Source: Erysipelothrix inopinata
Lineage (GTDB): Bacteria; Bacillota_I; Bacilli_A; Erysipelotrichales; Erysipelotrichaceae
Direction: 5' to 3'
NCBI RefSeq assembly: GCF_014396165.1
Contig: NZ_CP060715.1
Span: 150,001 to 182,000, forward strand
Length of the DNA: 32,000 nucleotides
Position numbers and translations under genes: made by a program
The notes under the pieces: model-generated
Told to the model about the DNA's origin: nothing
Seen by the model: the letters and a program-made list of their open reading frames with translations, nothing else
Databases searched by the model: none
Part shown: piece after piece, positions 1-32,000 of the stretch
Layout: the number at the start of each line of letters is the position of its first letter
Position numbering within the stretch: position 1 is the first letter of the stretch

Positions 1-460
1 TTAACACTGCATAAATTGTAACTATCTCAATTGGAATCATAATCGCCGTTTTTGCTGCACGAACAGGAACCATTGCTAAAAACCCCTTACCATACATCAT
101 ATCGAGCCATAGTGTATTAAATCCTAAATTCACAATCAGAGAATTAAACAATACTGCAATTACGATATGCTTTAAAAGATTGTCTTTCCCTTTGAGTTGC
201 CCATAAGATAACCCAATTAACAAACTTGATATCGTAAAACCCGGAAAATAGGGACCTTGTGGAAAGAGTGTCGCACCGATGATGTCTGCAAGTCCTGCAA
301 CCACCATACTTGGAAGATACCCATAAAAATACCCACATAGGGCCATTGGAATAAAAGTTACACCTATCTTTAACGTTGGAAGTGGAATTGAAATGAAGCG
401 CGAAGCCACCACCTCAAGGACTACAAACATCGCAAGATGCACTAATTTTCGTGTATTCAT
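1..460 (-). CDS. folT: Folate-family ECF transporter S component (FolT-like); C-terminus runs off the window
   Basis: Absent from the ORF track because it has no stop in the window. My translation from ATG 460..458 reads MNTRKLVHLAMFVVLEVVASRFISIPLPTLKIGVTFIPMALCGYFYGYLPSMVVAGLADIIGATLFPQGPYFPGFTISSLLIG..., a polytopic membrane protein. GAAGGAGG RBS at 468..476; preceded by a THF riboswitch. Confidence 0.8.
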   Translation of the reverse strand, partial: MNTRKLVHLAMFVVLEVVASRFISIPLPTLKIGVTFIPMALCGYFYGYLPSMVVAGLADIIGATLFPQGPYFPGFTISSLLIGLSYGQLKGKDNLLKHIVIAVLFNSLIVNLGFNTLWLDMMYGKGFLAMVPVRAAKTAIMIPIEIVTIYAVL

Positions 461-467
461 AAAACAA

Positions 468-597
468 ACCTCCTTCTGTTCAAGCATGAAGAAAGTAATA
501 TTGCAACGGAGGCAATAACACATCGCACACTAAGTTTCGTCTAAAGGCAACTTCCCATCCATCTAGCACTTAACGCGTGTTATCTACTTTGCTTGAT
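468..597 (-). promoter_or_regulatory. THF-I (tetrahydrofolate) riboswitch aptamer (about 503..597) plus SD-sequestering helix (488..496 pairing with 468..476)
   Basis: Minus strand reads AGUAGAUAACACGCGUUAAGUGCUAGAUGGAUGGGAAGUUGCCUUUAGACGAAACUUAGUGUGCGAUGUGUUAUUGCCUCCGUUGC. It shares the AGUAGAU, CGCGUUAAGUG, AUGGGA, ACGAA and AUUGC-UCCG blocks of the THF-I aptamer as I recall it. P1-type pairing GAUAACAC/GUGUUAU. Sits upstream of folT, the classic context. ACUUUCUUC can pair with GAAGGAGGU (the SD). Confidence 0.8.
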
Positions 598-666
598 AAC
601 GACACAATAGCAAGTTTTCAAATTAAAATCAACTTGAAAACATGCTATGATAAGTACGGTGATATT

Positions 667-1151
667 ATGAAAGCTAAAAAAACAAACGCAATGCGTATCC
701 TTGACCAAAAGAAAGTTTCTTACGAAATGCATGAGTATAGTTCTGATGCCATTCATGTTGATGGCATCCATGTTGCAGATCAAATTAATAAGCCCCATGA
801 ACAAGTCTATAAAACAATTGTATTACAAAATGACAACCAACATTATGTAGCCCTCATCCCTGTTGATGAGCACATTGATTTGAAGAAGGCAGCCAAAGGC
901 TTCAAAGTCAAACGATTAGAATTACTCCACGTTAAAGAACTCTTTGATCTCACAGGTTATGTACGTGGGGATGCTCACCAATTGGAATGAAGAAAGCCTT
1001 CCCGACGCTCATTGACGATGCAGCACTCAAATTAGACACAATCATTGTCTCAACAGGCAAGATTGGCCAACAAATTGAAATCAATCCTACCGACCTCAAA
1101 TCTGTAACACGAGCAACATTCTGTGATATAACACAAAAATCAGCCGACTAA
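667..1151 (+). pseudogene. ybaK: Cys-tRNA(Pro) deacylase YbaK, frame broken by a 1-nt shortfall at G-run 967..970 (pseudogene or sequencing error)
   Basis: Frame 1 from ATG 667 (MKAKKTNAMRILDQKKVSYEMHEY...) ends ...TGYVRGDAHQLE* at 990. Frame starting at 972 reads CSPIGMKKAFPTLIDDAALKLDTIIVSTGKIGQQIEINPTDLKSVTRATFCDITQKSAD* (stop 1149..1151). Joined with one extra G it gives the conserved GYVRGGCSPIGMKK YbaK block. The 577..666 extension in the track overlaps the riboswitch and is spurious. Confidence 0.75.
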
Positions 1152-1984
1152 GCTGATTTTTTTTCGTTTTCATTTAATTCTACCCGCATGGTTTGGTAGG
1201 CAATATCAATACCTTCTTTTTCCAATGCTTTCTTAATACGACGGCGTAACTCCATCTCAATTTCCCACTTCTTACCAACAGCTGTTTTACAACTTACACG
1301 AACGCCATATGAGAATTCATTGTAAGAAGTAATCCCTACTACTTCTAATCGACTGTAAGTAATTCCTGGTTTTGAATAGTTTTTAAATTCATCATTTAAG
1401 ATTTCTAAGACACGATCCACATCAACTTCATACGGAATGGGAATATCAACTACGGCATTCATAAAGTCTTTCGTCTTGTTCTTAACAATCTTTATCTCAC
1501 CATTAGGAATAATGTACAGTTCCCCATCAAGACCATTTCTCAGTTTCGTAGTTCTAAAACTAATCTCTTCAACAGTTCCCGTAACATCTTCAACCGAGAT
1601 AACATCATTCACTTTGAATTGATCCTCTACAAGGATAAAGAAACCCGAAATGAGATCCTTAACAAGTTGTTGAGCACCAAACCCAATCGCGACACTCATT
1701 GCACTCGCAATTGCTAAAAATGGTGTTGTTGAGATTCCTAATATTTCTAATAAGAAACAGAAGGCAATAAAGTAAATAAGAAACTTAAAAGCATTCTTCA
1801 CAATTGGAAACAATGTTTTTTGTTTCTGATCGAGTTCTTTATTTTTAAATATTTTCTTCAACGTCTTGTTTAAGAAACGGACCAGTAGTCGCGTCACTCC
1901 AATTACTATCACAACATATAAGATTTTGAACAGTGCTGTTTGAACACCACTATTCGAGAAGAAATTAATCAGCGTTTGTTTCAT
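1148..1984 (-). CDS. Mechanosensitive ion channel family protein (MscS-like)
   Basis: N-terminal TM helices followed by an MscS-type beta domain (FKVNDVISVEDVTGTVEEISFRTTKLR..GELYIIPNG). Start moved to the second ATG (1984), which lies 6 nt after GGAGG; the first ATG abuts the SD. Confidence 0.85.
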   Translation of the reverse strand: MKQTLINFFSNSGVQTALFKILYVVIVIGVTRLLVRFLNKTLKKIFKNKELDQKQKTLFPIVKNAFKFLIYFIAFCFLLEILGISTTPFLAIASAMSVAIGFGAQQLVKDLISGFFILVEDQFKVNDVISVEDVTGTVEEISFRTTKLRNGLDGELYIIPNGEIKIVKNKTKDFMNAVVDIPIPYEVDVDRVLEILNDEFKNYSKPGITYSRLEVVGITSYNEFSYGVRVSCKTAVGKKWEIEMELRRRIKKALEKEGIDIAYQTMRVELNENEKKSA

Positions 1985-2801
1985 GATCATCCTCCGATTT
2001 TTGTTTACCCAGTAAACGTGGTTCTTCTAAGAAATTAATCAGTCTATTTTTGGCACGACGCGGCTCTTCCCCACGCATTACCAAATTAATACAATATCCC
2101 AAGAATATTACCCAAGAAATAAACCAGCCAGAAATCAACATAATCATCATCGATGCCAGCGGTCCATAAATCGTTTCATAGTTCGAATATCCATTAATAT
2201 ATACAAAGAATAAACGTCCAAGGAGCGTTAATACAACGGCTGTAACGAAAGCTCCTGGAAAGACATCTTTGAATCGCGTAAAACGAAACGATAGTAAACG
2301 ATAAAATACCGTGAAGAACAAGAGCAATAGAATTGGCATCACAAATCGCGAACTTATCGAAATATAATTGACGACAAAGCCGACTAATGTTAATCCTAGC
2401 AGCAACAACACAAAATAAGCCACGGATAGAATTCTCAGAATCATCCCACTAATATTAACTTCATCCTGTTCACTACTTAATAATAAAAAAGAATAAATAC
2501 TTTTAGAAGCAACCCAAACACTCACTCCCAGTAAAGAAATAATGAGCCAGATATTTGAGAATTGAGACGCTTGAATATACGTTACGAAGGGTTCAATAAG
2601 ATCACGCGGCACATATCGTTGTAGAAACATCACAATTTGGTTAACATCATACGCGTACGTTCCCACAAAAACTACGGCTATGATTATAAACGGAGCGACA
2701 CCCACAATTATAGAATACGCAAAGGCATACGTAAAAAGAGTCCCCTCATTAGAAGACATCATTTTATGAAGTGTTTTTGCTTTTTGAATAAAATTTTTCA
2801 T
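1965..2801 (-). CDS. YihY/BrkB (ribonuclease BN-like) family membrane protein
   Basis: 278-aa polytopic membrane protein with YihY-like organisation. Overlaps the MscS gene start. Confidence 0.7.
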   Translation of the reverse strand: MKNFIQKAKTLHKMMSSNEGTLFTYAFAYSIIVGVAPFIIIAVVFVGTYAYDVNQIVMFLQRYVPRDLIEPFVTYIQASQFSNIWLIISLLGVSVWVASKSIYSFLLLSSEQDEVNISGMILRILSVAYFVLLLLGLTLVGFVVNYISISSRFVMPILLLLFFTVFYRLLSFRFTRFKDVFPGAFVTAVVLTLLGRLFFVYINGYSNYETIYGPLASMMIMLISGWFISWVIFLGYCINLVMRGEEPRRAKNRLINFLEEPRLLGKQKSEDDHETNAD

Positions 2802-2821
2802 AGATACCTCTTTAATAATGT

Positions 2822-2849
2822 AACAAAAAGACTGGAGGTTTTCCAGTCT
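2822..2849 (-). terminator. Intrinsic terminator of the nrd operon
   Basis: Minus strand AGACUGGA-AAACC-UCCAGUCU followed by UUUUGUU. The hairpin begins within the stop codon of the redoxin gene. Confidence 0.7.
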
Positions 2850-3102
2850 AAACGTTTTTTTCTAAAAACACACTTACTTTAGAAGGTGCTGTATCTACAA
2901 GGACTTCATTTTCAGAAATAAGTACCGGGGTAGCCATAATACTGTGCTTCTGAACGAGTTCCATGAAGCGTTCAGGGTCTTCTTGACGGTGAATGACTTC
3001 AATATCTTCTTGATATTTATTTCTTAATCCCATTTCAAGATAACTCTTCAATGCAGTACATTTTGGACATTTATCTTGTGTTAACATAATTACTTTACTC
3101 AT
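2848..3102 (-). CDS. Glutaredoxin-like NrdH-type redoxin (CPKC active site)
   Basis: 84 aa, thioredoxin-fold size, CxxC near the N-terminus (LTQDKCPKCTALK). Last gene of the nrdIEF operon with a 4-nt overlap. Confidence 0.7.
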   Translation of the reverse strand: MSKVIMLTQDKCPKCTALKSYLEMGLRNKYQEDIEVIHRQEDPERFMELVQKHSIMATPVLISENEVLVDTAPSKVSVFLEKNV

Positions 3103-4172
3103 CGTTTAATCCTTGGTGCATCAAAGTAGAAATCATTATCCATTAGACTTTCTGATTTCATTTTTTGATAACCGTTTCCTTTCATCGAGAAGTTATCCAT
3201 TGTTTTTGTTTCAGTATTTAATCCATTTAAGACAACTGGGTTTACTTCCTCATATTCGAAATATGGATCGAATCCCAAGTTCATCATTGCCTTATTTGCA
3301 TTATAGCGAACAAATATTTTTACATCATGTGATAAATCAACAGGATCATAAATAAACTCAATTAACTCAACTTCTTCTTGATAGATTTCATCAAGATATG
3401 TTGTAAGCCATTCGTACAATTCCTTTTGTGTTTTTTCATCAAACTCACGATACAGTTCCATTGCCAAGTTTCCAATATACAAACCGTGAATACTTTCATC
3501 ACGAAGAATCAAGTTAATGATCTCTCCAGCTTGCATTAATTTTCCTTGGCCATAGAAGTAAAGTGGGTAATAAAATCCACTATAGAATAAGCATGATTCC
3601 AAGAATACTGAAGCAACCATTGCTTTCCATTGTGCAACATTATATTCATAATCACTCACATCACCATCAAGGCCTTGATATTGACGCTTGTAATTAAGAC
3701 GATCTAAATTCTCATAGTACCCGACAATCAATGCAAGGATATTTTGCATGTTCTTATTGTCTTGTCCCCATGCAAAGAGGTCTTCAATATCATCATTAGA
3801 CATGTATGTCATAAAGATATTTGAGTAGCTTTTCGCATGTACAGCATTTTCCATTGCTGCCATAAAGTTAAGAACTGCTTTACGTTGGTGATACTCAGGT
3901 GCAATCGAACGTGATACAACAGGCATTCCGATATCTCCTTGATAGGTATCCAAGAACGTGAGGACAACCAGGTTTTGAGCATAAGCGAGCTTAATTTCTG
4001 GAGAAAGACTTGCCCACAAGTTCAAATCCGGCTGAAGACTAATGTCTTCAGGACGCCAGAATTGACTGAGGTTTTGTTCATAAAAAGTTTGTGTAAATTT
4101 ATCTTCGTGTTCGTTCCAGTTCGCACCATCATAGCTACGATCTGAACGAGTTTTATTAATTTGATCTAACAT
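3099..4172 (-). CDS. nrdF: Class Ib ribonucleotide reductase beta subunit
   Basis: Ferritin-like R2 motifs (RDESIHG, LESCLFYSGFYYPLYF). Start set to ATG 4172 (MLDQINK...), preceded by GGGAGGAC at 4177..4184. The longer track ORF would overlap the nrdE stop. Confidence 0.9.
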   Translation of the reverse strand: MLDQINKTRSDRSYDGANWNEHEDKFTQTFYEQNLSQFWRPEDISLQPDLNLWASLSPEIKLAYAQNLVVLTFLDTYQGDIGMPVVSRSIAPEYHQRKAVLNFMAAMENAVHAKSYSNIFMTYMSNDDIEDLFAWGQDNKNMQNILALIVGYYENLDRLNYKRQYQGLDGDVSDYEYNVAQWKAMVASVFLESCLFYSGFYYPLYFYGQGKLMQAGEIINLILRDESIHGLYIGNLAMELYREFDEKTQKELYEWLTTYLDEIYQEEVELIEFIYDPVDLSHDVKIFVRYNANKAMMNLGFDPYFEYEEVNPVVLNGLNTETKTMDNFSMKGNGYQKMKSESLMDNDFYFDAPRIKR

Positions 4173-4183
4173 TTTCGTCCTCC

Positions 4184-6298
4184 CTAAACTGCACAGCTCT
4201 CGCACTCATCAATATTAAGTTTCTTTGTACGTGTATAGTACAATGTTTTAATCCCTTGATAATGTGCATATAAATAATATTTCTGTAAACTACGAGTAGT
4301 TTCATCTGAGGTAATGCACAACTCAAATGAGATACCTTGATCCACATGCTTTTGAGCTGTCGCAATAACATCAATTATTTTGTACTTGTCCATTGAGTAA
4401 GCAGATTCATACATAAACCCAGCAACATCAGATGCAGGCATTGGGAAGTATGTTTTTGAGTTACCGTAAGTACGTTCCTCAACAATTTGCTTAATAGGTG
4501 TCAATGAAGGTGTTGCACTCATGACATAAGCAATCGATCCGTTAGGAGCAACTGCAAGACGGTTTGAGTTGTATAAACCGTGTTCAATAACATCTTGTTT
4601 TAATTGTGCCCAATCTTCATCAGTTGGAATATCAATCGACTCAAACATTGTTTTGATTACATCTGTTTGTGGCAATACTTGCCCACGATCATTGAAGTAA
4701 CTCCCATCAGCATATTTTGAGCGTTCAAATCCGTAGAATTTAACGCCAGTTTCTTTCGCTTTTTCCATTGAATGAACAAGACTATGGTAATTTACAATGT
4801 TAAAGAATACATCAATTAAATCAATATCTTCAGGACTACCGTAGCTAATGAAGTTTTCTGCGATAAAACCATGGTGACCCATAATTCCAAATCCAACACT
4901 ATGCATAATGCGGTTTGCACGTGCTACTGCAGGAACATGAGAGATATTTGTTTTTTCAGAAACAGAGTTCATGATTTCCATCGCTGCAAAAACAGTTTCT
5001 TGAATCGAATTATTTTTAATCATGTTTCCCATATGACCACTTGCTAGGTTACATGAAATATCAAGACCAATTTCATCTTCCGTATGTTTATCATAGTTTG
5101 CGTAATGAGATACGATGGAAGGTTGAAGAATCTCTGTACACAAATTCGAGAATTTAATTGGGTCTGCTAGTGGATTTTCTTTATTAACATTATCAGCATA
5201 CATAATATATGGATATCCTGATTCACCTTGTAGTTGCGCAATCATATCAAAGAGTTTACGCGGATTAATTTTACGCTTACGAACTTTAGGATTGTTGACA
5301 AGAGTCTCATACCATTTATCCATATCAATTGCGATATCACTAAATGGAATACCATACTCTTGATAAACTGTATGAGGATAGAATACGTACATATCCTTAT
5401 CTTCACGAGCAAGTTCAATCATCTTATCAGGCATTACAACACCCATTGATAAAGTCTTAACACGAACATCATCATCAGCATTCAACTTCTTCGTTGATAA
5501 GAAGTCCTCAATATCTGAATGGAATACGTTAAGGTAAACAGCTCCCGCCCCTTGACGTTGACCCATTTGATCAGCATATCGGAAGGCATTATCTAAGAGT
5601 TTCGCAACTCCGACAACCCCTTTGGCTACGTTAGGAATATCTTTAATAGACTCACCCTTAGCACGAAGGTTTGTAAGGTTAATGGAAACACCACCACCCA
5701 ATTTCGAGAGTTGCATTGCAAATTCTTGAACACGTGCAATATCATTTAACGAGTCATCAACTTCAAGTAAGAAACATGACACAAATTCACCACGTTTTTT
5801 CTTACCTGTATTGAGAAGTGTTGGTGTAGCAGGTGTAAAGTCTTGAGCAATCAACGACTTAATAAGACGCTTCGCAAGCTCTACATCACCATCAGCATGA
5901 TAAAGTGCAATGATTGATAAACGATCTTCATAACGTTCAAGATAAACACGACGCGAATCATTCGATTTCATCGCATAATCATTATAAAATTTGAAGGCCC
6001 CCATATAAGTTGGGAATCTAAATTTCGCATCATAGGCAATATCGTATACTTCACGAATTTCCTCAAAATCATATTTATCTAAAAATTCAGTCTCATAGTA
6101 ACCATTTTCGGTGAGATACTCAATTTTTTCTTCCAAAGAATGAAAGAATTGGGTATTTTTATTAACGTGATTTAAGAAATATGAACGAACCGCTTCTTTG
6201 TCTTTATTTAAATCTTTGATGTTTCCATCACCATCAAGAATTTGGTTGTTCAGGATAACCCATTCAGGGATTTGATTACTCTTATTTTGTACTGTCAT
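4184..6298 (-). CDS. nrdE: Class Ib ribonucleotide reductase alpha subunit
   Basis: 704 aa with NrdE hallmarks (FLNHVN.NT, SCFLL, NLCTEI, C-terminal ECESCAV). Confidence 0.95.
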   Translation of the reverse strand: MTVQNKSNQIPEWVILNNQILDGDGNIKDLNKDKEAVRSYFLNHVNKNTQFFHSLEEKIEYLTENGYYETEFLDKYDFEEIREVYDIAYDAKFRFPTYMGAFKFYNDYAMKSNDSRRVYLERYEDRLSIIALYHADGDVELAKRLIKSLIAQDFTPATPTLLNTGKKKRGEFVSCFLLEVDDSLNDIARVQEFAMQLSKLGGGVSINLTNLRAKGESIKDIPNVAKGVVGVAKLLDNAFRYADQMGQRQGAGAVYLNVFHSDIEDFLSTKKLNADDDVRVKTLSMGVVMPDKMIELAREDKDMYVFYPHTVYQEYGIPFSDIAIDMDKWYETLVNNPKVRKRKINPRKLFDMIAQLQGESGYPYIMYADNVNKENPLADPIKFSNLCTEILQPSIVSHYANYDKHTEDEIGLDISCNLASGHMGNMIKNNSIQETVFAAMEIMNSVSEKTNISHVPAVARANRIMHSVGFGIMGHHGFIAENFISYGSPEDIDLIDVFFNIVNYHSLVHSMEKAKETGVKFYGFERSKYADGSYFNDRGQVLPQTDVIKTMFESIDIPTDEDWAQLKQDVIEHGLYNSNRLAVAPNGSIAYVMSATPSLTPIKQIVEERTYGNSKTYFPMPASDVAGFMYESAYSMDKYKIIDVIATAQKHVDQGISFELCITSDETTRSLQKYYLYAHYQGIKTLYYTRTKKLNIDECESCAV

Positions 6299-6663
6299 GA
6301 TACTCTCTCCTTATACTTATTGATCCAGTCTTTTACATACTCTACATCTTGGCTGAATCCTGATCCTTCAAATTTAAGAATCAGTTCAATCCCATACTCT
6401 TTTTCAATTTTCACGCCAGCGGCACCAAAATTAGTACCCCAGTTTCGATTACCACCGACAGCGACACCTTTTACTTTTTCAGAATGTGATTCCAGAAATT
6501 CTCGAGCTTCGTCCGTAACTTTTCCAAAATCCCATGACCTCGTGACAAGCAATACATCCTCGCCATTGTCATCTTCATAATCTAAAATATCCACCACAGT
6601 TTCACCCAAGCGTGATGCAAATCGTTCACACTGTCCAGTGAGACTATCGTATACAATAATCAT
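6295..6663 (-). CDS. nrdI: Class Ib RNR flavodoxin-like assembly protein NrdI
   Basis: 122 aa, MIIVYDSLTGQCERFA start, 4-nt overlap with nrdE. Confidence 0.9.
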   Translation of the reverse strand: MIIVYDSLTGQCERFASRLGETVVDILDYEDDNGEDVLLVTRSWDFGKVTDEAREFLESHSEKVKGVAVGGNRNWGTNFGAAGVKIEKEYGIELILKFEGSGFSQDVEYVKDWINKYKERVS

Positions 6664-6909
6664 GTGACACCACCCTTCCCAAAACTATTTTTAGCATATC
6701 AAACTTCATTTTAAGATTCATTCACAATGACATGAAAAAGTGTCTTTTTGATAAATGAAAGCGTGAAACATAAATTAATTAACGTTTATCGTTGTGTTGA
6801 AGTCTGTGAAAGCAATAACGTAACCCAAAATCACGTTTTTTTCTCACTTTTCTTGTTGTTTCGTTTTAAATTGAGGATAATAGTACTAGAAACAATGGAG
6901 GAAACAGAA

Positions 6910-7302
6910 ATGACACCTTATGAACTCTTAAATCAATCAGAAACTTATGCACTTTTCGGCATCAACGATGACCCCGAAAAATACGCACTCAAAATATATC
7001 GCAAACTTAAAGAACATGGAAAAACTGTTTGGGGAATTAATCCAAAATATACTGAAGTAGATGGAGACACTGTCTATGCAAGTGTTCTCGATTTACCTAA
7101 GACACCTGATATTGCAGTCATGGTAGTTAACCCTCGAATTGGTATTACCATGCTTGAAGATATGAAAACAAAAGGAATCACGAAGCTCTGGCTTCAACCA
7201 GGAACCTTCGATGATGCGTTCCTTGATGCTGCTCATACGCTTGGCTTTGAAACCATCGACGCGTGTGTATTAGCCGTCTATTCGATTTATGATAAAAAAT
7301 AA
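6910..7302 (+). CDS. CoA-binding domain protein (YccU/YneT-like)
   Basis: MTPYELLNQSETYALFGINDDPEKYALKIYRKLKEHG..., CoA_binding_2-like. Start set to ATG 6910, which lies 7 nt after GGAGGA. The upstream part of the track ORF (6748..6909) is AT-rich leader or promoter. Confidence 0.75.
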   Translation: MTPYELLNQSETYALFGINDDPEKYALKIYRKLKEHGKTVWGINPKYTEVDGDTVYASVLDLPKTPDIAVMVVNPRIGITMLEDMKTKGITKLWLQPGTFDDAFLDAAHTLGFETIDACVLAVYSIYDKK

Positions 7303-7330
7303 CCGTAATCTTTGAGATTACGGTTTTTTC
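7301..7330. terminator. Bidirectional intrinsic terminator between the CoA-binding gene and pepF
   Basis: AACCGTAATC-tttga-GATTACGGTT (7301..7325), flanked by an A-run on the left and a T-run on the right. Confidence 0.8.
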
Positions 7331-9130
7331 TTACTTAATAATAAGTGTTTCAAGTTCTTCAAGGCGTTTCTTGAAGGTTGAGAGTGTTGTATCAACAGCT
7401 GTTGATTCTGTCATATCCACCCCTGCTTTACGAAGAACATTGATTGGATAATCACTGCTACCTGATTTTAAGAAATCAAGATAAGGTTTTGGATCATTTC
7501 CATTATAGATGGATTCACTAAACAATGTCGCTGCTGAGAATCCTGTTGCATATTGGTAAACATAATAGTTGTAGTAGAAGTGTGGAATACGTGCCCACTC
7601 ATAGCCAATTTCATGAGTTGAGATTGCTTCACCATAATAGAATTTATTAAGATTGTAATAAGTCTCTACAAGGTAGTCTGCAGTCAGTGCCACTCCTTCT
7701 TGATCTGCTTTATGGATTAGATATTCAAATTCAGCAAATTGTGTTTGTCTAAATACCGTACCTTTAACCGTATCTAAATAGTGGTTTAGAAGGTATGCAC
7801 GAATTTTTGGATCCTCATATTGATCTAGTAAGTAATTTAATAAGAGATTTTCGTTAGTTGTGGATGCTACTTCAGCCACAAAGATTGAATAATCACCATA
7901 AATAAAGGGTTGATACTTACGCGTAAAGTATGAATGTACTGAGTGTCCTAATTCATGAGCAAGCGTAAAGACATTATCAATGTTTTCTTGCCAGTTTAAC
8001 AGGATGTAAGGCGCAGTACCATAAGTTCCTGACGAGTATGCTCCAGAACGCTTTCCTTTATTTTCTACAACATCAATCCAACGTTCATCAAATGCACGTT
8101 TTAATACAGCACAGTATTCTTCACCAAGAACACTCAAGGCTTCAAGAATGATTTGTTGTGCTTCTTCGTATGTGAACTTAAGGTCAACTTCATCTACCAT
8201 CGGTACATAAATATCATACATTTGAATGTCTGTAAGTCCCATAGCTTTTTCACGTAATGCTACATAATCATGAAGTAACCCGATGTTTCCATGGATTCCT
8301 TCAAGCAATGAATCATAAACAGATTCATCAATATCGTTTTCAGCTAATGCAGCGTGCCGTGCTGACTCGTAACCACGCAAACGAGCATTGATATTATGAA
8401 CCTTCACATTACCTGCTAGTGTGCTTGCAAGAGTGTTCTTAAGGTTACCATAAGTATTTTGCATTCCTAAGAACGCAGCTTTACGAAGTTCACGATTATT
8501 ACTTTCAAGTAATAATGCATAACGTCCATGTGATAATTGAACTTCTTTACCCTCTGCATCTGTAACTTTAGGGAATTGGATGTCAGCATTATTTAACATT
8601 CCAAAGACTGTTGAAGGAACACTATTAATCTCAGAAGTTGCAGCCAAGATACGTTCTTCTTTTTCGCTTAAGATATGAGCTCTAGACTTAAATAAACGAT
8701 CGAATTCATGATCATAAAGCCCAAGTGCTTCATTTCCTTCCAAGAAGCCACGAATTGTTTTTTCATCAGCTGCGAGAATTTCTGAATCATAGAATGAAAA
8801 ACTTGAACCAAATTTAGCCATTAAAGATTGAACACGACTGTTCATTGCTTGATATGTTGAATTGGTTGTATCAACATCAAAGTTTAAATGTGCATAAACA
8901 TAAATAAGTCCAAAGCGATAACTTAAGTCATCACGAAATTTAAGTCCTTTTAAAAGTGCTTCCGCAGATTGCGTTAGCTTTCCTTTGAATTGCACAACTT
9001 GATCAAGCTGTTCATCAATTCTCTTGAACTCATCATGCCATGCATTATCATTTTCAAAGATTGGGGTAAGATCCCATGTGTCTTCTAATTTAACGTCACC
9101 TCTAAGTGGTAGTTCATAATTATCTGCCAT
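7331..9130 (-). CDS. pepF: Oligoendopeptidase F (M3B)
   Basis: 599 aa with HELGHSVH zinc motif and PepF-like length and architecture. Confidence 0.9.
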   Translation of the reverse strand: MADNYELPLRGDVKLEDTWDLTPIFENDNAWHDEFKRIDEQLDQVVQFKGKLTQSAEALLKGLKFRDDLSYRFGLIYVYAHLNFDVDTTNSTYQAMNSRVQSLMAKFGSSFSFYDSEILAADEKTIRGFLEGNEALGLYDHEFDRLFKSRAHILSEKEERILAATSEINSVPSTVFGMLNNADIQFPKVTDAEGKEVQLSHGRYALLLESNNRELRKAAFLGMQNTYGNLKNTLASTLAGNVKVHNINARLRGYESARHAALAENDIDESVYDSLLEGIHGNIGLLHDYVALREKAMGLTDIQMYDIYVPMVDEVDLKFTYEEAQQIILEALSVLGEEYCAVLKRAFDERWIDVVENKGKRSGAYSSGTYGTAPYILLNWQENIDNVFTLAHELGHSVHSYFTRKYQPFIYGDYSIFVAEVASTTNENLLLNYLLDQYEDPKIRAYLLNHYLDTVKGTVFRQTQFAEFEYLIHKADQEGVALTADYLVETYYNLNKFYYGEAISTHEIGYEWARIPHFYYNYYVYQYATGFSAATLFSESIYNGNDPKPYLDFLKSGSSDYPINVLRKAGVDMTESTAVDTTLSTFKKRLEELETLIIK

Positions 9131-9228
9131 AATACACCTCTTTTTCTATGAAACATCTTTAGTTTCAATACTCATATTTTATCACAATTACACTTTATAA
9201 GTTCCTGAAAATATTTATCCTGCTTACA

Positions 9229-9259
9229 TAAAAAAAACTCACTGACCTGAATCAGTGAG
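9229..9259 (-). terminator. Intrinsic terminator of tRNA cassette copy 1
   Basis: Minus strand CUCACUGA-UUCAGG-UCAGUGAG followed by UUUUUUUU. Confidence 0.8.
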
Positions 9260-9272
9260 ATAATTTATATAA

Positions 9273-9348
9273 TGGTGACCCGTACGGGATTCGAACCCGT
9301 GAATGCATGCGTGAAAGGCATGTGAGTTAACCGTTTCTCCAACGGGCC
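9273..9348 (-). tRNA. tRNA-Glu(UUC), copy 1
   Basis: Reverse complement GGCCCGTTGGAGAAACGGTTAACTCACATGCCTTTCACGCATGCATTCACGGGTTCGAATCCCGTACGGGTCACCA. Folds as a cloverleaf by hand; anticodon loop CUUUCAC; 76 nt with encoded CCA. Confidence 0.95.
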
Positions 9349-9353
9349 ACATA

Positions 9354-9429
9354 TGGCGCTTGATGTAGGATTCGAACCTACGACCCACTGGTTAACAGCC
9401 AGTTGCTCTACCTGCTGAGCTAATCAAGC
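9354..9429 (-). tRNA. tRNA-Asn(GUU), copy 1
   Basis: Reverse complement GCTTGATTAGCTCAGCAGGTAGAGCAACTGGCTGTTAACCAGTGGGTCGTAGGTTCGAATCCTACATCAAGCGCCA. Anticodon loop CUGUUAA; 76 nt with CCA. Confidence 0.95.
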
Positions 9430-9446
9430 AAATCAAGTGCTTATAA

Positions 9447-9475
9447 AATATACCATAGTGTCTGATGGATGACAA
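9447..9475 (-). promoter_or_regulatory. Sigma-A-type promoter of tRNA cassette copy 1
   Basis: Minus strand TTGTCA (9475..9470), 17-nt spacer, TATATT (9452..9447), about 15 nt upstream of the tRNA-Asn 5' end. Confidence 0.7.
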
Positions 9476-9545
9476 GGACTTTTTTCATTTTTTTAATATT
9501 TATTTTTAAAAGCCCTTTTAATCACCCTTTTAGTCTCTATTATAG

Positions 9546-10238
9546 CTAGAAATCTCTCAATGAACGGCGTTGATTTCCTTCACTATCAAAGTTTGATTCA
9601 TCAAGCCATCGTACAAAACGTGTTTTTTTGAATGGCCACTCGGAATCAATAATTGAAAACCATGCCGTGTCTCTACTTCTATTCTTATAGATGAGTGCAT
9701 TTCTAAATGTTCCCTCATAACTAAAGCCATAACGTAAAGCTGCACGATAAGATGGTTCGTTCAAAGTATCGCATTTCCATTCTAATCTACGGTAAGATAA
9801 ATCCTCAAACACATATCGTGCCAAAAGATAGACAACCTCCGTTGCCATTACCGTCTTTTGAAGTTTGGGTGAATACACTACATATCCAATTTCTATCGAA
9901 CCATTATCAGGATCAATCCGCATCAATGCAATACTTCCTACAACTTCATTATTCTCATTATTTATAATGGCGAAAAAACATGACTTAAACTGTTCTTCGA
10001 TATTCTTAAAGTAAGCATCAAAGCTATCTCTATCTTGAAAAGGATCAATACCCATATATGTCCAGTTTTCTAACGGCGCTGTCGGCCCAAAGACCTCATA
10101 GAGACCATCAGCGTGTTTATTTAGATTAAGTCGTTCTAAACGACATGTACGCCCCTCTAACAACGTTACATCTGGATACTTAAAGGAAATACCTGCTTCG
10201 ATACTCGGTCCGATTGGTTGATTGAATTGATTCATCAT
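9546..10238 (-). CDS. GNAT family N-acetyltransferase (RimJ/RimL-like, Acetyltransf_3-type)
   Basis: GSIALMRIDPDNGSIEIGYVVYSPKLQKT..ATE..YLL..YVFE.L.YRRLEWKCD..N..S..AA.R.GF..EGTFR. Start moved to ATG 10238, 6 nt after GGAG (10248..10245); the track start at 10250 overlaps that SD. Confidence 0.8.
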   Translation of the reverse strand: MMNQFNQPIGPSIEAGISFKYPDVTLLEGRTCRLERLNLNKHADGLYEVFGPTAPLENWTYMGIDPFQDRDSFDAYFKNIEEQFKSCFFAIINNENNEVVGSIALMRIDPDNGSIEIGYVVYSPKLQKTVMATEVVYLLARYVFEDLSYRRLEWKCDTLNEPSYRAALRYGFSYEGTFRNALIYKNRSRDTAWFSIIDSEWPFKKTRFVRWLDESNFDSEGNQRRSLRDF

Positions 10239-10239
10239 T

Positions 10240-10276
10240 TTACACTCCATATCTTTGTTGTATTATAGCATATACT
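10240..10276 (-). repeat. 37-nt perfect direct repeat, copy 1 (extended -10 promoter + leader + RBS of the GNAT gene)
   Basis: ttacactccatatctttgttgtattatagcatatact is identical to 11700..11736. On the minus strand it contains TGCTATAAT (10270..10262) and GGAG (10248..10245). Confidence 0.9.
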
Positions 10277-10372
10277 CCCAATAAACTTGGTTTATCGATA
10301 ATGAACTATACTTTTTTTTATTAAATTCTATTTCAAATTATTAATCTTCAGTTCATTCTTTATATTTAACAC

Positions 10373-10396
10373 AAATAAAAGACCTCTAATGAGGTC
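10373..10396 (-). terminator. Intrinsic terminator after the 178-aa ORF
   Basis: Minus strand GACCUC-AUUA-GAGGUC followed by UUUUAUUU, beginning 7 nt after the stop at 10404. Confidence 0.65.
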
Positions 10397-10403
10397 CTGT
10401 TGC

Positions 10404-10940
10404 TTAGATTTTATTACGTTTTGGTATGAATCTTTTATAAATTGTATCATTAACATATTTTCCATGTACAAAAGTTCTCGGATCATTGATAGTAGAATTC
10501 CCTACATAGTAGCCTGTGATATCGCAAACTAAAAAATAATATGAAGTTTTACCATCACTTCTGGATCTAATTACATAATCAGCATCGATATTCGACCATT
10601 CCGGTCGCCTGTACTTATAGATTTCAGTCATTCTATTTAGTGTATTTTGAAAATTAGCAATATTTTCTATTCTTGATTCTATTTCACAATAGTGTGAACT
10701 ACGAGTAACTATGTTCCTTAGTTTTTCATCCTTGATTAATTTATTGAACACATTTTGTGGCGAACCTCTCAATAAACCTTTAATATCCGTAAGGTAGTGT
10801 AATCCAGCAAGATGATAGAATTGTTTTTTCTCAAAATTAATTTCAATTCTTTTAGTCTCATTTTTACCCTTAACTTGGAATTCGACAGCGAATGTATGAT
10901 CGCATAACTGCTTAAAAACTTCTAGAGCTTCATCAAGCAT
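10404..10940 (-). CDS. Hypothetical 178-aa protein, tentatively a PBECR-type (Barnase/EndoU/colicin E5-D/RelE-like) phage-associated nuclease or RNase toxin
   Basis: Intact ORF with GGAGGGG 6 nt before the ATG. No TM segment or signal peptide. The blocks FYHLAGLHYLTD and DADYVIRS..GKTSYYFLV resemble, from memory, Firmicutes mobile-element proteins annotated as PBECR nucleases. Coding confidence is good; functional assignment is unverified. Confidence 0.6.
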   Translation of the reverse strand: MLDEALEVFKQLCDHTFAVEFQVKGKNETKRIEINFEKKQFYHLAGLHYLTDIKGLLRGSPQNVFNKLIKDEKLRNIVTRSSHYCEIESRIENIANFQNTLNRMTEIYKYRRPEWSNIDADYVIRSRSDGKTSYYFLVCDITGYYVGNSTINDPRTFVHGKYVNDTIYKRFIPKRNKI

Positions 10941-10955
10941 TATTCCCCTCCACTT

Positions 10956-10982
10956 AATAAATAAAGGCTCTTACGAGCCTTT
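10956..10982 (-). terminator. Intrinsic terminator/attenuator immediately upstream of the 178-aa ORF
   Basis: Minus strand AAAGGCUC-GUAA-GAGCCUUU (10982..10963) followed by AUUUAUU. The SD of the ORF starts about 5 nt later. Confidence 0.75.
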
Positions 10983-11186
10983 ATTTGAAATAATATAGTA
11001 ATGGTATTCTATTCAGCTGACAAGGCCTACATCGACTGCGGTCAACCATAAAACCGCTGCTAAAGCTGGATGAATCACCTGTCGATAAGGATCATCACAT
11101 TAGCTTCAGGAAGTGTTTTATCACTACCTGTTAAAGGAGGTCAAAATATAGGCAAAACTTAGTCAAAGTTTTGTTTCATTTACCTC
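10956..11186 (-). ncRNA. Candidate about 230-nt structured non-coding RNA or leader (promoter to terminator)
   Basis: Bounded by a near-consensus promoter and an intrinsic terminator. No ORF of 60 aa or more on either strand, and the longest ATG frame I found is 22 codons with no SD. Noticeably more G+C-rich than the flanking spacers. Several hand-found helices are listed in the findings. Confidence 0.5.
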
Positions 11187-11192
11187 GCCCCC

Positions 11193-11221
11193 ATATTAAC
11201 ATGATATTTTTACTCAGTCAA
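11193..11221 (-). promoter_or_regulatory. Sigma-A-type promoter driving the candidate RNA and the nuclease-like ORF
   Basis: Minus strand TTGACT (11221..11216), 17-nt spacer, TAATAT (11198..11193) preceded by TGT (extended -10-like). Confidence 0.7.
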
Positions 11222-11357
11222 GGGCGATGTTATTTCCTATTTAGTATCCTTCAATAATTTAAATGATAGTATTTTAGTAAGTAAACTTAATTGTTAAAAA
11301 TAATCAAGCTTATTAATAATCTAATTTTTTCAAGAGTATTAGATTCGCGTATAAAGT

Positions 11358-11382
11358 TGGTAACCCGTACGGGAATCGAACT
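11358..11382 (-). other. Truncated tRNA-Glu 3' end (T-arm half + acceptor + CCA), att-like remnant
   Basis: Minus strand CAGTTCGATTCCCGTACGGGTTACCA versus tRNA-Glu GGTTCGAATCCCGTACGGGTCACCA (2 mismatches over the last 23 nt). No 5' part of a tRNA precedes it. Confidence 0.7.
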
Positions 11383-11477
11383 GTATCCTAAAATAGTTGT
11401 GTGATTGAGGACTTATTTTCATCGATACCTGCTATATCAACTCAAATGGATTAAATATATATAAATATATAAATTTT

Positions 11478-11696
11478 CTAGATATTAACATCTCTCAGAA
11501 GATCCACATAATTTATACCATATACATTGCATAATTCTACCAAAGTATCGATCGAAATAGAGACTTTTCCTTGTTCATATGCATGAATCGCTGATTTAGA
11601 TTTTCCAACCATTAATCTTACTTCACTAAGGGAGTAACCATTCAGATTTCTAAAATGTTTTAACTTCACTCCCAATTTCCTATTAATGACACTCAT
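11478..11696 (-). CDS. XRE-family helix-turn-helix transcriptional regulator (72 aa)
   Basis: LKHFRNLNGYSLSEVRLMVGKSKSAIHAYEQGKVSISIDTLVELCNVYG is a canonical HTH_3 pattern. GGAG lies 8 nt before the ATG. Confidence 0.8.
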   Translation of the reverse strand: MSVINRKLGVKLKHFRNLNGYSLSEVRLMVGKSKSAIHAYEQGKVSISIDTLVELCNVYGINYVDLLRDVNI

Positions 11697-11699
11697 ATC

Positions 11700-11736
11700 T
11701 TACACTCCATATCTTTGTTGTATTATAGCATATACT
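11700..11736 (-). repeat. 37-nt perfect direct repeat, copy 2 (extended -10 promoter + leader + RBS of the HTH gene)
   Basis: Identical to 10240..10276. TGCTATAAT at 11730..11722 and GGAG at 11708..11705 on the minus strand. Confidence 0.9.
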
Positions 11737-11761
11737 TTTATGGCTCAATTATATTAAGACA

Positions 11762-11789
11762 TAAAAAACTCATTGAATGAATCAATGAG
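11762..11789 (-). terminator. Intrinsic terminator of tRNA cassette copy 2
   Basis: Minus strand CUCAUUGA-UUCAU-UCAAUGAG followed by UUUUUU. Confidence 0.75.
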
Positions 11790-11802
11790 ATAATTTAATA
11801 TA

Positions 11803-11878
11803 TGGTGACCCGTACGGGATTCGAACCCGTGAATGCATGCGTGAAAGGCATGTGAGTTAACCGTTTCTCCAACGGGCC
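11803..11878 (-). tRNA. tRNA-Glu(UUC), copy 2
   Basis: Identical in all 76 nt to 9273..9348. Confidence 0.95.
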
Positions 11879-11883
11879 ATACA

Positions 11884-11959
11884 TGGCGCTTGATGTAGGA
11901 TTCGAACCTACGACCCACTGGTTAACAGCCAGTTGCTCTACCTGCTGAGCTAATCAAGC
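11884..11959 (-). tRNA. tRNA-Asn(GUU), copy 2
   Basis: Identical in all 76 nt to 9354..9429. Confidence 0.95.
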
Positions 11960-11977
11960 ACGACTTAGTGCCTATAA

Positions 11978-12006
11978 AATATAACATATCACTTAAGGGA
12001 ACGCAA
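11978..12006 (-). promoter_or_regulatory. Sigma-A-type promoter of tRNA cassette copy 2
   Basis: Minus strand TTGCGT (12006..12001), 17-nt spacer, TATATT (11983..11978). Same geometry as copy 1. Confidence 0.65.
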
Positions 12007-12079
12007 GTCCTATTTTTAAATAATTACCAAATTAATTTATATCACAGTTGTAGAGCCTTAGAAAGCCTTAATTTATAGA

Positions 12080-12106
12080 AAAAGAGCCTTCTAAGAAGAC
12101 TCTTTT
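12080..12106 (-). terminator. Probable intrinsic terminator overlapping the 3' end of the O-antigen-ligase-like gene
   Basis: Minus strand AAAAGAGUCUUC-UUA-GAAGGCUCUUUU, a 12-bp stem including one G-U. The stop codon lies in the loop region, and the downstream tail is only moderately U-rich. Confidence 0.55.
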
Positions 12107-13308
12107 TGCTCACTATTTTCAAGCACTTTTGTTTCAATATTTCGATCTGGAAGACAAAAGATTGCGACCAGAAGAAAACTTGTTTGTACATATAAGAGTG
12201 GTATATCCATAACACCATACGTTATCGTTGCAATAAGCACAGCGAATGCTAATGGATAATCCAAGTAATAACCTGTTTTATAGATTGTTTGCATGCGTTC
12301 TGTAAACCACGCAAGTAATATTGCTGTTCCCGCAACACCAAAACTTAGAAGTGATTCAATGAAAATGTTATGGGCGTGAGTATTATCGAACAAGAACGCA
12401 TAGGTAAACAAACCCTTACCAAACCATGGTTCTTTTTCAATTTGCATCAACGCTGTTTCCCATATATTTAAGCGAATCGAAGTATGCTCCGTAATTTGCA
12501 TAAAACGAGGGAACAATGTTGGGTTTGTTAATATGAAGATTGCTGCAATGCTTCCCAACAACATCAAAATTTTCAGCTGCAGCCACTTCCTTTGGATAAA
12601 TATAATAACTACAAGACCCACAAGGAGCGCTACAACAATAGCACGTGTCTCTGTTAAGAACAGAGCATACATATTAATAATGAATGCAGCGATGTAGAAC
12701 ATACCTAGAGAATAGTTTTTAAATGTTAATTGAAATTGAATCTGATTAAAACAAACAAGTAACACAATCATAAGGATAAATGCATAAAAGTTTGGGTTAT
12801 CAAATGTTGAATAAGCACGGTAATAGCCATTACCATAAGGTGGTAAATGCCATGATGGGAGATGATCAATGTTTAACATTGATTCTACCGTCGCCATTAA
12901 GCTTTTAAACCATGCTGGCTTGTATTGGATAAAGTTAAAGAAGAAATTGAATAACGAAGACCAAACTATATAATACTGAAGCTTCATGTACGTTAAGGGT
13001 GTGATACGCCTATGGATTGAGAATGCATACCCGTTTATGAATAATAGAACAACACAGGCTCCCAATCCAAACCAGTTACCACTCGCCCACGACACAATGA
13101 CTAAATAAATCCATAAGACCCAGAAGAAGCTCCATCGGAAGGCTTTGTATTTGATATACTCATACGTAACAAAAACACCACAGATTAACAGTGATGGATA
13201 TAAAAGATAGTCCGGTAAAAATAACATGGCAATCATTAAGAACAAAACATTGTCCTTAATGAGTGTCATCCCTTCTTTTAAATATTCTTTAATTATTGTC
13301 ATCATCAT
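12091..13308 (-). CDS. O-antigen ligase/polymerase family (Wzy_C-like) polytopic membrane protein
   Basis: 405 aa with about 10 or more TM segments. Periplasmic-loop region with LTETRAIVVALLVG and HAHNIFIESL motifs typical of O-antigen ligase-like proteins. Confidence 0.7.
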   Translation of the reverse strand: MMMTIIKEYLKEGMTLIKDNVLFLMIAMLFLPDYLLYPSLLICGVFVTYEYIKYKAFRWSFFWVLWIYLVIVSWASGNWFGLGACVVLLFINGYAFSIHRRITPLTYMKLQYYIVWSSLFNFFFNFIQYKPAWFKSLMATVESMLNIDHLPSWHLPPYGNGYYRAYSTFDNPNFYAFILMIVLLVCFNQIQFQLTFKNYSLGMFYIAAFIINMYALFLTETRAIVVALLVGLVVIIFIQRKWLQLKILMLLGSIAAIFILTNPTLFPRFMQITEHTSIRLNIWETALMQIEKEPWFGKGLFTYAFLFDNTHAHNIFIESLLSFGVAGTAILLAWFTERMQTIYKTGYYLDYPLAFAVLIATITYGVMDIPLLYVQTSFLLVAIFCLPDRNIETKVLENSEQKESS

Positions 13309-13322
13309 TATTTTACCACATT

Positions 13323-13357
13323 AAAAAGTGACCGCTATAACAATAGTGTCACTTTTT
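13323..13357 (-). terminator. Intrinsic terminator ending the pcrA...gatB-ORF229 transcription unit
   Basis: Minus strand AAAAAGUGAC, 15-nt loop, GUCACUUUUU. The stem is flanked by an A-run and a U-run. Confidence 0.7.
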
Positions 13358-13364
13358 AACATGA

Positions 13365-14054
13365 TTACTCACCTAATTCTGTGTCAGCGCCTGCTTCGTT
13401 TGTAGGAACTTCAGCGGGTTGTTTGCCTGCTTCTTTTTCCTTTTTACGAGCTTCTTCAGCTTCTTTAAGTTTTTCTACCATTTCTGGTGAAATTGCTTCT
13501 GATAAGAATTGACCTGATGGTTGTTGTACTGTTGAGTTTTTAGCATAGAGATAGTGATAAGCACTATCCGCTTGTTCTTCAGTAGGTTTCAATATGTTAT
13601 AAATATTAATTTCAATGTCATAACGCTTGTTGTCTTCATCTGAAGTAAAGTATGTTTCTACAGGTAAAGCTTCCACAATTTTTGCATACGCTTCTTGAGC
13701 CACATCATCATAGCTGTCTTTCGCAAGATCTTCTGAGACTTTAATATTGACACGTACTGTACTTGTCACGACATTAACATTTGCTGTTTCGACATTTGCG
13801 ACGCCGCCAATTGTATCTGCGAGAGATTTAATTTGTGCATCTTGAATTTTCGGATTTGGTTCATCATCAAAGCGATTGCCAACAATTGGTTTCCCACGTT
13901 GCATAAATGCACTAATACTGGTAATTCCTATATATGAAGTTGGAATTGCAATAATAACAAGGCAGATAATGATCGCATAAAACGACCAATCATGTTTTTT
14001 GGTTTTTTTATCTTTATTTGAAGGTTGTTTCTTTGGATCTGTTTTTTGAGTCAT
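13365..14054 (-). CDS. Hypothetical membrane-anchored protein (Lys-rich N-tail, one TM helix, Glu/Lys-rich C-tail)
   Basis: 229 aa with WSFYAIIICLVIIAIPTSYIGITSISAF as a single TM helix. GGGAGGA RBS. No terminator between it and gatB, so it is probably co-transcribed. Confidence 0.6.
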   Translation of the reverse strand: MTQKTDPKKQPSNKDKKTKKHDWSFYAIIICLVIIAIPTSYIGITSISAFMQRGKPIVGNRFDDEPNPKIQDAQIKSLADTIGGVANVETANVNVVTSTVRVNIKVSEDLAKDSYDDVAQEAYAKIVEALPVETYFTSDEDNKRYDIEINIYNILKPTEEQADSAYHYLYAKNSTVQQPSGQFLSEAISPEMVEKLKEAEEARKKEKEAGKQPAEVPTNEAGADTELGE

Positions 14055-14093
14055 GTTGATCCTCCCATTTCTCTACAAATTGTATAGTATTTT

Positions 14094-15509
14094 CTATTTG
14101 TTATCAAGCACTCTAATTACGAGCTCATTGCTGAGTCGTGGGTTAGCTTGACCTTTAGATAGTTTCATAACTTGACCAACAACAAACTTAATTGACTTAT
14201 CAAGTCCATTCTTATAGTCGTCAATAACTTGAGGATTTTTCTCAAGAGCTTCTTCTATCCAACCAATGATAACTGCTTCATCGTTGACTTGAACCATTCC
14301 CGATTCTTTAATAATCTTGTTTGGTTCGCCACCTTCTAACATCTTCGCAAACACTTGTTTTGCTTGTTTCGATGAAATAGTATTGGATTCAATTGCCTTT
14401 AAGAAATCTACAAAGTATTGTGGCTTAATCCATTCAGAGAGACTTTGGTCACCTTTTTGGTCCCAAGCTGCCATAATATCTTGAGTTAACCAGTTTACAA
14501 TAAGCTTGTACGCTTGCATTGATTCGATTACTGTTTCAAAATACTCTGTAAGTTCAGGGTTCTTCACAAGAACTGATGCATCATAGTGACTTAATTCATA
14601 TTCATCCATATAACGACCAATTTTCGCAACAGGCAATTCACGGACTTCTTGATTTAGAACATCAGGATGGATACGAATTGGTGGAATATTTGGTTCCACA
14701 AAGTAACGGTAATCAACAGTTGTTTCTTTAACACGCATACTTACTGTTTCTTGTGTTTTTTCATCGTAACGACGTGTTTCACTGATCACTTTATTCCCTG
14801 CATCAAGTACTTCCGCTTGACGAACAGTTTCAAATTCAATTGCTTTTTGAATATTATTAATCGAGTTTAAGTTTTTAATTTCAACTTTCGTTCCAAATGC
14901 TTCTTGACCAACTGGTCGTAATGAAATATTCACATCACAACGTAATGATCCCTCATCCATACGGCCATCTGAGATGCCCAAATAAATGACAAGAAGACGC
15001 AATGCATCAACATATGCCGCAGCTTCTTCACCCGTTCTAAAATCTGCTTCAGTTACAATCTCTAAGAGCGGTGTTCCTGCACGATTAAAGTCAATGAGTG
15101 TCTTATCACCTTCGTGAAATTGTTTTGCTGTATCTTCTTCCATATGGAGACGGTTAATACGAATTGTTTTCAATGTTTCATTTACAAAGATATCAAAGCT
15201 ACCGTGTTGTCCAAGAGGATAGAATTGTTGTGTGATTTGGTATCCCTTAGGTAAATCTGAATAGAAATAGTTCTTACGATCAAAACGAACTAAATCATCA
15301 ATTTCGCATTTCAATGCTTTCGATAGCATTACACCATAAGAGATTGCTTGTTTATTAACTTGTGGTAAGGTTCCAGGCATACTCAAATCAATTTCATTGA
15401 TTGCCGTATTTGGTTTAGAACCATAAGCTAAGGGAGCTCCCGAGAACATTTTGGTTTCTGTGGTTAATTCACAGTGGATTTCAATTCCAATGACGGATTC
15501 GTAATTCAT
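14094..15509 (-). CDS. gatB: Asp/Glu-tRNA amidotransferase subunit B
   Basis: MNYESVIGIEIHCEL..., a GatB signature N-terminus; 471 aa. Confidence 0.95.
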   Translation of the reverse strand: MNYESVIGIEIHCELTTETKMFSGAPLAYGSKPNTAINEIDLSMPGTLPQVNKQAISYGVMLSKALKCEIDDLVRFDRKNYFYSDLPKGYQITQQFYPLGQHGSFDIFVNETLKTIRINRLHMEEDTAKQFHEGDKTLIDFNRAGTPLLEIVTEADFRTGEEAAAYVDALRLLVIYLGISDGRMDEGSLRCDVNISLRPVGQEAFGTKVEIKNLNSINNIQKAIEFETVRQAEVLDAGNKVISETRRYDEKTQETVSMRVKETTVDYRYFVEPNIPPIRIHPDVLNQEVRELPVAKIGRYMDEYELSHYDASVLVKNPELTEYFETVIESMQAYKLIVNWLTQDIMAAWDQKGDQSLSEWIKPQYFVDFLKAIESNTISSKQAKQVFAKMLEGGEPNKIIKESGMVQVNDEAVIIGWIEEALEKNPQVIDDYKNGLDKSIKFVVGQVMKLSKGQANPRLSNELVIRVLDNK

Positions 15510-16849
15510 TAGAATTCTCCTTTCCAGTTAATTTGTGTTTCAATTGCTTTCGCATAAGCAAACATTGTTGCTTCTTTGAATGGTTTAGCACTGATATTTA
15601 AACCAATTGGCATGTCATCAACATAACCAAATGGAATTGTCATACTTGGGTAACCCGTAAAGTTATTAATAACCATATGATTCTCAGCAATTAAGTATTC
15701 ATCTGAGCGTTCATTATGTGTGTTTTCATTTAATTTAGGAGCAATAACCCCTGATGCGCACGCTAACATGATATCTACATCTTCAATCATTGTTGCATAA
15801 GCATCCACAATCATACGACGAACACGTTTTGCTTGATTGAATACATCTTCTTGATTGTCATCATCAAGTGCATAAGCACCGTATACAAAACGACGTTTAA
15901 TCATTGAACTAAATCCTTGGCTACGTGTTGCTTTCATAATGCTCTCAAGATCATCACCAGGTTGTGATTTCCCGTAACGAACACCATCAAGATTAGCATG
16001 GTTTGCAACTGCTTCAGAGTTTGAAATTACACTGTAAACTGGTAACATCGCACGCAATAGTTCAACGTTCATATGCTTATCAACTAAAATAGCACCTTGT
16101 GCTTCAAGTTGTTCGCAAAGTGATGCAAATTGTTGACGCATGGATTCATTTCCGATTACATCTTGAACATCTTTAAAGACACCAATTCGTTTTCCTTTAA
16201 GATCAAGATCAAGAAGTGCAGCATAGTTTTCAACAGGTTCAAAAGAACTTGTCATGTCTAAGTCATCTCTTCCTGCCAAGACTTCAAGCATTACTGCAGC
16301 ATCTTCAACATTTTGAGTAAAGTATCCAACATGATCTAAAGATGATGCATATGGAATAACACCATAACGCGAAATACGACCGTAAGTAGGTTTTACACCT
16401 ACAGCGCCACAATAAGCGGCTGGTTTACGAATACTATCGCCTGTGTCTGTACCTAAAGCAGCACGAACTGCATGAGCACCAACGAGTGCAGCAGATCCAC
16501 CTGATGATCCACCAGATATACGATCAAGGTCATAAGGGTTTTTAACCGGACCTGTTATTGCGGAAAGATTTGTACCACCCATACCAAGTTCATCCATGGA
16601 AGTCTTAGCACAGATATTTGCACCTGTTGCTAATAACTTATCAACTACCGTAGCATTGTAAATGGAAAGATGATTCGATAAAAGTTCACAGCTTGCGGTT
16701 GTAAGTGTTCCCTTCATATTAATATTATCTTTTAGGGCAACATCCCAATTTTCGATTAAGCCAGATCCTGACGTTTCAAGTTCAACATAACTAACAATAG
16801 CATTTAGTTTTTCATTGACTTCATGAAGTCTTTTTTGATTATCACTCAT
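15509..16849 (-). CDS. gatA: Asp/Glu-tRNA amidotransferase subunit A (amidase)
   Basis: Amidase signature GGSSGGSAALV. Overlaps gatB by 1 nt and gatC by 4 nt. Confidence 0.95.
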   Translation of the reverse strand: MSDNQKRLHEVNEKLNAIVSYVELETSGSGLIENWDVALKDNINMKGTLTTASCELLSNHLSIYNATVVDKLLATGANICAKTSMDELGMGGTNLSAITGPVKNPYDLDRISGGSSGGSAALVGAHAVRAALGTDTGDSIRKPAAYCGAVGVKPTYGRISRYGVIPYASSLDHVGYFTQNVEDAAVMLEVLAGRDDLDMTSSFEPVENYAALLDLDLKGKRIGVFKDVQDVIGNESMRQQFASLCEQLEAQGAILVDKHMNVELLRAMLPVYSVISNSEAVANHANLDGVRYGKSQPGDDLESIMKATRSQGFSSMIKRRFVYGAYALDDDNQEDVFNQAKRVRRMIVDAYATMIEDVDIMLACASGVIAPKLNENTHNERSDEYLIAENHMVINNFTGYPSMTIPFGYVDDMPIGLNISAKPFKEATMFAYAKAIETQINWKGEF

Positions 16850-17148
16850 TTATTTACCACCTTCACAATTTCAAAATAGTCACCCTCACGAGTAGGAGCA
16901 TTCTCAAATGCTAGCTCTTGATCAATAACATGACTCACAACATCATCACGTAACCATGATGTTGGTGCATCAAATGGATAGTTCATTGCTTCTACACCAT
17001 CAGTATCGATGGATTGAAGTTGTTGGATGTACCCTGTAAATATAGGAATGTTTGCTTCAATATCTTTAACTTCATCATCAGTGAGTGTTAACATCAAATC
17101 TGACGACAATTTTTCAATTAAATTTTTATCTATCTTTTTCATAGTCAC
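16846..17148 (-). CDS. gatC: Asp/Glu-tRNA amidotransferase subunit C
   Basis: 100 aa in the position and with the size of gatC, ending ...LRDDVV...FENAP...GDYF.V. Confidence 0.9.
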   Translation of the reverse strand: MTMKKIDKNLIEKLSSDLMLTLTDDEVKDIEANIPIFTGYIQQLQSIDTDGVEAMNYPFDAPTSWLRDDVVSHVIDQELAFENAPTREGDYFEIVKVVNK

Positions 17149-17150
17149 CT

Positions 17151-22398
<5,248 letters not shown>

Positions 22399-22469
22399 TT
22401 TATCACCTCAATTATTATAGCATAGACTACTGAAAGCACTCTTGTGAAATAACACATAAAAACTAAAAA

Positions 22470-22498
22470 TTGCACTGAAAGGCTTTTAATCTTATAAT
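22470..22498 (+). promoter_or_regulatory. Sigma-A-type promoter of the methyltransferase/RluA pair
   Basis: TTGCAC (22470..22475), 17-nt spacer, TATAAT (22493..22498). Confidence 0.65.
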
Positions 22499-22528
22499 AT
22501 GCATAGTTATTTAGAAAGTTGGATTTTT

Positions 22529-23389
22529 ATGCGTATTTCCAAAGATTGGATAGACTACCAAATTATATCCGCCAGTGACGAATATAAGATTGAAAAAGTG
22601 GGTCCGTATGTTCTTAAAAGACCCGATCCCCTTGCTCAGTTTTTGCCCGCACAAACACCATCAATTGATGCCAGTTATACTGAACAGTGGCATCTAAACT
22701 CAGGAGTTCCTGAGGCATGGACCCTTAAGTATAAACATTTGAACTTTATTATCAAGCCTACAAAATTTAAACATATTGGAATCTTTCCCGAACAGGCCGT
22801 TAACTGGGATTGGATGCATGAAGTTATCGATAGTGCAGACAGACCTCTTCGCATCTTAAACCTATTCGGATATACTGGTGGCGCAACTCTAGCATGTGTT
22901 CACGAGAATGTTGAAGAAATTGTTCATGTTGATGCTTTAAAATCCGCAATCGTTTGGACCCAAGATAATATTAAACTGAATCATTTTGAAGACGCACATA
23001 TTCGCACCATAGTCGATGATGTCATGAAGTTTATTCAACGTGAAAAAAGACGCGGACGAACCTATCACGGAATCATCATGGATCCTCCTAGTTTTGGTCG
23101 TGGGCCAAAGGGTGAACGTTGGAAAATTGAAACACAACTACAACCTTTATTACAAGCATGTCTCGACATCCTGGATGATGATGCATTATTCATGGTTATT
23201 AATACTTATACGACTAATCTATCATCAAAAGATGTTACTCAAATTCTAAGCAGTGAATTAAAACAATCAAACCATAAAGGATACATTCATTCAGATACAA
23301 TTGGACTCCCTGTCCAAAACAGTAACGATGTGTTATCCGGTGGAATAACGACAAGGTGGTGTTATCGTGAAGATTTACTACGAAGATAA
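22529..23389 (+). CDS. Class I SAM-dependent rRNA methyltransferase (RlmI/YwbD-type catalytic domain)
   Basis: LNLFGYTGGATLAC (SAM-binding) and IIMDPPSFGRGPKGE motifs. The track start at 22499 abuts the -10 box, so the start is moved to ATG 22529 (MRISKDW...). Confidence 0.75.
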   Translation: MRISKDWIDYQIISASDEYKIEKVGPYVLKRPDPLAQFLPAQTPSIDASYTEQWHLNSGVPEAWTLKYKHLNFIIKPTKFKHIGIFPEQAVNWDWMHEVIDSADRPLRILNLFGYTGGATLACVHENVEEIVHVDALKSAIVWTQDNIKLNHFEDAHIRTIVDDVMKFIQREKRRGRTYHGIIMDPPSFGRGPKGERWKIETQLQPLLQACLDILDDDALFMVINTYTTNLSSKDVTQILSSELKQSNHKGYIHSDTIGLPVQNSNDVLSGGITTRWCYREDLLRR

Positions 23390-24026
23390 TCATATATTAG
23401 TGGTTGAAAAGAAACCCAACCAACCAACACAAGAAGATTCTAGTAAGGACTTAGACATGGTTACCGAGCTTAAAGGTTATCTCAAGGATAAATACCAAAA
23501 ACCAGGAAACGTATATCTTGGATTGGTACACCGTTTAGATAGACCCGTAGGTGGCGTCATGGTTTTTGCAAAAACATCAAAAGCCGCTTCGCGACTCAGC
23601 GATCAAGTTCGTACTCATAAGATTACTAAAGAATACACTGCAATCATTGAAGGCGACATCAAGCCGCAAGTTCTCAAAGATACAATGGTAAAAAATCGCA
23701 AAACAAACACATCTTATGTTGTCAAGAAAGATCATCCCGAAGGTAAATACGCCGAACTCGAGATTCTTACAAGCCAGTACAACGCTCAAAAGAATCTTTC
23801 AAGAGTTACCGTTGATTTAAAAACGGGTCGTTCACATCAAATTCGCGTTCAATTTTCTTCTCGTAATCATCCACTATGGGGTGATGCCCGTTATAACAAA
23901 CATGCAGAACCCAATGAACAAATTGCACTTTGGGCAACCAAGCTTAGTTTTGAGCACCCAACAACAAAAGAGCGCATGACTTTTATAAGCCACACGCCCG
24001 ATTCTTATCCTTTTACACTTTGGTAA
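23367..24026 (+). CDS. RluA-family pseudouridine synthase (no S4 domain)
   Basis: HRLDRPVGGVMVFAKT and GRSHQIRVQ motifs. GTG start overlapping the upstream gene by 23 nt. Confidence 0.85.
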   Translation: MKIYYEDNHILVVEKKPNQPTQEDSSKDLDMVTELKGYLKDKYQKPGNVYLGLVHRLDRPVGGVMVFAKTSKAASRLSDQVRTHKITKEYTAIIEGDIKPQVLKDTMVKNRKTNTSYVVKKDHPEGKYAELEILTSQYNAQKNLSRVTVDLKTGRSHQIRVQFSSRNHPLWGDARYNKHAEPNEQIALWATKLSFEHPTTKERMTFISHTPDSYPFTLW

Positions 24027-24865
24027 AAAGCAATAATTTCATCTTTTCTTAATTCACAATCTTGATGAGCAATATCAAACAATTCTGAAAATTGTTCTTT
24101 GCTCCCCTTAAAGCGCCCAATTCCAAGTTCTTTTGTTGGATACATATATAGCGCTTTTTCTTCTGCAACCAATTCATCAATAAGCTTACGTTCTTCATAA
24201 TAAACATTGACACGGTTACTAAAGTCTTTAACGAGTTTTGGATATTTGCGATAGACACATTTTAATAGTGTACTCGTAAAGAATCCTTGAGGTTTACGAA
24301 CATATTCTTTTGATTTTGTCGTAACCACCATATGTTTGACACATCCCGCTTCAATACTACGCGAAACTGGAATCATCGTTGTGATTCCGCCATCCATATA
24401 ATCTCGGCCTTCAATTTTCACAGGACGCCCAACAATTGGAAGCGTACATGCAGCTTTAATATATTCTGGATTTTCAGCAATTTCTTGTTTATTTTTCCAT
24501 ACTGTCTTTTCCGCTTTAATATCGTATACACCAATTTCGATATCGCCTTTAATCTGATCAATTGTTTCCAAAGGGTAATCTAAATTTTCAGTGACTTCAC
24601 GATATAAAAAGTCATAACCCACAATGGTGTGTTCATCTTTAATAGGTGCCCAACCAACGTTGCGTTTATCAGCTGCGACATTAATAGCTGCGGATTCCAA
24701 ACTTTCACCTTTATCTAGAACATACATTCCTGCATAAAGTGCTCCAGATGAAATTCCTACAACATAATCAAAATGCAATTCATTTTCCAATAACCAATGT
24801 AATACTCCGGCCGTGTATGCTCCGCGCATTCCGCCGCCTTCTAATACCAATCCAATTTTTTCCAT
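24005..24865 (-). CDS. Patatin-like phospholipase
   Basis: GGGMRGAYTAGVL oxyanion motif and GISSGA (GxSxG) nucleophile elbow. Confidence 0.85.
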   Translation of the reverse strand: MEKIGLVLEGGGMRGAYTAGVLHWLLENELHFDYVVGISSGALYAGMYVLDKGESLESAAINVAADKRNVGWAPIKDEHTIVGYDFLYREVTENLDYPLETIDQIKGDIEIGVYDIKAEKTVWKNKQEIAENPEYIKAACTLPIVGRPVKIEGRDYMDGGITTMIPVSRSIEAGCVKHMVVTTKSKEYVRKPQGFFTSTLLKCVYRKYPKLVKDFSNRVNVYYEERKLIDELVAEEKALYMYPTKELGIGRFKGSKEQFSELFDIAHQDCELRKDEIIAFYQSVKG

Positions 24866-24872
24866 TCTAACC

Positions 24873-26399
24873 TCACATCAATCCGCTGAATATATTTGCA
24901 AAGGATCTAAATAAATTTACAAGATACGGTGTTTTGTCACAGTCCTCTTGAGTAATTTCAATACTCTTATTTTCAATAGTATCCATTGAGTCTTTATAAC
25001 ACGCTTCAACCATCTTCGGATCCAAGAATAAAATACTGCATTCAAAGTGTAGATAGTAACTGCGATAATCCATATTCGTTGTTCCAACAAGACATATTTC
25101 GTCATCTACAACCATTGTCTTAGAATGAACAAATCCAGGTTCATACTCAAAGATACGAACACCCGATTTAATCAGTTCATTATAATTTGATTTGGTAACT
25201 TGATTAACAATTTTCTTATCGGGAATATGGGGAAGTATAATCCGCACATCAACACCTGATCGTGCTGCCATCTTTAAAGCTTCAATTACTTCATATCCGA
25301 CAATCAGATAGGGCGTTTGAATGTAGATATACTTACGTGCTGAAGAGATCAAAGATAAATGCACACCTAGGCCTAGGTCTGTACTATCTGTAGGTGCATC
25401 CGCAAATGGCAAGACAAAATCATGTCCTAAAGTTGCATCATCAAATTCATAACGATAATCATTTGGATTATCAACTTTATCCGTATAGTATCGGTAAAAC
25501 TGTAGGAACATCAGAGTGAGCGAATGAACCGCTTCCCCTTCAATCATGACTGCTGTATCTTTCCAATGACCATACTTACTACCAATATTGATATATTCAT
25601 CAGCAAGGTTAATTCCTCCGACAAATCCAACCCGACCATCAATAACAACAATCTTACGGTGATCACGGTTATTCATTTGAATCGCAAGACGCGCAACAAG
25701 TGGATTGAATGCTACCGCCTCAATTCCTGCCTCATCGCATTGTGCTTTAAGGTCTGTGAACATTGCACAACCCCAGTCATCATAAATTAAACGAACTTCA
25801 ACACCTTGTTTTACTTTTTCTCGTAAGATTTCTAATGTTGTTTGCCACATTAATCCATCTTTGATAATGAAATACTCTAAAAAGATAAATTTCTCTGCTT
25901 TTTTTAATTCTTCTTGAAGATGTTCGAATTTGACTTCCCCACTTTCAAGATAGGTTGATTTCGTATTTTCATAAATAGGATACTGAGAACTATTCACGAT
26001 ATAGTTCACAAGACGCGACCACTGTCCGGCATCTTCATTAAGATGATCCACAAGACATTGGTGATTCTTATGGATGTACTCATCTTTAGGGTATGCATCC
26101 GATATCTTTTCTCGAAGTTTTTTCGGAACTTGTTTTCCACCAAATACCAAATAACTCACGGCGCCAATCGGCGGTACTGCAAGAATAATAATTGTCCACG
26201 CCAAGCGATAGTAGGGATTATCATTTCGATTAATAACATACACAATCAAGAGCACTGACAGCGCCACTAAAATACCATAGATTGTTGCATAATTAAGCGA
26301 TAAATTCCAAACTATTGCAAGGAGTATGGATAGTTCAGCGATTACGATAACGCCGACCACAAATATTTTGTTTGTAATGATTCTAAGTATTGTTTTCAT
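24873..26399 (-). CDS. cls: Cardiolipin synthase
   Basis: Two HKD motifs (HRKIVVIDGRVGFVGGINL and HSKTMVVDDEICLVGTTNMD) and two N-terminal TM helices. Start placed at ATG 26399 (MKTILRI...), 9 nt after GGAG. ATGs at 26444 and 26414 are possible alternatives. Confidence 0.9.
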   Translation of the reverse strand: MKTILRIITNKIFVVGVIVIAELSILLAIVWNLSLNYATIYGILVALSVLLIVYVINRNDNPYYRLAWTIIILAVPPIGAVSYLVFGGKQVPKKLREKISDAYPKDEYIHKNHQCLVDHLNEDAGQWSRLVNYIVNSSQYPIYENTKSTYLESGEVKFEHLQEELKKAEKFIFLEYFIIKDGLMWQTTLEILREKVKQGVEVRLIYDDWGCAMFTDLKAQCDEAGIEAVAFNPLVARLAIQMNNRDHRKIVVIDGRVGFVGGINLADEYINIGSKYGHWKDTAVMIEGEAVHSLTLMFLQFYRYYTDKVDNPNDYRYEFDDATLGHDFVLPFADAPTDSTDLGLGVHLSLISSARKYIYIQTPYLIVGYEVIEALKMAARSGVDVRIILPHIPDKKIVNQVTKSNYNELIKSGVRIFEYEPGFVHSKTMVVDDEICLVGTTNMDYRSYYLHFECSILFLDPKMVEACYKDSMDTIENKSIEITQEDCDKTPYLVNLFRSFANIFSGLM

Positions 26400-26510
26400 A
26401 ATCTCTGTCTCCATCTCGTAAATTATACTTGATTTAAGTTTCATTATGCAAGTTACCCTTGATTAACAGGGTCTATACAATGTATTATATCTAAGAAAGA
26501 AGGTATTGAA

Positions 26511-27215
26511 ATGACATTTAAACCTAATGATGATAAAAACCTTGAAATTGTCGTAAATGGTGAGAGCTATCAACGTTTACCAATTAAAACTCATGTCGTG
26601 ATGCCAAACGATAATATTTTAACAATTATAGATCAATATGTTCCTGAACATTTAGAAGATGGTGACATCCTCTTTATTACAGAAAAGATTGTGGCAATTA
26701 CTCAAGGTCGCGCATATCCAATTAAAGATGTGAAACCTCGCAAACTTGCATACACACTCTCAAAACACGTTACAAAAACGCCACACGGGATTGGCCTTGG
26801 AATGCCTGAAACAATGGAAATGGCTTTAAGAGAATGTGGCACACCACGAATTCTTTTCGCAGCTGGAGTTTCCGCACTCGGAAAAATTGTTGGTCGTAAA
26901 GGTGACTTCTACAACGTTGCTGGATATAAAGCACGTTCAATCGATGGCCCAACAAACGGAACCATTCCACCTTATAACGAATATGTAGTTCTTGGACCCG
27001 AAAACCCTGATGAAGTCGCAAAAGAAGTAAAAAAATACCTCAATAAGAATATTGAAGTAGTTATTGTCGATATTAATGATTTAGGTGGAAACATCTTAGG
27101 TGCAAGTTCCAAATTAGTTGATCTTGATCTTATGGTTAAAATCCTCAAGGATAACCCTCTTGGACAAAAATCTCAATCAACTCCAATGGGAATTATACGT
27201 AAAGTTTCACAATAA
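26511..27215 (+). CDS. CofE-like (F420-0:gamma-glutamyl ligase family) protein
   Basis: DGDILFITEKIVAITQGRAYPI and ...VVIVDINDLGGNILG blocks resemble the F420_ligase fold family. Confidence 0.65.
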   Translation: MTFKPNDDKNLEIVVNGESYQRLPIKTHVVMPNDNILTIIDQYVPEHLEDGDILFITEKIVAITQGRAYPIKDVKPRKLAYTLSKHVTKTPHGIGLGMPETMEMALRECGTPRILFAAGVSALGKIVGRKGDFYNVAGYKARSIDGPTNGTIPPYNEYVVLGPENPDEVAKEVKKYLNKNIEVVIVDINDLGGNILGASSKLVDLDLMVKILKDNPLGQKSQSTPMGIIRKVSQ

Positions 27216-27609
27216 AGACATCCTTCTGAGATTCACCTAAGCGAAAGAGCTCATGGTCAGTGTCTATATCTAAGGTCGAATGATATCGACCTCCCAATTT
27301 CTCGATGGTTCGTCTTGAAGCATCATTATCAGGATTGCATGTAATAATTACATCATGCAATTCTTTTTTTGTGTTACGAATAATATTCAACAATACAATA
27401 CATGCGTGATACGCAAAGTTGTGACCACGATACGGCGGATAGATGACATATCCTATATTTCCATAGTACCAAAGATCACGACCCGATTCGACACGAAATT
27501 CGCACCGCCCTACCGTACGTTTAATCTCCGGAACATAGATGTCAAACAACAATGTTTCAACATCATAGCCATCAAACTCTTCAGTTACATCTATCAACTC
27601 TACCGCCAT
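27193..27609 (-). CDS. GNAT family N-acetyltransferase
   Basis: 138 aa with GNIGYVIYPPYRGHNFAYHACIVLLNI and ITCNPDNDASRRTIEKLGG, GNAT-like core motifs. Confidence 0.7.
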   Translation of the reverse strand: MAVELIDVTEEFDGYDVETLLFDIYVPEIKRTVGRCEFRVESGRDLWYYGNIGYVIYPPYRGHNFAYHACIVLLNIIRNTKKELHDVIITCNPDNDASRRTIEKLGGRYHSTLDIDTDHELFRLGESQKDVFIVKLYV

Positions 27610-27620
27610 ATCATGTGCCC

Positions 27621-28373
27621 CTATATTGTTTTGTATTCTTTATATGCGTAGTAACTAATACCTGCAGTTACTAGTACACGAATTACTAATGCAAGAATTG
27701 CGTTTGCTTGAACTGCGAGAAGTAAAATTCCTATTCCTTGGAATACGATCATCATCCCGACAGCAATTCCAATTCCTTTATTTCTTTGATCGGTATCAAA
27801 GTATTTTTTAAGAATAACAAGCATTGAAGTTACAATTAAACCAAGTAAAAGAACTGCAAGCCCTTGTTCTAAGAATTGTGCAGCAGTAATTGTTCTGAAT
27901 TGATCCAAGAACAAATTAACCTGTGCAACATCTTCTGTATTAAGCATATTCTTAACTGCATCAAAACCATTTCCTGACATATCTGAGATTGAAATCATGA
28001 TGTAGCTAATATGTACTGGAATGCTTTGCACAACATTTAAGAAAACAAAACCAAATCCCATAATGAGATGATCATTTTTAGAAATTTCAGATTTAATTAA
28101 ATATTTGCGAAGTAAAATATATGTTGCGACAATACCCGCTCCTGTTAACGACCATAATAGAATTAACATCAGGGAGCCAACAATGCCATCCATTTGAGGC
28201 ATATTCACACCGATTAAGTTGCGAACAAGGTTCGCTGCCATATAAAGTATGAATCCCCAAAGAACATCTTTCATAAATAATTTTTCTTTACGGAATTTCA
28301 CAAAATAAAATACTGGAATTGCTATCAAGATAAGCAAACTTAATATCTGACACGCAATTTTAAATATAGTCAT
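27621..28373 (-). CDS. Hypothetical polytopic membrane protein
   Basis: About 7 hydrophobic segments. Start moved to ATG 28373, 5 nt after GGAGG (28383..28379). Confidence 0.6.
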   Translation of the reverse strand: MTIFKIACQILSLLILIAIPVFYFVKFRKEKLFMKDVLWGFILYMAANLVRNLIGVNMPQMDGIVGSLMLILLWSLTGAGIVATYILLRKYLIKSEISKNDHLIMGFGFVFLNVVQSIPVHISYIMISISDMSGNGFDAVKNMLNTEDVAQVNLFLDQFRTITAAQFLEQGLAVLLLGLIVTSMLVILKKYFDTDQRNKGIGIAVGMMIVFQGIGILLLAVQANAILALVIRVLVTAGISYYAYKEYKTI

Positions 28374-28433
28374 AAAAACCTCCATGTTTACTAAGAACTG
28401 CTATTATTATATTATAAACATAGGAGGAATACC

Positions 28434-28880
28434 ATGAATAACTATCAAGAAAAATCAAGCATCTTCGGACTCGAAGAAAAAACAGTTGCCATTATATTAT
28501 GGATTATCAGTATATTAACAGCATCATCCAATGGTGGATTTACTATTATTGCGATTGCACTCGCAGTCTTACTCTTCGAAAAGAAAAGTAGCTTTGTACG
28601 AAATCACGCAAGTCAGCTTCTTGCATTGAGCCTCGTAATTTTCGTAGTCAACATTATTTTGTCTGCTGTCTTAGGCATCTCATTTTCACTATTTTATTGG
28701 AACTCAATTACAGGACTCTTTGCATCCGCAACATCTTCAATTATTATGTTGGCTTATTCGGTTCTGAAATTCGCTTTAAATATTTTAGGTTTAGTTCGTG
28801 CTGCGAAATACGAGAAGTGCACCCTACCGATTATCGGATATTGGGGACAAGCTCTTGAGTCAATGATTAAACCAATCTAG
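28434..28880 (+). CDS. Small membrane protein (DUF4870-like)
   Basis: 148 aa, 3-4 TM segments, RNHASQLLALSL motif reminiscent of DUF4870. AGGAGGAATACC precedes the ATG. Confidence 0.55.
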   Translation: MNNYQEKSSIFGLEEKTVAIILWIISILTASSNGGFTIIAIALAVLLFEKKSSFVRNHASQLLALSLVIFVVNIILSAVLGISFSLFYWNSITGLFASATSSIIMLAYSVLKFALNILGLVRAAKYEKCTLPIIGYWGQALESMIKPI

Positions 28881-28890
28881 CATTAAAAAA

Positions 28891-28912
28891 AGCAGTGATT
28901 GAAATCACTGCT
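28891..28912. terminator. Bidirectional intrinsic terminator between the membrane protein gene and csp
   Basis: AGCAGTGATT-ga-AATCACTGCT, flanked by AAAAAAA on the left and TTTTATTT on the right. Confidence 0.8.
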
Positions 28913-28927
28913 TTTATTTCGCATCTA

Positions 28928-29128
28928 TTAGAGTGGTCTAACGTTTGCTGCTTGTTCACCACGTGGACCTTCAACGATATCGAAGCTCACTTCTTGGCCT
29001 TCGTCTAAAGTTTTGTATCCATCTGTATCAATTGCTGAAAAATGAACGAAAATATCTTGTCCACCTTCGATAGTAATGAATCCAAAACCCTTTTCAGCGT
29101 TAAAGAATTTCACTTTCCCTGTACTCAT
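28928..29128 (-). CDS. csp: Cold-shock protein (CspA family)
   Basis: [33 protein letters not shown], with RNP1 and RNP2 motifs; 66 aa. Confidence 0.95.
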
Positions 29129-29258
29129 AGCTCGTACCTCCTATCAGAAATAAGATGTACTCAAACGTCTTTTTGAAACCAATATACACTAGTTCTTAAA
29201 AATACATTGAGTTATTACGATTATTTCACGAATCATAAACATTCTTATTACATCTTCG

Positions 29259-29287
29259 ATATTATCATTATCTCCAATTCTTGTCAA
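29259..29287 (-). promoter_or_regulatory. Sigma-A-type promoter of csp with a leader of about 120 nt
   Basis: Minus strand TTGACA (29287..29282), 17-nt spacer, TAATAT (29264..29259). Confidence 0.75.
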
Positions 29288-29494
29288 ACTATTATCAAAT
29301 ATATCTAAGCGTTTTCAACCCTCTATTTAAGTGGGTATTCCGCACTTTTGTGACAACCATAATTGGCGTATTGTGAAAGAATGTTTCATCTTTAACACAA
29401 TCTTTACAAATCAAACCCATTTTGATTTGAGGATATCTGTTTCTTTATGCATCACTTTCTGTCATAATAGTATACTGAAACGAGGTATCATATC

Positions 29495-30370
29495 ATGAAA
29501 CATACCCTTAAAGTAACACACGAAACACAACTTTTAGACTTTATCCTAAGCGCAAATTTACCCTATAGTCGTTCTAAACTTAAATCACTTCTTAAACATG
29601 GATGCATTGCTATCGATAATGAAGTTACAACTCAGTTCGATGATCCAATCCATGAAGGACAAACCATTACAATTGTTGAACATAATAATCAAAAGGATAC
29701 ACCTTTAAAGATTTTATATGAAGATAATGAAATTCTTGTTATTGAAAAGCCCTACAAACTTCTAACAATTGCTACGAATAAAAATGAAGATATGACTGCA
29801 TATCGTCTCGCAAGTGAATACGTTAAGTCACAAAATACTCGTAATCGCATTTTTGTTGTCCACCGTCTAGACCAAGACACATCCGGTGTTCTTATGTTCG
29901 CAAAGAGTGAAGCAGTTAAAAACCTCTATCAAAAAGACTGGAATAATCTTGTCCTTGATCGTACCTATGTCGCGATTGTTGAAGGCTCTGTAAAAAAAGA
30001 TGAGGACACTGTAAAAAGTTTCTTGCGTGAAAATAAAACTACGCACATGTACTCTACAACATCAGGACAAGAAGCAATCACTCACTATAAAGTGATTAAG
30101 AAAACAGATAATGTTTCAATTCTTAAAGTCAATATTGATACCGGTCGTAAAAACCAAATTCGTGTTCATATGAATGATATTGGTCACCCAATCATCGGTG
30201 ATCGTAAATATGATGCGAAGACAAATCCACTTAAACGTCTTGGACTTCATGCTTATCGACTTCAAATTAAGAATCCAAAAACAAAAAAAGTGATGACATT
30301 TATCGCACCACTTCCACCGAAGTTTAAAAAACTTTCGAAAATTACTGAAACTCAAGAGAAATCAATCTAA
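29495..30370 (+). CDS. RluA/RluD-family pseudouridine synthase with N-terminal S4 domain
   Basis: S4-like N-terminus, plus HRLDQDTSGVLMFAKS and GRKNQIRVHM motifs. Confidence 0.85.
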   Translation: MKHTLKVTHETQLLDFILSANLPYSRSKLKSLLKHGCIAIDNEVTTQFDDPIHEGQTITIVEHNNQKDTPLKILYEDNEILVIEKPYKLLTIATNKNEDMTAYRLASEYVKSQNTRNRIFVVHRLDQDTSGVLMFAKSEAVKNLYQKDWNNLVLDRTYVAIVEGSVKKDEDTVKSFLRENKTTHMYSTTSGQEAITHYKVIKKTDNVSILKVNIDTGRKNQIRVHMNDIGHPIIGDRKYDAKTNPLKRLGLHAYRLQIKNPKTKKVMTFIAPLPPKFKKLSKITETQEKSI

Positions 30371-30910
30371 GCCGTTCGCGGCTTTTTTTGTCCACTCGTC
30401 TCTCAAAACTCCATATTTAATTGAATCATAATATTCGCCCTTATAGTAACGGCATTTTCTAAGTCTTGCCTCAAGTGTCATATCAAGTTTATCCCCAATA
30501 GCCATCATACCCGGATTACCTGACCATGTTGTAAATCCAACTCGTTGGATGAGAGGAAACTTTTCAAACAGCTCTGTAATCCATAAATTGGATACATACG
30601 TTCCGATACCCTTTCCCCAATAAGACTCATCGTAGATAACAAGCCCGTACTCCAACCATCGGGTAGGTCTTGATTCCCAATAAAAAGAAACCAGCCCGAT
30701 CAATACGTCATCAACATAGATACCACGACGATGATCAACATCAATGTAGTAAGGCGCATAATCATTAAGATATGTTCTATAGTCTATCGCTTGATACTCA
30801 TTAAAATAAGGAGCATTAAAATGACTCCATTGCGGATCTTCATCTTTGAATGCAATTTCCCAAAGTTTTTGCGCGTCAGTTTCAGGTATGTAATCAATTA
30901 TTATTTTCAT
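30362..30910 (-). CDS. GNAT family N-acetyltransferase (Acetyltransf_3-type)
   Basis: GLVIYDESYWGKGIGTYV...FTTWSGNPGMMAIGDKLDM..EARLR, a GNAT core. Confidence 0.75.
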   Translation of the reverse strand: MKIIIDYIPETDAQKLWEIAFKDEDPQWSHFNAPYFNEYQAIDYRTYLNDYAPYYIDVDHRRGIYVDDVLIGLVSFYWESRPTRWLEYGLVIYDESYWGKGIGTYVSNLWITELFEKFPLIQRVGFTTWSGNPGMMAIGDKLDMTLEARLRKCRYYKGEYYDSIKYGVLRDEWTKKAANGLD

Positions 30911-30963
30911 ATTTAATCACTTCTTTTCTTAGTTTTTTGATATAATTTTTTTAGGAGGTTCTT

Positions 30964-32000
30964 ATGGATTCACAATCACTCTACTTATTACTTTTTATTA
31001 CTTTACTTCCACTGATTGCTTTACTCATATCTTACAAAAGAAATCGTGGCAGTATCTATAATGGATTCTATTTCTTGGGATTCATTGGAGCCCTAGGGAT
31101 TGATTTCATTGCCTTTGCGTTCTCTTCTCAGAATAAGATTCTGATGATATTAGCCGGTCTCATCGCTATGGTCTTCGTGGTTCTTTCATTCTTTGGAACC
31201 TTTATCCTTATTATAGCACTCTTCAAAAATGCACGAAACCTGATTCAAAAGGAGGGTTTCCGATTCCATAATTTACTTACATTATTTGCTGCTATTGGAT
31301 TAGTCATATTATTAATAATTCCACCAATAGTTAATGGAGCCATTCCAGAAGACGCTTATTATTTGCGAGCACTCTATAGTTTTTTCATGTTCGCGATCTA
31401 TTACTTTATTTTTGTGTTTATTCTCTTTCTATTGGCATCCTGGATCTATCGATTTGCACCGAACAAAGCAAACAAAGACTTTATCATTGTTCTGGGAAGT
31501 GGCTTGAGAAATGGACGCGAAGTACCACCGCTTCTTGCAAGTCGTATCGACTACGCTATCGAGTTCTACCAAAAACACGAAGTTAAACCAATTCTTATTT
31601 TCTCTGGTGGTCGTGGTGACGATGAACATCTTGCTGAAGGTGTAGCTATGAAAGACTACGCAATCCATCACGGCATTCCCGAAGATCACGCTATTGCTGA
31701 AGATCAGTCACGAAACACCTATGAGAATATGCTATTCTCTAAAAGAATCATGGATAATCTAAAACCAGATGGAAAATATAAAGTTGCTTTCTCGTCAAAT
31801 AATTTCCACATATTTAGAGCAGACCGTTATGCACGAATGGTCGGGCTTAAAAACACACACGGTATCGCTGCCAAGACTGCTACTTACTTTATTCCTAATG
31901 CGATGATTCGAGAATATATTGCCCTCATCGTAATGACAAAAAGAACTCACATCGTTGTGCTAAGTCTGGTTTTCATCCTTATCTTCACATTTGCCGTTGT
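30964..32000 (+). CDS. YdcF/ElyC/SanA (DUF218) family protein with N-terminal multi-TM domain; 3' end off-window
   Basis: Absent from the track because it has no stop in the window. My translation from ATG 30964 (GGAGG 5 nt upstream) reads MDSQSLYLLLFITLLPLIALLISYKRNRG...DFIIVLGSGLRNGREVPPLLASRIDYAIEFYQ...ILIFSGGRGDDEHLAEGVAMKDYAIHHGIPEDHAIAEDQSRNTYENM, the DUF218 core. Confidence 0.75.
   Translation, partial: MDSQSLYLLLFITLLPLIALLISYKRNRGSIYNGFYFLGFIGALGIDFIAFAFSSQNKILMILAGLIAMVFVVLSFFGTFILIIALFKNARNLIQKEGFRFHNLLTLFAAIGLVILLIIPPIVNGAIPEDAYYLRALYSFFMFAIYYFIFVFILFLLASWIYRFAPNKANKDFIIVLGSGLRNGREVPPLLASRIDYAIEFYQKHEVKPILIFSGGRGDDEHLAEGVAMKDYAIHHGIPEDHAIAEDQSRNTYENMLFSKRIMDNLKPDGKYKVAFSSNNFHIFRADRYARMVGLKNTHGIAAKTATYFIPNAMIREYIALIVMTKRTHIVVLSLVFILIFTFAV

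Follow-up and report, generated by a model that had tools for sequence, protein, structure and literature searches.

The 32,000-nucleotide stretch of Erysipelothrix inopinata DNA analyzed here (the window) harbors a two-part RNA-protein cassette on a small tRNA-associated islet, consisting of a drum RNA and a PBECR4 gene directly downstream of it. Judging from its sequence, the RNA part, a stretch of approximately 230 nt, is a divergent, 5′-extended copy of the published drum RNA and no new family. Approached from the protein side, drum is hereby linked nearly one-to-one with a family of predicted RNases, and it is plausible that the two partners act as RNA antitoxin and toxin.

Layout of the locus

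Re-reading of the sequence placed the promoter, an RNA without ORF, the terminator, the ribosome binding site and the ORF exactly where the initial annotation had put them, and all features described here lie on the minus strand. The sigma-70-type promoter (11193..11221) has a -35 element TTGACT (11221..11216), a 17-nt spacer and the sequence TG-n-TAATAT with its -10 element at 11198..11193. In a consensus scan, it matched 9 of 12 consensus positions plus the TG, though its score alone is at chance level, with 17 promoter-like sites in the scan vs 17 expected. Transcription of the RNA would be expected to start at approximately 11186-11192. Between 11192 and 10941, the minus strand has no ORF of at least 30 amino acids, and the G+C content of the RNA stretch is 0.35-0.45 as compared to 0.19-0.25 in the two flanking spacers, which bears out the earlier impression of a more G+C-rich stretch.

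The RNA ends in an intrinsic terminator (10953..10986) with the core stem AAAGGCUC-GUAA-GAGCCUUU at 10982..10963. The stem can be extended to 12 bp (10986..10959), and it is followed by the tail AUUUAUU within an interrupted U-tail (AUUUAUUAAG, 10962..10953). A simple terminator scan did not list the hairpin at 10986..10953, probably because the extended stem takes up part of the interrupted U-run. The Shine-Dalgarno sequence GGAGGGG (10945..10951) lies 4 nt upstream of the ATG at 10940, with which the PBECR4 gene begins (10404..10940; H9L01_00800). Since this start is situated only about 20 nt past the terminator stem, transcription of the gene would occur essentially only via read-through. 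The initial annotation had reasoned that there was no room for a separate promoter. This does not hold to the letter, because a promoter scan found a second, weak promoter-like match (TTGTCA-17-TACTAT, 11023..10995) within the RNA, but a transcript from this site would likewise need to traverse the terminator. The module ends with a further hairpin from the terminator scan, which follows the PBECR4 stop codon (10379..10398).

Two features in the vicinity belong to the context and lie outside the conserved module. One is an att-like scar (11358..11381), in which the 3′ end of tRNA-Glu is copied over 24 nt (92%). It sits just upstream of the RNA promoter. The islet is flanked by tRNA, as the initial annotation had it. 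The other is the gene for an XRE/HTH_3 regulator of 72 amino acids (11478..11696).

The product of the 178-aa ORF is an exact match to the NCBI protein WP_187534064 and a predicted metal-independent endoRNase. It matches the Pfam family PBECR4 (PF18813) with 71.6 bits and an E-value of 1.4e-19 over residues 4-153 (cutoff 27). The tentative assignment as a PBECR-type nuclease without likeness to ToxN was thus correct, since PBECR4 was the sole significant match in the Pfam search; there was no DUF3800 match, and no PADLOC model matched the protein. A word-indexed protein search yielded one 99% relative only, and the wider set of relatives stems from an exhaustive HMMER search. Among 30 relatives, H43 and R90 are invariant and S149 is near-invariant (at least 90%). 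In the AlphaFold2 model of the protein (pLDDT 96.5), H43 is placed in the helix 38-45 and S149 in the strand 145-152. Active PBECR domains are expected to have a conserved His and a C-terminal Ser/Thr (PMC5512222), an active-site pattern that H43 and S149 of the modeled protein match. A structure search of the model against the PDB gave weak matches, the best of which were CdiA-CT toxins (E 0.028, probability 0.41). The GenBank phage collection contained no match to the protein, and none to a phage drum.

Identity and structure of the RNA

The lead to drum came from a permissive scan only, in which the RNA core (11106..10997) matched the Rfam drum model RF02958 with 21.5 bits and an E-value of 0.098. 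This is below the Rfam gathering threshold for this family of 43 bits, at which the scan gave no match in the region, and the drums ahead of homologous genes reach 50-102 bits with the same model. When aligned with 22 bona fide drums, the window RNA keeps the GGUU, ACC.CA and GAA.A.AA blocks. Furthermore, it is the best match in the whole window (19.5 bits, E 0.0015) to our covariance model of drum plus terminator (R1), which was built without the window RNA and which also aligns the window terminator with the terminators of homologues. The proposal that this was a new RNA of unique sequence therefore had to be given up in favor of a divergent drum. The absence of a meaningful tandem repeat array, in contrast, was borne out, in that TRF reported only an 11-nt unit in 2.5 copies with a score of 35. 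The 243-nt RNA is predicted to fold with -73 kcal/mol (z = -4.5), a value that none of 200 shuffled sequences equaled.

The helices of the divergent drum core (10997..11106) can be read directly from the sequence. P1 is formed by AGCU at 11105..11102 and AGCU at 11067..11064, and P2 by GAUGA/UCAUC (11096..11092 with 11073..11069) and CCU/AGG (11090..11088 with 11080..11078). The loop of P2 pairs with the segment after ACC.CA to give a pseudoknot (UCGAC at 11085..11081 with GUCGA at 11036..11032). The conserved GGUU...ACC.CA block, in the window GGUU and ACCGCA, spans 11055..11037. P3 consists of an outer part (AUGGU at 11049..11045 with ACCAU at 11005..11001) and an inner part (GGC at 11027..11025 with GCU at 11017..11015), followed by an A-rich strand with the sequence GAAUAGAAUA (11014..11005), where the consensus drum has GAAAGAAAA. 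A pairing between this A-rich strand and the U-tail of the terminator was considered and set aside. Compensatory changes were seen in the window and in two homologous loci (L104, L009), but with a permutation p of approximately 0.014 among related sequences this was too weak.

Upstream of the core, the RNA carries two extra hairpins, which it has in common with the RNAs of its closest protein relatives. The first, E1 (11137..11186), has an outer stem of GAGGU (11186..11182) and ACCUC (11141..11137) and an inner hairpin at 11173..11153 with the loop UUGACUA. It is absent from the Rfam drum model, and is found with different sequences in further loci of the family (L104, L005, L106, L108, L110, L111, L109). 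ACCUC and the bases that follow it (11141..11133) read ACCUCCUUU, which was considered as an anti-Shine-Dalgarno element; this was dismissed, because relatives retain it only in part and because it is already engaged in pairing inside E1. The second hairpin, E2 (CAGGUAGUG-AUAAAA-CACUUCCUG, 11107..11130), has a counterpart at the same place in all eight RNAs of the subfamily, the stem sequences being unrelated.

Conservation of the RNA-gene pairing

When the proteins are clustered at 90% identity, 52 of 57 clusters have drum plus terminator directly upstream of PBECR4 and in the same orientation, corresponding to matches of R1 in 91 of 100 PBECR4 loci from genomes, metagenomes and Enterococcus plasmids. 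With the Rfam model at gathering score, this applies to 26 of 38 genome loci. The proteins paired with drum are very divergent and form 17 clusters at 40% identity. The position of the RNA relative to the gene in the window is the same as in about 90% of the homologous loci, with a typical gap between drum and start codon of 41-62 nt (56 nt in the window). Most of these loci also have an equivalent promoter 24-31 nt upstream, which is near the consensus (TTGACA-17-TATAAT). The clade with this layout occupies chromosomes, prophages and Enterococcus conjugative plasmids, and promoter, drum, terminator and PBECR4 also occur in this order on an optrA plasmid of Enterococcus faecium; one Enterococcus copy of the gene is OKL57_RS12965 on pT17-1-optrA-57k. 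Drum variants that score below threshold can thereby be recovered through their synteny with PBECR4, which is of use for annotation.

In the RNA structure, 91% of cells across the family are paired as compared to 71% in shuffles, and changes on both sides occur at 30 of 32 pairs, a level reached by none of 500 shuffles. The pseudoknot changes on both sides at 5 of 5 pairs, with 92% of cells paired; P1 and P2 likewise covary. At the place equivalent to that in the window, the terminator belongs to the model, and all of its 10 pairs covary in the family. Drum and terminator are joined by a linker of variable length and sequence. A conserved non-coding block upstream of the homologues was what the initial annotation had predicted, and with this structure and no ORF, a decayed gene as the origin of the 230 nt could be discarded. 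The variant of the RNA, that is, the 5′ extension and a CUUGUCA loop, changes in step with the subclade to which the protein belongs.

In our search for protein neighbors of PBECR4 across loci, none was conserved other than in contigs that were redundant copies of each other, which leaves the RNA as the only candidate partner. The XRE gene, which had been mentioned as an orphan regulator next to the module, was accordingly dropped from it.

The picture is different when sampling starts from the RNA. Drums found in this way in phage contigs are mostly orphans, i.e., stand-alone genes with their own terminator and no adjacent downstream PBECR4 gene. Of these phage-contig drums, 14/36 lie inside tRNA gene arrays, which also hold skipping-rope and ROOL RNAs.

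Possible roles of drum and comparison with known systems

By analogy with known systems, the best reading of drum-PBECR4, to which we give about an even chance, would be a type III-like pair of an RNA antitoxin and an RNase toxin. The terminator would keep the drum RNA in large excess over the PBECR4 protein, and the RNA would bind and neutralize the RNase in the manner of ToxI-ToxN and RCd22-AbiF. If transcription ceases, or if the RNA is lost or titrated, e.g., when a phage infects or a plasmid is lost, the RNase, being the more stable of the two, may be set free to cleave cellular RNA, with tRNA as a possible target. Growth arrest or abortive infection would follow, or else plasmid addiction, and the orphan drums of phages could act as mimics of the antitoxin. 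A type III-like module had already been suspected in the initial annotation. Our comparative data lend support to this proposal, which still is inferred, while two traits that define type III, namely tandem repeats and a toxin of the ToxN family, are absent.

More tentatively, and at somewhat less than an even chance, drum-PBECR4 may be an unrecognized class of toxin-antitoxin (TA) or abortive-infection system, in which a single pseudoknotted RNA neutralizes a BECR-fold RNase (possibly a tRNase) and large phages counter with orphan-drum decoys in their tRNA arrays. If true, this would provide a function for a conserved RNA that has been an orphan since 2017, and it would suggest that the "tRNA islands" of phages are anti-defense RNA islands. 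The hypothesis of RNA antitoxin, RNase toxin and phage decoy also concerns Enterococcus resistance plasmids and gut bacteria.

The obligate pairing, the RNA excess enforced by the terminator, the co-variation of RNA and protein and the lack of a protein partner would also fit if drum were a required subunit of PBECR4, such that the complex is the active enzyme and the RNA its scaffold, guide or specificity element. Phage orphans would then reprogram or hijack the complex. To Weinberg et al., the conservation of drum suggested "a biochemically challenging task" (PMC5737381), which is in line with such a cofactor. However, the BECR RNases characterized to date work without RNA cofactors (general knowledge; PMC5512222), phage drums without PBECR4 are more easily seen as decoys than as cofactors, and wherever this layout has been tested (ToxIN, RCd22-AbiF), the RNA acts as an inhibitor, so that we regard a ribonucleoprotein enzyme as rather unlikely. 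That the 230 nt have no function as an RNA in the window and represent the remains of decay, a long 5′ UTR of the ordinary kind or a dead drum copy has very little probability. The low scores against both drum models, the interrupted U-tract and the A-rich strand that is off consensus would be explained by decay, but all drum helices including the pseudoknot are intact, the fold is more stable than expected (see the z value above), and the closest relatives (L104 and L005) share the departures from the drum consensus or compensate for them. Furthermore, near-identical copies of this RNA exist in several independent sequencing runs, and the ORF is intact with its catalytic residues conserved.

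Two other explanations differ in what they make of the orphans. The initial annotation had also offered a cis-acting sensor leader, i.e., a riboswitch-like or protein-responsive attenuator whose sole role is to gate terminator read-through into PBECR4. In host loci, drum is indeed always located in the 5′ leader of PBECR4 with the terminator in between, and in the subfamily of the window, the inner strand of P3 (UAGGCCUU) could, by eye, pair over 6 bp with the terminator arm AAGGCU. But drums that stand alone with their own terminator and drums in phage tRNA arrays show that the RNA is not confined to 5′ leaders and argue for a stand-alone RNA acting in trans. Against a leader also stand the variable linker, the two complete tandem drum units in one locus (L017) and the opinion of its discoverers that drum is an improbable riboswitch (PMC5737381). 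We therefore hold a mere leader to be improbable. The same orphans would be expected if drum were a trans-acting small RNA with a cellular or phage function of its own, for instance in tRNA biology, that merely shares a cassette and a promoter with PBECR4; most drums sampled from phage contigs lack the gene, and they adjoin tRNA, skipping-rope and ROOL RNAs. From the protein side, however, pairing is nearly universal over the 17 divergent clusters, its geometry is fixed and the form of the RNA follows the protein subclade. Together this indicates a functional link and would otherwise be unlikely, which leaves two independent genes with a slim chance. The RNA antitoxin and RNase toxin pair thus remains our preferred reading.

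The drum motif (RF02958) was described by Weinberg et al. 2017, who already reported a terminator at its 3′ end and an associated protein gene nearby (PMC5737381). In the literature searched, we found no function for drum. The window RNA shares with it P1, the P2 hairpin, the GGUU...ACC.CA block, P3 with the A-rich strand and the 3′ Rho-independent terminator, as well as an associated protein gene, here PBECR4 directly downstream. It differs by its approximately 85-nt, two-hairpin 5′ extension, which neither the model nor most drums contain. Moreover, in the sampled PBECR4 loci, the gene is always downstream and on the same strand, whereas the 2017 report places the associated gene in any orientation and to either side (PMC5737381). 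PBECR4, on its part, was published as an offensive RNase of polyvalent proteins from phages and conjugative elements and of solo phage proteins, with no RNA partner mentioned (PMC5512222).

The type III TA systems (ToxIN, AbiQ, CptIN, TenpIN) resemble the window locus in having a promoter, a non-coding RNA, a Rho-independent terminator and an endoRNase gene. Like drum-PBECR4, they lack a protein antitoxin, reside on plasmids and prophages and use a pseudoknotted RNA, the excess of which would be expected for drum too. RNA mimics of type III antitoxins encoded by phages are known, namely pseudo-ToxI of phage phiTE (PMC3475682). Unlike drum, which is a single unit of approximately 110-230 nt, type III antitoxins are tandem repeats of 34-50 nt, and their ToxN-like toxins contrast with PBECR4, which is predicted to belong to the BECR fold family and is unrelated to ToxN, AbiQ, CptN and TenpN. 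DUF3800-I to -XI and skipping-rope (Weinberg et al. 2017) are, like drum, structured RNAs with 3′ terminators and one associated protein family, and skipping-rope RNAs share with drum the phage tRNA arrays in which they occur; their folds and partner proteins differ from those of drum-PBECR4.

In RCd22-AbiF of Clostridioides difficile (abiF motif, RF03085), the RNA limits read-through (PMC12373285). [quoted passage not shown] RCd22 consists of two short hairpin motifs, the toxin is Abi_2/HEPN-like, and neither is related in sequence to drum or PBECR4. The layout, however, is the same as that of drum-PBECR4, with the RNA upstream of the toxin gene and a terminator in between, and the motif stems from the same 2017 screen.

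Locus layout and the encoded protein

The window belongs to the chromosome of Erysipelothrix inopinata: the GatB, PepF, XRE and 178-aa proteins encoded here are identical to proteins of this species. On the minus strand, a tRNA-Asn/tRNA-Glu pair (11959..11803) is followed by a terminator and then by a 40-nt leader, containing a promoter and an RBS, that occurs in two copies of 98% identity (10237-10276 and 11697-11736). The gene for a 72-aa XRE protein (11696..11478) begins directly 3′ of one copy and a GNAT acetyltransferase gene directly 3′ of the other, and a second tRNA-Asn/tRNA-Glu pair (9429..9273) lies 3′ of the GNAT gene; the duplicated segments (9248-9430 and 11778-11960) are 96% identical over 183 nt. 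The 3′ end of tRNA-Glu recurs as a 24-nt copy (11381..11358, minus strand) that separates the XRE gene from a strong promoter (TTGACT-17-TG-n-TAATAT, 11221..11193), behind which come an ORF-free stretch of approximately 230 nt, a terminator hairpin with the tail AUUUAUU (10986..10959), GGAGGGG, a 178-aa ORF (10940..10404; H9L01_00800, WP_187534064) and a second terminator (10398..10379). This agrees with the layout proposed in the initial annotation, as do the higher G+C content of the non-coding stretch relative to its flanks, the lack of a real tandem repeat in it and the tRNA-flanked setting. The 1460-bp block between the two leader copies, which holds the XRE gene, the RNA and the ORF, resembles either an insertion at a tRNA site or an islet created there through duplication. 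Elsewhere in the window, a tetrahydrofolate (THF) riboswitch aptamer (RF01831) is found at 502-593 (minus strand; 68.5 bits, gathering threshold 36).

The suspicion that the ORF encodes a PBECR-type nuclease was borne out by a match to the predicted RNase family PBECR4 (PF18813; 71.6 bits at a cutoff of 27, E 1.4e-19). An exhaustive HMMER search returned 359 related cluster representatives at E <= 1e-3, and no PADLOC model matched the protein. Alignment of 30 relatives shows F36, H43, G46 and R90 to be invariant, and D52, S81 and S149 nearly so; five of the six PBECR families share an active-site pattern that combines a His near the N-terminal helix with a C-terminal Ser/Thr (PMC5512222). The AlphaFold2 model is confident (pLDDT 96.5). 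Structure searches with it gave no independent confirmation of the BECR fold: the best PDB matches, CdiA-CT toxins, were non-significant (E 0.028), and a single viral protein matched at E 3.6e-5. Searching the PDB by sequence produced no match.

A divergent drum RNA

No Rfam family matched the non-coding region at gathering thresholds, and a permissive scan placed the drum motif (RF02958) at 11106..10997 with 21.5 bits, as compared to a gathering threshold of 43. This sub-threshold lead was confirmed by synteny, since drum lies upstream of the genes of the protein's relatives. Aligned with 22 such upstream drums, the window RNA retains the conserved blocks and the terminator, and every drum helix can be read directly from its sequence: P1 (AGCU/AGCU), P2 (GAUGA/UCAUC and CCU/AGG), the outer and inner parts of P3 (AUGGU/ACCAU and GGC/GCU), and a pseudoknot in which the P2 loop pairs with the segment that follows ACC.CA (UCGAC/GUCGA). 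The approximately 230-nt RNA folds at -73 kcal/mol (z = -4.5 relative to shuffled versions). We also built a covariance model of drum plus terminator (R1) from 19 drum sequences, leaving the window out, and of all positions in the window it matched 11111..10948 best (19.5 bits, E 0.0015). The initial annotation had envisaged an RNA of unique sequence, a view that has to be given up: the stretch is a sub-threshold, 5′-extended variant of drum. Covariation among the RNAs upstream of homologues, by which it had proposed to judge the RNA, was found. Across 19 independent drums, there is strong support for the drum helices and for the terminator: 91.2% of cells are paired versus 71.0% in shuffles, and both sides change in 30 of 32 pairs; the observed pairing values were reached by none of 500 shuffles, and slid controls gave 33-47%.

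The extension sets the window RNA apart. At most loci the sigma-70 promoter is near-perfect (often 12/12 to TTGACA-17-TATAAT) and ends 24-31 nt before the start of the model, while that of the window is located approximately 85 nt further upstream. The additional segment forms two hairpins, E1 (11186..11137) and E2 (11130..11107), both of which recur with other stem sequences at the loci that encode the protein's closest relatives (L104, 45% identity; L005, L106, L108, L109, L110 and L111), together with the P3 inner loop CUUGUCA. The RNA variant thus tracks a protein subclade, and RNA and protein co-vary. R1 misses L104 altogether, even though its RNA is visibly homologous to that of the window, and this miss shows the extent to which the window's branch has drifted from the consensus. 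Canonical drums (phage loci L118, L134 and L188, plasmid locus L114) carry a short 5′ hairpin in the approximately 25 nt that precede P1, with the loop ACUUGAG or a variant of it, which lies between the transcription start and P1 and outside the Rfam model. The inner loop of E1, UUGACUA, may be related to it.

The CUUGUCA loop also supplies the -35 element of a promoter-like match (TTGTCA-17-TACTAT, 10995-11023, minus strand) within the 3′ part of the drum core, which has a chance-level score and is not conserved beyond the subfamily. Furthermore, the A-rich strand of drum (11005-11014) and the terminator's U-tail (10953-10962) may pair with each other. In the window, GAAUAGAAUA faces UUUAUUUAUU with U:A compensations, and C:G compensations are seen in L104 (AAAACAAAA facing GUUUGUUUG) and in the homologous locus L009 (GAACGAAAA facing UUUUGUUU); native pairs beat swapped pairs weakly (p about 0.014, among related sequences).

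Drum with and without PBECR4

Among 38 loci from species-representative genomes that encode relatives of the protein, 26 carry an Rfam drum of 50-91 bits immediately upstream, in the same orientation, ending typically 41-62 nt before the start codon (56 nt in the window). When 59 metagenome loci, two viral loci and contigs of individual relatives were added, R1 found a full-length drum with terminator in this position and orientation at 91 of 100 loci and, with filters off, weaker matches where a drum was expected for most of the others. Clear matches were obtained for 52 of 57 protein clusters (90% identity), so that homologues do have the conserved upstream non-coding block anticipated in the initial annotation. 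A small PBECR4 clade from uncultured Bacilli, for which R1 gives nothing or 13 bits, has a different-looking conserved structured RNA with terminator in the drum position (L037 2830-2990, L040 390-535, L041 1710-1860); in this clade, either the partner RNA has been replaced or drum has diverged very far. Among diverse loci PBECR4 has no conserved protein-coding neighbour, so that its only conserved partner is the RNA, and the XRE gene is incidental. At L017, a Lachnospiraceae MAG locus, two complete tandem drum-plus-terminator units (2517-2681 and 2759-2922) precede one PBECR4 gene.

The module is carried by mobile elements. PBECR4 genes are present on 11 Enterococcus plasmids, and on pT17-1-optrA-57k a drum (51.8 bits by Rfam, 70 bits by R1) precedes the annotated PBECR4 gene. 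This Enterococcus faecium locus (L114, 1441-4582) has the module directly after a trio of TIR-domain, DUF6414 and AAA-ATPase genes, a neighbourhood we call defence-like. A plasmid PBECR4 gene is listed as upregulated on colonic epithelium in a study of the E. faecium transcriptome (PMC11134301), and other PBECR4 loci adjoin integrases, a phage lysin or a reverse transcriptase.

In phages the RNA also occurs alone. IMG/VR phage contigs were searched with two drum sequence patterns and candidates confirmed by R1 and Rfam, which yielded 47 drums, 36 of them non-duplicate; as the patterns select only part of the family, the following proportions are indicative only. An intact PBECR4 ORF directly follows 5 of the 36, and one is followed by a truncated 33-aa PBECR4 N-terminus (L118, drum 4314-4468 and the following approximately 100 nt). 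Another 14, from 13 contigs, are located within arrays of phage tRNA genes, on the tRNA strand (L188 5428-6315; L134 1441-2749; L245 9598-11897, with two drums; further L285, L297, L301, L273, L294, L296, L264, L267, L295 and L299). They score 62-94 bits by Rfam, on IMG/VR contigs of 90-216 kb where known, and an evident terminator is absent from the two inspected examples, L134 and L188. The other 16 are orphans, several of which lie near a contig end. The orphans that were inspected have a terminator of their own, and beyond it come unrelated genes or no gene at all. At L184, an IS200/IS605-type transposase gene lies just downstream of the drum (5470-5629, minus strand), and L118 and L184 are decayed modules. 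The drum-bearing tRNA regions also contain skipping-rope RNAs (L245 6524-6616, minus strand; L285 6142-6233, plus strand), a ROOL RNA (L267 9002-9570, plus strand; 315 bits) and a group I intron (L297 3360-3610, plus strand), such that several orphan structured RNAs cluster with phage tRNAs.

A possible antitoxin role for drum

The drum RNA family and the PBECR4 protein family are both already published. The 2017 drum paper describes a terminator at the 3′ side of the motif and a compelling link to a protein gene close by, leaving the function open (PMC5737381). In the literature searched, no study was found that links drum to PBECR4, and none that proposes an antitoxin role for it.

In this architecture, a strong promoter is followed by a structured, pseudoknotted RNA and an intrinsic terminator, and the RNase-like gene behind them is reached essentially only by read-through. 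Because it follows the logic of type III toxin-antitoxin systems and of RCd22-AbiF, we infer that drum would be an RNA antitoxin, held in excess over the predicted PBECR4 toxin; if transcription ceased or the RNA were lost, the RNase would be set free. The initial annotation had offered a cis-acting sensor leader as the alternative. Two observations disfavour a leader acting in cis only: drum also exists as orphan and tRNA-array copies, and the linker that precedes the terminator is variable. A role as a cofactor in a ribonucleoprotein is possible. If drum is an antitoxin, the phage orphans could be antitoxin mimics, for which the pseudo-ToxI of phage phiTE offers an analogue (PMC3475682). That drums sit in tRNA arrays is a weak hint that PBECR4 targets tRNA. 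The function of a conserved orphan RNA thereby becomes directly testable, which is why we consider the finding of moderate to good interest.

The comparison to type III systems in the initial annotation stands for the logic of the layout, though not for membership: having neither repeats nor a ToxN-family toxin, the window module falls outside the type in its strict sense, but it may work like one. In RCd22-AbiF, whose RNA motif stems from the same 2017 screen as drum and whose logic the drum-PBECR4 architecture likewise shares, the RNA was shown to limit read-through and, acting in cis as well as in trans, to neutralise the AbiF toxin by binding it directly (PMC12373285).
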